Assembly (NCBI GenBank): GCA_946965045.2
Contig: OX337229.1
Coordinates: forward strand, 3,658,001 to 3,722,000
DNA length: 64,000 bases
Source: Epithemia pelagica
Lineage: Eukaryota > Protista > Bacillariophyta
Direction: 5' to 3'
Shown here one piece after another: positions 1 through 64,000 of this stretch. The notes under the pieces were generated by a model. That model was given only the letters and a program-made list of their open reading frames with translations. It was not told where the DNA came from and searched no databases. A program made the translations under genes and the position numbers. The stretch's first letter is position 1. Each line of letters opens with the position of its first letter.

Positions 1-151
1 TTTTTCTCGTCTTTCCACCGCAAGCAGCAATCTTTCGATCGACGATCAGTCACCACTTAGGCTTGGCACCATACATTCCACCATCCAAGGGGTTTCTAGC
101 CCAGCATTAATTGAGAACAACCGTATCGTGACAAAGGGACAATTCCCGTCA

Positions 152-3100
152 ATGGCGCCAACCGACACGAAAGGCGAAGATCATAGCAGCCCTGGCAAGA
201 CCGATACAACACTCCTCAAAACTATGAATCCGAGTGAAAGTAAAATACATGGGACAGCAGATACTCCCTTGAGCCGAAACACCGCGACCTCCGATGACAT
301 GAGAATTCTTGATCTTGACATGACGTCTACAGACGACACTGAGTCGTTTGTATCAACAGAATATAAGAGACAATCAAATGTAGGAAAGTCTCCAGCAGGT
401 GTTCCCAACGAGCTGAAAGACCCGGTCTCCGATCCAATCATCAATACCACTGAACCATCTCAATCAGAGTCCAACCGAGATGCCATGCAAGACGACTACT
501 TCATGGGTAAGAGAACTTCCATTCAAGCAGGTGAAGGAAAACATGGTTCTGGACTCACGGAAATAACCCACGAAAGGCCGAGAGCAAATGAAAATGATAC
601 TCTCGATCCAGACGTTTTCAATCTAAATGAAACGATGAATGAATCATCAGACGTCAGCTCTTTTGACCTACGCTCACCGGAGTCGGCCTTTGTTGCTCGG
701 GCAACCCGAGAAAAGAAGGAATCAGACTCACTTGAAAGAGCCCTTGGTACCAAATCCGCTCCAACGTCGTCGAAAGCAACATTACCCATCACAGAGGAAC
801 AAATTCAAGAAGCCGGTCATCTTGAAGACAACATTAAAACACATATTGAAGATCTTGGGCCCCACACCAATCCAACGGCCCAAGAAGAAAACACCGACGA
901 CAAGGCTTTGAAAACAAAGAGAAAGCCAGAAAGCATGAATGAAAAAAAATTAAGCGCTACTGTCGACATCTCCAATGCCGATGACACTGTGAATGAGAGT
1001 GACCTGGACTTGTGGGCAACATCTCCCGCAGATGCGACAACTCATTCAGCAAAAGAAAACAATGACAGGGCCACTTCGCCGTCACGAAAAAGTGAAACGA
1101 AAAAGTCATCTGCAGAACGTGCTGAGTTGAATTCCGAATCATTTCATTTAGCTTCTGAAGAACCAACTTTGTCGGGATCGCCAGGATCAAGAGAATCGTT
1201 TCTGTCCGAAAGATCAGGTACGCGCACAACGGCGACGAGTGGCACAAAACTGACTCCAACGAAACTTAATGGGACACCTCGGCGTATCCCCAACCCTTCC
1301 GTAGATTCCCCAGCACGAAATACTCGAAGCCGTGTGGCCTTGAGGAAACAATTCGAAGATGATAAAGCCCAAAGTGATGACAAGGAAGAGAAGCAAGTCG
1401 TGGCGAATATAGAAGAAAGATCACCTGCACCAGCAGGTAGACTCAACTCTGATCGCGAGCAGGACGATGTTATCAAAGACGCAACAACTTCATTTTCTAG
1501 CATTCTCATGAATTCTTCGTTTCGTAAGGCTTCAAGTGTTCGGAAAGAAGGCGGTCCACGCAAATCTGTTGCGTTTGGTTCGCCGGAAATCCTCAAGTTC
1601 AACATATCTAGTCCACCCATGAGTGCCACTCCAATGCCAGGTAAATCTCGCCGAAAAACGTTGATGCCAGATGATACGGTCGAAATTGAGAGAGATATGA
1701 AGTCACTCCTTGAGAGCATTGATGACCCGAGCGCAGCTCCTCCCAACGTTCGCGGTTCTGGATTAGTTAGGGGCACGGAATTTTCACAGGGTGCACGACA
1801 ACAATCATTCATGGCAAATGCATCAGTCGAAATTGAGAGCGATGTGAATTCATCCCTCGATAATGCTGATGAAGAAGACACGGAAAGACACCTGGATACA
1901 AAACATCGCACGGCGTCAGACAAAATCTCAGCGGTCGACGAATCTGAAGAGGTGGAGAGTGATATGGACTTGTCAACGGAATCGCAAACCGAGACATCGT
2001 TCAAAGGAAATGAAGATCAAACAGTGGGGCTGGAAGACAACATGGCCATTCTCCTTGCACAAACACAATCGCCAATCGTTGCAGACACTGGAGACCCCTT
2101 TTCATCGAAACGAAAACTTGAAATGAATGATAATGATGAAAACACCATAGAACTCGAGCATGATATCAATGAACTTTTGGAGGCCGTCGAAGATCCATCC
2201 AATGGAGCTTCATCCACAGAAAGGGGTAAAAAACGGAGGAAGTCGATGGCTTCTTCGAGGAGATTCAGCCTCCTACCACATCCTAAACCTGACCATGACG
2301 AGAGCAAATTTGACGACCACGCTGAAGAATCCAATCACAAGGATAAGGAAGAGAATGAACAACCAAGAGTCGACTCTCCGGAACCCCTGAATCAGAAGCA
2401 CGAGGATATGAAATTATCATTGTCTCCTGATGAAATTGTGGAAATTTTGAAAGTTGAAAGGGTCTATATCTCACTGAAAGATCTTATAGAAAAAATTGGC
2501 GAATGTTTCGGGAACTGTGGAAACAGTCGATCGATTGACGGGATGACAGTTTTCGTTGAAGAAGTATGTGACCATATGGAAAGGGGTTTATTGCCTTCGA
2601 TATCGCCTGAGTTTTTCACTGATTCTGATCCGCAAAACAGAGATAGTTTATTACGCTTACAGAGCTTCGTACGTTCCAATGATCGCGATGAGATTGAGAG
2701 AACTTTCGGTCGGATCACTTCTGCCCTTGGAAAATCTGAACATATGGGATGGTCGAGCTGGCTGGTGCATGGATCACAACAGCTTCTAGACCACGCATCA
2801 ACAGTAGTCAAGTCGATGCTTGCCGAAAAGCAGAGTATTAAACAAAACATGGGATTGATCGAGCGTTCTGAAAGAATCTTGTACAGCTGCGAAAGAAAAA
2901 ATGTGCGCCAAGCTCGGCGTCGAAGTCTACAGAGACGAAAGGTGAGTTGGTCCTAAATCACTTCATATCATCAGAAGTTGCCACACTTCTCTCTCATGAT
3001 CTTAATGTTTCAGGTCAACACGGACGCACTAAAGGATGAGATCCAGGAGATCGAGGAAATGATCAAACGAGCTTATCTTCAGCTTGAAGTCGAAAAATCT

Positions 3101-3898
3101 CGGTTGAAGGCTCATAATCATAGGAAGGATCAGCTTCAGCTACGATCTGATCTGCAACAGCAGTGTGAGAACCTCGAAAAGGAAGCATTGAAAGCCGAAA
3201 AGACATGGACAATGATGAGGCGTATGTCTGTATGGGAGCTTGCTGGTGTCAACGAGGAAGAAACAGTTCTTTCATACGTGGGTTCTTGCTCCGAGTCGTG
3301 TGCAACTGTGAGATTCCAGCTTGATCGATCTGGAATACTGGTATCGACGGCAACCAATAATCCGACTCTGTTCAAGTACAAGGGCCGTCAGGTCCCACTT
3401 CCCTCCTCAATTCACCATTTTTGGTCATTTCACAACGAAGCATTGTGCTCCGCTATTTCCGTAGCAGGGCGAGAAACACCCGCAACCCAGAAAAAGGTTC
3501 TTCGCTCGAATGCCTGGACACGGTGCCGACTTGAAGCTATATGCTCTGAGTTAGGAGTACTACATCGCCGATACAACGCATCAATAAAGGCTATTACAAA
3601 AGAGAGCAAAGTCACCAATTTTAGTGTCCACGTCAAGTTCTCTCGTGCTGGATCAAACGTTGCACTTCATGCCTCTTTCGAACTGAACAAATCTTATCCC
3701 CATGGAAGTTTGAATACCCAAATAGAACAATTGCAGGAGAGGGACAATTCAAAGGACAGCATAAACTTGGAGAGGCTGAAAGAAGTACTTGCGAAAAATG
3801 CAAAGCCCGGTTTTTTTTACTTGTCCAGAACTTTCGCAGTTTTGAGTGCTTACTACCATCAGGCAGTTGTAATCGGGGCGTATGATTCACAATCATAA
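152..3898 (+). CDS. KNL1/Spc105/Spc7-like kinetochore scaffold (2 exons: 152-2941, 3014-3898)
   Basis: GT-AG intron 2942-3013 joins the 942-aa and 306-aa ORFs in frame (K|V). The long acidic disordered region carries a SILK-like SSILM followed by the RVxF-like RKSVAF, and three T(V/I)xLExD(M/I)xxLL repeats. A Spc7-like 'KSEHMGWSSW' segment, a coiled coil and a compact RWD-like C-terminal domain follow. First in-frame ATG is 152; the ORF track starts at GTG 128. Confidence 0.55.
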
Positions 3899-4005
3899 CT
3901 TGTCGAATCTGCTTTTGTCTCATTAATCTAGTGAGAATTCTAGAGCACAATCATAACTTGTCGAATCTGCTTTTGTCTCATTAATCTAGTGAGAATTCTA
4001 GAGCA
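3888..4005 (+). repeat. Exact 58-bp tandem duplication spanning the stop codon of the KNL1-like gene
   Basis: CACAATCATAACTTGTCGAATCTGCTTTTGTCTCATTAATCTAGTGAGAATTCTAGAG at 3888-3945 is repeated at 3946-4003. Confidence 0.95.
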
Positions 4006-4077
4006 TCATATATATACCGCTATCAGATCAATGTCACCGCTTTCCTCCTATGCATACTTGTGATCGGATTCCTTATC

Positions 4078-7077
4078 CTATGTTGCTACGTAGCACTCAA
4101 TGATATCCCCAGCTGCGAAATCTTCGAACTCCATCAGGCCAATACCACAATCATTTCCGGCTTCAATCGAATCGGTTTCAGCCTTAAAATTTCGCAGAGT
4201 CTTGACCTTAGTCTCTGTAAGTATTTTGTCACCTCTCATGACACGTACATTAGATCCTTTCTTGATAATGCCATCCTGGCATCGGCTTCCTGCAATGTTT
4301 CCTGTACCACCGATGTTAAATACTTCTTGGACAACTGCCGACCCGACATACTCTCCTTCTGGAGTGGGCGAAAGCACCTCTTGCATCCGAGATTCGATCG
4401 TTTCGATCGCATCGTAAACTATGCTGTGGTATTCAATATTAATCCCGGCCACTCGCGCGTCTTCCATTGCAGCAAACGATGCAGCTACATTGAAAGCTAT
4501 CACGGTCGTGTCGGGTGTGACAGATGCAATTGCAATATCACTTTTGCTCACTTCTCCAGCTTCACTAACCAGGACTTTCACAGACACGACCGCTTCTTCA
4601 TTTTCAAGCTTAAGCTCTCTCAACGACCGTGTGAGAGCTTCGGCTGATCCCTGAACATCAGCTTTGACCAAGACACACATTTCTCGGCGCTCCTTGTTGG
4701 ATCCAAATGTTCTTGCGACTGAGCTCATGAGGTCTGCCTGATACATGGATGATTCTCGCTCGCGCGCGATACGCTGTCGACTTTCCGCGAGTTCTCTGGC
4801 AAGTTGTTCAGTTTCGCAGAAAGTTAAAGGATCACCGGCATTGGGTATTCCCTCAAATCCAACAATTCGAACAGGCATACTCGGTGTGGCTTCGTCAAGA
4901 CGGGTCTTCCCATCAGCAGTTGAGATGAGGGCTCGAACTTTGCCGTAAGTTTCCCCGGCAACAAAAATGTCACCAACGCGGATCGTTCCCTTCTTAATTA
5001 GAGTAGTGGCCACAGTTCCAAGGCCACGTTCAAGATTTGCTTCCACCACAATACCCTCGGCGCTCCTATCAGGGTTTGCACGCAAATCTTGCAATTCAGC
5101 CTGCATCATGATTTTGTCCATCAAATCGTCAAGATTGTTACCTGTTTTCGCGCTCACTTGTGATGAGAGAACGTCACCTCCGAATTCCTCGGTAAGAAGG
5201 TCATAGCCAGTAAGCTCTGTCATCACCTTGACTGGGTCGGCTGTGTCAAGATCACATTTGTTAATCGCAATAACTATCGGTACTCCCGCCTGACGAGCAC
5301 AGTTGATGGAATCGACAGTTTGCTGCTTCACGCCGTCATCGGCGGCTACCACAAGGATGACAATATCTGTAATGTTTGCACCGCGTTCACGCATATCCGT
5401 GAATGCAGCATGTCCTGGGGTGTCGATAAAAGTGATCGGGCTTCCATTGTGTTTCACCTGGTACGCAGCAATGTGTTGTGTAATACCGCCCGCTTCCCCA
5501 GCAGTCACATCCGTATTGCGGATTGCATCCAGCAAAGAGGTTTTACCGTGATCAACGTGGCCCATGATCGTCACGACGGGAGCTCGTGGCTTGAGCGAAT
5601 CTGGATCTTCCTCCTCTTCGACAAAACCCGTCGACAATGCACTTTCTTCAGTCAGTAGCTCCATCCTTAAAAAAGTAAGGTGAGAAAGCAGCGGACTTAA
5701 GACATTGCGCCACGTATTGAAGACTTACATTTCTTCATCGTATTCTTCGTCACCTCCAAGAACCTTTCCAAACCCTTCCACAACGGCAATACATGTAGCA
5801 GGATCAAGATTCTGTGTCATGGATGCCATCACACCAAGATCAGTCATGAGAAACTTAATAACAGCGACTGGCTTTTCATCAATGATATTTGCAAGGTCTG
5901 ACACAGATATGGGCCCCCTGGTAAGAAACATCGAATTGTAAGTGGGTCTGTTAAAGGGCACGTCAAGCCAAATACTGCAACCATGTGGCTTACTCGGGAA
6001 GGACAACGGTTTTGCGCTCAATGGCTGCCTCGACTTTTGCTTCTTTCTCCGCCGTACGATCGCGCCTACGAAGACTTCCTCGTCGTTGATTGAGCTCCGC
6101 TCCACGTCCACCTTTACTGCCGCTTCCGACACGCAGTGATGTTCGACGATTGTTTCGGTTCGGGTCGGCATCGCCACGTCCGCGAGGTCTCCGGGATCCG
6201 CGACTGTCGTCGTTATCCGACATGGTGCGTTTCGTAGGCTTGGCTGTACGCTTTCGTCCCAAGTCCTTTTGTGGCCCGGGGCCGTCTCCGACATTAGCAG
6301 CATCACCTGCAGACAACAAAAACCAACCATTGAGCAATACAACAAAAGTAGCAACCAACATAGGTTAAAGGACAATAAGTTGTGATGCAGCTCCCCTGTC
6401 TTCAAAAACAATGAAACACAGAATTTATTCGATAGAAAAACGAACCAACTGTCCGTACCTGGTGCTGACCACGTTTTGGACCCTGCGGTTGACCCACTGT
6501 CCCCAGAAGTGGAGATGGATGCAACGGCTCGACCAGATTGTGAATTGGATGTTTGCTGATTTCCATGTTGTCTAGATCCTCGATTCGCAAGCCTTTCTTG
6601 GTCGTCCAGTCGTTCTTCTTCGGTTTGAGCCACTTGACTGACAATCCGTTGTACCTTCATTGGGTTGACAAGGTTCAAAACAGGAGACCCGCCCCCTCTG
6701 TTGCTACCGTCGCGGTCGTTGTTAAAGCTCGGACGGCGATTAAAGTTGTTGTTGTTCGGTCGGTTCCCTTGTCGTCGGTTCCCATCCGTACGGACACCGG
6801 TGTCGACTGGGGCACGGCTGGCCGATAGCCATGGAAAACGAGGGAGGCTGGTTATGCAAAGGAAACAACGGAATTATGACGTGAGTACCAATACCATGGT
6901 GATTCTCCAACAGATGGAAATGATCAGGACCATTTACCTGTCACGCGGATAGGAGAACGAGCGCAGAGCACCACCGGTTGTTGAGGCCAATGGTCGAATA
7001 TCAAAGGCATTTGCCAAGCACAGAAGAAGCGAGAAGGTCGTTGCCAGTACTGCAACTTCTGGAAGTAAGTTTTTCAT
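4078..7077 (-). CDS. infB: Translation initiation factor IF-2, plastid-targeted (exons 7077-6938, 6817-6459, 6306-5994, 5917-5729, 5665-4078)
   Basis: GTPase motifs [13 protein letters not shown] and NKCD, IF2 C-terminal domains, and an IF2_N-like 'GPISVSDLA...'. Four GT-AG introns keep the frame. The N-terminus [30 protein letters not shown] is a signal peptide with F at +1, like the diatom ASAFAP presequence. Confidence 0.92.
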
Positions 7078-7224
7078 GACAGAACAACTCCGCTTCAGAA
7101 TTCAGGACTGGTTGCTTTCTTGAGGGCCAATGGAGCAACAGATCTGATTTCGTGTTACTCGGGAATCGACAGGAGAGATACCGATTGACGATACAGCGAC
7201 GGAATTCTGTGAAAAGATAAAGCG

Positions 7225-8015
7225 ATGTACGCAGCTCTTTCGGTCTCGGTGCTTGGTGTTTCTTGGCTGTGGATGAAAGCAAAGATGATGCGTACCGCCC
7301 ATCGTGTCGTCGAGTCAGTCACTCATCAAGGAACACGTACGACCAATTGCATAGAAGATGGGACATCAACAACAATGTTCCATGTTCTTCCACGTGTAAT
7401 AGTCGTGCGAGGCGGGAATGAGCTGCCTACTGCGCCCATGCTACCAACACTACACACAAGGAGAGGGGTAGGGAATACACAGAAAGTAGGAGTACTGTTA
7501 CTCAACATTTGGAGCAAAAAACCATATGGATGCAAAAACATGCAATCATTTGTTCCGACAAATGAATGCATTGCACTCTGCACTCAAATGACGTGTAACA
7601 GTACCTTACTCCTACTCCATAGGAATAGTCCTTCTCTTAACTCCTAGGAGTGGGAGTACGTCCTTTTGTTGAAGCAACCCAAAGACTACTACGAGAGTAT
7701 AGAGATAAAGTGCTGTGCTAAAGGCAACAATACAGGTGAGAAACTTCTTTCTATTCTCTTCAAACACTTGTTTTGTTGCTATTTCCACATGTCGCGGCCT
7801 CTTCACCTCCGTCCAGCGTCCAGCCTTGCGAATCCTTTTGCGTCTCTTTTTTCAGTGACTCTTGGGGTCCCGATCGCCTATTCGAGCTGCCTACCTAGAG
7901 AGAGGTAATCCTTGATTCAACACTCCTACTCCTATTTATTGATAACCTTGACTCTTGACTCCCTATGGATTGGGCGTACATGCTATGGAACGTCAGAAAT
8001 AATAAATACTCTTAA
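7225..8015 (+). CDS. Possible small spliced gene of unknown function (exons 7225-7485, 7648-7735, 7856-7904, 7997-8015)
   Basis: Three canonical GT-AG introns give one continuous frame of about 138 aa with a hydrophobic N-terminus. No family recognised. Confidence 0.3.
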
Positions 8016-8081
8016 TAAAGAAAGGGATGCGAGGGCGAAACCAAAATACAACAAGATCGGAATATGCGAATGAGGCTCTTA

Positions 8082-9212
8082 CTATGTGAGTGGATTGGTC
8101 GAGGCGGCAAGATTGATTTGCGCACGGCTGAGCTTGGTGCGAAGGTAGAAAACGTATCCAGCCAGCAGGACACTCAGTGTTATGAACACACCGATAGCGA
8201 CCGCCGCAGCTTTAGATTTTCGGACACTGCTTGTTCGGATGACACCATCTTCCCGAACGATTTTGATGCCTTCAATGTAATCACATGACGATTCATTGGG
8301 GTAATCAATGTTCATGCGAGTTTCGCACTTGCCTGAATACTGGTACACGGTGGCGCATGATTCACTGGTCTCGCTATTGCCATCGTTGTCTTCATATCCA
8401 CACTTCAAACAACGCACAGGGATCAGTGAATCTTCCGAATAAGGGAGTGTGTATCCCATCATAGTGGAAAACATGGAATCTCCGTTTTGAGCCCGAGTCG
8501 TACACGTATCATCGGTGAACAATCCCAAATGAATTTCTCCTCCCTGTGCGGCGCAAAAGGGTCCAATGTAATATTGTACTTGATCGTTCAAGCTACGATC
8601 ATGACGGTTTTGGTTGTTCAGGTTCACTTGTTGGCATTCCAGGTACTGGTCTACATTGAAGCCATATGCTTCCGCCAAGTCTTCTTCAAGGCAAAACGCA
8701 GCATCATTGGCGTCGTAGCATTCGTAAAGGCAATCTTGGTCGTCACTGTCCGCGCAATAATTTTGGCAATCTTCATCCATATTGTTACAGACTTGATCCT
8801 TTTGGTCAGCCATACTTTCCAAGTAGGAAGCCACAAATGTGTTCATGTCGACAATGTAGTCGCCAAATTTGGAAGAGCACCCGCTACTGCGTTCGTTATT
8901 GCACGAGTCAATGGGACAAAGACGGAAGCGTACCAGACGCTTGGTCATGATACGAACCTGATCTTCATCGTTGTCACCACCCCCACCGCCGCCGTCCTGG
9001 TCCATGTTGCTGTTCCATTGTTGAACATGATGGCAACCTTGAAACTTGATGGAGTATTGTCCAATGAATGCATAGTCAGTATTGTCATTCAATTGACGTG
9101 ACTGAGACAATAAAGCGCGGCCTGCCTTTGACGTGGTCGTCAACGCATCGGCGCTTGCAACAGAGGGAGCCAGACCCAATAGGATGGGAACAAAATGTGC
9201 GACAACCTTCAT
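8082..9212 (-). CDS. Silicanin-family (Sin1-like) type I membrane protein
   Basis: Signal peptide, RxL motif (SRQL), Cys-, N/D/Q-rich luminal domain with SIKFQGCH, RLVRFRLCP and YYIGPFCA, one C-terminal TM helix and a short cytosolic tail (YLRTKLSRAQINL). Confidence 0.7.
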   Translation of the reverse strand: MKVVAHFVPILLGLAPSVASADALTTTSKAGRALLSQSRQLNDNTDYAFIGQYSIKFQGCHHVQQWNSNMDQDGGGGGGDNDEDQVRIMTKRLVRFRLCPIDSCNNERSSGCSSKFGDYIVDMNTFVASYLESMADQKDQVCNNMDEDCQNYCADSDDQDCLYECYDANDAAFCLEEDLAEAYGFNVDQYLECQQVNLNNQNRHDRSLNDQVQYYIGPFCAAQGGEIHLGLFTDDTCTTRAQNGDSMFSTMMGYTLPYSEDSLIPVRCLKCGYEDNDGNSETSESCATVYQYSGKCETRMNIDYPNESSCDYIEGIKIVREDGVIRTSSVRKSKAAAVAIGVFITLSVLLAGYVFYLRTKLSRAQINLAASTNPLT

Positions 9213-9857
9213 GTTCGTTGTTGGAAATGGAATGCAGCTATCAAAAACGAAAGGACAGGAAAGGTAATCTTATTCCGTTGCTCGTTCACTCACTTTTTCT
9301 AGCTTCGTAGTCCCTTGGTGGATTCAAGGAGAAGATGAAGAAGAACAGAGACGAGATCCATGCTACAAGCATCCTACGGGGAAGATCGCCAAAGTCGACA
9401 TTCTACCTTGCAAGTCAAGGCACGTGTCATTGGGCCATCACGATCACGGCAGGCCTTTAAGAATTTGTATCTGCTTATTTGGCGCGCCGGCTTGACGTTG
9501 ATCGGTTGGTGGGATTCTGCTACTTAAAGGAAAAGCCGAGTATGATACATTTATTGATATAATATCGTCCGATCTACCTAAATAAGAGCTCAAGCCAGGC
9601 GAAGAACCTACGGCGTGCTATGGGGCACAAAATACTCACTCGTATGATAGCTTTTGGGTCGCGTAACAAAACGAGATTTCCGCGGTTGTTGTTGCTGTTG
9701 AGCCGTGGTAAATGGACGTTGAACGATCGCTCGCTCTCCAAAACTCTCGTCGACTCATCGGCGCTCCACTCATTGCTGTTATTCTTGCACAAACATATCA
9801 ATCTACGTAACAAGGAGTCCATAACACAAAGCTGCCAGTAGTCTGAAAAAAGTCTAA

Positions 9858-10855
9858 ATGGGATCGTCTTCTACTGCTTCACCATGGGTTAGTTCGCGGC
9901 GAGGATTTTTGGCATTTATATGGTTTGTCGTGAATGTGCTGAGTCTGATAGCATTCGCAGTGGCGCTCATGTTCGGGTTATCGAGCAAAGACGTCAATGC
10001 GGATGAATATTACCAAAATTATTACGGAGGAAATAGCGGAGACAGACAAGACAATGATATGGACCCGGAGTTGGCGGTGACAAGTAGAGCCATTGCCGTT
10101 GCTGCCATGTGGACCGCTGTGTTGACCGTCTTGCTCAGCATTTTGGGGACAGTTATATTGGGATGGCAATCACCAACTGGGCAATATTATACGTGTTGCT
10201 CGAGTCAAGTACATCGAACAACTCCAATCACCTTAGGTGGATTCATTGGCGCACTCCTAATGTTTGCCAACCTCGCACTTGTGTGTTCCGCCCTCTTTGC
10301 CGAATTCGAAGTACGTCCTTCTTGCTCGCCGAGATTTCATCTACGTGCATGGGTTATGTATCGATAGATGAGGGCAGAATTATGGATTCAATCTCACCCC
10401 AGTGTTAACCGCGTTTCCCTTCGTCTTCTGTTCTCCAGGTTCGGGATTTCAGAGAAGGTGAACATGATCGACAAAAAGATGAAGGAGGAGATAACCAAGC
10501 ACAATATGCGTATTTTGCGGTACGACAGACATCAACAGCGTTCTCAGCATTGTGCCTATTTCTCGCTGCTCTTTATGGGTCCTTTGCATGTTTGGTATTT
10601 TCCTCCAGCAGCCGACTCTTGGATGAATTGGCGGCGGACGAAATGGAGGACCTTTCCGAAAGCAGGATAATATCAGGGCTGGGCCCCGGCGTGAGTTCTC
10701 CAAGATTATCGTCCAAAGCCCCAGCTCCCCATTTTGTTCGTCCCCATCATGACGTTTACCATCATCAACATACACATTCGACATCCTCAATGGCTGGGTA
10801 TGTGAGCCCTGCTACAGGAGGGGCTCCTACTTCCTCGCAGGGGACAATGGCTTGA
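9858..10855 (+). CDS. Four-transmembrane protein of unknown function (exons 9858-10310, 10439-10855)
   Basis: A phase-0 GT-AG intron joins two ORFs. Four hydrophobic helices, Y/D/Q-rich loops and an S/P/H-rich tail. Confidence 0.75.
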
Positions 10856-11524
10856 AGCTGAAACAACAACATCAAAGAAGTCGTGGTTGCTACTGTCCAT
10901 GAACACTATATCTTCCGATAGGCGCGAGGTCATGAAGGCTTTACGCTTGTCTCTTCTCTCCCTGTTATTTATTACTGTAAAATTACACCATTATTTTCGA
11001 GGTTGTTGTCACGCCATACGTGGGAATCGCGAGTCGACAAAGTCGTGACACTTCCTTACCATTGCATCTCTAGAGTGGCGTGTCGCGATTTCATCTTTCA
11101 AAATTTGACTACTCGGCAATGGACGGAAGAGGAAGGCAAACGAGCTATCTTCGAAGAGAAAATGTTGAAGAGGATCTAACGACAGAATGGCTACTGTTGG
11201 CGAACATGTGAACATCTTTGATTCATTCTTTGATGACCCATGCATTTCGGTCAAACTATTCTGCTCCCTTTCTCTTAGACAAGGGAGGGGAGCAATATGC
11301 CCTATCCCAATGGTCGTTCTTAGGAGTAGGCGAGAGGAGCACGGAAAGTTCTAGAGCGAAAATGTGAGCTGTGAATGGCAAAAGTAGCCCGCAGGTACCT
11401 AGCACTCATAGTCTATCATGTCGAGAGCAAATGAATGCAGAAAAATTTTTCAATCACACCACAAAATCTGTCTCTTCTCAACATTCTTTGTATAGAGTTC
11501 TAGCTGCAGTGTATACACTCTGTC

Positions 11525-14485
11525 ATGTCGTATGATTACGATGCCTTGGTGTCCAAAGCACTCGACTTTCGTCATCGCGCCATGGGTGCTACAGCGGTCG
11601 ATGACAGTGAGGAGAAGATGGATCTCAGTGGAGATGATGAACCGGAGAAAACGACCAGGATGGATGCTTTGCAAGGAGCCATGACCACGTTTGATGAGCT
11701 GTCGCAACATTGTCCCATGACACCTCGTCTTTGGATTCTATACGGTGCAACTGCGTTTCAGTTTTGTCAAGAATTGGTACTTCAAAATGATGCTATTGCT
11801 CAAGAGCAAGAACGTCCTCCATCACATCAAGATCCGACGTCCACCGCCAATAGTATGGAAACTCAAATACAAATTCTGCAGTTGGGTCTGCAGGAATTTC
11901 CAGGTTCTCTCCTTCTTCATCTCAGATATGTGTACGTGTTACAATGGTTGCGAAGGTTGACTCAATCACTTCCACAACCAGAGGGACAGGAATTGAATAT
12001 TGCATTCGAAAGAGCCATTGAATTAGTTGGTTCTGGTTCTTTTTCTGACGATGGATCATTGGTGGTATCCCACTTCTACACTCCTCTGGCCAAACTTTAT
12101 GCGTCTCAGAAAAGGGGAGATGATCTGTTCCGTCTCCTAGTCCGTGACCAGGCCAGGCGTCCAGTTCCGAATGATGAGGTTGTTTGGTTTTATCAAAAAC
12201 AGTGTAAAACCGAAGGTATATCTTTGTCCTCCCTGGGCAAGCCAGATGATCAAGTGGACCATAGCCGGCGCTTTGTAGCAAAGCTGTACAATGGAATTAT
12301 TCAGTTACAGCATTACGAAGCAGAAATCCAGTCGATATTGCATGCTAATCAGTTGTTGCCGCCATGGAATCTTATCCCAGACAATCACAATGAAGACGGA
12401 GAAACGGAAACGAATGGTGAAGATGAATTCTGGAAAGTCGTGGCAGATCGAGCAGATACATCTCCTACATTTGGAATGGGGCACGGTGGAGTTGATCTAG
12501 CAGAAAGTTTTGTCTCGCTGGCGAGAGCTCTACACAATATCCCCGAGTCGTTGAGCAGTGTAGATGACGAAATCAATGAAGACGCTGTCTGGCAACAAAT
12601 GGTTGGGGATGCGACCAAATTGTGTCTTTCAGTATATGAACGAGGTGTCGCAGAATGTCCCACAGTCGAACTAATCTGGTTGTCCTACCTGGATTACCTT
12701 GAGCTTAGGGTTGCATCACACCATAAAGAGAGCGGTGGTGACGGGGTCCAACTGTCATCATCAGAACAGTTAGTGTCCGTCGCGCAACGTGCTTGTAGAA
12801 ACTGCCCCTACAGTCTCGTCTTGGCTGAGCGACAACTCCACATTCAAGGCTTCTTGGCAGACAACAATTTTGTGATCTTGGATCCGGATAAGCTCATGAC
12901 TGAAATGGTAAAACCAGCTGTCAGTTCGAAGTTTCTACCTTCGGAGCATGCCACGGGGAAGCTTTACCTTGCTGTTTTGCGGATTATTCAACGCCGAATT
13001 TTTTCACTGGTCGTCTCGGAGGAAGCTGATTTGGACGCCTTTGATATTGCATTGGACCCATCAAAACGACATAAGCTTAAGCTCAACAACAGGACATTAC
13101 CACATGACGTGTGGACTGAAATTCAAGACCTTTGTCAGGATTGGATAGATTTGAGTAGCACAATGGAAGAAGAGTTGGCCAAATCGAATAACAAAGTATC
13201 GGCAACGACGCGTTCTGTCTTGTTCGAGCAAAGAGCGGCGTCCATGCAACATGTCATACAACCAGTGTTGCATTCTTCCTGCGTGCCAAGGACGACAGTT
13301 TCTGATGATACTGTCGACGATGACATTTTGCGGTTTTTACAGAAGGCTGTTAAGCTTCAGAATCCATGCCATCCTGATACACAGTTATCCTATATTCGTC
13401 ATTACTTCCTTGGAAAGGTGCCACCTACCAACGCTGTTGACGTGGTCATTCGACTATGCAATGTCCGATTCCTATTCCACAGCGCGGTGAGTGCAACTGC
13501 GAACATGAACAATACCAATTCGTTGTTCATTCGTGACCACCACACTGCATTCCGACAGCTAGCCGATGAGTGGATGCAGTTTGAAGACTTTTTTGGATCA
13601 CAAAAAAGTTCTTTAGAAGCAAAGAAAGTGATTCAGAAGAAACTCGGGAAATTTCATGCCGATGCAGACCGAGGTAAGAAATCATCCGGCAAACTAGTCA
13701 CAAGTAGTGTTAACGTCCATACAAAAGTGGAAAAGCAGTTCAGTTCTAAGAAAGCGGAAATGACATTGCCAGAAGATAACCCTTCAGAGGTGGAGGTTTC
13801 CAGGGAAGGAATCACTGCAGACGTTACCACTGACATTATCGAACAACATCGGCCTGCTAAGAAAGCTCGCGTATCTCTTGGGAATCAAATAAGAGAAGCC
13901 GAGATCGATGGTAAGCATGTTGAAAGTGGTTTGACTTCAATTGCGGAAGATTCAAAATTTTCCGTTGATTTGAAAACAGTCAATGTCGTCAAGGTGGGAA
14001 ACCTCGTATTTCCCGCTCATCCTTTCACAGTTCGCGTATCTAATCTCGCAGAGGGAGTCCAAGATATGGACTTGGTCGATCTTTTCCAATCATCGAAAAC
14101 CGGGTGTGGGCGTTTGGTGCATGCACGAGTTGTCCGAGAAAAGAAAGGAAAATCGAAAGGGTGGGCTTTGGTACAGTTCGAGGAGAGAGATGGAGTGGAC
14201 AAAGCCTTGGAATTGGACGGGAGAGTGGGACTTCACGAACGAATAATCTCTGTGCAAAGATCGCACACTCCTGCTGTCCCAAGTATCGTTCCTCCTGGCA
14301 TGCATCGCGTGAAGCCACAAGGACAGGGCAAATTCACAAAACGCAACGAGAAAAAGAAAACTATAAAGCATGAAAACCATGTAGTCTCTCTTCCGAATGA
14401 GGAGTCGACTGGAGATCAAAGGAAACAACAGAACTTTGCGACACTAGGTTTAATTCCACGCGGCATCCGGAAGTCGCGCAATTAA
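11525..14485 (+). CDS. SART3/Prp24-like U4/U6 recycling factor (HAT repeats + RRM)
   Basis: HAT-type segments (YERGVAECPTVELIWLSYLDYL, RACRNCPYS), a C-terminal RRM (TVRVSNL...KSKGWALVQF) and an LIPR-type tail. Confidence 0.8.
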   Translation: MSYDYDALVSKALDFRHRAMGATAVDDSEEKMDLSGDDEPEKTTRMDALQGAMTTFDELSQHCPMTPRLWILYGATAFQFCQELVLQNDAIAQEQERPPSHQDPTSTANSMETQIQILQLGLQEFPGSLLLHLRYVYVLQWLRRLTQSLPQPEGQELNIAFERAIELVGSGSFSDDGSLVVSHFYTPLAKLYASQKRGDDLFRLLVRDQARRPVPNDEVVWFYQKQCKTEGISLSSLGKPDDQVDHSRRFVAKLYNGIIQLQHYEAEIQSILHANQLLPPWNLIPDNHNEDGETETNGEDEFWKVVADRADTSPTFGMGHGGVDLAESFVSLARALHNIPESLSSVDDEINEDAVWQQMVGDATKLCLSVYERGVAECPTVELIWLSYLDYLELRVASHHKESGGDGVQLSSSEQLVSVAQRACRNCPYSLVLAERQLHIQGFLADNNFVILDPDKLMTEMVKPAVSSKFLPSEHATGKLYLAVLRIIQRRIFSLVVSEEADLDAFDIALDPSKRHKLKLNNRTLPHDVWTEIQDLCQDWIDLSSTMEEELAKSNNKVSATTRSVLFEQRAASMQHVIQPVLHSSCVPRTTVSDDTVDDDILRFLQKAVKLQNPCHPDTQLSYIRHYFLGKVPPTNAVDVVIRLCNVRFLFHSAVSATANMNNTNSLFIRDHHTAFRQLADEWMQFEDFFGSQKSSLEAKKVIQKKLGKFHADADRGKKSSGKLVTSSVNVHTKVEKQFSSKKAEMTLPEDNPSEVEVSREGITADVTTDIIEQHRPAKKARVSLGNQIREAEIDGKHVESGLTSIAEDSKFSVDLKTVNVVKVGNLVFPAHPFTVRVSNLAEGVQDMDLVDLFQSSKTGCGRLVHARVVREKKGKSKGWALVQFEERDGVDKALELDGRVGLHERIISVQRSHTPAVPSIVPPGMHRVKPQGQGKFTKRNEKKKTIKHENHVVSLPNEESTGDQRKQQNFATLGLIPRGIRKSRN

Positions 14486-14594
14486 AGATGAATTGCAGTC
14501 GGCACAAAGGAAAGCGAGAGAGATCTGGATACAATGCGCATTGATCGACCCACGAGCTTCGTCTCCAGCAGAAAAAACCATTGGTGGCCAGGGG

Positions 14595-17500
14595 TCAACC
14601 TCCACCGCGACCTTGGATTGCAGCCTGTGGAAAAAGCATTTGAGTTATCAGAAGTGACGATTTATACTCTATCAAGCGACCTCAGGACTCACCAGCAATC
14701 CGCCCCTTCCACCCCCACCACCTCCATCTCCTCCACCTCGTCCTTGAATGGCAGCCTTTAACACCATATAAAGTGAGAAACAGATCTCTGGGTTTAGAAT
14801 ACTAAAAAAACGAAGACGAAAATAAACTCACGAGAAGGCCACCACGTCCTCCGCCTCCGCCATCACCTCCATCTCCGCCCCTTCCTCTACCTCTTCCACG
14901 GGCGCCCGAAATGGCATCTGGAAAACACATAAACAAGATGAATTGAGTACCAATGTGTGTCCGATTTGCTGGCGTGAAGTTTCTCTAGTAGTAAGTATCT
15001 TACCAAGGAGGCCTCCGCGGCCACCCCCTCGCCCACCTCTGCCTTTACCTTGGATGGCATCTGTATTAGTCACAATAACAGTAAGTAAAAGATCTACTTT
15101 TCAGCAAAATGACCACAAAATGCGTAGCTTACCGAGCAAGCCTCCGCGACCACCGGAATCGCGGCCACGACCTCGGCCCCCACTGATCGCATCTGCGTAA
15201 TCAAAAGTGCATTTCAAGGCGAAAACCTGGGTTAGGTAAAGAAATGGAATCTCCTGCAAGTAAAGTTTCTTACTTACCAAGCAAGCCGCCACGGCCACCA
15301 CGCCCCCCGGGAGGTCCTGTCGGTGCTGCTTCAGCCGCAGGTGCCTCTTCCTCCTTCGGTTTCATCTTCTCCTCGACTTCCTTCTTCAGGTCTTCCACCT
15401 TCTTCAGTTTCCTGGAGCGTTCGGGTCGCTGAACACCAAGTTTTGCGAAGAGATCCGTGTTCTTGCCGTGCAGCTCGGAAAGCATTCCTTCCAGCAACTC
15501 AATTGTCTTCTCGATACGAGTGTCCTTCGAACCGCTATCCTTCATGCGTTTTCTGATGAATGCAAAGAATTCGTTTGCAGCTTCATACACTTCGTCGGCC
15601 AAACCAGCCTCGACAGAACTACGGATATCCTCAGCGTCACCACCTGCTTTCTTTTTGCCCGACACCTGCATACCTGATCGCTGGGCGAAGTCTAAAGTGG
15701 AAAGCTTCAGTTCATTAATAGCATCCGTGAAGTTGGCAACCTCCTTCTTTGTGTCAGCGTCAGTCATATTATCGCCCTTATCAATCACAACCTCGAGCCA
15801 TTTCATCACGTGGTTCTCCATACGATCCATGGCTTCATCCATGGCCTCACAACTTCCATTGGCTTTCGACACTTGCAGCAATTTGCCTTTGTAATGCTTC
15901 TTCAGAAGATCCGCACGCTCGTTCGCTTTCTTCTCTCTGGCTAATTCTAATGCTTCTTGCATTGCCTTGGCTCCTGGGTCATCCGCGTCGGCTTTCTTTA
16001 CGTCCGATACTTCGAACTCTGCTTCGTCCGTATAGCCATAATCTCCATCGTAGTCAATAATTTTATCGGCTTTGATCGGACACTGTTTTCCCAGAAGGGG
16101 GCATCCCTGGTGGTTCTCTGGTGGGCCATACTGCTCTATATGTCTCTCATAGGGTGCAAGGTTCTCCTTGAAATTGTTTTTCATCATCTGGTACCAGGTC
16201 CATTTTCGCTCCGTCATTTTCTCAGATTTGTTCTTCTCCCACTTTGGTCCAAGTGGCTTTAAGTGGTGGTACAGCGCGCGCCGCTCTGTTAATGTCAAGC
16301 CGGTGACTCGCATGTTCTCCAGTGTCGACGGATGCATTCGTTCCAAGTCGTCAGGGTTTATTCGGAGACATTGTAGAACGTTTGTACGCTTGAACTTCTT
16401 TGCAATCGCCTTTGGCAAGAACTTTCCGTTTGGTGAGGGGTTGTTGGTGAGATCGGCTTCGCTCATGTGACGAATCTTGACAGGCATGTGTCGCCTTATT
16501 TTCTTAACAGCTTCGAGATTACCCGGAGCGTTGTCGTCTTCCCATTTTTTCTCAAGTCTGTCTTGTTCTGCTTGATACTCTTCCGTTAACATTAACGCAG
16601 TGTTGTACCTTTCCATCTGTTGCTCCAGTTTGAAGTACTCTTCACGAAGCCTGTTTTGTTCCTCCTTATCCGCAACTGTCACATCACTTCCGCCGATTTC
16701 TCCCATTCTCTTGGCTATCTCCTCCACCTTCAACTTAGCTTCAGAATAGTCGATATCCTCGGCAATCGCAACACCTGCTTGAGCAAGTTGCTTCTCCAGT
16801 TTCTTTTGTCGTTTTTCGGCTTCTTGTAGTCTGTTCAGAAGAAGCTCCATGTCACCTGCTTGCAACTTGTTCAGAAGCGCTTTCATATCCATGTCCCCTA
16901 GAGCAGATACAGCTCGAGCGGCATCAGCCAGTTTGGAATCGACGACCTCTTGGCCATCTGAGATTTCCGAATACTTCTTCGATGGATCCATGGCTTGACC
17001 TGGGTTCCCAGCTGGCACTTCAACCTCAAACATACCCTCAGGCTTCGCCTCTCCACCACTGCCGTTGGCATGATTCAATACAAAACTAGATGCTTCTCCT
17101 TTCTCCTGTTTTTCTTTTACCATCTTTTCAAGCTCTTCTTTGCTCTGACCCGTGGCATTTGCTATCTCATCCAACGACATGAGTTTTTTCACACCTTTGC
17201 CCCCCTCACCGTCACCAACGCTGACGGTGAATTTGTCTTCGGGACTAGCCTTTAACTCTGCCGCTGTCGCAACAGGAGGTGCTGGTGCACTATCATCAGA
17301 CACCACGACAACGTAGGCCGCTCCACCAGGTTGTGTAGGAGTAGCTGCAGCTTGAGCAGGGCCCAAAGCTGGAGTCACCGGAGAAGGTGAACCGAGCACC
17401 GCAGCAACTATCGTTGCATCCACGCCGTCTTGTTCCATCTTATGATTTACAGCATCTTGCGGCATGCCCATTTTCAACATTTTTCGATACTTGGAGGCCG

Positions 17501-20500
17501 TTTCTTCTTGCTCACCTGACAACTGAACTGTTTGGTTGGTCTGGGGTACGGGTTCCGCTGAGGCAGGTGCACTTTGACTACTTCCAAGTACAGCATCTAT
17601 GATAGAAGAACTCACTCCCTCTTGTGTCATTTTTTGCTTGACAGCATCCTCTGGAAGTCCCATCTTAAGCATTTTGCGAAACCTAAATGCGACCTCTTCG
17701 TCTTCAGGCGACAATGTTGATGGTTTTGACATAACAAGCATTGACGTCAGTGAAGAAGAAGAAAACGTACGTCCTTGACCTCGTTCTGCTGGCGCGTTAA
17801 AAACTGCCGACATAACTTTTTCGCTGACACCCTCACTGGCCATCTTGTGCTTCACAGCATCAGGGGGGAGACCCATGCCCAACATTTTCCGGAATCTAAC
17901 TGCCACAACTTCTTCATCTTCCGTGAGAGAGGATTGGTCCTTGGGCGAGGTTGTAGAAGAAGAATCTGGCGCACGAGAAGATTGCGACTCTTCGTGAAAA
18001 ACTGCTGTGATTATTTTGGAGTCGATTCCTTCAACGACCATCTTGTGTTTGACCGCGTCGCCCGGAAGGCCCATACTCAACATCTTGCGGAATCTACTAG
18101 CCGTTGCCTCTTCCTCGTCAGATAATTTCGCTGGGTCACTGGTTTCAGTCGTCGATGGTGAAGGAGCAACTACTTCACCACCAACGACTGCTGTGATGAC
18201 TCTCTGACTGAGTCCCTCGGCTACCATCTTCTGGCGGACGGCATCTTCTGGGAGACCCATTTTGAGCATCTTTCGAAACTTTCCTGCTGCCTCCTCCTCC
18301 TCACCCGACAGTGTGGATGCTGCAGATGTTGCAGCGTTTGCGGCAGTCCCGGAGACTTCGCGATTTAGAACGGAATGAATGATAAGAGGACCGACTCCAT
18401 CCTGGACCATCTTATGCTTAACTGCGTCATCAGGTAATCCCATCGTGAGCATCTTTCTGTATGTCTCCGCAATTTTCTCATCTTCTGCAGATAGGTTAGA
18501 TACAGGGCCAACAGGACCGTTGTCTTGAGCGACAGGGCTCTTTCCCGCTACTGAGGCGGAACCAGATCCTGGTTTGCGGACCCGCCGGACGAGTTTGCCA
18601 TCCGCCCGTCGATAAACCTCTCCTTCTTGTGCTTGTGATGAGGTCGAGGTCCCTTCCCGTGTCTTTCTGATCCGTCGAACTTTCTTACCATCAGCACGGA
18701 TTACAATTTCACCTTCCGGGGTCGATTTGATGACACGGTCTCCAGCAACGGTAGCCGCTTCATTAACAGAACCATCAGAACCCAGCGCTCTAGATTTTGG
18801 CCTTCCATCGAGGAGGGCAGACAAAGTCCGGCCACCATCGGACTGGCCAAGAGACTTCTTTGGAGAAGATTCATGAGAAGACGGGAGTGTGACAGAGCTG
18901 GACGACGAAGCAGCTCTTCCTGATGGTGTCCGCCGAACCCGTCGGACCTTTTTGCCATCTGGTCGAATGTAAATTTCACCGTCTTGCGTGGGGGTCGATC
19001 CAGACACGGACGCGCCTCCATATTTGGGTGCTCCTGGGTTATTTCCAGGCTTGTCCAAGAATCCTGCCAGATCACCTGCGGGCGATTGTGCTGTCCCGCT
19101 AGTCGTCCGTCGAACTCGACGAACCTTTTTACCATTTTTGTTGATATACACCTCACCCTCCTCCGGTTTCTTTGACGACGATGATGAAGGAGTGGAAGTT
19201 GCACCAGTGACGGTGGCGGCTCCGCTCAACTTGGGACCATCACTAGATGACTTGGACAGGAAGGATCCCAAACCAGCAGATCCACCGTCGTTGTTTGCTT
19301 TGCTTGACGTTGTTCTTCTTACTCTTCTTACCTTCTTTCCGTCAGCACGAATGTATATTTCTCCCTCGCCAGCTGCACTACTATTGCTGCTTGCGTTGCG
19401 CCCGTCGCCAGCTACCGTTGCGGAACCACTCTTCTTTGACCCACCCGAGCTGCCGTTTCCCAAAAAGTTGGAAAGTGAAGATTGCTTGCCTTGAGATGGG
19501 GCGGCCTCCTTTGTCGGAGCCATTTCCCTGCTCGCCCCAGTGTCGCCCGAAGCGGATACTGAGGAGGAAGAAGACTTCCGCACGCGGCGCACTTTCTTGC
19601 CGTCTGCCCGAATATACACATCGCCTTGAGTGGCGGGGGTGGAACCGGCAACGGAAGCGCTTGCCAATCTACTTGGTTTTGTGGGGCTTCTGTCCCTACT
19701 TTCCAAGAATCCCCCTAGGCCACCCTGAGACTTTTGAGGAGAAGCAGGGCCACCCAGGCCACCCAATCCACCAAGGGACTTTTGAGGAGAAGCAGGTCGC
19801 TGTTCACCAAGTTTGGAAGACGAGTTTGACCTCGACACGGATTTGACCGGGGAGTCCATGTCTAATGAAGACGAGGTCCCTGTTAGCTTTGACCGTGAAG
19901 GAGATTTTGTTAGCTTTGATGATGATGGAATCCTTGTCATTTTCGAAGGTGATTGAGATCTCTTTGATGGTGATGAGGACCTCGATCTACCAGACCTGGC
20001 AGACTCCCCACCTACTGAATCTCCTGACATTGATCGTCTCATCATCTCCCCCCCGACGGAAGCAGACGACTTACGTACACGCCTTACTTTTTTGCCATCT
20101 TTGTTGGTATAAACGTCGCTATCCTTCGATTTGGCTGACACACCCGATGCCGAACGTCCTGAAACACTATGACTGGTTCTTCGACTTTCTCCTCCACTTT
20201 GGCGGTTAAGGAAACTCCCCAAGTCTTTCTTCTTTGATTTAGACGGCGAAGCAGGTGAAGACGGTGACGGTGCCTGTTCACTTGGTGGATTCCCGGCTTG
20301 AGAGGACTCCGAAACAAGTGCACCAACACTTCCAGAAGAAGACCGGCCAACCTTGCGAACTCGTCGGACCTTCTTTCCATCGGGGCGAATGTATATTTCA
20401 CCATCCTGCTGAGAGGAATTCGAGGAAACTCGGTCTCCAGCAACAGTTGCAGAACCACTTTTCCTTGGACTAGCAGAACCCGATCCCAGAAAATTTCCAA

Positions 20501-20768
20501 GACTGCTCTTTTTCCCAGTGTCAACAGAAGCCAAGCTATTCGATGATGTGTTCTTCTTCACTCCTCTTGTTTTTTCAGCTGATTTCCCTTCCGCTGTCAA
20601 ACTTCTATCACTTGGAGTCCGCTTCACAACTTTTTTCACGCGCCGAACCTTCTTCCCGTCCGCACGGATGTATACTTCACCTTCCGGTGTGTTGCCTCCA
20701 ACCGTCGCCGCAGATGTTTGCCTGGCACCAGAGGATTTCGTGTCAAGAAATGATCCCAGATCAGACAT
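14595..20768 (-). CDS. Giant multi-repeat protein, probably actin-associated (exons 20768-15278, 15192-15133, 15060-15004, 14917-14832, 14755-14693, 14624-14595)
   Basis: Nine G(E/D)xYIRxDGKKVRRV(R/K) repeats and six (F/Y)RKMLxMG(L/M)PxDAVxxKMxx(E/D)G repeats (CCDC53/WASHC3 C-terminal-like). A coiled-coil/helical region follows, then five GGRGGLL(D/A)AI(S/Q)G repeats built from GT-AG mini-exons, ending in TGA at 14595-14597. Confidence 0.85.
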
Positions 20769-21568
20769 GACTGGAAACCGATTGTACAAGAATCAAGTTT
20801 GACCAAGCAGTGAATGATACGAATACGCGGTGGTCAGCTTTCCGCTAAGATCCAGAAACCTGACGAATGAGCAAAGGTTTCGAAAGACCTTCGTAGACTG
20901 GTGACCCGAACCTCTTAACACGGATACAGCCCAGTTACAGAGAAGTGTTGTCGAAAATGCCTGACAATGGACGAGGGGTCTCCGTTGGCATTCACCTCTT
21001 GCTCTCCAGTCTTTTCCTCCAGCAAATCCGAGTTGAAAGATGAGATAAGAGTTTAAGAGACCGCTCTAATGACACAACAAAAACCCGAAAAGGTCATTTT
21101 ATAGTCGAATTCCATTTGCTCCACAGTTCAATTGGAGAAGAATGGAATCCTCGGGGTTGATCTTGGTCTTACGCGAGGCGAATGGGAGCTCCTTGGGAGC
21201 AAAGGAGAAGGCAACTTTGAAATTTAAATATATGCGCCACGACCGAAACATCACAAATGAATCACGGGCAACTCCTACCCTCTCTATTGTAGACCTAGAG
21301 ACCTAGCTCTAGAGATGCGATGACTCGAAGATAAACGTGCGCTTGAAAGACAAACACTTGTTCAATAGTCGTAGCAAACTCTAATGGAATTAGACCCATT
21401 CCGCTGCTCCAAGTGCATTAACAGACAGACCATACATTCATCGATTCATGATTCTAATAGCCATGCTGTCAAACTCATGACGAAGCACAAAGACAGAATA
21501 ATATACGCTAGCGCTAGCTATACAATGTTTCTCGTAAAACCGAGAAGTACGTCTTCCACATTTTGGTT

Positions 21569-23497
21569 TCAGACGATATCTCCAACAATGGCAATTGTTA
21601 TCGATATAACCGCAAAGACAAGGAGTGCTTGCAGAGCTCGCACCTGGTTTTGAGTCGAGTTCAACGAAAAACGGCCATATACAGCAATAGAGCCCGGAGC
21701 TGTCGATCGCTTAACCACGTAGAGTGCCAATGCCAATGGAAGAATAAAGGCGACCAAGCTGGTGAAAAGAATTCCACCCCATGACAACAGACGAGTGATA
21801 AACTTGCCGTTGTACAGAAACCCTTCACAAAGAGCCGACATTGTTAGCATCTACAGGAAAGGGAATCATCAATCGATGGCTTGGCATTACTTACAAGAAA
21901 TGCCAAAAGGAAAGTAGACCGCAAAGACGTTGCTCGTGAATCGAGAACACAACGGTTGCTGATAGAGGCCACCCGTGCCGATCAGATTCAGTCTGGCCCA
22001 TACTGAGAACAGAGGAATCCCCAAGCCAATAATGAAGAAGGCAAAAACACAAGCGCCGAGTTGTATGAGCACACCACCCGCTCCCGACATGAGAGATGCC
22101 AGCATATTACTCGACACATGCGGCATGGCAAGACGCCCCAACACTCCAATGGCAATGTACAAAAATGTGGAAAAATAGCTGCTCCCGTAAACAACAATGG
22201 GAACGTCCACATGCGGCTGACGTTCATAGAGCCATGCTGGTACTGCGATTACCAGTGCGTAATTAAATAGGACAACACCGAACAGATTTTCCCACTTGTG
22301 TCCCCACCAAAACTCTGAGCTATTCCAAACAAACCTCGAGTGGTCGTCAACATTCATATCAGCCGTTGAGGAAGCAGATTGGTCTGAAGTCACAGCAGAA
22401 CTATATTCAGAGAATGGTTCATTTGAGGTCCATATCATGATCGCAAACTGGATGAGGAACTGTAAGGATGTTAACAGGAGAACCAGGAAGGCCAAGATCT
22501 GCCATGCCGCATTTTCCTTCAGATCATTAAGGGCAAGAGGCAAGAATCCAATCGTTGTAAGAAGTGTTCCCATGGTCAACAGAATGACATTATCCTCGTG
22601 AAGAACACCGGAAAAGGGAAGACAACGACCGACTCTCAAGTTCTCAGGCGGACATTGCAATGAGTTCCAAGAAATCCACTCTGACCCGTTCCCAACCTTC
22701 AGGGCAACAGTACCAACTGTATGGCCCAGAATTGTATCAACAACTTGAGCAGTGTCGACAATAGAGCTGATGTTGAGACAAGTAATGCAAGCCCAGAACA
22801 GAAAATGAGAAACATAAAACCACGGTCGGCGTCCCCAGTAGTAAGAGAACGCAGAGCTGAACTCCACCTCACTTTTAAAATCATGATTATAGAGCACTCT
22901 AGGCGGGGCTGAAGAATCTGTGTTTTGCCTGGATGACGGAATCTTGGAGATGGAGTCAGCCATGTGAAGAGAACAAAATGCCGATAAAAAGCAAACGAAA
23001 ACAAGAGTGAACGTCGTTGGTATTATGCCACTTTCTGCAAAGGCAGCTGGGAGTTCAAGCATTGCTGGCCCGGTCAGTGAATTGACCTGTGGGAACCAAA
23101 AGTGGGTAAAATGAGTCGGGTCTTGCCTCAAGGACAGGTCTCAAAAGGTCAAAGAAAAAGAACTCGTCATTGTACTCACGGCTATGGCATAACTTCCCAA
23201 GTAACCAATCGATCCTGTGTGTTCCGCAACCACATCGCTCATTCTCCTGGAGAGCTGACGAAACGATTGTGACAGATTTCTGATCGATCTCTTGATGTGT
23301 CCATCGCTGTTATCATGGTTGCTGCCGTTGTAGTTCAACAGACAATTTTCTCTTGCCGTCGGAATGCTATCCTCTTCTATCCGTAGAGAGGCGTCGAGGA
23401 GAGGAGTGGATTCCACATCACGTAACCCTTCCAGTTCAGTACTGTGGCTACCATTCGTTGGAGATTGACTTTTGATCCATGGAAATGCCATGTCCAT
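21569..23497 (-). CDS. Amino acid permease, Aa_trans/AAAP family (exons 23497-23180, 23086-21895, 21822-21569)
   Basis: GSIGYLGSYAIAVNSLTGPAMLELP N-terminal signature, many TM helices, FGVVLFNYALVIAVPAW. Splicing restores GISW-FLY. Confidence 0.82.
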
Positions 23498-24143
23498 GGT
23501 ATAGCGTTGGAGATAGGGCACCTTTTGTTCTTTTCGTCGCCTTCGAGTTTTTTTGAGTGGTGAGTGGCGAGCTGTTAACGCAGCTTTTTCTCGCACTTCA
23601 GTCATCTTTTAGAAGGGATTAGTCCCGTTGGAAGGAGCTTGACCTTGAGTCACTAATTCACCGTCATGACCGACCGGGCATCGAGAAATGTCGAGAACGG
23701 AGTTCTGTGCGTGAAGCTGCGAAGTTCGAAGCATCACGTTCATTCTCTCCTACATTTGTTTTCTGTGCAATCAGGGCGGAGGAGAACGGGGAAAGTACAT
23801 TGGGTGTTTCATTACGAGGATAGGCGTCTACGTGGTCCCCTAGATTTTTTCCAAGAGGGTCGCAGAGTCAAAGGAGCCCAGGTAAGAAATGACTGATAGG
23901 AGATGTGCTTAACAGAGGTGATTCGGAACCGATTCATTCCTTCGCGATTGCAGATGTCTTTGCCCTTGTGGTTCCGTGCTACCAATGAGAGAGGAACTGG
24001 CCAATTGTTATCGCTCTTGTCAAGGTGGTCTGAACAGTGAGCCAGGGGAGCTTTTGCATATGTTGCTTCGAAGACAAGACCGTGTTGATTCTCGATTGAC
24101 TCCTTTTTCTCTTTCCCCTTTGCCTAATCCTGACAACAGAACA

Positions 24144-25490
24144 ATGTGGAGCGCTTTGACGAGCGATCTCAATGAATTTGTAAGCACAGTCGCAGGCGAC
24201 ACTTCAGAAGTTCTTAACCGCATAGATCAGAACTTCCCTGATGGTGCAAATGACAAAGAGGAATTGACATTGGCGGCGGAAGAACGTTTGCGGAGAATGG
24301 AAATGCCTGAGACCTTTGATAGTCCGTTGATATCAGAAGATGACGACGAGGACTATAAGAATGATGTTGAGGAGTTTTTGGCTGGATTCTCAATCGAGGA
24401 GCGGACGGATGAGATATCAAAGCTCCTTGAAGAGAACCCCGACACTCTGAAACTGTCATTCGAAGCTTTGGTCCCGACCAAGGTCAAATACGAGGATTTT
24501 TGGCAGCGTTACTTTTACCGCTGCGATGAAGAGCGGATCAATGCGGAGATAGAGGAAGAAGATGCAAAAGCTGCGGAAACTCGCGCCCAGGCTTTCAAGA
24601 GTATCTCTGCAGTGGGAAATCTCCTTGGCGGCGCTGTCAAGGCTGTTTCTGCTTCACTGACGGAGGATGAGAAAAACGCTCAAGCACATCAAAAATCAGG
24701 GAACGAATCTGGGTTCTTTGGATCTGCACGGCCTCCTTTTGTTTTGAACACTACTGTGTCCGAAGACGAGGATGATGAGGAGGAAGAGCTTGGCTGGGAT
24801 GACGACGAAGACGATGATGAAGGTGAAGACGGAGATAACGGAGAGGCTCAGATCGAATTCAACGATGTTGCAACTGAAAAACTTCAGAAGCAACTTAAGC
24901 TGGCCGTCGATGAACGTGATCAGCTACAGCAGACTGTGGAAATGCAACAGAAAGAAATAGCAGCATTGAAGAGGCCTGGTGCAGAGGGTTCTGAAATTGA
25001 AAAGCTCAAGACGCAGTTGTTCGAGAAAGAATCGGAGGTCGCCGCGCTTCGCGCTAGTGCTCTTGATGACTCTGACGTTGTTGAAAATGCGCCGTCTGGT
25101 GAGGCCGCGAAAATTGAACAACTGATACAGAAAATTCAGAGCTTGGAAACAAAGGCGAAAGAGGACAAGAACACTGTTGACGAGGCTCTCAAGGAGAAAG
25201 AGGAGCTGATCACAAAGGTATCCAATTTGGAAGCGGAATCGAAAAAGCTTGAGGAAGAAACACTCCTGCTACGAAATGAGAACAGTTCTCTTAAAACGAA
25301 ACTTGATGAAAAGGAGAAAAGAGTACAGACTCTCTTGGCGGAGTCCCAAAAAATGGAGCTTCAGCACAATGACGAAAAGACGAAACCCAGTGGAACAAGT
25401 GCCGATTCTCCTGAAACTATCTCCTCTGCCGTAAAGGTGGAAAAAGTGGATGATACGAAAGCGACAGATGATTGGGATGACGACTGGTAA
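24144..25490 (+). CDS. BSD-domain protein with C-terminal coiled coil
   Basis: BSD-like 'LVPTKVKYEDFWQRYFYR', an acidic tract, a long coiled coil and a terminal DDWDDDW. Confidence 0.8.
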   Translation: MWSALTSDLNEFVSTVAGDTSEVLNRIDQNFPDGANDKEELTLAAEERLRRMEMPETFDSPLISEDDDEDYKNDVEEFLAGFSIEERTDEISKLLEENPDTLKLSFEALVPTKVKYEDFWQRYFYRCDEERINAEIEEEDAKAAETRAQAFKSISAVGNLLGGAVKAVSASLTEDEKNAQAHQKSGNESGFFGSARPPFVLNTTVSEDEDDEEEELGWDDDEDDDEGEDGDNGEAQIEFNDVATEKLQKQLKLAVDERDQLQQTVEMQQKEIAALKRPGAEGSEIEKLKTQLFEKESEVAALRASALDDSDVVENAPSGEAAKIEQLIQKIQSLETKAKEDKNTVDEALKEKEELITKVSNLEAESKKLEEETLLLRNENSSLKTKLDEKEKRVQTLLAESQKMELQHNDEKTKPSGTSADSPETISSAVKVEKVDDTKATDDWDDDW

Positions 25491-25582
25491 ACAGACCATG
25501 TCAATTTTTATGATGCGAGAACATCTCAACTCTTTACTAACGTCTATTTTAGAATGAATGCCCTCTTGCGTTATCTCTTATA

Positions 25583-26827
25583 TTATGCTTTTTCGTATTT
25601 CTCCATCATTGAAAGAGCGGTTGAGACCCATAATTCACCTTGAAAACCCTTGGGAAAAACAAGGAAACTCTCTCCTTCTTCCTCGAGCAAAGTGAACCCA
25701 ACGGCAATCATAAGATCAAAACCACCTTCAATGTCTACAATCGCGGCCTTGATCTTTGCGTTTCCAAGTCGGACTTTCCGAAACTTGGAAGCCTGTGCTT
25801 CATCGTCCACCTGCCCTTTTGTTGTAGCATTCAAGATGAGTTTCCGAAGGATCGAAAAAGAATTGACGACATCGTCATGTTTGTTTGCTGTCACAACCGT
25901 TTCATAGGCTACTTCGAAATCATGACTGACCCGAACGCTTGCGGCAACGGTTGATGTCGTTTCATTAGAGTTCACCGCAGGATCGGAGGGTGGACGCGTC
26001 GCCGGAAGATGAGGCAGTGCTGTTGAAGAGGATCCTTCCGTATTTTGAATTGAACCATGTGTGACAGCTACTGTCGCGTTTCGTGCCTGTCCTGCCGTGA
26101 CTCGGTTCGTTTCATAAGGGTTGTAACCAAGTTGAGCGGCTGTCTGTGCCTCGTTGCGTTTGGCTGCTTCCACAGCTTCTTTTGACGCTTCAGATTGGTT
26201 CTCTACAGCTGCATCCATTCGGGCCAACCGTTCCTCCTCCAAATGCCGTTTTTCATCATTTGAGAGCAAAGCAGGGAGCGGTTTTCCATCCGACGGTTTT
26301 ACCTTTTTGTTTCGCGCTTTTGCTTCTCTTTCTCGTTTCTCTGCAGCTGCAATCACTGCTTGCTGCCGCGAATACGACTCGGCCGATCGAGTCTTGCCAT
26401 CTCCAGGGGCCGAACCAGTACTCTTTGTTGTGATACGTCGCAGCTCAAAGCAAAGGGGGCGTTGATCCGATTTTGCCAACGTGAGGAACAAATCGTAGGT
26501 GATTTCTTCTTGTCCGTTCGATCCTTGAAAGCACATGATATCACCTCGCTCCAATCCAGCTCGCTCGGCCTGTGATCCAGGGACAACCTCGGCAACAATA
26601 GCACTCCCCTTGGGTCGCTTCTCCACCCTGACTCCTAAGGGACCTGGTTCGCCGAGCTCCACTTCGATCACTTTGCCTGGTTTACTACCACCCAGACTCT
26701 GCCCTTGTCCCTGAAACTTATTGTTGTTTTGTCCAGGTAGTGAGAAGGAAAAATTCATTCCTCCTCCATTGCTCTCTCTCTTCTTTGCCTCTTTTTTGGG
26801 CTTGAATCGATCAAAGAACTTGTCCAT
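25583..26827 (-). CDS. PDZ + PUB domain protein
   Basis: PDZ-like PGPLGVRVE...VVPGSQAERAGLERGD and a C-terminal PUB-like KFRKVRLGNAKIKAAI...GGFDLMIAVGF. Confidence 0.72.
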   Translation of the reverse strand: MDKFFDRFKPKKEAKKRESNGGGMNFSFSLPGQNNNKFQGQGQSLGGSKPGKVIEVELGEPGPLGVRVEKRPKGSAIVAEVVPGSQAERAGLERGDIMCFQGSNGQEEITYDLFLTLAKSDQRPLCFELRRITTKSTGSAPGDGKTRSAESYSRQQAVIAAAEKREREAKARNKKVKPSDGKPLPALLSNDEKRHLEEERLARMDAAVENQSEASKEAVEAAKRNEAQTAAQLGYNPYETNRVTAGQARNATVAVTHGSIQNTEGSSSTALPHLPATRPPSDPAVNSNETTSTVAASVRVSHDFEVAYETVVTANKHDDVVNSFSILRKLILNATTKGQVDDEAQASKFRKVRLGNAKIKAAIVDIEGGFDLMIAVGFTLLEEEGESFLVFPKGFQGELWVSTALSMMEKYEKA

Positions 26828-27381
26828 TCCTTCCAAATTCACCCCTACAATTCACAATTCAAACCAATGAAGCGAATACAAGTACAAATAATGGATGCTC
26901 TTGCTTTCTCTTGAGATCGTCTGTCAAAGCTTTTTCTTGTGTTGAGTTTCGCTTTCCCTCTCCGCATAGCTATGTGCGTTAGGAAGGAGATCTGGCTCGC
27001 GTGTTGTGCGGTTGGTCTTGGTCACGGATCCTACCGTTATTGCCCCATGAGATTGGGAGTACGGGACTGGTTTGTCGACTGCCGACTGCTCCACATACCA
27101 CATACAATACAAAAGAAGTTGTCCATAACGCCAGGAAATCGGTTGGGGTTGGGGTTGGAGCGTTGGCGACTCACTGGCGACGGCGGAGTTCTTCGATCCA
27201 TCCCAAATCCCAAAATCCAAAATGTTTTTGATCGCTTGTCGAAAATTGGTGGAACAGAAAACAGGAGCCAGAAACCACTGCACAACATCTTCCTTGCAAC
27301 ACATCGACGAGACCACGCGACAAGAACCTGAGAGCGCATCCATCTCTGCACCCTGTCGAATTTAGCGTTATTGTACAAAGC

Positions 27382-28788
27382 ATGAAGACTCATCTACGTG
27401 GACGACATGTTATCTATATTGCGCTTCTTTTGCTGGAGAGTCTCTTTTCCGAATCAGAATGCTTTTTGACCTATAGAAGCATTACGGGAGTCATGAAGGC
27501 ACATCCTGGATCTTTCAACTTGCATCAAGTCAGTGGACCACAACGTCCTTCCGATAAGTTACTGGTAAATGTGGCAACAGTTGGGGGGCCAGGTCTCACA
27601 AACAGCACATCTTCCAATGATTCTCCGTCGATTCTCAAAAAGGTGATATCTTCGCAGGCTGCTGAGGGTATTGGAGGGAAAGGAGGCCGTGTGTTTGATG
27701 TCAACGCACTTAAGCGTAACTTGTTACAAGAAACAATGCTTGCGTACAAGTACGAATTCTTCAAGCTTCTCAACACTCCAAAGAGCACCGAGCAAGAGAT
27801 TGTAGAGAAATTGTCGGCCTTGGTTGAAGGGAGCCCCGTCAGAACAACGACAGACTCAAACCTGCTGGATGGGACATGGGCACTTGCCTATACATCCAAA
27901 CACTCCTCAGTTCGAAATCTACGCGAATTCTTCAAATACCAGCAGCTTCGCAAAGACGAGAGCTCTAGTGGTGTTGCAAAAACCCCCGCCATGAAACGAA
28001 TCGCTGGCAAGGGTGTCTTGTTCCAATCGGTTCAACGGTCCTTCTGCTTGGAGCATTTGAAAGAGGATGATGATCCGCACATTATAGAACAAACGGGCTA
28101 CTTTGGTGGTATATACACGGTTCAACGACGGTCCACCGTAGAGGCTCTAACGAGACAGAGTCTTGTGCTTCGACCCGTTTCTGAAACAAAATTTTTTTTT
28201 GGAGGTTCGCTATCTCGGGAATCAGCTCTGGTAGGCAAAGAATCAGTGGAAATCCATATCGTCTACGCAGATGTTAATCTATGCATCACAGCTAGAAATG
28301 GTGATCTCCAGACAACCTTCGAAGTCTTTACGAAGAATGAATCGTGGCTGGATACGCGAAAAAGCTTTGAACGAAAACTTTCGTATACCACGGCTTGGTT
28401 GGCCGGTTTGTTGACCCAGTTTCTGCCCAAGGTGGTCGGTCGCAAACATACCAAGGAGGAGGCTGATCCCATGTTGCGTGAAATCTATGTGGATTCCTCG
28501 CACCTCCGCGTCCTCAAACTGGGGAGTACACAAAACGACGACGAAGATGCATGGGACAGTGTGGCCGATCCGTTCATTCATCTGTCTGCCGATGAACGAC
28601 AGAAATTGCTCAAGGCGATGAGTGTACGAGAGATTGAAAGAGCCGGTATACAGAGACGATCCAAACAGAGAAGGGACCGTTGGATACCATTTCTCTTCAA
28701 TCGGAGACGGAGAACGTTCTTCAATGTACCAGATATAAAATCGTCAAGCAAGTCAGATGAAAAGGGGTTTACCATGCCAAGCGAGTAG
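27382..28788 (+). CDS. PAP/fibrillin-like plastid lipid-associated protein
   Basis: Signal peptide ending SEC-F, and fibrillin-type 'EQEIVEKLSALVE...LLDGTWALAYTS' and 'IVYADVNLCITAR'. Confidence 0.6.
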   Translation: MKTHLRGRHVIYIALLLLESLFSESECFLTYRSITGVMKAHPGSFNLHQVSGPQRPSDKLLVNVATVGGPGLTNSTSSNDSPSILKKVISSQAAEGIGGKGGRVFDVNALKRNLLQETMLAYKYEFFKLLNTPKSTEQEIVEKLSALVEGSPVRTTTDSNLLDGTWALAYTSKHSSVRNLREFFKYQQLRKDESSSGVAKTPAMKRIAGKGVLFQSVQRSFCLEHLKEDDDPHIIEQTGYFGGIYTVQRRSTVEALTRQSLVLRPVSETKFFFGGSLSRESALVGKESVEIHIVYADVNLCITARNGDLQTTFEVFTKNESWLDTRKSFERKLSYTTAWLAGLLTQFLPKVVGRKHTKEEADPMLREIYVDSSHLRVLKLGSTQNDDEDAWDSVADPFIHLSADERQKLLKAMSVREIERAGIQRRSKQRRDRWIPFLFNRRRRTFFNVPDIKSSSKSDEKGFTMPSE

Positions 28789-28916
28789 ACGTCCGAGGTG
28801 CAAGGTAGGTTTGGCTAGGGTGCAGAATCCATGTTTTGTTGTAACGTTTCTTCTTCTATAATTAATATTAGATTAGCTATATCTTGAACATCTATGTAAG
28901 CTGTGAGATGCGAAAC

Positions 28917-30989
28917 TCATGGTTCCACTACTACTTGATTGCATCTTGTGCCGATCAGGTGCATTCGTTGCAGTCCTGGACAAGCCTTACGCACATTTGC
29001 AACCTCTACGGCCGTCACAAACCAGCACCAGCTCAGATCAAGCTCACGAAGCGTCCTCCTAGACACCGATTTACATACCGCGTCAAGAAACACCTGTCCT
29101 CGTTCTTCATCGGACTTTAAAATATGCGACGATGAACCTGCTTCCACTTCACTGGAAAAGCAGCGTGATATGTTGATGTATTCAAGAGTGCGAGACTTCT
29201 GCTGCAGTGCCGTGGCCATGTTTTTCGCATCACCAATGAACAAGGCAGGACACCCCGCGACGTTCAGAGAGCGTAGCTTGGGAGCTGACTCAAAAATATG
29301 CGCAAGAAACCCCGAGCGAATCCCCTTTTGCCCTGAAAGGCACAAACGCTCTAGCTGTACATGGGAAAGTGTCCGAATCCCCTTATCCGTAACACCAAAA
29401 GAGCCTTTGATGGTATCGGCACATCCAATGTCGAGAACCTTCAAATGACTTGAACCTAGTTTTTCAAGCATACGGTCGTTCCAGGATTCTCCCCGTCCCT
29501 TCATTTCAAGCAGTTCCAGAGCGACACCGGCGTTCGGTTCCGGAAACGCATCTAAAAGGGCTGCAGCTATCACCCCAGTCTTTGAAATATTAAGACTCAC
29601 CAATTTTCCACTGGACCTGATTTGAACTCGTTTTGACACTGACAGCGAAGCCGCCTCTACCGGAGGAGCAAACAACGAGGCCAACCCTCCCAAAGCATTT
29701 TTGGGAGATGTTGCCTGTAGAACAGGTGCAGGGGCGGTGGATGGAGGAGGACCAAAGAGCGATGCCAAGCCTGTTGAAGAAGCTTCTGATGGGGCAAGTT
29801 TCGCCGCGGCCATGGTAGGCGGAACGAACATGGACTGCAAAGAAGGACGAGTTCCGAAATGAGTGGACGATGAATCGGCATAAACCTGTTGAATATGAAA
29901 CATGTCTCGAAGTGGCAAAATGTTGTCTACACGCGCGCATCCGCGAAGACTCAGATGCTCCAGTTGTCGACATTGCGAACCTATCGACCGCACACTCGCA
30001 TTGGTAATAAGATGACAATCTTCCAATACCAGTTTACGAAGCGAGTTGCTGATTTTGGAACGCATTTGAGCAATCAAAACAGACGAGGAGAGAAGCAGTA
30101 CATGCACATGAGTGTCCGATAGCTGGTGAAACTCTGTGAGCGCGAGTTCCGAAAGTCCGTTGATGGAGGGGATACTTTCGGGTTTCAGGCACTGTCCAAT
30201 GGCTCGAATGATGAGTTTATCAGGGGAAAAAGGCTTCAACCGCTTGGATAGCATGACGCCGGCCTTTTCCGCCGACCCGACCCGAAGGTACGTTGAACGA
30301 ACGAAGTCCGTCGCATCGACATTTTTCCAGCACTCGGGTTGAAGCGCCAAGAACCTCCATCGACTGGAGACTGCAGAAAGAGTAACTATATCGTTCATGG
30401 ACAGAAACGAAATCACCACGTGGAGTGTAGAGTCGCACAACTTGGAAAAGGAATCGGCGGAAGCCTCGTTCCATCGCCACTGAACTCTACGTTTTGGAAT
30501 ACTTTTGCTTTTCGTAGTGTGGTTTGTCTTGATAGCTGAGGGAACCGGATGAAACGAACTTTCCAAACTACTAGCGCCACCGGAAGTCGCTACCGTCATC
30601 ATGGAAGCATCCCCTTCCAATTGTTTGGATGGCGGTGATTCTAACTTTGCTGCCAATGTCCACCATGACGAGTATCCTGTGCCGGAAGTGAAAATCGCTA
30701 CATCATCCTTGTAATAGTCGCCTTTTTCACATCGAGTCTCATTCATCGAGACACCAAGATTGGAGTTCCTCACATCCACCAAAGACGATGACTTGACAGT
30801 TTTTGAATGATCCCCATGAGTTCGTTCTAAAGACGATTCTGACAACGTGGCGGCATGCGAGGATGATGTTGAGTCGTCGTTGTCTTGCCCCTGCCCGACA
30901 ACCGCCGTTCCGAGAGAATCGCTTGTACTGGATGGTGTGAAAGTGCTTTTCGCAAAGCTCGAACACGAAGATGAATGGTTTATAATCAT
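28917..30989 (-). CDS. F-box / leucine-rich repeat protein
   Basis: F-box 'FSKLCDSTLHVVISFLSMNDIVTLSAVSSRW' followed by Cys-containing LRRs (LRKLVLEDCHLIT, LEHLSLRGCARV, LRSLNVAGC, LRELDLSWC). Confidence 0.85.
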   Translation of the reverse strand: MIINHSSSCSSFAKSTFTPSSTSDSLGTAVVGQGQDNDDSTSSSHAATLSESSLERTHGDHSKTVKSSSLVDVRNSNLGVSMNETRCEKGDYYKDDVAIFTSGTGYSSWWTLAAKLESPPSKQLEGDASMMTVATSGGASSLESSFHPVPSAIKTNHTTKSKSIPKRRVQWRWNEASADSFSKLCDSTLHVVISFLSMNDIVTLSAVSSRWRFLALQPECWKNVDATDFVRSTYLRVGSAEKAGVMLSKRLKPFSPDKLIIRAIGQCLKPESIPSINGLSELALTEFHQLSDTHVHVLLLSSSVLIAQMRSKISNSLRKLVLEDCHLITNASVRSIGSQCRQLEHLSLRGCARVDNILPLRDMFHIQQVYADSSSTHFGTRPSLQSMFVPPTMAAAKLAPSEASSTGLASLFGPPPSTAPAPVLQATSPKNALGGLASLFAPPVEAASLSVSKRVQIRSSGKLVSLNISKTGVIAAALLDAFPEPNAGVALELLEMKGRGESWNDRMLEKLGSSHLKVLDIGCADTIKGSFGVTDKGIRTLSHVQLERLCLSGQKGIRSGFLAHIFESAPKLRSLNVAGCPALFIGDAKNMATALQQKSRTLEYINISRCFSSEVEAGSSSHILKSDEERGQVFLDAVCKSVSRRTLRELDLSWCWFVTAVEVANVRKACPGLQRMHLIGTRCNQVVVEP

Positions 30990-31441
30990 TTCAGCGCCAT
31001 CTCAAGATTCCCTGCGTTCTTTGTCAAGAAAAGGTCTCAAGTCGTTGATTTCTGAGTTGAGTTCTCGTTTCTCGTTGTTAAAGTCAACAATCAACAGTCA
31101 ACACACGCAGCAGCAGTACGTAATATTCGTAAGCCTTATGTGTCGGTTGTCGGTTCACGGTTCATGGATTTTATAGGAGTATACATTATTTGTGTACTCT
31201 CTCGCTTCTCGCTTCTTTTTTTCCATTCCGAAGTTCCCCCAACCTCGTGCGCCTGCACCTGCACACATCATCTATCTATCCACGCTGGACAGTTAGAAAC
31301 CGCATGTCGTGGATCTATGCTATCCTTTACTAGCTAGCTAGAGCTTAGGTAGAGCTCATAGCTCATCCCCGGTTTTGTTCACTTTTTGACCCTCCGCTCG
31401 TCATCAGATCGCGAACACATCAGAATGTTGTTGTTGGAGCT

Positions 31442-33146
31442 GTGCAAAACGTAGCCGAGGACTCAAAACCACCCAGCACTACAACAACACAAATGTCGCC
31501 GCAGCAACAACCCTCTCTGAACAGTGATAATTTGGTGGAACCTTTGCTGTCGCAAACCTCGTCCGAAAATGGTGGCGCTGATTCCAATCAAGTGGTTGCA
31601 TCCACAGCCCCAGAACGACCACGTCTCTCTCGCAATGTTCACCTAACGTTGGTTTACACTGGAATTGCCTTTGCGGGAAGGTCAATATGGATTCAAAGTG
31701 TCTTAGCGGCCTTTGTCTACTTTTTGAAGAACAATCTAGAAGCCGTTGGATATATTACGGCCGTCATGGGATTGTCGCAATTGATTTGCTCATTTCCCGC
31801 AGCGTTTATTGCGGATTCCTACCGTCGAGATTTTATGCTCAAAATTGCATCTTGCGTGGGTGTGGTTGCGATTGCAACGACCTTGTATGCTCTTCATACG
31901 CTGGAATACGTCCATCTCGTGATTGCCCTGGTTGTATGGGGTTGCTGTTGGGGAATCGCAAATACTTCATTGTCCGCTCTGTTTGCCGATTCCATTCCGA
32001 CAGGTCAACGGTCATATTACTTTACACAGCGGGCCACGCTGATTACATCAGGGTTTACAGCTGGACCTATTGTATCCCTCATCATGTTTGCCGTGCTGGG
32101 GGATACTTGGAATGTTCGTGATTGCGCAATTGTCATGAGTGTGGGGCAAATCGTTTGTCTCCCGGCTGTTATGCTGCTTTGTTTCTTCAGTGATGATCAC
32201 GCAATAGACCACGACCATGAGATTGAACAAGAAGCCGAGAATCAGTTGCTGGAAAGTGATGGACGAAATGAAGAAACAGAAGAATGCCCGATCAATCCAC
32301 AAGCTGACACGTTGGAAAGTGGTCCAATAGAACGACGTGGTTGTTTCTCTGAAAAACGTAAGATTGCCGTCTTGATCGCAACGGCGGACTTGGTGGGTGG
32401 CCTTGCTGCCGGCATGTCTGTTCGATATTTTCCAATATTTTTTGTGAATCACCTCCATCTCGGACCCGTCAAGGTGCAAGTTCTGTATATCTTGGCTCCC
32501 CTACTGAATACCTTTGTGATGAAAATTGCGCAACGTTTGTCCACTACCTATGGACGTTGTCATATCAGTGCAATGTTCAAATGGGTCGGCATCACCATGA
32601 TGTATTGCGTTATTCTATCTACCCAAATGGGAGCTCCCAACTGGGTCATTTGCACCCTTTATGTGTTTCGAACTGCCTTTATCAATTCAACTGGGGCGCT
32701 GACGAAAAGTGTTCTCATGGACAACGTTCCAAAAAAAGAAAGAGCCAAGTGGGCAGCTCTGGAGAGCCTGAATATGGTAAGTTGCGACTCGCGCCTCAAG
32801 GAAAGCGTGAAAATGAAGTCAGCTCACTCTTGTATGTCTCCTGCAATCCACAGTTTAGCTGGTCGGGTAGTGCTGCACTCGGAGGAGTTCTCGTTGGAAT
32901 AATAGGAATGCTGCCTCTCTTCGCTGCTACAGGTACGTAAAAATCTCTGGCTGGCTCAAATTGTAAACTTCGCATGACTGATTTCGCTCAACCCGTATTT
33001 CTTCAACAGCCACGATGCAGCTTTGCGCGACAATACCCTTGGTGTGTCTATGGGGAAAAGATATTACTGAATCGGCAGAAAGTGACGATGTCGACATGGA
33101 CGAGCAAACGAGCGAAGACAATGATGAGGAAGAACAGGGAACATAA
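31442..33146 (+). CDS. Major facilitator superfamily transporter (exons 31442-32776, 32854-32932, 33010-33146)
   Basis: Two bundles of TM helices, AFIADSYRRD motif A and ALFADSIP. Two in-frame GT-AG introns. The start may be the downstream ATG (MSPQQ). Confidence 0.85.
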
Positions 33147-33245
33147 ATATCGAGTATCTACAGAACTCCTATGTCGAACAATCCACCATGTTTAAAACTT
33201 AATGATGTAACTCATTATAGAAAGCTACTTGGGACACAAACTGAC

Positions 33246-36200
33246 TTACGAACGTTGACTGCGGGAAGAAGTTAACCGCTTGCGCAATGCACCGAAACTG
33301 CGCCCTGAACGGTTGGATCCCGTTCCTGTTGACGGGCTCACAGAAGGGACATTGTTTTCTCGATTTTCAATGCTGCTTTGGATCGAATTTGCATACTTCG
33401 TATTCGATGGGTCAACTTGATGGGGTGCCCCACCAGAGGACGACTCTCGATGATTACGCGAGCTGCTGGATCGATGCGTGGAAGCTCTACTGGATACAGA
33501 GCTGGGAGTTGCTTGGTCCATTCGACCTCCTTCGTTGGAAGAGAGGCTTCCGCCAGTAAAGAAGGGATGTTCAAGAACCTCACGCATTGACGGAATTCTC
33601 TGATCAGGGTCATGATGAAGTAGTTTTTTGAGAAGATCTTGCGCAACATCGTTCTCAGGAAAAGACTTCATCGCTTTGCGAACACTCTGCCCATCCCACA
33701 ACCCGATTTTACAAACCTCACTCGTGGTCATAGCACGCTTGCCTCGGCAAGCGTAAGGGGCGAGGGGCAAACCAGCGATTGCTTCATAGACTACAACACC
33801 ATACGCCCAAATATCATACGTAGCCTCTGCCTTGATTGATTTCACACTGGCAATCGTGCTTGAAGATCCAATAGGAGCTCTTCGCTTCTCGACAACAATT
33901 GACTCAGGAGGATGATAAAATCCACGGTTGGGTTCAGTTTCTGCGCCCATCGGAATCGCTCCTCCTACCCCAAGAAGTTTCCAGCGGCTTCCAAATTTAC
34001 CGATATTGTGCGTACCAAAATCACCGTGAATGATACCGTGTTCATGCATGTGGAGCAACGAAATGCCAATTCGTTTCAGCGCTTTTGCAGGGAATACTTT
34101 TCCTGATTTACGAAGGTCAAGCATAAGATTTTCTGCAGTTGTGTCAGCACCCTCCATAGTAATACAGTATCCGGGCTCAGCCATTGCCTCGGAATATGCT
34201 GCATGTTGGACAGTGTGATGGACGCTGATGATTGCTGGAACGTAATGCCGTGAAAGGTGGAAATCCTTACGAACCTTGAGCTCCCGTTCAACAACATCAG
34301 ATTTTGAGGTAAGTTTGGCGATGACTTGTTGACCCTTCTCCTTCCTAATGTGCCTCAACCTGTCTTCAATTGTTTGTTGCGATCTACTCGTCAAGGTCGA
34401 CCTGATACTATGTCGCGAAAGAGCTGAAACGTGCGACTGGTCATCGAAGTCCTCAATATAATCATTGTCGCCACCATCTTTCTTCTCCTCGTGGAGAACA
34501 GTGAATTGACCGGAATGTTGAGGCGGAGGGTCATATCGCAATGCATAAAATATCTGTGTATCACTGACGGGGTTGGTATATGCCGGTCTTTGGTTCACAA
34601 CCTCTAACGTATTAAACAGCCGAAGCATCACACGCATCTCATGCTTGCATACTGGGGTTGCAGACGCCAGAGCAATCCTGCCGTCGGGGCCTTCAACATG
34701 AGCCAATGCGAGTACTTGAGGCTGAGTACACGACTGCAACACCTTTGTCACAACTTGGTGGTATAAGTCTTCTGTGTTGGAAACAACATGATTCCAAGAG
34801 TAGTGGTGAGGAACAAGCTGAGCGCGGACTTTCTCCGAGAGATCAATGGGAAGGTCTCGTTTGAGCAAGCTATGGACAATGAAATGAGAATGTTCGTTTT
34901 CAGTTGCTACTTGTATCGGAAGCAAGCCGGTCTTCCGGTCAACAGAAGTAGCAAGCTCAGGGGCATGATTCAACAAACCCATTATGGTTCTGTCGTCTGC
35001 ATTGTGTTTGAAGGAAAGAAACAAAGGACTATGCCCTTCGCCGTTCAACACCCCTGCTCCCTCAGGATACTGCATCAGAACAGCATTGATGACTGCAGAC
35101 CGACATTGGCACTTAATCGCGATCGCAAGCGGTAGGTCTCCAAACATATCTGTTCGTGATACAGACCCTGTAAAGCATTGAAGCAGTGTCTTGACAACAA
35201 CTGGGTCAACAGCCTCACCGCAACGAAGCAACAAGTGCAGCGGCAGGTCACCATTTTCGTCCGTTCGCTTTGCCGATGCAAAATTTTCGGCCAATAGAGC
35301 AGTAATCACACCAATGGATGCATGATTGCTGCAGGCGATGTGGAGTGGAAGCCCACCGCCAGAATCTGCAGGGGGTCGGTACACCATTGTGTAAGCTCCT
35401 TCAGGAGACTTAGCAAGCAAGAACTTGATAGCATCTATTGCATCGTAGGTTGCAGCCACATGGATTGGGAGCCTTCCCATCTTGTCCGTCTCATTGATGC
35501 CCTCTTTGTATGCACTGTGAATAATCTCAAGAGCGGCCAAGTTATCGTGGGCAGAGGCATGGTGAATCGGCAAAGCCCCCATGTTGTCCCTATGGATCAA
35601 TGCTTTGGGATAGAGAACGAGAACCATGTCAACCAACAGTGTCCAAGCCCCATTATGTCTGGCAATCTTGTGTAAAACAAGTTCGCCTGTCTTGAGATCA
35701 GGGGTTTCCGCCAGTTCAGGATTTTTGTCTAAGATGCTCTCAACCATGGCCCAATTTTCATTTTGTATCTCTTGAACCAATGCACCCAAAGCAGATTCGT
35801 TTGTCGAAGGTACAAGTTCTCTGGACTCAACGATGTTTGAAACCGCAACATGTCGCGTCTTCTCTGGCGAAATAGAAGGGCGCGTTGGCACTGCCTCTTC
35901 ATGACGTTTCACCATTGCACTCACGATTTCGTTGCTTCGTCGAACCTTCGGCTCACGGTGAACAGGATGAGTGGGATCAACAGCCACAGTATCCGGGCTT
36001 GTGGAAGTGGTAGCTGACCTGTTTCGCCATGCAAATTGAATCAACGTTGCAGCATATTTACGAGTAATGAAGGCATCAGAAACGAACAACCTTGCTGTGG
36101 ATCCCCGCCACCATCGTTGAATTGTTTGCGCCGCAGCGATGAATCGAAGGTTGAACGAGATTCTCACGGCAAGTCGCATTCGGAACAAGCTCTGGATGAG

Positions 36201-39200
36201 GACAGCTGCATAGCGCATCAAATAAAATTTATCGCGACAAATCTTTCCTCTCACAACTTTCTGTATGGCTGCTGCGGCGCCGTGGAATCTTTCTGATCGC
36301 ATGGCCTCAATTCGGTCGAATGCTTCTCGCCGCAAAAAGACTTTAGTGCGTCCAAGTTGAAGGCCTGCAACAGCACATCTTGATGGGAAATCAAGTGCTA
36401 AGAATTCTTCTTCGGTTTCTGGGCGTCCCACGTCGTGATCTCGTCTTCTTTCTCGTAAAGCAACAGCAGGATCTTTCGTCCTCTTATGCTTACCGTCCGG
36501 AGTCATAACGGAACTCTCCACAACCAGATTAAACGGCGGTGCGTAAGGCCCAGAATGCAATTTTGGCTTTGTCGTATTCTTTGAACGAGCATGTTTCAAG
36601 AATGCGGCTGCGGCTGAGGATTGCCGCCCTGAATATTCAGCTTGAAGAAGTGCAAGCATTAACTGATGGTCCGCATACCATAGGTCAAAGGCAATCTTGG
36701 AAATGAGTCGTTTCAAGTCCGTAACTTGCTCCATATTATTTCTCGGCGAGAATGGAGGACTTTGAGGAGTGACATCAGTGCTGTCCCCTAGAATATGGTA
36801 CCGAGCAAGAAAAACGTCATGGGGATAACGCGTAGGATACCCAGCACGACTTACTCTGACGGCTTCTAGAACACCACCGCATCGGAGCTGGTCAACAACA
36901 TTCTTGGGTTCAAAGTAGTCTGGGACAAGCTCATCATTCGGTTTGAGGCAACGGATATAGTGTGGTACGGTCTTATCGATACGTGCGCGGAGCACACCCA
37001 ATTGACTTGAGAACTGAGAGCTCACGGACTTCGTTGCAACTGTTCCGCGTCCTGCACGATCTTCCGTACGAACAAAGCGTCGGATCTGGGCAATCAGCGA
37101 AAATTCAGCAGAATTGAGAAGCTCTGAAGACGCGGCTGGAAGCTGGTCTTTGTTCTTTTCAATCCATGAGTCTGTGTTATACTCAACATCACCGGCGTAG
37201 TGTTCAATACTAAAGAGATGATCCACGCGTTGCTTCGAGCTCGCTTTGAACCTGGCGTGTTTGTCACAACGTCCGTACAAGTAGCGTGTGTACTTCTCGT
37301 CTGTACTACGAGGCAGAATGCATTGTTCATCGAGCAAGGGCAAAATGCCTTCATGTTTCTTATCGATAAGGTCAAGCACATCTTGATTGTCTGGAAACGA
37401 AATGAATTTCCACATGATTCCCTCCTTTTCATACTCTTGTTGCTCTAGTTTGAACACGTACTTGTTGAATTGCTGCTGGAGAGCTTCGTTGGTAAAGTTA
37501 ATACAAAGCTGTTCAAAACCATTTGACCCGAATGTTTCGAAGCCAAAAATATCCAATACTCCAATTGAGGCAGTAGAATTCGGCGCATCGCCTTGATCAA
37601 TTCCAGCATTGACTTTTTCCACAATGAATTCGAAGGCAGCGCCGTAAATCGATTTAATGAACGCCTCGGCAGCTTTCGTCGCTTCCTCGACATTGAGAAC
37701 TTTGTGAACAACTTCATCACCTGCAAGGATCACTCTAGCAGTCAGTGCAGAAGCCAATCCTTCAAACCCGATTCCCAGGAGCTTTGCGCAGGACAACGAG
37801 GCCTCATCTTCGTTCAGAGTACATGATTCTCCATCCTTAGAAGGCGTGAAGGTCATGTTTCCTGCAAACAAAATTCCAGTTACGAGTCTCATCAAATCTT
37901 GTACTTCGTTCTCTGAAAAACCAATAGTAAGCTATGGAAGAAGCGAATTAGTTGGTTGGTAGAGTCAGAAGAGTACAAGACAAAGTGGCACTTACCATTG
38001 CCGAAAGCATATCATTGTGCTGGTTCGCATCATCTACACCATCTCGTCGATTGTATGTCCCACTCTGGTTCAGCAGCTTGAAATCTTTAACTCCCTTGCC
38101 CCGAAGTCCATAGGCACGACGTTCCGGGTCACTGCAACCAGCCAAAAATTGGTAAAACACGTGGTAGTTTCTTTCGCCGGTTCCGATATGGATAAGACGA
38201 ACTTTTTCCAGTAGGTAGGTCTCAATCTGTGCCCCCGACAACTTTCCTTGACGCGTAAACCGTATATCGATATACTTCCCGAAACGAGAAGAGTTGTCAT
38301 TCCGAAGGGTCCGAGCATTGCCAAATGCTTCTAAAATCGGGTTACTTTGTAAAACTTGTTGCTCGGTGCTCACGTGAGAAACTCTGGGAGATGAGGCATG
38401 TCGCTCCATTGTTACGCGCTCAATCTCTGCACGTCGTTTCGAAAGCATAGCAAAATAGTTAAGCACGATTTTGGTCGTTACTGTTTTTCCAGCCCCACTT
38501 TCACCTGAAACTAAAATGCTCTGGTCTGTGGGCGACTCTCGCTGGGTAACTGCAATTGCGCTGTCACCCCTGCGCATGCTTTTTGGGTTTTTCACCAGAT
38601 CGCTGTTTTCCATGCCCCTCATCATTGCACGGTATGCATCATCAGCCGCTTGGTAAACATGCGGTGGCAATCGTCGATGTTGCTGAGGCATTCGATGACC
38701 TCTCGCGCGTCTGTTCTTAAAAGGTGTAGTAAAAGACGTCGTTGTTGCTGCACTTGTCTCTTCTCCTTGAGTGCAATATTTCTCCATCATGTCACTTCCA
38801 TATATCTCCATTCGTTTGAAAGGATTAACGGCAATGAGAATAGGTCCAGTTGCTGTATAAATAATGTTGGCGTCATATCGGAGTCGGAGCGCATGAAGAA
38901 TTGCTGGCTCATGAAGATGAGTGAGTCCAATAAGGTCGTCAACACCGCCAACAATACCAGACTCTGAATGAGTACTTGGGCTCGCAATTACACCTGCTTC
39001 AGGGTCTTCCCCTTGTAGATGAAAAGAGTTCGGTAGGTTTCTCAACTTAACATCGTCATGATCAGCTGTCTTTAATTGTTCGGGATCAACAGTTACGACG
39101 ACTTCAAATTCTTCTTCCTCTGAGAAGTATCCTGGGCTTGTCTTGCCTTTCGATGATGGAGGTGGAAGGGTTTTCTCGATGTTGCGATCGTCATTGAGGG

Positions 39201-39318
39201 TAAGGTTGATCAGCTCCACCCCAGAGACAACAATCGATTCCTTTTTCGTAATCACTGCAGGAACCCATCCCCAGTGCGAGTCATCCTTACGGAGCCACAC
39301 GTGCGCACCCAGCTCCAT
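33246..39318 (-). CDS. Myosin with 4 IQ motifs, ankyrin repeats and a C-terminal kinase-like domain (exons 39318-37996, 37931-33246)
   Basis: P-loop GESGAGKT, switch I NDNSSRFGKY, switch II DIFGFE, HYIRCLKPN, four IQxxxR motifs, ankyrin repeats (LPIHHA, LPIHVA, LPLHIA, LPLHLL) and kinase subdomains (HGD..N, YHPPE, DIWAYG, HPFF). Confidence 0.92.
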
Positions 39319-40320
39319 CGTTCGGGAGACGTTGTTTCAGACTTCAGACTCCTCCGAATAGAAAATTTTTGTAACCGAGGTTCTACCCAAAGTTGTTTGA
39401 TGTCTGCTCTGCAAAACCTGCAATGCTCTCCTTTTGGGACAAAATTGAGGTCCCAAGTGCCAAAACCATATATGGTGAAGGAATAACGCCGGAATCTATC
39501 GTGAACGGGACAAACAAGAAGCGCGAGACCGTCACGCGCGCTTTTATAAACTATGGACATGTATACTGATTAAATGTTTGTTCAAGAGTCTACCTGTCAC
39601 GCTGCGCGACTCACAAATCTACTTGGGGCTTGACACAAAGAAACTCGGTCTGGAATACACGCGGGATAGCATGACCTCAACTCCCAATAGGTACCTCTAG
39701 CTCCATAGCAACAAGGAATTTCAATATCCATCCCTCGTTCGAAAGAACAAACAAAACCATCCACAACCTTTCAGAAGATTTGTCAATGAGCCTGGCATAG
39801 TTGCGGTTTAAGTGCCTCCTGCGAATGAGTTGGTGTGGTGATTGATTGATGTGAGCTAGAGGACGTGATGATTGATTGGGTTTGCAAGTCACGGGAAGTA
39901 GAGCACATGGCCAGTCATGTCATGACTCATGACTCGTGAGCTCACAAAACTTTGTAGGAGTATAATACTATTCCCTCAACGGAAACCAAGTCTAAAGAAA
40001 GCGCACCAACCAAGACCATGCGCCATTGTTGGATGGTCGACATGCTCTTCGACTTAGCTCCAAAGAGCCAATGTCCCCTTTTTGTGTTTGGAAAACACGG
40101 GTCCCTGCAGTCGCGGAACAAATGGGCAAAAGACTACCATTGGTAAATTGTAACAGACTCTTAACACTATAACACCACTGTTAGCGGCACAAAACTAAAG
40201 CACAATTCGAGTTGGCAAGAAGATGCAATAAGCAATAAAAGTGGAAGTATCATAGGTGCTGATGAGTCAGCTGTATGCAATTGAGATGTTGGGGGTAATA
40301 GTTTTAGGACTGATTGGTCG

Positions 40321-41276
40321 TCAATTGAGCAATTGCTCCAGAGTTTCAAGCGAAACCCCAGTGAGTGGATCATCCCCTAACTCGTCCACGACGAGATCCG
40401 CTCCGCTAAAGTCTTCTCCTGCAGTGTAAGAGCTTTTAGTGACAATACACTTAATCCTGGCAGCCATTGCAGCTCCAAGGCCAATTGCGCTGTCTTCAAC
40501 AATGACGCATCGAGCTTTATCGAGGCCCATGGTTTCAACAGCCAGATTATAGACATCTGGTGCAGGTTTCTTCTTTGAAACCATGTCTCCTGCAAATATC
40601 TGAAAATTGGACGCTCGATCTCCTCCCATAAGTGTATTGACAAGGTTTCTTACTGCCTTTTCGTTGCTTGTCGAACAAACAGCCAATTTGAGACCAGAAT
40701 TGATGGCATCGTCGATAACTCTCAACACCCCATGGCGCAGGGGAATTTGCTGTTGATTTATCAGATCCATGAATATGTCCGTCTTACGCAAATGCAGCTC
40801 CTTGACTTTCTCTTGTCTAATATCTACCGGGATAGCTGATGGCCATCCAACCTCGTTCCAGTGCGCGGTCATTCTTTCCTTTCCCCCGCCAACTTCCAGT
40901 AGCTTTCCGTATCGTTCCACTTCCCATATTGTGTCAAGACCATTTTCAGCAAAAGCTTGGTTGAAAGCCGGTCGATGGCCGTCTCGCTCGGTCTGAGAAT
41001 ACATTTATGAGGGAAAATCAAAGAAGTATTGGCAAACGCTTACATCGTACACAGTTGGCCAGAATCGGTCACAACAGGACTTACATCCGCCAGAACACCA
41101 TCCATGTCCCACAGAATTGCTTCAAGTTTCTCATGTAATACTGACATTGACCGGGATGTACTGACGCAATGGCGGAGGGAGCTTGTTGCCTTTGGTATGA
41201 AAGCTGAGCTTTCCGTGATCACAGAACAGAAAAGCACAAAAGTTGCGAGCCGAATAAAGGCAATCCAGTCGATCAT
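40321..41276 (-). CDS. CbbY-like HAD phosphatase, plastid-targeted (exons 41276-41085, 40992-40321)
   Basis: DMDGVLADTERDGHRPAFN, CSTSNE, KKKPAPDVY and VEDSAIG. Presequence ends ESSA-FIP. Confidence 0.85.
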
Positions 41277-41512
41277 CTTTAGCAACAAAACCACGAGGCA
41301 AAGACGAGGGAAGCAGCTTTTATGATCAGAAGAAGGTCTGATGTGTTTTGTTGGCGCTCTCTATCGGATATGTCATGACTTATTTCCGCGACCACATGTT
41401 TTAAGGAAAAAGTTTGGATATTGTTCGGCCTCTTGAAGACTCATGAGAGAGTAAGGCAGAATGGTCGTAACCTTGTCTGAATCTACATGATTGTCTTTGC
41501 GTTCCGGACAGA

Positions 41513-43540
41513 ATGACATATTCCCCTTTATTTTTGACCATCCCAACGCTGTGTTGTCTGATTTCAGTCAAGGCTTTTTCCGCCGGGAAGGTATGGAGAG
41601 ATCCAGTAAGCCGACCGCGTTCAACGAATCTCCAATTCTCATCGTCTTTGAATCCAACAACTACCTCCTATGAGAAAAATGAGAAAGAAGAAGGAAATGA
41701 GGATTTTGAGGACTTATTGAAACTACCACGTCATCCCAATAAATCCGTTAACCAAATCCTCGAGGAAACTGAAAGTGTTGTTGAAGCAATGTACAAGTTC
41801 TCGAAGGAGAAAAATGAGGGAAAGTCGATTGAAGATGCAAAAGAGGACGGGCGCTTGCACGAAAAAGTGTATGCGAACAATTACGTCGATCTTGGTAAGG
41901 TCGACACCATCGGATTCGACTTTGATTATACGCTGGTCACCTACACCGAAGAACTACTGGAGTTAATTTATGACATGGCATTGAAACGGCTTGTGAACGA
42001 CAAGCAGTACCCTACTGAAATGGTAAGCCATTCTCATGCTTCGAATCTTCAGCTATTCATACGAGAAATGTGCCTTCTCACCTTGCTCTTCAGCTTAACG
42101 TTGCAGCTCTTCATTTCGATCCACAGTTCAGGTATGTACATACCCTGCATAAATCCCTGTATTGTAGTCATACCTTACTGACTTCTTCCCGAACTATGAT
42201 GTTTATACTTCAGCATCAGAGGCTTGGCGGTGGATACTAAGACAGGATGGATTTGTCATTTATCTTATACGCACAAAGTTGCCGTTGCATGGGAAGGTCG
42301 CGAGAAAGTACCAACCCCTCGGATATACGCAGAGTATCGAGGGAAGCGCGGAATGACCCCTTCGGAACGAAAGAAACGACTCAAACCCTTGAATGATCTT
42401 TTCAGCATGTCGGAATGTTGCCTGATTGCTGATACAATACAGTTTTTTAAGGATCGGAGCATCCCTTATCATGGTCAAAATGTCGTAACGGATGTGCTCG
42501 CAGCGATTCGAGAGACCCATATTTCCGGGGATTTTCATCGCTTGGTTGCGGACAACCCAGGTATGTTGAGTCGCCTTCCATTCTCATAATGTCTATGGCT
42601 TCGTTTCTGACATGCGAAAGAACGGTATTTTGAGCCTACCCCTCATCTCCAACAAGTTGTACAGAAATTCAAGGATGCCGGGAAGAGATTGATCTTTGTA
42701 AGTAATTCTCCTTTCTGGTATGTAGACTCTGGGATGCGTCACATATTCGGAAATGAATGGAGAATGGATTGGGATGCCATCATCACATCAGCTGGTAAAC
42801 CGAATTTCTACACCGATGATTCTCGTCCATTTAGGGAAATATGTCAGGAAACAAGACGGCCGCTCTTTCGCGCAGTTGAACGATTTGACAAGGGGCGCGT
42901 CTATACAGGTGGATGCATCCAGGAGCTCACTAGGTTGATCGACTGGAGTGAAAAACGTAGTGCTAATGGTGTTCCAGAGCGAGATTTGTTTGGAATTAAA
43001 ACCGGCGCTGTTGATGTTGCGACTGCCAATGTGTTGTATATTGGAGACTCACTGTTTGCCGATCTGGTAGATGCCAAACGAGAATTCTCATGGACAACTG
43101 CGGCTGTCACTCCCGAAGTTGGTTACGAACTGGAAATACAAGGCCGCACAGATTTCACGTTGGCGCAGAGAGTCGTTGACTTGCTACTGAGTGCATTGCG
43201 CAAAGTTCAGGAAGAGATGGGATGTTCAATGCGTACAGAACAAGATACGGAAACTTTGGATGCTATAGAGAAATTGGTTTCAAAATGGCGCGACCGTGAA
43301 ACAAGAGTTTTGGGTAATCCATTTGGGAGCGTTTTCAGAGCACGCTATCAGCCATCTTTGTTTGCTCACTCTTTGCGCAGATATTGCGATCTTTATATGC
43401 CAAGCGTCAGCAGTTTGCGCAATTATTCGCCACAACATCGTTTCTACCCAGAGCAACACCATCGACTTCTTTCTCATGAAATCAAGAACGCACCTGCAGA
43501 TTGTTGGGGCATGGACGAAGTTATGGAGTGTGGCCTTTAG
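41513..43540 (+). CDS. 5'-nucleotidase domain (NT5DC/cN-II, HAD-IG) protein (exons 41513-42022, 42094-42131, 42214-42560, 42621-43540)
   Basis: IGFDFDYTLVTY, FSIRGLAVD (needs the 38-nt micro-exon), FVSNSPFWY, AGKPNFY and YIGDSLFADL. Signal peptide ends VKA-FSA. Confidence 0.88.
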
Positions 43541-44316
43541 ATGGTATGATGAAAGGGACCGCTAAACGCTAAAGACGTCCACCAGAAGTACTACATGAGG
43601 AGAAAGGAGCAGGCCACCTGGCAGCAGTCTTTCTCCATCCACTCATTGAAAATGCACCTTTTTTCAATCTTACACAAATTTGACACTCGGATTCGTCACA
43701 AACAAACAGCATTTGCTCTACGCTCGAATTTTAGGTGAAGGTCTTGCCTGTAGACGATAGCACTGAAAACTGTAAAACCCAGAACGCGGCATGGAAAACA
43801 GAGTCAGACCGGGTCGATCACCACCATCACGATGAAACAAAAACTCTATCCTCAGAAGGTTACCAAAAATTGAGTTCTCCTCATATGATCAGACAGGGAT
43901 AACTAATATGATCGTCCTTGGACATTATTCGCATTGACACACGTTGGAAGAACTTACTTCTCTTCATACTTGCCCCGAGCTTGCGAGATCATAAACCGTC
44001 TTGGGGTTTTCACTATCAGCTTCGAAACACTGAAAACGAGGTGGACGGTCAACGAATATCATTCCAACACCATTAATCAGTGATGTCTCCATGTAGTTGG
44101 GAGCATTGTCTCCATCTTTCGCTCTGGTATATCTTCTTACCCTTCAAAGTATATCTTGTTCCTTGTTCCATCTCGCGTTGCGGAATTGTGTGGACGCGAC
44201 GACAGTCAGTGAATCAATGCGCGCCGGTCGGACATGCAGTAACTAATACTTGAACAAACGAATCAAAATCATCTGTACTAATGTTGGTATAGTATAGTAC
44301 CGTCTGCTAACAAAGA

Positions 44317-44565
44317 GGTGTCTGTACTGGGTGGAGTGACGTGGCCGATGCTGGCCAGACTCCGCGACCGACAACAGAGGTGCGACTGCTCCGCCTCCTC
44401 GACGCGAGGCGAGCATCCGATTTGATTCCCACAATCGGAAGTTTTAGGATGACCCTGATGCAGAGTCGTTGGAGCGTGAGAAGAGCTCACTCTTCTTGGG
44501 TTCAGCATCTTTGCAACGACTACGAGACGAGTTCGAGATCGCAACGATTCTAGTTAGCTAATCTT
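44317..44565 (+). repeat. Split direct repeat A1 (249 bp)
   Basis: Appears identical to 51983-52231 by eye. Confidence 0.95.
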
Positions 44566-44585
44566 CTGAGTTTACCTTGTTCATC

Positions 44586-47468
44586 ATGACTTTCTCTGGT
44601 TCCAATCCGTTCCTCGACGATATCTTTCCGAAGAAACCGTCGTCGGCCAAGGGATCTGATCCCCCTGCTCCTTTCTTGTCTGCTCCCGTGGCAGCCGTCG
44701 TCTCCCAACCTGACGATCCGAAAGGAGATCAGAAACCTTCCGCCTCCAACAAGAAGTCCTCTCTCAAGGCTCATGCTCCTAAAGAAGATGATGACATTTA
44801 CTCTGTCGAGTCCGATTCCGAAGCCCAAGAGAAACTTTTCGCTGAAGCCAAGACCATCTCTGCTTCTAGCGACAAGACCAAGAACCCCAAGGCTCCGCCT
44901 CCTCTTGCTTTGAAACGCTTCGATTCTCTCATTGCTTCCAAAGAAGATCCGACTGGCAACGATGATGAACTTCTCCTCACGGAAGGAGAGATTGGTACTG
45001 ACCCTGACGACGAAAACCCACCCTTTCTTCTTCGTGCAGGCGCCTATCGTCATGAGTTCTATTTCACTCATGATTTCCACAAGCTCTCCGACAAGTCTCT
45101 CGAATACATCTTTTCAGAACTCGAGAAATCTGCTCCGATTGATTGGTGTGACTCCTTTTTCAAGCCCCTCCACGTCACTTTGACCCGTGATCCTTCCCTT
45201 TGGTCAGAAGTTCGATCCAGCTTCAATCGTCTCACCTCCACGGACGATCTCCATGTTTGGTTGACCTCCAAGACGAAGAACCATCCTTTTGCTTTGTTGG
45301 GTTTTTCTCGTGGTGGTAACCCCTTTCTCTTTCACAACCTTTGTTGCCCTGAGAATTGTGGTTCCTTTATTGATCCCCAGATCCCGTTTTATGGTCTCAA
45401 TCGCATCCCGTTCGAGTCCATCCCGTTCCAACTTGACAACGATGATGTTCCCCTCCTCTTAAGCGATCACGTGTTCTCTCAAGTCCCCACTTTTGCGGAG
45501 ATCCTCGATCATTGCGTCGTTGAAATTGATGACTTCTCCCCGTCGTCATCTTTCCCTCACCTGACCTTCGATTCATCCAAGTTCAAAAACTTCTCTGGTG
45601 TTGCTTCCAGCTCCTCTTCCTCCTCGAAGACCGATCGTGACTTTGTCTGCTCGAGCTTATGCCTCATCCCACCTTGTTTCTCTGGATTGATGCTCCACAA
45701 CACCGATGCCTCGACCCACAATGTCAACGTCTCGTTTGAGGACTTAGCCAGTGGATTGTACAAGGTTGCCCTCCACCATTGGTGGACGTCCTCCATGGAC
45801 AGTACCGTAGAGGTCAAGAAGAAAGGTATGCCTCTTGACTACCCTCTCCTCATGATTCAAGAGCCGATCATTCGCTTCCTTTGGATCGTTCTTCACCGTC
45901 GAGACAGCCCCAAGTTGCAGATTGTTTTCCCATCGATTCCCAAGGACCCTTCGAAAGCGAATTCCACGATTTCGATTCATCGCTCCCGAGTCTTTCCCAA
46001 CCTTGCTCCTCAAGCCCGCAGGACACCGTCATCCTCCAAGCGCCCATCTTTGCGTCGCTCCTCGTCCAATGTCCGCTTTCAATCGACATCTCCGGTTGAT
46101 TGTTTGATGCCGCCTCAAGATACCTCCCCATCGACAGATCAGCTCTCTTCCCAAGGCAATGGCGTCCGAATGCTTGACGACGATGGCAATGTCCATTTTG
46201 TCTCTCCCGAGATGTTCTTACTCTCGAAATGCATTAAGGAGATGACATCCAAGAAAAGCGGCAACGAAGATGACATCACTGCCCCTGAATCAAAAAGCAT
46301 GTTTCGCGACATGCCACTGAACGCCCAGAAGACTTTGCGCCTTGGATCGATTACTTCATCTGCCATCTCTTTACCAGATGAATTGTCCCAGATCATCAAA
46401 ATCGTCTGGAAATCGAAAAACTCCGCAACATTCTTTGAGTCTTTTCTCGCCGAAGTCTTCGACCCCTCAGACAATGCATGCACCATCCTTTTCGGACAAT
46501 GCACCGTCATTCAACGCTTGGGTTTACGTTGGAAGTCCGAAGCTTGTCCAGGGGGTTTCAGTCCCTTCTCGTTCGATCCCTACGCCATTCCAGGCTTGGA
46601 TTCGAACAACACCCTGGACAAGAATATCCGACAACAGATTCATGACGCTTCCTTGTTTCACTTAAACGATATGAAACAATCCAAGGACATGCAGCAATTG
46701 TACTCTGACCACAACCTATTTTTCCCGAGAACAGCGGATGAGTTCGAAAAGCAGTTGCGTTCTTTCTGGGCATGCGCAAAAGGCCTTTGTGGCTCGTCTT
46801 TGATGATTGCAAACCAAGTTCTCAAGGTCTTGAACTTTTACCACAAGTTTCGGACAAAGATTATGGCCAAGCAACAGAGCTCGGGTAACGACTTTTATTT
46901 CGGGCAATTTCTTTTTGCCATCGACGAAGCTGTTCAAGAGTTCGTTGCGACCCTATCGAGTGCTTCATCACTAGCAGACATTGGCTTCAACGATTTCGAA
47001 GAACGCGTGAATTGGATCTTATTCAATGTCAAGACCGGTTCGACTCTCGTTTCCCTCCCTCCGGCACTACAAGCCAAATTCCAAGCCAACCAACTCAAGC
47101 ACTCCCAAAAGAAACGTTCGGCAGGTTCTGATGACGGTCCTTCCAATCCCAAGCGTCAACAGAATTCATCTTCGTCGAACTCTGACCCACCCAAGACCCC
47201 CATCACTTTTGACTCCCCATCCAATTGGCGACTTCCATCCGAATCCAATTACATGAGTGTGTTCCCACCAAGCGTTCTTTCCAACATCCCCTTCGTGACG
47301 AAAGATGGGGGGAAGAAGCAACATTTTTGCAACATCTTGTTCACCAAAGGAATCTGCAAGAAAGGCAAGAAATGTAAATTTCTTCATGATGATCCCAGCA
47401 AACACAACAAGAAAGAGGCCATGGACGAGTTCTACCGATCCGCATATGCCAATGCGAATCGCAATTGA
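44586..47468 (+). CDS. Gag-like ORF1 of the YR retrotransposon
   Basis: About 960-aa ORF immediately after A1, ending in a C-x8-C-x5-C-x3-H zinc finger (CNILFTKGICKKGKKCKFLH). Confidence 0.75.
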   Translation: MTFSGSNPFLDDIFPKKPSSAKGSDPPAPFLSAPVAAVVSQPDDPKGDQKPSASNKKSSLKAHAPKEDDDIYSVESDSEAQEKLFAEAKTISASSDKTKNPKAPPPLALKRFDSLIASKEDPTGNDDELLLTEGEIGTDPDDENPPFLLRAGAYRHEFYFTHDFHKLSDKSLEYIFSELEKSAPIDWCDSFFKPLHVTLTRDPSLWSEVRSSFNRLTSTDDLHVWLTSKTKNHPFALLGFSRGGNPFLFHNLCCPENCGSFIDPQIPFYGLNRIPFESIPFQLDNDDVPLLLSDHVFSQVPTFAEILDHCVVEIDDFSPSSSFPHLTFDSSKFKNFSGVASSSSSSSKTDRDFVCSSLCLIPPCFSGLMLHNTDASTHNVNVSFEDLASGLYKVALHHWWTSSMDSTVEVKKKGMPLDYPLLMIQEPIIRFLWIVLHRRDSPKLQIVFPSIPKDPSKANSTISIHRSRVFPNLAPQARRTPSSSKRPSLRRSSSNVRFQSTSPVDCLMPPQDTSPSTDQLSSQGNGVRMLDDDGNVHFVSPEMFLLSKCIKEMTSKKSGNEDDITAPESKSMFRDMPLNAQKTLRLGSITSSAISLPDELSQIIKIVWKSKNSATFFESFLAEVFDPSDNACTILFGQCTVIQRLGLRWKSEACPGGFSPFSFDPYAIPGLDSNNTLDKNIRQQIHDASLFHLNDMKQSKDMQQLYSDHNLFFPRTADEFEKQLRSFWACAKGLCGSSLMIANQVLKVLNFYHKFRTKIMAKQQSSGNDFYFGQFLFAIDEAVQEFVATLSSASSLADIGFNDFEERVNWILFNVKTGSTLVSLPPALQAKFQANQLKHSQKKRSAGSDDGPSNPKRQQNSSSSNSDPPKTPITFDSPSNWRLPSESNYMSVFPPSVLSNIPFVTKDGGKKQHFCNILFTKGICKKGKKCKFLHDDPSKHNKKEAMDEFYRSAYANANRN

Positions 47469-48056
47469 CGCCAGGACGGGTTGATTGTTTCTTCATCATC
47501 GAATTCATCTTCCTTTTTGCGAGACGACTCTCGACCCACCGATAATAGTAAAAATATAGTCGCGGAGTCTTCTTCTTACTCCAAGCCTCTTTCACCTTCA
47601 TCACCTTCCGCATCCAACATTGTTGCATCCTTCCTCCCTCCATTGGCGACACCGTCGTCTGACCAAAAACCCAAGATTCCAAGCACTGCGAACCCTTTTC
47701 TGGTTCATCATGTCACACAAGATTACTCAAGATACCCCGAGACTCGTCAACGAGAACTCTCCGATCTGATCTCGTCCGTTCAGAATCAATGTGTCATCAC
47801 GTCTGATTCTACTCCCAAGATCCGTTCGTCCGTTGACGCATCCCCCACCAATTCCACGATTGCCACCAATCGTTCCCAACCAACCTCGAAGGATCTCGCA
47901 AGAGACTCCTTTTCCGTTGGCACCCCAACAAGACCCCCAAGTCCCCCAAGTTCCCTTTCCGAAAATCTGCCCTCACAAATTGCGGAATCTCTCCCAGGGA
48001 GCTCCTCTTCAATCATCGGGTCTGATTTTTCCGGCAAGCCATTACAACGAATGTGA
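47469..48056 (+). other. ATG-less S/P-rich frame continuing ORF1 past its TGA
   Basis: Same frame as gag and open from the codon after TGA 47466-47468 to TGA 48054-48056. Confidence 0.45.
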
Positions 48057-51007
48057 AAAGACTTGAACAAGCTCGAAAAGCGGATTTAAATTTACTAGGT
48101 GAGTCTAACATTGCTGATGACACAGAGTTTCGTTCCCCAAGTTCCGCTCTATGCTACCTTCCCAATGAGATTTCCAAGATTTTTCCCTCAAGACTGGCCC
48201 CTCCTCCACTCCAACCGATTAGCCACCCAATTCGTCTTTCCGTCATGCTTTTCATCGCCGATCACAAGCCATCAACCCCCAAGCCATCACCCTTTCGTCA
48301 CTCTATCGACGATTCTGTTGTTTTGTCCAATGCAACCTTCAACTCACAGCTGATTGAACGGTTTGATTTTGACATGCAACGAGTGATCGACAGTCACCCC
48401 GACTCCATCATCACACCCGGCTCGGAATTTCGCACAGCCCAAATTCTCGAACCACTCCTAGCCAGCCACCCATACTGGTCACGGTTTCACCACAATATCA
48501 CGCATGGTGTCTCCTATCCTCTCACAGCTGAGGAAGACGAGCCAGCCAGACGCGCTGAAAACGAGGCAATCCTCGAATACGGCAATCACGCCTCTGGTAA
48601 AAAGAATCCAGAAGCTCTCTCGAAAGTCCTCCGCAAAGACGCTTCGAAAGGTTTCTCCCTTCCAATCACCTTCGACTGTGCCAAACGTATCAAGCACAGC
48701 CGAATCAGTCCCATGGGCGTCGCTCACCAACTCGGCATCGATGCCAACGGCGACCTTGTTCCGAAAGACCGCTTGACACACGACCAGTCCTTTTCCCTCG
48801 GATTTTGCCCCTCGACCAACGACTTGATCGACCAAAGCAAATTGATTGACCTTGTGATGGGCCACTGTTTAGACCGTGTTCTCCACCAGATTGTTGCATT
48901 GCGTTGGAAATTTCCCACCGATCGCATCCTCATCAGCAAGTTTGATTGGTCATCTGCCTATCGTCGCGTCCATGGCGATGGCGATGTCGCAGCAAGGAAT
49001 ATTACCATTGACCCCTCCAATTCCTTAGCTCACCTCAATCTACGGTTGACCTTTGGAGCATCCGCCAACCCGGCCGAATTTTCCATCGTCTCGGAAATCG
49101 GAACTGACTTCTGCAACGACCTGGCCGATTTCGATGAATGGCAGCCAGACCTTTGTCAATCGCCACTCCAGGAAGGAATTGGAGGACCCAAGTATTTACC
49201 AGAGGAAGTTCCACTCGTCGCAGCATGTGAATTGGCAGTCTCTGTCCCACCACGTCCCCATGGTTTTCACGACTCATATCTGGATGATATGATCCAAGTC
49301 TTCCTTGCAACCAACCCTCACCTTGGCCGATGCCCAAGCATCGTTCCTCTCGTCGTCCATCTCATGACAAGACCAGTTGCCAAGGATGAGCCAATTACAC
49401 GAAAAGACATGCTGGAAGCCGATAAACTTGAAGCAGAAGGTGCACCCGCTGAAGAACAACGAGTTCTCGGGTGGATTGTTGACACAAGACGACTTCTCCT
49501 TCGTCTCCCAAAAGATAAACTGATTGGTTGGACCCGAGAAGTCCAACATCTTCTCAAGACCCGTCGAACCACCTTCCACAACCTCTGTAGCTTGATTGGA
49601 AAATTACTACATGCCACCAAAGGCATACCCCACGCATCCTTTTGGTTGTCTCGCCTTCGCGAGTACCAAACCTTCATTGAACGGGCGTTCCGACAAAAAC
49701 AGAAAGCAAAACCACCAGAGACGAACAAGAATCCGAAACGTCCTCGACCCAACCGAGACGTCCCTCCAGCATTCTATCGGTACTCCATTCCAGACTCCAT
49801 CGCCAAGGATCTTGAAATGTGGCCGTCTCTCCTCCAACATGCCCACAACGGCATCTCGCTCAATCGACTGGTTTGTCGCGTTCCCACCCATCTCTTCCAT
49901 GCCGACTCCTGCCCCGAAGGGATGGGCGGTTACTCGGTGCGATTCGGCAGAGCATGGCGATTCCGAATCGACCAAACAAGACTCCAAGCTCTTGCCCAAC
50001 TCGACCCATCATCCACCAACACACGCACCAACAATCTCTTTGAATACATCGCAATTGTTGTGTCAATGTGGGTTGATTGTTGGTTCGATGGCATCGAAGA
50101 AAACTCGGCCGTACTGAGTCTCTCCGACAACTCGTCCGCCGTTGGCTGGATGTACAAATCATCCTTCGGATCTGACAAGCCGTTGCATGTCCAAGTCTCC
50201 AAGAAGCTAACAGAACTTATTCTTCACCACAAGTTCTCCCTTCAAGCCGAGCATATTCCAGGGAGCAAGAACGATGTGTCAGATATTTTGTCACGACACT
50301 GGCATCTTAACGATAACGAACTTACCCTTTTTCTTCATGAAAATTTTATGTCGCAGATTCCCGAGAATTTTCACATCAATCCCTTACCCAACGAAATACT
50401 ATGTTGGATCTCCTCGATCGTGCCAGCGTGTCCCGAATCTTCTTCGGCAAGACCGAAGGAGCACACCAAAAGCGCGACCAATGTTGGCAACGATGGACAG
50501 AACATCTCGACAGGATTGGATTCGGTCACGACCCACTCCTCGAGTCCGTCAGAGCAACCAACCACAGAGCCAGCATCGCATGTTCCTTCTTACAAGCCCT
50601 CCGCGATGCCAAATACACCAAGAATCGCGACAGCTCGCAACCTCTTCGAGCAAGCACTCTTAGCCAAGCCATTGGAGACTTGGCATCGTGCTTCCGGCAT
50701 CATGACCGGCCGAGCCCCTGCCACTGTCAAGACAGCCATCACGTCCACCCCCTCGTCGCTTCCCTCAAACGCGCGTGGTCAAATCTGGATCCCCCCGAGA
50801 AACGAGAAAAAGCCGTTACTGCCAAACATCTCCGCTTTCTCTGGCTCCACAGTTGTCGCAACACCCGACTCACCAACCCACCACGAGTCTACGACTTCTC
50901 CACATTCAAGGCCGTCGTCGCCGACCTTGCCGGCTGTGGGTTCTTCTTTGGATGCCGAAGCTGTGAACTCACGACCGTACCCCACCGAGGCAAGACCAAG
51001 CTCCTAA
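48053..51007 (+). CDS. Reverse transcriptase / RNase H ORF of the YR retrotransposon
   Basis: KDRLTHDQS, KFDWSSAYRR, LTFGASANP and YLDD; RNase H ADSCPEGMGG, FEYIA, SDNSSAV and NDVSDILSR. Frame opens at 48026; first ATG at 48245. Confidence 0.93.
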   Translation: MKRLEQARKADLNLLGESNIADDTEFRSPSSALCYLPNEISKIFPSRLAPPPLQPISHPIRLSVMLFIADHKPSTPKPSPFRHSIDDSVVLSNATFNSQLIERFDFDMQRVIDSHPDSIITPGSEFRTAQILEPLLASHPYWSRFHHNITHGVSYPLTAEEDEPARRAENEAILEYGNHASGKKNPEALSKVLRKDASKGFSLPITFDCAKRIKHSRISPMGVAHQLGIDANGDLVPKDRLTHDQSFSLGFCPSTNDLIDQSKLIDLVMGHCLDRVLHQIVALRWKFPTDRILISKFDWSSAYRRVHGDGDVAARNITIDPSNSLAHLNLRLTFGASANPAEFSIVSEIGTDFCNDLADFDEWQPDLCQSPLQEGIGGPKYLPEEVPLVAACELAVSVPPRPHGFHDSYLDDMIQVFLATNPHLGRCPSIVPLVVHLMTRPVAKDEPITRKDMLEADKLEAEGAPAEEQRVLGWIVDTRRLLLRLPKDKLIGWTREVQHLLKTRRTTFHNLCSLIGKLLHATKGIPHASFWLSRLREYQTFIERAFRQKQKAKPPETNKNPKRPRPNRDVPPAFYRYSIPDSIAKDLEMWPSLLQHAHNGISLNRLVCRVPTHLFHADSCPEGMGGYSVRFGRAWRFRIDQTRLQALAQLDPSSTNTRTNNLFEYIAIVVSMWVDCWFDGIEENSAVLSLSDNSSAVGWMYKSSFGSDKPLHVQVSKKLTELILHHKFSLQAEHIPGSKNDVSDILSRHWHLNDNELTLFLHENFMSQIPENFHINPLPNEILCWISSIVPACPESSSARPKEHTKSATNVGNDGQNISTGLDSVTTHSSSPSEQPTTEPASHVPSYKPSAMPNTPRIATARNLFEQALLAKPLETWHRASGIMTGRAPATVKTAITSTPSSLPSNARGQIWIPPRNEKKPLLPNISAFSGSTVVATPDSPTHHESTTSPHSRPSSPTLPAVGSSLDAEAVNSRPYPTEARPSS

Positions 51008-51765
51008 CCATCGGCGACGTCGTCTTTTACACAGCAAAGAAACATGAAACAATCGCCGCAAATCATCCAGACTTCCACCACCTCGTGAAATACGTATCAA
51101 TAACCTTTCGCGAACAAAAGAAGAACCACAAAGCTGAAACTCGCACCCAGAGCAGAACGAATGACCCAATCCTCGACCCCGTCCTCCTCTGGGGCCGCGT
51201 CATTCGTCGGATCCTCCACTACCGTCCGAAAGCTCCCCCATCCACGACAGTAAATTGTTGGTTTGACCCATCCAACCCATCCCTTCCCCCACGCTTTGTC
51301 CGACAAGAAGACACTCGCAACCTGCTACGCAAAACCTGTGTATTGGGCGGCGGATTCAACGCCTTTGGCTACCACCCAATGGATATCGGCACGCACTCTC
51401 TCAGATCAGGAGCCGCCATGGCCCTGTTCCTGGCTGATTGTTCCGTCGTCAAGATCATGATTCTTGGTCGATGGAGCTCGACCGCCTTCATGAAATATAT
51501 CCGACCACAGGTTCTTGAATGGACCACGGGCATGGCCCAATTAATGCTCAACACCACCGACTTTTGGCACGTTGACAACTCAACAACAGCTTCCCGCATC
51601 GCCTCCTTGGAACAACTGCGGAACCGACTCGACAACCTCGTTGATCCGGCCCTTCAAACGAACAGCGAGACTGCTCTCGAATCACCGGATGAAAACCTCT
51701 TTAACACCTTCAATGGCCAAGATCCCCAACATCACTTCCCCACCACTCTCCATCTCGACTTCTAG
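50401..51765 (+). CDS. Tyrosine recombinase of the YR retrotransposon
   Basis: FFFGCRSCE (catalytic R), HSLRSGAA (HxxR) and GRWSSTAFMKYIR (W/Y). ATG at 50401. Confidence 0.93.
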   Translation: MLDLLDRASVSRIFFGKTEGAHQKRDQCWQRWTEHLDRIGFGHDPLLESVRATNHRASIACSFLQALRDAKYTKNRDSSQPLRASTLSQAIGDLASCFRHHDRPSPCHCQDSHHVHPLVASLKRAWSNLDPPEKREKAVTAKHLRFLWLHSCRNTRLTNPPRVYDFSTFKAVVADLAGCGFFFGCRSCELTTVPHRGKTKLLTIGDVVFYTAKKHETIAANHPDFHHLVKYVSITFREQKKNHKAETRTQSRTNDPILDPVLLWGRVIRRILHYRPKAPPSTTVNCWFDPSNPSLPPRFVRQEDTRNLLRKTCVLGGGFNAFGYHPMDIGTHSLRSGAAMALFLADCSVVKIMILGRWSSTAFMKYIRPQVLEWTTGMAQLMLNTTDFWHVDNSTTASRIASLEQLRNRLDNLVDPALQTNSETALESPDENLFNTFNGQDPQHHFPTTLHLDF

Positions 51766-51809
51766 CCCAGCTGGACATCGTTGGATTGTAATATCGGGTT
51801 TGATGGTAG

Positions 51810-51983
51810 TGGAGCCATTTTTTGGTTTCAGAGGCCTTCGGCAAAACTATGTGTCTATCGTTTAGATTTAGAATCTTGTTTACAAATCTCAACGGACCAA
51901 GTTTTCGGTGACAGAAACGACTGCGATCTCTCGGACAGACCGAAACGGCACGTGCCAAGGATGTTTGTCGTAGTGTCTCTTCG
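51810..51983 (+). repeat. Split direct repeat B1 (174 bp)
   Basis: Matches 52253-52426 except A51917 vs C52360. Confidence 0.95.
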
Positions 51984-52231
51984 GTGTCTGTACTGGGTGG
52001 AGTGACGTGGCCGATGCTGGCCAGACTCCGCGACCGACAACAGAGGTGCGACTGCTCCGCCTCCTCGACGCGAGGCGAGCATCCGATTTGATTCCCACAA
52101 TCGGAAGTTTTAGGATGACCCTGATGCAGAGTCGTTGGAGCGTGAGAAGAGCTCACTCTTCTTGGGTTCAGCATCTTTGCAACGACTACGAGACGAGTTC
52201 GAGATCGCAACGATTCTAGTTAGCTAATCTT
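51983..52231 (+). repeat. Split direct repeat A2 (249 bp)
   Basis: Copy of 44317-44565, abutting B1. Confidence 0.95.
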
Positions 52232-52252
52232 AAAATTTCCCCTTCCCCGCCC

Positions 52253-52426
52253 TGGAGCCATTTTTTGGTTTCAGAGGCCTTCGGCAAAACTATGTGTCTA
52301 TCGTTTAGATTTAGAATCTTGTTTACAAATCTCAACGGACCAAGTTTTCGGTGACAGAACCGACTGCGATCTCTCGGACAGACCGAAACGGCACGTGCCA
52401 AGGATGTTTGTCGTAGTGTCTCTTCG
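52253..52426 (+). repeat. Split direct repeat B2 (174 bp)
   Basis: Copy of B1, separated from A2 by a 21-nt spacer. Confidence 0.95.
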
Positions 52427-52436
52427 CGACAGAAAC

Positions 52437-52513
52437 CCCTCGGTATCAGTGTCCACTGCTTAGCTGTTTTTTGTCTGTGCCACCTTCACAGGTTCCCAAG
52501 TGGACACAGACAG
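52437..52513 (+). repeat. Left terminal inverted repeat (77 bp)
   Basis: Inverted match to 60903-60979. Confidence 0.9.
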
Positions 52514-52662
52514 CATTTTGCGCTTTTGATGCAAATAGAAATTATCAAATTGCAAATTGGCACGCATGCCCAGCTGAATTTTTCGACGTTTGAAACGGAC
52601 GCAAGCCCAACAAGCGTCCCCTGCGTGGATGACGGTTGGTTGTTGCATAATTCGGGGCAAGC

Positions 52663-53072
52663 AGTTATGGAAATCTATGTGCACAACGGTCAACGGCCAT
52701 TACGCACCACCGTATGTGTGACACATTATGTGCAACACACAATGTGTATCGCACCTCAGTCGATCACACATTATGTGTTAGCAATTTCTTTTGGATCACA
52801 CATTATGTGTTAGCAATTTCTTTTGGTCGGTTAGTCTATGTGCATCTCATGTGCTACATGGACTATACATGTGGATGCGTTCCAGTTTGAAAATCCACAA
52901 GAGTCGTCGTTCGAAATAACTTTAGTCTAATGCTCACAATCTTAGAAATTGTCCAAATTGCATTACCATCGTATTACCATCGTCCTACTGGCTTGACCTC
53001 ACGAGCTTGATCACCTCAAGAGCTCAAGCTAGTCTACAGTAAGTGTTACTGCCATCTAAGTTTTCCTTTGCT
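52663..53072 (+). repeat. 5' LTR (410 bp, AG...CT)
   Basis: Four mismatches to the 3' LTR: 52701 T/A, 52977 C/T, 53053 C/T, 53069 T/C. Confidence 0.96.
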
Positions 53073-53085
53073 GGTTCTGAGCCCA
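53073..53085 (+). other. Primer binding site, half-tRNA type
   Basis: GGTTCTGAGCCCA directly abuts the LTR and resembles the copia-type GGTTATG(G/A)GCCCA site complementary to a tRNA anticodon arm. Confidence 0.7.
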
Positions 53086-53472
53086 AGATAGTGCCTAGCC
53101 AAGCCGACGCAACTCTGCATCCTCGAGTGAAACGTTTCAACCATCGAAGACATCTCACCCACAAGCACCGGAAGCTCGTTTAGCTTTCTCGATCTGTGGG
53201 GAGAACAACAAGATCCTACCGACGCCAACCAAGGTCCAACCGATCGTCCAGCACCAAACCAAGGTCCGACCGACACTAGCGCTAACCAAGATCCCACCGA
53301 CTCCTCCAATCCAAGTCCAACCGATCTAAACCGTCTAACTGACCGAAACCCCCGTCCAGCTCGTCCAACTGTCGATACCACTCTGCCTCCAACTGGTGCT
53401 CCACCCTCTGGCCCTCAAGACTCCAACCGAGACCCCACTGACCCAACTGAGCATCCAACCGAGCCTCCAACC

Positions 53473-56400
53473 ATGGCGGAATCCCGAGACTACACCCCGT
53501 TCAAACCCACCCCTCCGAAGATGGGTGGCCTAATCCAAGTCAAGCATGATCTCTTCTCTGCTTGGACCGGTGGCAAACCCAAGGACAAATGGGAAGATGG
53601 CCTTGTCACCCCTGACGGGTACCAGCAACCATCCCAGCAGCGACCCTCTTACGACGACAAGGGTTTTACTACTCGGTGCACGGGATTTGACACCAAGTTT
53701 GACAAGACCGACAACCTCCAGCTCTTTTCAAGGAATTTGTTGGATCATTTTCAGACTCATGGGATGGATTCCATCACGTACCTACCCGACCCGTCCGACG
53801 GTAGCATGGTTTGCGCCCTGACCCACCACACCAGGTTCACTGTGGACGCCGTCAAGACTTCGATCGAACCTCAACTCAAGGAATACGATCAGTACGACAA
53901 GTCAAACGATCGCGGCGCTCGTCTCACATTGTTGGATAGCTTGACTCCGAAGCTTCGTCTCGAAATGGAAGAACGCATGCCCGATGAACCGAACTTTCCC
54001 CTCCTCTGGATGATGCTCATTCAGATCATCCAGAGTGACTCCATGGGAAAATTCGCTCGTATAGAAGCCGAGAACAAGTCCCAACACCCGAAACAATACG
54101 CCGGTCAGAACGTTGCTGAAATGGCTCTCGCCATTTCCAGCCGCGCCACTACGTTGCACACCGCCGACCTCTTCAACCACCAGTTGAATGCCACGATTCT
54201 CAAGCAATTCCTCATGGCCGATGGGAACAATGAGTATCGCTTTGAGTTGATGAAGGTCCAATCCGAACTGAACAAGGCTTTGAAACAAGAACGCTTCATG
54301 ACCGACAAGACAGCTGCGAACGATTACCTGAACAACCTTGGCCTTGGCTTTCGCCAGATCTGCCAACTCGCTGAAGACAAGTATCGTGAGGCTTTGGGCG
54401 ACGGCGATTGGCCACCTGCTCGTAACAACAAGGACTCCAAACTTCCCCCCGCCGGCTACTACTCTACGACTGAGTTGAACGCCCTTGTTCAACATTTCTC
54501 CTCGTCGTCCACCAAGTCCAAGAAGTCTGGTTGTTACATCTGCGGTGCCCCCGACCATTGGGCAGCCGACTGCCCCCACAAGCAAGACTCTGATTCTGGC
54601 CGTCCCTCCGGTTCTCGTCCCCCTCGTGGTGGTGGTCGCGGCGGTCGTGGTGGTCGTGGTGGTCGTGGTGGTCGCGGACGTCGCGATTCTCGTGGACACC
54701 ACCAAGGACGCTCTGGTCGTGGTGGTGGAGGGAGAGGATTCCCAAATCGCTCCTCCCGCACACGCGAATTGGCCCCGTGGCGTACCGTCCCTCCTCCTCC
54801 AGGCACTCCTGAAACCAAGGAGTACAATGGTCGCACCTTCCACTGGTGTGCCAAATGCACTCCTCCATGCTGGAATACGACGCATTCCACGTCCCAACAC
54901 CGTGGTTCCACCAACGAAATCCACCAAGCCAACACTGGGTCCGTCTCCCAGGCACGACCGCTCCCCTTGGACCCGTCTGCCTGGATGGTTGATTGTGATG
55001 TCCGAAGCTTGAATTTTGAGGATTGGACTCCAGTCGTCAATGGCTCCACCAAGAAACCGACGACTGCCCGCTCCCCTGTCCCTGTCAGCAACTCGTTCGC
55101 CCTTTTGACCCTTTCTGTTGAAAACAAGGACACCAAACCGTCTGCTCTGGAAGACGACGCGATGGATTCCAAGCCTCCTGCCCTCAAGGATCCACCGGTT
55201 CGCGTTTTTACAGTCCTCAACGACTCCGACGACACTCCTGCAGAAGACTTGATCTACCCGCCTGAGGAATTTCCTCACTCTCTTCCCGAAGCCCACAACC
55301 TTGCCTTCGCAGTCACTCCAAGCCCTCAAGCCGTATCCACCTCCACTCACAAGAAACGTCCTCGTCGTGTCATGCCTCCTAGTCCATTCGTTCATCGCTC
55401 CACCAAGAAAACCAAGAAAAACAAGTCCCCAAAGCACAAGTCTCCACGTTCCACCAAGTCGCCGCCCTCCAAGAACCCGTTTGTTAGTTCCAAAAGGAAG
55501 AACCATCCGTCTCCGTCTCACCACAAGACTCCAGCGTCGCGCCATTCGACACCTCGTTTTGACACTCTTTGCTATGACACTTGTTCTCCTGTTGACAGCC
55601 CCAAGATCTTTCGTCCTCCGTCACCAGCACGTTGCACACCAAAGATTTCGAACCGTCTGCCTTCCTCGGCTTCTCCGAATCTTTCCAGTCGCACAACCCG
55701 TGGCCACTCTTCACCCCACAGTGGTCGTGTCAACTCGACCACTTCTCGTCCGTCGTCTGTCACGATTTTGGATACTCTTGTTGTGTTTCTCATTCTTTGG
55801 TTTGTCCTTTGGATCTTCACCCTTCCAAGCGCTACCTTGTGGACCTTCATTACCATCTTTCCTGGTCTTTGTCTTTGGATCGGATGTACTGGCATTGTCC
55901 TTGCTTTGTGCCACAAGTTGGAGTTTGTTCACATTCAAGACTTCAAGTCTCCTCTTGGTCGTCAGATTCGTGCCTTCGCCGATGCCGCTCCGCCACCGTC
56001 GCCATCTCGACGTGGTTCCCAAGTCACCTCCGTTGCCCCCGGTGGCGCCACTCGTCATCGCCGATCCCGTGCCTATCCACTCCGTCTTCGTCGTCACCAA
56101 GCCCACCTGGACAACACTCCCCCGCCGATGTTGTCGCACCTGGTCAATCCTATTCGCCAGTTGATTGCCGATTGTCTTTTCGTCGTGGTCTCTCGTCGCC
56201 GTGTGGTTCAACTCCTTTGCCGATGTTGCTCTTGGTTGAGTCGTGTCGCCAACGCTTTGTTAGAGGGAGAAGAAACCATCAACAACACCAACACTTGCGT
56301 TCCTGACACAACAAAACGTCGACGCCAACGCCGTGGTGATCGCATCCGTCGCCAACGACACCGTCGCCAATTCATTCACCAACAACGACGCCGTGGTTTT

Positions 56401-56964
56401 CGTCCTACAAGTCCACGACAATCTCCACCTCGTCCTGTTGGTTGGCCACACAACGTTCCACCGAACCGTCGCTTTGATTTCAACGTTCCCAAAACCGTCG
56501 CCAAACCTCCGTTTGGATCACCTCTCCGTCCATCCAAGCACCCGAAATATCCACCAACTGCTGCTGCCTTCATGTTTTCTCAGGCTGATGCTGACGCCCT
56601 ACTCAAAGCCAGCCTTCAGTCTCCTACACAACTACGAGCGGCCATGCCCGACGGTGCGTGCTACCCTATCGTTTGGGATTCGGGTGCGAGTGTCTCGATG
56701 AGTTTCTGTGAGGACGACTTCCATGGTACCTTGGATACCTCTCCAGAAACAGTGGAACAATTCAAAGTAAACGGTATTGCAAGTGATGTTGAAGTGAAAG
56801 GACGAGGAACCTTCCTGTGGCATGTTTTGGATACATCAGGAATGCTCAGAGCGCTGAAAGTGCCTGCTTTATACATCCCAGAGGCCAAGATCCGCCTTCT
56901 CAGCACTTCCAGTCTCCTTCAAACCTACCAAGGAGCACCATCTCCATCAATCCACGTGGTTTGA
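53473..56964 (+). CDS. Copia Gag-protease ORF with a hydrophobic insert
   Basis: CCHC knuckle CYICGAPDHWAADC, RGG repeats, an HWCAKC...H motif, a TM-like segment and aspartic protease IVWDSGAS. Confidence 0.9.
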   Translation: MAESRDYTPFKPTPPKMGGLIQVKHDLFSAWTGGKPKDKWEDGLVTPDGYQQPSQQRPSYDDKGFTTRCTGFDTKFDKTDNLQLFSRNLLDHFQTHGMDSITYLPDPSDGSMVCALTHHTRFTVDAVKTSIEPQLKEYDQYDKSNDRGARLTLLDSLTPKLRLEMEERMPDEPNFPLLWMMLIQIIQSDSMGKFARIEAENKSQHPKQYAGQNVAEMALAISSRATTLHTADLFNHQLNATILKQFLMADGNNEYRFELMKVQSELNKALKQERFMTDKTAANDYLNNLGLGFRQICQLAEDKYREALGDGDWPPARNNKDSKLPPAGYYSTTELNALVQHFSSSSTKSKKSGCYICGAPDHWAADCPHKQDSDSGRPSGSRPPRGGGRGGRGGRGGRGGRGRRDSRGHHQGRSGRGGGGRGFPNRSSRTRELAPWRTVPPPPGTPETKEYNGRTFHWCAKCTPPCWNTTHSTSQHRGSTNEIHQANTGSVSQARPLPLDPSAWMVDCDVRSLNFEDWTPVVNGSTKKPTTARSPVPVSNSFALLTLSVENKDTKPSALEDDAMDSKPPALKDPPVRVFTVLNDSDDTPAEDLIYPPEEFPHSLPEAHNLAFAVTPSPQAVSTSTHKKRPRRVMPPSPFVHRSTKKTKKNKSPKHKSPRSTKSPPSKNPFVSSKRKNHPSPSHHKTPASRHSTPRFDTLCYDTCSPVDSPKIFRPPSPARCTPKISNRLPSSASPNLSSRTTRGHSSPHSGRVNSTTSRPSSVTILDTLVVFLILWFVLWIFTLPSATLWTFITIFPGLCLWIGCTGIVLALCHKLEFVHIQDFKSPLGRQIRAFADAAPPPSPSRRGSQVTSVAPGGATRHRRSRAYPLRLRRHQAHLDNTPPPMLSHLVNPIRQLIADCLFVVVSRRRVVQLLCRCCSWLSRVANALLEGEETINNTNTCVPDTTKRRRQRRGDRIRRQRHRRQFIHQQRRRGFRPTSPRQSPPRPVGWPHNVPPNRRFDFNVPKTVAKPPFGSPLRPSKHPKYPPTAAAFMFSQADADALLKASLQSPTQLRAAMPDGACYPIVWDSGASVSMSFCEDDFHGTLDTSPETVEQFKVNGIASDVEVKGRGTFLWHVLDTSGMLRALKVPALYIPEAKIRLLSTSSLLQTYQGAPSPSIHVV

Positions 56965-59399
56965 CTCTTAGCGGTGTCAAGAAAGACAAGTTTCGCCGTT
57001 CGATTGATGTCCTCCTCAACCCCGTCAACAACCTACCAACTTCCTACGGTTACAACACTCAAGGACTCAAGGCAGCCACTACGACTTTGGCCAACACCAT
57101 CACTATGGTACACAACAACAACATCAACCTAGACCCAGTCAAAAGAGAATTGATGAAATGGCACATACGATTCGGCCATATCAACTTCAAGACAGTGCAA
57201 TTCCTCATGCACACGGGCAGTTTCCTCCCAGACGATGACGACGACACTGGTGGCAACCACGAAGCACCAACCACCGTTGATACTGCTGCCGCCACAACAA
57301 ATCTACACCATCAACAGCAGATTTTCCGTTCCATGGAGTCAACCGCTCCAACCCAACCTCTTCCTGGCCCTCTTCCCACCCCGGCCCCACCCTTAGAGGG
57401 AGCTCCGCCATCCCAGCCCTCTACTCCGTTGGTTGTTGCTTCTGATGTTGAGTCTTCTGTCGTGGTTCCTTCTTCTCCTCCTCCCACCACTCCATCCCCT
57501 CAACAGAGGGAGAATCCACCACCACAACAACCACCATCGCCCCCTCCTCCCTCCGTTCCCAAGTCTGAACCCATCTCGGCTCCCACTACAGCACCAACAA
57601 CCGTCTCAACAAGCCCCGTTCGACATTCCAATCGCAACCGACGTGCACCTACTCGTCTCATCCACGACATGGACAGTAGCAAGCAATCCTACGCCAATAC
57701 TCTTGCTGCCCATGCCGATGCCCATGCCGATGAACCAACACCAACCATCGCATACTACCTCTACCATGTTCTGCTCCAACAGTCCAACCTCTTCAACCTC
57801 GAGGTTTGCAAGGCCGCGGTTTCTGATCCCGACATCTTCTCCTTTGACGACATTCTGACCCATTCGGACTTGCCTCAGTGGAAAGCCGCCGCCCAAAAGG
57901 AGATTGGAGCACTTGAACTCAAGGGCACGTGGATTGAAGTACCGCTTACAGACGCTACATCCAAAGTACTCCCCGGTACATGGGTGTTCAAGTACAAACG
58001 GAGTCCGACAGGCGAAATCAAGAAGCACAAGGCGCGGTATTGTGTAAGAGGCAATCTGCAAGAGGGAGAGTTCGAGACGTTTGCTCCTGTTGTCTCTTGG
58101 AGCACCATTCGTCTTGTCCTTATCTTTGCTCTCACACAGAATTGGATTCTCATTTGTGTTGACTTTTCGAATACTTTCGTTCAAGCCACGCTAAAGGAAC
58201 CTGTATGGATCCACCTACCTCGTGGATACCGCTCGTCCAAGCCGTTCCCAACTTGTCTCAAATTAAAGAAGAGTCTCTACGGTCTGTCGGTGGCTCCCAG
58301 ACTATGGTATGAGCATCTACGAGACGCCCTTCTGGAAGACGGTTTCAAACAGAGTGATCATGACATTTGCCTATTCCTTAAAGCAAACATGATCGTGTTC
58401 CTCTATGTTGATGACTGCGGCGTCGCTGCTCCAAAGCAAAAGGACATCGATGACTTTGTCGCTCGGTTGAACAAGAAAGGGTTTGAGCTGACCCAAGATG
58501 GTGACTTTGCGGAGTACCTTGGTATCAAATTTGTGGTCGACAAAACAGCAAACACCATCACCATGACACAACCCGGCTTAATCAACAAGATTGTTCAAGC
58601 AACACAAATGGACAACTGCAACCCAAACAAAACACCAGCCTCGACGACTGCACTCGGGTCCGACCCCACTTGCCCTCCAATGAAAGAAGCTTGGTCCTAT
58701 CCTTTGGTCATTGGAATGCTCTTGTACTTGTCAACGAATACTCGGCCTGACATCGCTTTCGCCGTCAGCCAAGTTGCGCGCTTTGGATCCCAACCCAAAC
58801 AATCCCATGCCTCTGCTGTGAAGATGATCGTTCGGTACTTGTCCGGCACCGTCAACCGTGGAACAATCTTCACACCCAACAACAGCTACAAGATTGATTG
58901 TTATGTCGACGCGGACTTTGCCGGTTTGCACGGCAGAAAGGACCAAGATAACCCAACAAGTGCAAAGTCGAGGACAGGCTACACCCTCTTCTTCTGTGGT
59001 AGCCCGCTCTTGTGGAAGTCCAAACTCCAGACCGAAACGGCCCTCTCAACATTCCATGCTGAGTACGTCGCCTTGTCTGCCGCCATGCGACAATTGATCG
59101 TGGTTCAACGAGTTCTCCAGGACATGGTCGCTTGCCTTCCTTTCACCACTGACACACCCCAGATTCTTGCAGAGGTTTTCGAAGACAACAATTCGGCCTT
59201 CCTTCTCGCAAACAATCAACGCCTCACTGATCAATCTCAGTGGCTCAACTGCAAGTTACACTTCTTCTGGGAATATGTCAATGATGGTTTCGCCAAGGTT
59301 TCAAAAATCTCCACCCATGACCAACGTGCCGACTATCTCACGAAAGGTTTGGTCGCTGAAAAGTTTATAGCAAATCGGAAGCAGAACCAAGGTTGGTGA
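56935..59399 (+). pseudogene. Copia pol remainder: frameshifted, integrase core deleted, RT/RNase H intact
   Basis: The frame changes by -1 near 56935. Pre-integrase WHIRFGH is followed directly by a P/S-rich linker. RT: WVFKYKR, KARYCVRG, YVDD. RNase H: YVDADFAG, AEYVALS, EDN, ADYLTKG. Confidence 0.85.
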
Positions 59400-59408
59400 C
59401 GCCATTGT

Positions 59409-59417
59409 GAGAGGGAG
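59409..59417 (+). other. Polypurine tract
   Basis: GAGAGGGAG directly before the 3' LTR. Confidence 0.85.
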
Positions 59418-59827
59418 AGTTATGGAAATCTATGTGCACAACGGTCAACGGCCATAACGCACCACCGTATGTGTGACACATTATGTGCAACACACAATGT
59501 GTATCGCACCTCAGTCGATCACACATTATGTGTTAGCAATTTCTTTTGGATCACACATTATGTGTTAGCAATTTCTTTTGGTCGGTTAGTCTATGTGCAT
59601 CTCATGTGCTACATGGACTATACATGTGGATGCGTTCCAGTTTGAAAATCCACAAGAGTCGTCGTTCGAAATAACTTTAGTCTAATGCTCACAATCTTAG
59701 AAATTGTCCAAATTGCATTACCATCGTATTATCATCGTCCTACTGGCTTGACCTCACGAGCTTGATCACCTCAAGAGCTCAAGCTAGTCTACAGTAAGTG
59801 TTACTGCTATCTAAGTTTTCCTTCGCT
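59418..59827 (+). repeat. 3' LTR (410 bp, AG...CT)
   Basis: Direct repeat of 52663-53072, followed by the TSD CAAGC. Confidence 0.96.
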
Positions 59828-60902
59828 CAAGCTCACAATTCCCTTTTCTTTTGCCAAAGAACATCGTACTTACTACTTACGAATGTTACTGGCTTTCCAG
59901 GTGAGCTTGATCCATTGCCAAGTGCCATGTTGTCAATTACATCAGTCATGCTCACTGCCACTTGCCACTTTTGTTTGCTCTGCTTGTGGGAGACGCTACT
60001 CATCTGTTTAGTCGCTGGGCAGCTCATTACGTGCCATTGTTCATTCTTGTCGAACAGAAATGACTGGTTTTTCTCAGCCCCATAACTTTGATTGCATTAA
60101 AATACATACTCTATACTCTAGACCTTCTTTTGTTTATTTACTAGTAGTAGAACGCCAGTGCTTGTCATCCATGAGACTTTTGAGCCTTCTGAATTCGTGA
60201 ATTCGTTGCAGCTCTGTTCTTTGTTTTGAGCACGACGATGACCCTCAGTTTCGGTATGAAAACACAACAGAACAGCTCTCACAAGCTTGTACCGCTCACT
60301 TTGAGCACTTTGTGTCGACTACCTAGGTAGGATATGATAATTGGTCAGTAGGGTGTGGCAAGATGGCTTCCCATCTATTTGATGAAAAAACAACATCGTT
60401 GAGAAACGATTGAGAATGACGCTATGATGAGAGACGAGAGTGAATAATCTATCCTATAGAGCATATGACAGTAGCCAAAAAACAATCAAACAACAAACGA
60501 TTACGACAAGGAAAAGATATTCCAGTTGACATTTGGCAGCTTGTCATCTACTCGTACGAAATGAGACAAAAGTAAAGGATCATGCAAGAACAATAGGAAA
60601 GACAGCTGCAGCAGTGATGCATGAGAAAAAGGGAAAAGAGACAACAAGATAAGTAATAAGCAGCAATAGAGAGAAACGGTTCAGTCCAGCATGATCCATC
60701 CATTGTTCTCACCTCACCCCCGTCATGGTCAAGCATTTGGCTCGGTTTTGGGTTTTTGTGACAGGTGTGATGGATGCCCAAATTTGAATCGTGGTGACCC
60801 GGCGAGGACAACCACCAACCGTCAACTGTCACTTGCACGCTGGCCTTGCTTCAACCCTGAGGAATTTTAATGGTTAGACAGACAGACGAAAAACGAAAAA
60901 TT

Positions 60903-60979
60903 CTGTCTGTGTCCACTTGGGAACCTTTGAAGATGGCACAGACAAAAAGCAGCTAAGCTGTGGACACTGATACCGAGGG
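60903..60979 (-). repeat. Right terminal inverted repeat (77 bp)
   Basis: Inverted match to 52437-52513. Confidence 0.9.
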
Positions 60980-61114
60980 CTTGGAATGAAGGGGCACCAA
61001 AAACCCTCTGGGCCTGTTCGGTTATTTCAATACGGTGAATGAGCAGACAGTGCTCGTTGTTGTTTTCTTAAAGTCCCTACGGAAGAGTTGGAATCTCCCT
61101 GCCTTCTGCGGACG

Positions 61115-62608
61115 ATGCAGGCTGCACCAATGGAAATTGTCACGCAATTGGGACCATGCGATGTGCTTTTCGGGCGCGGCTCAGGTCCGAACGACCACGA
61201 AGGAAATGTCCGTTTCCGGAGGCTGGTAGCAGAACGCAAAGCAGAATACATGGCAACGAATCATCGTATGACAAAAGCTAGGATTGCGAGAGAGATTGTT
61301 GATGCTGTTATTCGCGAAAATGGGAGGTTCTTAAAGAAAATAGAAGCTGAAGATGCTCGGGTAGTAGGACTACCGGATGGTGTGGACGCATGGACAAGTG
61401 TGGACGATGATACCATAATGGAGAAGGCAAAACAAGCACTCCGCCAAAACACCAATAAGAGCAAGGGTCCGAGTGAACCATTCCAAAACTCTCCTGCTCC
61501 AGCCGTAGCTTCGGCTTCGATCCCACAGCCTTGCCACACTGCAACAGCCTTTCCTGTACCACCAGATCTGGGTTATGTTGCTGACGATCTCGAGCCTATC
61601 CCAATACCTTCCGCCGAGTATCCTGGTCACCATGATGTTATTCCATCACCCACTCCTGTCCGAGAGGCTGGGCAACCGGGGATAAATTCATGGCCAGGCA
61701 TGGGAAATGCCAATGCTGTCAAACAGTCCGTTCCACGGAGCTCGGGGGTGAATCATGAACAAACTGTACAACGGAGTAGTGTTCCAGTTGCGTTGCCCTC
61801 TTCTCAGCACAACCAAAAGATGCCGCTACCTAGCTTGTCTGAGTCATCTCAGCAAAACTCAATGCAACCACCAGCCGCTCGAGCCCGATCGTCTCTGCGA
61901 TCATCGAACAACAGTACAGCACTGCGTTTAGATAGGGGTATGGAGAAGAGCATGGAAATGAGCGATCTAATGGACTCGTTCAGTAGAACTCATCTTGGTG
62001 CCGGTGGTCAAAGAAACATGCGAAATTCTGTGGAATCCATGGGGACAATCGAGCCAATGAGTGTGGGGAGTGAAGCAAACATGAGCTATGCCACCATGAA
62101 CAGTTCCGTTTTCTCAATTTTGCGACCTGAGGGAACTGATGAACAAGGGGACTCAAAGCCTAGCAAGGATTTCCCAACACCTGACAATGAACGCAGCTTT
62201 CGTGAATTGGAACAGGAGGAGGCACCAACATATGTTCGAGTGTACCCGACCGATGCTGGGGCAGGAACTGGCTTGGAAAGCGATTTCATGAGTAGTACAA
62301 AGTTTGGCCTTGCCAGTGATGCCTCAATGTCCATTGCAGACTTAGGTGGATCTCGAAAGAGGCAGCCATCTTCAGTGGCGTTAAAAGATGTCAAGGAAGA
62401 GGGTTATAGGGAAGTTTATGATTCAATTCTTGGCGAAGTGGCGCCACCATCGATGCAGAGCGACTCAGCTTCCGGAATAGAAGCAATGGGAAGCTCATCG
62501 TTGAATCTGTTGAAGGGAATGCTCATGTCACAGGATGAGCTTCCCCCCTCGGGAAGCTCACAACAACAGGGACGAAGTGATTTACCACAAGACAGTGCGA
62601 AGAAATAG
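61115..62608 (+). CDS. DUF6824-type diatom protein with a disordered S/M-rich tail
   Basis: DVLFGRGSGPNDHEGNVRFRRLV...KARIAREIV...GRFLK...KAKQALRQ at the N-terminus. Confidence 0.8.
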   Translation: MQAAPMEIVTQLGPCDVLFGRGSGPNDHEGNVRFRRLVAERKAEYMATNHRMTKARIAREIVDAVIRENGRFLKKIEAEDARVVGLPDGVDAWTSVDDDTIMEKAKQALRQNTNKSKGPSEPFQNSPAPAVASASIPQPCHTATAFPVPPDLGYVADDLEPIPIPSAEYPGHHDVIPSPTPVREAGQPGINSWPGMGNANAVKQSVPRSSGVNHEQTVQRSSVPVALPSSQHNQKMPLPSLSESSQQNSMQPPAARARSSLRSSNNSTALRLDRGMEKSMEMSDLMDSFSRTHLGAGGQRNMRNSVESMGTIEPMSVGSEANMSYATMNSSVFSILRPEGTDEQGDSKPSKDFPTPDNERSFRELEQEEAPTYVRVYPTDAGAGTGLESDFMSSTKFGLASDASMSIADLGGSRKRQPSSVALKDVKEEGYREVYDSILGEVAPPSMQSDSASGIEAMGSSSLNLLKGMLMSQDELPPSGSSQQQGRSDLPQDSAKK

Positions 62609-62893
62609 CACAATGTAAGAGCATGTTAAGTATGTTGGATTGTTGTTTTACAGTTTCGTGCACTTGGACAGAGAACATGGCATCTTTGTGGCAAGGCTGA
62701 TTACTCAGGTTTGACGAGATTGAAACATATCCATACGCATAAGATTAGGACCACAGAAGTAGCGAATCTTCCAGTTTTCGCGGGACTAAGGTATATGTGG
62801 AAGTATTGATGCGACCAAAATGTCTATAGATTCTGGGTCATCGATCTGAAAAACGATGGAAGAAATCCCGCAAAAGACACTTTGCAGGAAGGT

Positions 62894-63918
62894 ATGAATA
62901 CGGATACTCGTAAGATGAAAAGTGTTATCGCTTCTCCGGAACACGATAGCATTAACAATGAGAGCCTCAGCTTTCATGAGACAAACGCCAGTCGGGGCTC
63001 CAAACGGGCACATGAGCTTCTGGAAGATCATTCCAATAGTGACAGCAAAGAAAACGAGGTGCTCGACAGTACAGCATTACAGAACGAGAAGGAAAACGAC
63101 CAGGACAATGCTGCGCAATTGCTTGCCATTTGGAGAAACCTTGAGAAATCGGCGGACGATGGTGAGGGTTACGATGATGCAATTTCCAATGCCCTAGAGA
63201 AGACATCGCAGCTCGTAAACGAACAAATTGCCGAAGTCATTCGGTGTGGGCTACAAAGCTTCCATTCTCTAGAGAGACTTTCTCGTGCTCATAGTGTTCT
63301 TCAAGACGAGTGTAAGGCCAAAACAACTGAAATTCAACGCTTACGATTGGCAGACGAAAAGCAACGTAAAACGATCCAGGTAAATGCAAGACTTTCAACA
63401 TCTAACCCTTAAATCTATCGACTTACGTATGTTCTCCATACTTTACTCTGATCAAGAATTTGCTTCACTCTGTGGAATCTGTAAAGACGGATACCCGCAA
63501 TGCGTCAGATCATGCAATTGTTGAGGCCCGTTTGAGAGCTGAACTCAGCTTGGCCACTGAGGAAAAGAACGAAGCACTGCAGTCATCCCGTGCATTCCAA
63601 GCAAAAAGCTCGCTCCTTTCCGAGCAACTCCAGCAAGTCAAGAACAAACTATCCCGTGCCATCCAAGAAAAGATTCAGATCGAACGGGAACAGCGAACGT
63701 CTATGTCTCTGACCAAGTCACTTGAAACTCACCAGAGATCAACGCCTTCTGCTCCTTCAAAGGAGATCGAGCAGTACAAGCTCAAAGTAATTGATCTGGA
63801 AAACCAGGTAACAACTTTGAAAAACTTGGTTGCTCAAAAGAACGCTCGACTGGAAGAGCTGGGATGCCCGTTGAAGCACACAATCGGGGATGAGAAGAGC
63901 ATCAACACCACCAAGTGA
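62894..63918 (+). CDS. Coiled-coil protein of unknown function (exons 62894-63379, 63457-63918)
   Basis: A phase-0 GT-AG intron joins two ORFs with heptad-rich E/K/L/Q composition. Confidence 0.7.
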
Positions 63919-64000
63919 CGGTGCTTGTATTTTGCTACTTCATGCCAGAATTCCGACCCATCGGTCGAAGTAGCTGAATAGGTTACTTCGTAATAATAAA

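What the first reader, a model, noticed from the sequence alone, without database searches (positions are those of the whole stretch)
15278..20768. About 1,900-aa protein built from three unrelated repeat systems: candidate diatom actin scaffold
Seen: nine copies of a tripartite unit (LGxFL ... SA(T/S)VAG ... GE(V/I)YIRxDGKKVRRVRK) in S/G-rich linkers at about 18550-20770. Six KMLxMGLPxDAVxxKM helical repeats lie at about 17400-18480, followed by a conserved-looking Cys-containing helical region and the WH2-like tail. Established: the KMLxMG.P motif resembles the CCDC53/WASHC3 C-terminus and recurs in stramenopile formins. I do not recognise the DGKKVRR repeat as a named domain. Inference: a multivalent cytoskeletal or membrane scaffold, possibly relevant to actin-myosin gliding; an unusual myosin lies 12 kb away.
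Basis: partly seen in the sequence, partly recalled or inferred. Interest (0 to 1): 0.7.

Follow-up and report, generated by a model that had tools for sequence, protein, structure and literature searches.

The report
Diatom repeat scaffold with unknown core domain
This is a real, spliced diatom gene for a 1,928-residue protein that joins three kinds of short repeats to a very conserved domain of unknown fold shared with water moulds; its parts point to actin and membranes, but no function has been tested.

Summary
One minus-strand gene (20768..14595, six exons, 1,928 codons) encodes nine GE(I/V)YIRxDGKKVRR cores, eight of them in the full LGxFL / SATVAG / core unit. It also encodes six CCDC53-C-terminal-like units (Pfam PF10152, E 4.9e-47) and five RGGLL(D/A)AI helices, each split by an intron.

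Residues 1300-1600 are the most conserved part and define an uncharacterised stramenopile family (415 representative clusters). Named members are raphid pennate diatoms and oomycetes. The globular half folds at pLDDT 96.6, yet has no relative in the PDB (best Z 4.6, best Foldseek E 1.4) and no Pfam model.

Oomycete kin carry FYVE or PDZ-PH-C2 domains where the diatom has its basic repeat array. Most members end in the same helix motif, which matches only the first half of WH2. A CCDC53-like triplet sits directly before an FH2 domain in one metagenomic formin.

Best reading (about 0.45): a membrane-tethered, multivalent actin-assembly scaffold. A role in gliding is untested, and the nearby myosin is not evidence.

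The scan separately noted the mini-exon tail of this gene (s1-233047). It also noted similar motifs on formins elsewhere in this genome.

The parts
15278..20768 (-). Exon 1 of the gene (aa 1-1830 plus the first base of a split GAT codon); ATG at 20768
   Evidence: ORF list and translation. GT donor directly after 15278. The N-terminus aligns from residue 1 with the annotated Epithemia clementina protein P0003.
18573..20768 (-). N-terminal basic, Ser/Gly-rich array (aa 1-732). It holds 8 tripartite units (LGxFL, SATVAG, GE(I/V)YIRxDGKKVRR(V/I)(R/K)(K/R)) plus a ninth core. The D/N of each core lies at 20660, 20381, 20099, 19604, 19343, 19136, 18959, 18692 and 18602.
   Evidence: Regex maps. Net charge +75 over the first 750 aa, 21% Ser, no transmembrane segment. 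Third-codon identity of 31% shows old repeats. No Pfam hit. The motif is kept in orthologs that are only about 30% identical across this region.
17361..18515 (-). Six CCDC53-C-terminal-like helical units (aa 752-1136), each about 60 aa with the core (Y/F)RKMLxMGLPxDAVxxKMxxEG(V/I)
   Evidence: Pfam PF10152 at E 4.9e-47, 160.5 bits, 6 stretches, profile positions 90-145/147. Alignment A3 with units of P0163 and P0338.
16872..17360 (-). Poorly conserved acidic linker (aa 1137-1299)
   Evidence: Outside most BLAST alignments to distant relatives. Net charge -11.
15969..16871 (-). Conserved family-defining module (aa 1300-1600). Helical hairpins span aa 1300-1395 (16584-16871) and a globular all-helical subdomain spans aa 1396-1598 (15975-16583).
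   Evidence: Identity is 43-72% to 26 modules of diatom orthologs, two-module paralogs and an oomycete (A1). A profile search found 415 clusters at E<=1e-3 and 179 at E<=1e-30. AlphaFold2 gave pLDDT 84 for the whole module and 96.6 with pTM 0.91 for the globular part. No PDB or ESM Atlas fold match. No Pfam family and no PDB sequence match.
16080..16334 (-). Four residues conserved in at least 90% of 79 diverse modules: His1479 (16332-16334), His1543 (16140-16142), Cys1556 (16101-16103) and Cys1563 (16080-16082). They are candidate metal (Zn) ligands.
   Evidence: Near-invariant columns H84, H148, C161 and C168 of alignment A2, mapped to the window. Metal binding is inference only.
15369..15968 (-). 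Helical extension of the module (aa 1601-1800). It is shared with orthologs and with oomycete PDZ-PH-C2-type kin, but not with the two-module paralogs.
   Evidence: BLAST alignments reach aa 1789-1830 in P0066 and P0084 but stop at about aa 1594 in two-module paralogs.
14595..15368 (-). RG-rich tail with five GGLL(D/A)AI(S/Q)G helices. It comprises the end of exon 1 (15279-15368), mini-exons 15133-15192, 15004-15060, 14832-14917, 14693-14755 and 14595-14624, and the stop at 14595-14597. The introns are 15193-15277, 15061-15132, 14918-15003, 14756-14831 and 14625-14692.
   Evidence: Exon-by-exon translation, GT..AG ends and split GAT codons. RNA-library contigs of a close relative join LL to DAI across these introns. 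Tails of annotated orthologs are colinear. Pfam WH2 PF02205 hits ortholog tails on profile positions 1-14 of 28 only.

Best explanation
The gene encodes a cytosolic, multivalent scaffold of a stramenopile-specific protein family, and it most likely couples a membrane or cortical site to actin assembly.

Shown:
- The family is defined by a roughly 300-aa all-helical module, here followed by a 200-aa helical extension.
- In most members the protein ends in one to eight short amphipathic helices of the type (G/D)-L-(L/M/F)-x-A-I-x-x-(R/K/G). These match the actin-binding helix half of WH2.
- The diatom orthologs add six CCDC53-C-terminal-like units. The same unit is found directly before an FH2 domain in one metagenomic formin.
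- The diatom orthologs also add a strongly basic N-terminal array of nine conserved hairpin-like cores.

Inferred:
- The tail helices hold several actin monomers, or dock back onto the module as a formin DAD does on DID. Either way they could seed or feed filaments in an organism group reported to lack Arp2/3, the WASP family and profilin.
- The CCDC53-like units are adaptor domains shared with formins, binding the same unknown partner.
- The DGKKVRR array sits where oomycete relatives have FYVE or PDZ-PH-C2 domains, so it may tether the protein to acidic membranes or along filaments.
- The module is a regulatory or oligomerising core, possibly stapled by a His2Cys2 metal site.
For: Gene model and expression: (spliced RNA contigs of a near relative).
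CCDC53-like units: Pfam E 4.9e-47.
The same unit before FH2, in place of FH1, in L017: FH2 207.8 bits and CCDC53 102.2 bits.
Tail helix: Pfam WH2 above its gathering score in the ortholog P0051 (32.2 vs 23.1 bits, 7 stretches) and the oomycete-type P0354 (24.6 bits), on profile positions 1-14. A tail-like motif lies after the module in 265 of 357 collected family proteins. It is present in diatom orthologs, two-module paralogs and both oomycete architectures, even where the RG-rich context is absent.
Membrane-binding partner domains in kin: FYVE (P0198, P0219, P0289, P0327) and PDZ, PH and C2 (P0066, P0338, P0357).
Basic array: +75 net charge, no transmembrane segment, motif under purifying selection.
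Literature: Arp2/3 and the WASP family are absent in Bacillariophyta (PMC3298513). Many diatoms lack profilin and Arp2/3 (PMC11420354).
Against: - No experiment and no structure links any part to actin.
- The tail lacks the LKKV half that defines WH2, and each single helix scores only a few bits.
- The window's own tail could not be scored as one piece, because the exons were searched apart and gave no hit.
- The module has no detectable relative of known function.
- CCDC53-like units also occur with LRR and TPR proteins, so they are generic adaptors rather than actin-specific.
- RG/RGG runs and KKVRRVRK clusters are also typical of RNA-binding and nuclear proteins.
- The organism of the formin locus L017 is unknown.
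Confidence: 0.45

Rival explanations
1. It is an endomembrane or trafficking scaffold that does not touch actin. The module is a protein-interaction or lipid-related domain recruited by FYVE, PH or C2 domains in oomycetes and by the basic array in diatoms. The tail helices bind another partner or fold back on the module for autoinhibition only.
For: FYVE and PDZ-PH-C2 partner domains in kin. The true CCDC53 belongs to an endosomal complex (PMC3298513). CCDC53-like units also join LRR and TPR proteins. Tight co-occurrence of module and tail fits an intramolecular lock.
Against: The tail helix reaches the WH2 threshold in two relatives. The CCDC53-like unit sits directly before FH2 in L017. Diatoms are reported to lack the WASH and Arp2/3 machinery.
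Confidence: 0.2
2. It is an RNA-binding or condensate-forming protein, possibly nuclear. The RG/RGG tail and Ser-rich basic repeats would bind RNA or drive phase separation, and the KKVRRVRK clusters would act as nuclear localisation signals.
For: The tail is rich in RGG/RG. The N-terminal 750 aa are 21% Ser with +75 net charge and nine KKVRR(V/I)(R/K)(K/R) clusters.
Against: In FYVE-type oomycete kin and in diatom paralogs the tail keeps the amphipathic helix but not the RG runs, so the conserved element is the helix. No RNA-binding domain was found. The partner domains in kin are membrane binders.
Confidence: 0.1
3. The conserved module is an enzyme or metal-dependent catalytic domain, and the repeats merely position it.
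For: Conservation is very high (about 35-65% between diatoms and oomycetes). Residues conserved in at least 90% of modules, four of them invariant, include His, His, Cys, Cys, Glu and several Arg.
Against: The fold is an all-helical bundle without a recognisable catalytic scaffold. No structural or sequence link to any enzyme was found. The His/Cys pattern fits a structural Zn site equally well.
Confidence: 0.1

Closest known systems
WASHC3 / CCDC53 (Pfam PF10152), subunit of the endosomal WASH complex
   Same: Six units match the C-terminal helical part of the family profile (positions about 90-145 of 147) with a total E of 4.9e-47.
   Different: The N-terminal coiled-coil part of the profile is not matched. 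There are six tandem copies inside a 1,928-aa protein instead of one copy at the end of a protein of about 190 aa. Diatoms are reported to lack the WASH and Arp2/3 system (PMC3298513). It shares a domain with CCDC53 and is not an ortholog.
WH2-repeat actin regulators (Spire, Cordon-bleu, VopL/VopF) and the WH2-like DAD tail of formins
   Same: It has a C-terminal array of short amphipathic helices of the LLxxI type behind a short Pro/Gly-rich stretch. The Pfam WH2 profile is hit on its helix half in relatives. Some kin carry a FYVE domain, and by recall Spire does too.
   Different: There is no LKKV-type second half, and RG-rich linkers take its place. There is no KIND domain or other domain of those families, and no test of actin binding. 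The helix followed by a basic cluster in oomycete kin resembles a formin DAD as much as it resembles WH2. That resemblance rests on recall and was not tested.
Stramenopile formins with CCDC53-like units in place of FH1 (metagenomic locus L017; AI notes s1-239088 and s1-238820 for this genome)
   Same: The same CCDC53-like unit is used in tandem. According to the earlier notes, WH2-helix-like arrays also sit on this diatom's formins.
   Different: This protein has no FH2 domain. Its conserved core is the unknown module.
Oomycete 'FYVE-type domain-containing' proteins (e.g. Phytophthora infestans PITG_06898) and PDZ-PH-C2 proteins (e.g. PITG_00263), all uncharacterised
   Same: They carry the same module at roughly 35-55% identity and the same kind of C-terminal helix motif. 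The PDZ-PH-C2 type also has one CCDC53-like unit and the helical extension.
   Different: Their N-termini are lipid- or peptide-binding domains rather than the DGKKVRR array. No paper in the searched library names these loci.

Membership tests
CCDC53 / WASHC3 (PF10152) | C-terminal helical domain of the family profile | tested here: met
   Six stretches, 160.5 bits against a cut-off of 24.6, on profile positions about 90-145/147.
CCDC53 / WASHC3 (PF10152) | N-terminal coiled-coil region that builds the WASH complex (profile positions 1 to about 85) | tested here: not met
   The best stretch covers profile positions 90-145 only, and the units of relatives cover 62-147. Per-stretch coordinates of the other five units were not printed. 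The flanking sequence between units is Ser/Ala/Pro-rich linker.
CCDC53 / WASHC3 (PF10152) | Presence of the partner subunits (WASH, FAM21, SWIP, strumpellin) and Arp2/3 in the organism | not tested
   Only one 64-kb window was available. Kollmar et al. 2012 (PMC3298513) report Arp2/3 and WASP-family proteins absent in Bacillariophyta.
WH2 motif (PF02205) | N-terminal amphipathic helix (LLxxI type) | tested here: met
   The ortholog tail P0051 scores 32.2 bits (cut-off 23.1, 7 stretches), P0354 scores 24.6 bits and P0003 scores 20.5 bits, always on profile positions 1-14/28. The window's five motifs are colinear with these. The window's own exons searched apart gave no hit, because each motif is split by an intron.
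WH2 motif (PF02205) | LKKV-type motif a few residues after the helix | tested here: not met
   The helices are followed by G/R-rich sequence. Profile positions 15-28 are never aligned.
WH2 motif (PF02205) | Binding of monomeric actin | not testable with these tools
   This needs biochemistry or a complex prediction.
Formins | FH2 domain | tested here: not met
   There is no PF02181 hit in the 1,832-aa exon-1 product at E<=1. The weak Foldseek rows to FH2 structures have E 2-6 and TM 0.12-0.16.
Unnamed stramenopile module family (defined here by alignments A1 and A2) | The roughly 300-aa module with the conserved PNGK, KFKRTN, HPS, TERRA and YGPP motifs and the His2Cys2 pattern | tested here: met
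   The window protein is row 1 of A1 and A2 and carries all invariant and near-invariant residues. It lies inside a clade with 98% SH-aLRT support together with Epithemia, Entomoneis, Amphora, Mayamaea and Fistulifera.
Unnamed stramenopile module family (defined here by alignments A1 and A2) | C-terminal amphipathic helix motif(s) after the module | tested here: met
   There are five copies in the window. The motif is present in 265 of 357 family proteins, many of the rest being truncated gene calls.

The most novel reading that the evidence does not exclude
The module plus helix tail could be a previously unrecognised, stramenopile-specific actin-assembly machine with a new fold. Such a machine would work beside formins, and in diatoms it would take over tasks of the lost Arp2/3, WASP and profilin system. 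The CCDC53-like unit, which replaces FH1 in some formins, could be the monomer- or adaptor-recruiting element of that system. The DGKKVRR array, seen so far only in raphid pennate diatoms, could be the lineage-specific tether that places the machine on the raphe-associated actin bundles used for gliding.
Probability: 0.12. Interest if true: 0.85.

Novelty: new variant of a known kind. Interest (0 to 1): 0.62.

Why it matters
Diatoms build prominent actin bundles under the raphe, around the girdle and at the silica deposition vesicle. They are nevertheless reported to lack Arp2/3, WASP-family proteins and profilin, so which proteins nucleate, feed and anchor these filaments is an open question.

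This gene gives a concrete, expressed candidate, and each of its separable parts can be tested on its own. It also flags a strongly conserved domain shared by diatoms and plant- and animal-pathogenic oomycetes. That domain has no Pfam model, no characterised member and no structural relative in the PDB, even though it is predicted with near-crystal confidence. That combination makes it a worthwhile target for structure determination.

Tried and rejected
- Sequence search of the C-terminal 642 aa against the PDB: nothing better than E 0.64. Profile A2 against the PDB: best E 0.43.
- Foldseek against the PDB with both models: best E 1.7 and 1.4. The FH2 rows there have TM 0.12-0.16, so I rejected a hidden FH2.
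- VIA-align wide search. For the whole module, only the generic helical hairpin (residues 38-96) matched, at Z about 9, which is within the noise range the tool states for helical proteins. For the globular part the best Z was 4.6, and none of 48,161 chains reached Z 5.
- ESM Atlas by shape: TM at most 0.31. ESM Atlas by features, for the module and for three N-terminal units: no usable hit.
- Profile of the CCDC53-like unit against the PDB: only summed weak matches to designer PPR repeats, about 4 bits per repeat. I rejected these as chance.
- Pfam on other proteins that carry DGKKVRR units (P0273, P0275, P0384): no partner domain.
- Organism names for distant family members: cluster look-ups and encoding-contig look-ups returned only metagenome or assembly accessions. 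Whether centric diatoms, Phaeodactylum or non-stramenopiles have the family therefore stays open.
- Literature: no paper holds CCDC53 together with diatom. No paper names six locus tags of family members. PF10152 appears once, in an oomycete domain-count table.
- Gene neighbourhood as evidence (the myosin at 33-39 kb): rejected as uninformative.
Full report
**Observation**

The region holds one long minus-strand ORF, 20789..15270. The first ATG is at 20768, and the annotated Epithemia clementina protein P0003 aligns from its residue 1 to this residue 1. The ORF does not end the gene. At 15278 a GT donor follows, and five mini-exons continue to a stop at 14595-14597. The mini-exons are 15133-15192, 15004-15060, 14832-14917, 14693-14755 and 14595-14624. 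All five introns are GT..AG and 68-86 nt long. The CDS totals 5,787 nt, or 1,928 codons.

I read the exons one by one by reference. I did not send the joined spliced protein to any search tool, so that step is left out. The tail was judged from the separate exons and from annotated orthologs.

Two RNA-library runs hold short contigs that are 90-99% identical to the gene, so they come from a close relative. These contigs show the following:
- A joint from 15172 to 15285 whose 21 intervening letters read LLDAIGR on the coding strand.
- Loose ends at 15147 and 14755 that read GGLLDAIQ and GRGGLL.
- A joint ending exactly at the exon-6 boundary, 14624.

The splice pattern is therefore real, and the ortholog is transcribed in nature. 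Two DNA runs hold the window nearly identically and may be its source.

**The three repeat systems**

The first system is the DGKKVRR array.
- Nine DGKKVRR cores lie at aa 37-723.
- Eight are preceded, at conserved spacing, by LGxFL and S-A-T-V-A-G motifs. The ninth has the core only.
- No shuffle of the protein yields the heptapeptide (0 of 2,000).
- The 17-aa cores are 75% identical as protein but only 31% identical at synonymous third positions. These are old repeats under purifying selection.
- The N-terminal 750 aa are 21% Ser with a net charge of +75 and no transmembrane segment.
- Pfam has nothing for this region.

The second system is six units of about 60 aa at aa 752-1136. They match the C-terminal part of Pfam CCDC53 (profile positions 90-145 of 147) at E 4.9e-47.

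The third system is five GGLL(D/A)AI helices in an RG-rich tail, each cut after LL by an intron.

Residues 1300-1600 are the most conserved stretch of the protein.
- A word search with aa 1270-1800 found 191 proteins. Diatom orthologs were 60-91% identical.
- Two-module diatom paralogs and an oomycete protein were still 43-53% identical over the core.
- A profile of 27 modules, run against 1.84 billion representative proteins, found 415 clusters at E<=1e-3 and 179 at E<=1e-30.
- Pfam has no model, and the PDB has no sequence relative.

AlphaFold2 predicts an all-helical module. The whole module scores pLDDT 84 and pTM 0.73. The globular half, aa 1396-1598, predicted with a 79-sequence alignment, scores pLDDT 96.6 and pTM 0.91.

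That confident model has no structural relative that I could find.
- Foldseek against the PDB: best E 1.4.
- VIA-align against 48,161 representative chains: best Z 4.6, and none reached Z 5.
- The ESM Atlas shape search, run on the whole-module model, gave TM at most 0.31.
- The whole-module search only picked up generic helical hairpins.

Four residues conserved in at least 90% of the 79 diverse modules are His1479, His1543, Cys1556 and Cys1563. They suggest a structural metal site. This is inference.

**The family**

Named orthologs that carry the DGKKVRR array and CCDC53-like units are all raphid pennate diatoms. They are Epithemia clementina, Entomoneis paludosa, Amphora coffeiformis, Mayamaea, Fistulifera, Nitzschia, Fragilariopsis kerguelensis and Cylindrotheca. 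One further named ortholog comes from the transcriptome labelled Tiarina, a ciliate. I take it for contamination and did not test this. The window's protein is closest to Epithemia, at 92% in the globular domain, so the organism is a related raphid diatom.

Oomycetes have two architectures.
- FYVE plus module, for example PITG_06898, sometimes mislabelled as FAB1 kinase.
- PDZ-PH-C2 plus one CCDC53-like unit, the module and the helical extension, for example PITG_00263.

These occur across Phytophthora, Pythium, Plasmopara, Albugo, Saprolegnia, Aphanomyces and Achlya.

Other architectures also exist. One pairs four CCDC53-like units and the module with TPR repeats (P0163). The diatom paralogs have two tandem modules whose N and C copies largely form separate groups in the tree, which fits an old tandem duplication. 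Many tree clades come from metagenomes without names. Whether centric diatoms or other groups have the family could not be settled.

**The tail travels with the module**

A helix motif of the type Φ-Φ-x-A-I followed by basic or Gly residues lies after the module in 265 of 357 collected family proteins. Many of the remainder are truncated gene calls. Examples are GGLLDAIKGG in diatoms, GDLFAAIKGRG and NLMAAIAARKKE in PDZ-type oomycete proteins, and PLFDAIKARRKQK in FYVE-type proteins. The conserved element is therefore the helix, not the RG runs.

Pfam WH2 is hit above its gathering score in P0051 (32.2 bits, 7 stretches) and P0354 (24.6 bits). Epithemia P0003 falls just below, at 20.5 bits. 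In every case only profile positions 1-14 of 28 are aligned. The LKKV half is absent. These are WH2-helix-like motifs and not WH2 domains.

**What the company of domains says**

A scan of metagenome contigs for the CCDC53-like unit returned 22 loci.
- Eight belong to this family.
- Five join the unit to LRR repeats.
- One, L017, has three units directly before an FH2 domain (FH2 207.8 bits), with no proline-rich FH1 between them.

It agrees with earlier AI notes on formins of this same genome (s1-239088, s1-238820), which I did not re-test on that DNA.

Two papers give context. One reports Arp2/3 and WASP-family proteins absent from Bacillariophyta (PMC3298513). The other reports that many diatoms lack profilin and Arp2/3 (PMC11420354). 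The units here therefore cannot be part of a canonical WASH complex, and a formin without FH1 makes sense where profilin is missing.

**Most likely mechanism (confidence about 0.45)**

The protein is a cytosolic scaffold with four roles, all inferred.
- The C-terminal helices engage actin monomers or the module itself.
- The CCDC53-like units bind a partner shared with formins.
- The basic N-terminal array does the job that FYVE or PDZ-PH-C2 domains do in oomycete kin, which is attachment to acidic membranes or to filaments.
- The conserved module is the regulatory or oligomerising core.

What is shown is the anatomy, the conservation, the selection on the motifs, the domain co-occurrences and the expression. 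The rivals are a trafficking scaffold without actin contact (0.2), an RG-rich RNA-binding or condensate protein (0.1) and an enzymatic module (0.1).

The gliding idea is untested. The module family exists in organisms that do not glide. The DGKKVRR array is so far seen only in raphid pennates, but the named sampling is thin. The myosin-ankyrin-kinase gene at 33246-39318 is no evidence.

**Novelty and verdict**

The gene is a member of an uncharacterised family that sits in databases as hypothetical proteins. Its CCDC53-like and WH2-helix-like parts are variants of known motifs. Its core module and the tripartite DGKKVRR unit are undescribed as far as Pfam, the PDB, the ESM Atlas and the paper library show. 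I rate it a new variant of a known kind (repeat-rich actin or membrane scaffold), with interest 0.62.

Noticed in passing
window 33246-39318 (-): Two adjacent ORFs together encode a myosin head (PF00063 in both) followed by ankyrin repeats and a protein kinase domain.
   Followed up: partly
L017:1432-3342 (+), contig MDTE01080127.1: A metagenomic formin has three CCDC53-like units and a Lys-rich stretch directly before FH2, with no proline-rich FH1. The organism is unknown.
   Followed up: partly
L016, L019, L021, L022 and L025 (+): Five metagenomic ORFs of about 750-810 aa join an N-terminal CCDC53-like unit to C-terminal leucine-rich repeats. The unit is therefore a mobile adaptor domain found in several architectures.
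   Followed up: no
P0261 (Epithemia clementina ACA910_010975, 675 aa): A second Epithemia gene repeats the first one or two tripartite units of this protein twice (60% identity). It ends in unrelated repeats and looks like a partial duplication of the gene's 5' end.
   Followed up: no
P0273 and P0274 (930 and 927 aa) and P0275 (507 aa): The DGKKVRR core, in P0273 and P0274 with the LSGF(L/F) and SVAG motifs, also occurs behind unrelated N-terminal regions without any Pfam domain. The unit is therefore not confined to this gene family.
   Followed up: partly
window 14847 (exon 4 of the tail): DNA run X4 carries a 6-nt insertion (CCTCCG on the + strand), which adds two Gly codons to the Gly/Arg run. 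Tail length is polymorphic between samples.
   Followed up: no
window about 16104-16112 (aa 1553-1555): The window protein and its closest relatives (for example Entomoneis P0005, a transcript) lack an 11-residue loop (PYATRDNPN-type) between the conserved His and Cys of the module. Most family members have this loop. Since it is missing in a transcriptome sequence too, it is not an unrecognised intron.
   Followed up: partly
window 11525-14485 (+) against 14595 (-): The neighbouring 986-aa RRM-containing gene converges on this gene. The two stop codons are only about 110 bp apart, which leaves very little room for two 3' UTRs.
   Followed up: no
P0066 (Thraustotheca clavata THRCLA_04843, 2,302 aa, partial): This protein carries two modules with PDZ, PH and C2 domains between them. 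It may be an annotation fusion of two neighbouring family genes, since other oomycete members have only one module.
   Followed up: no
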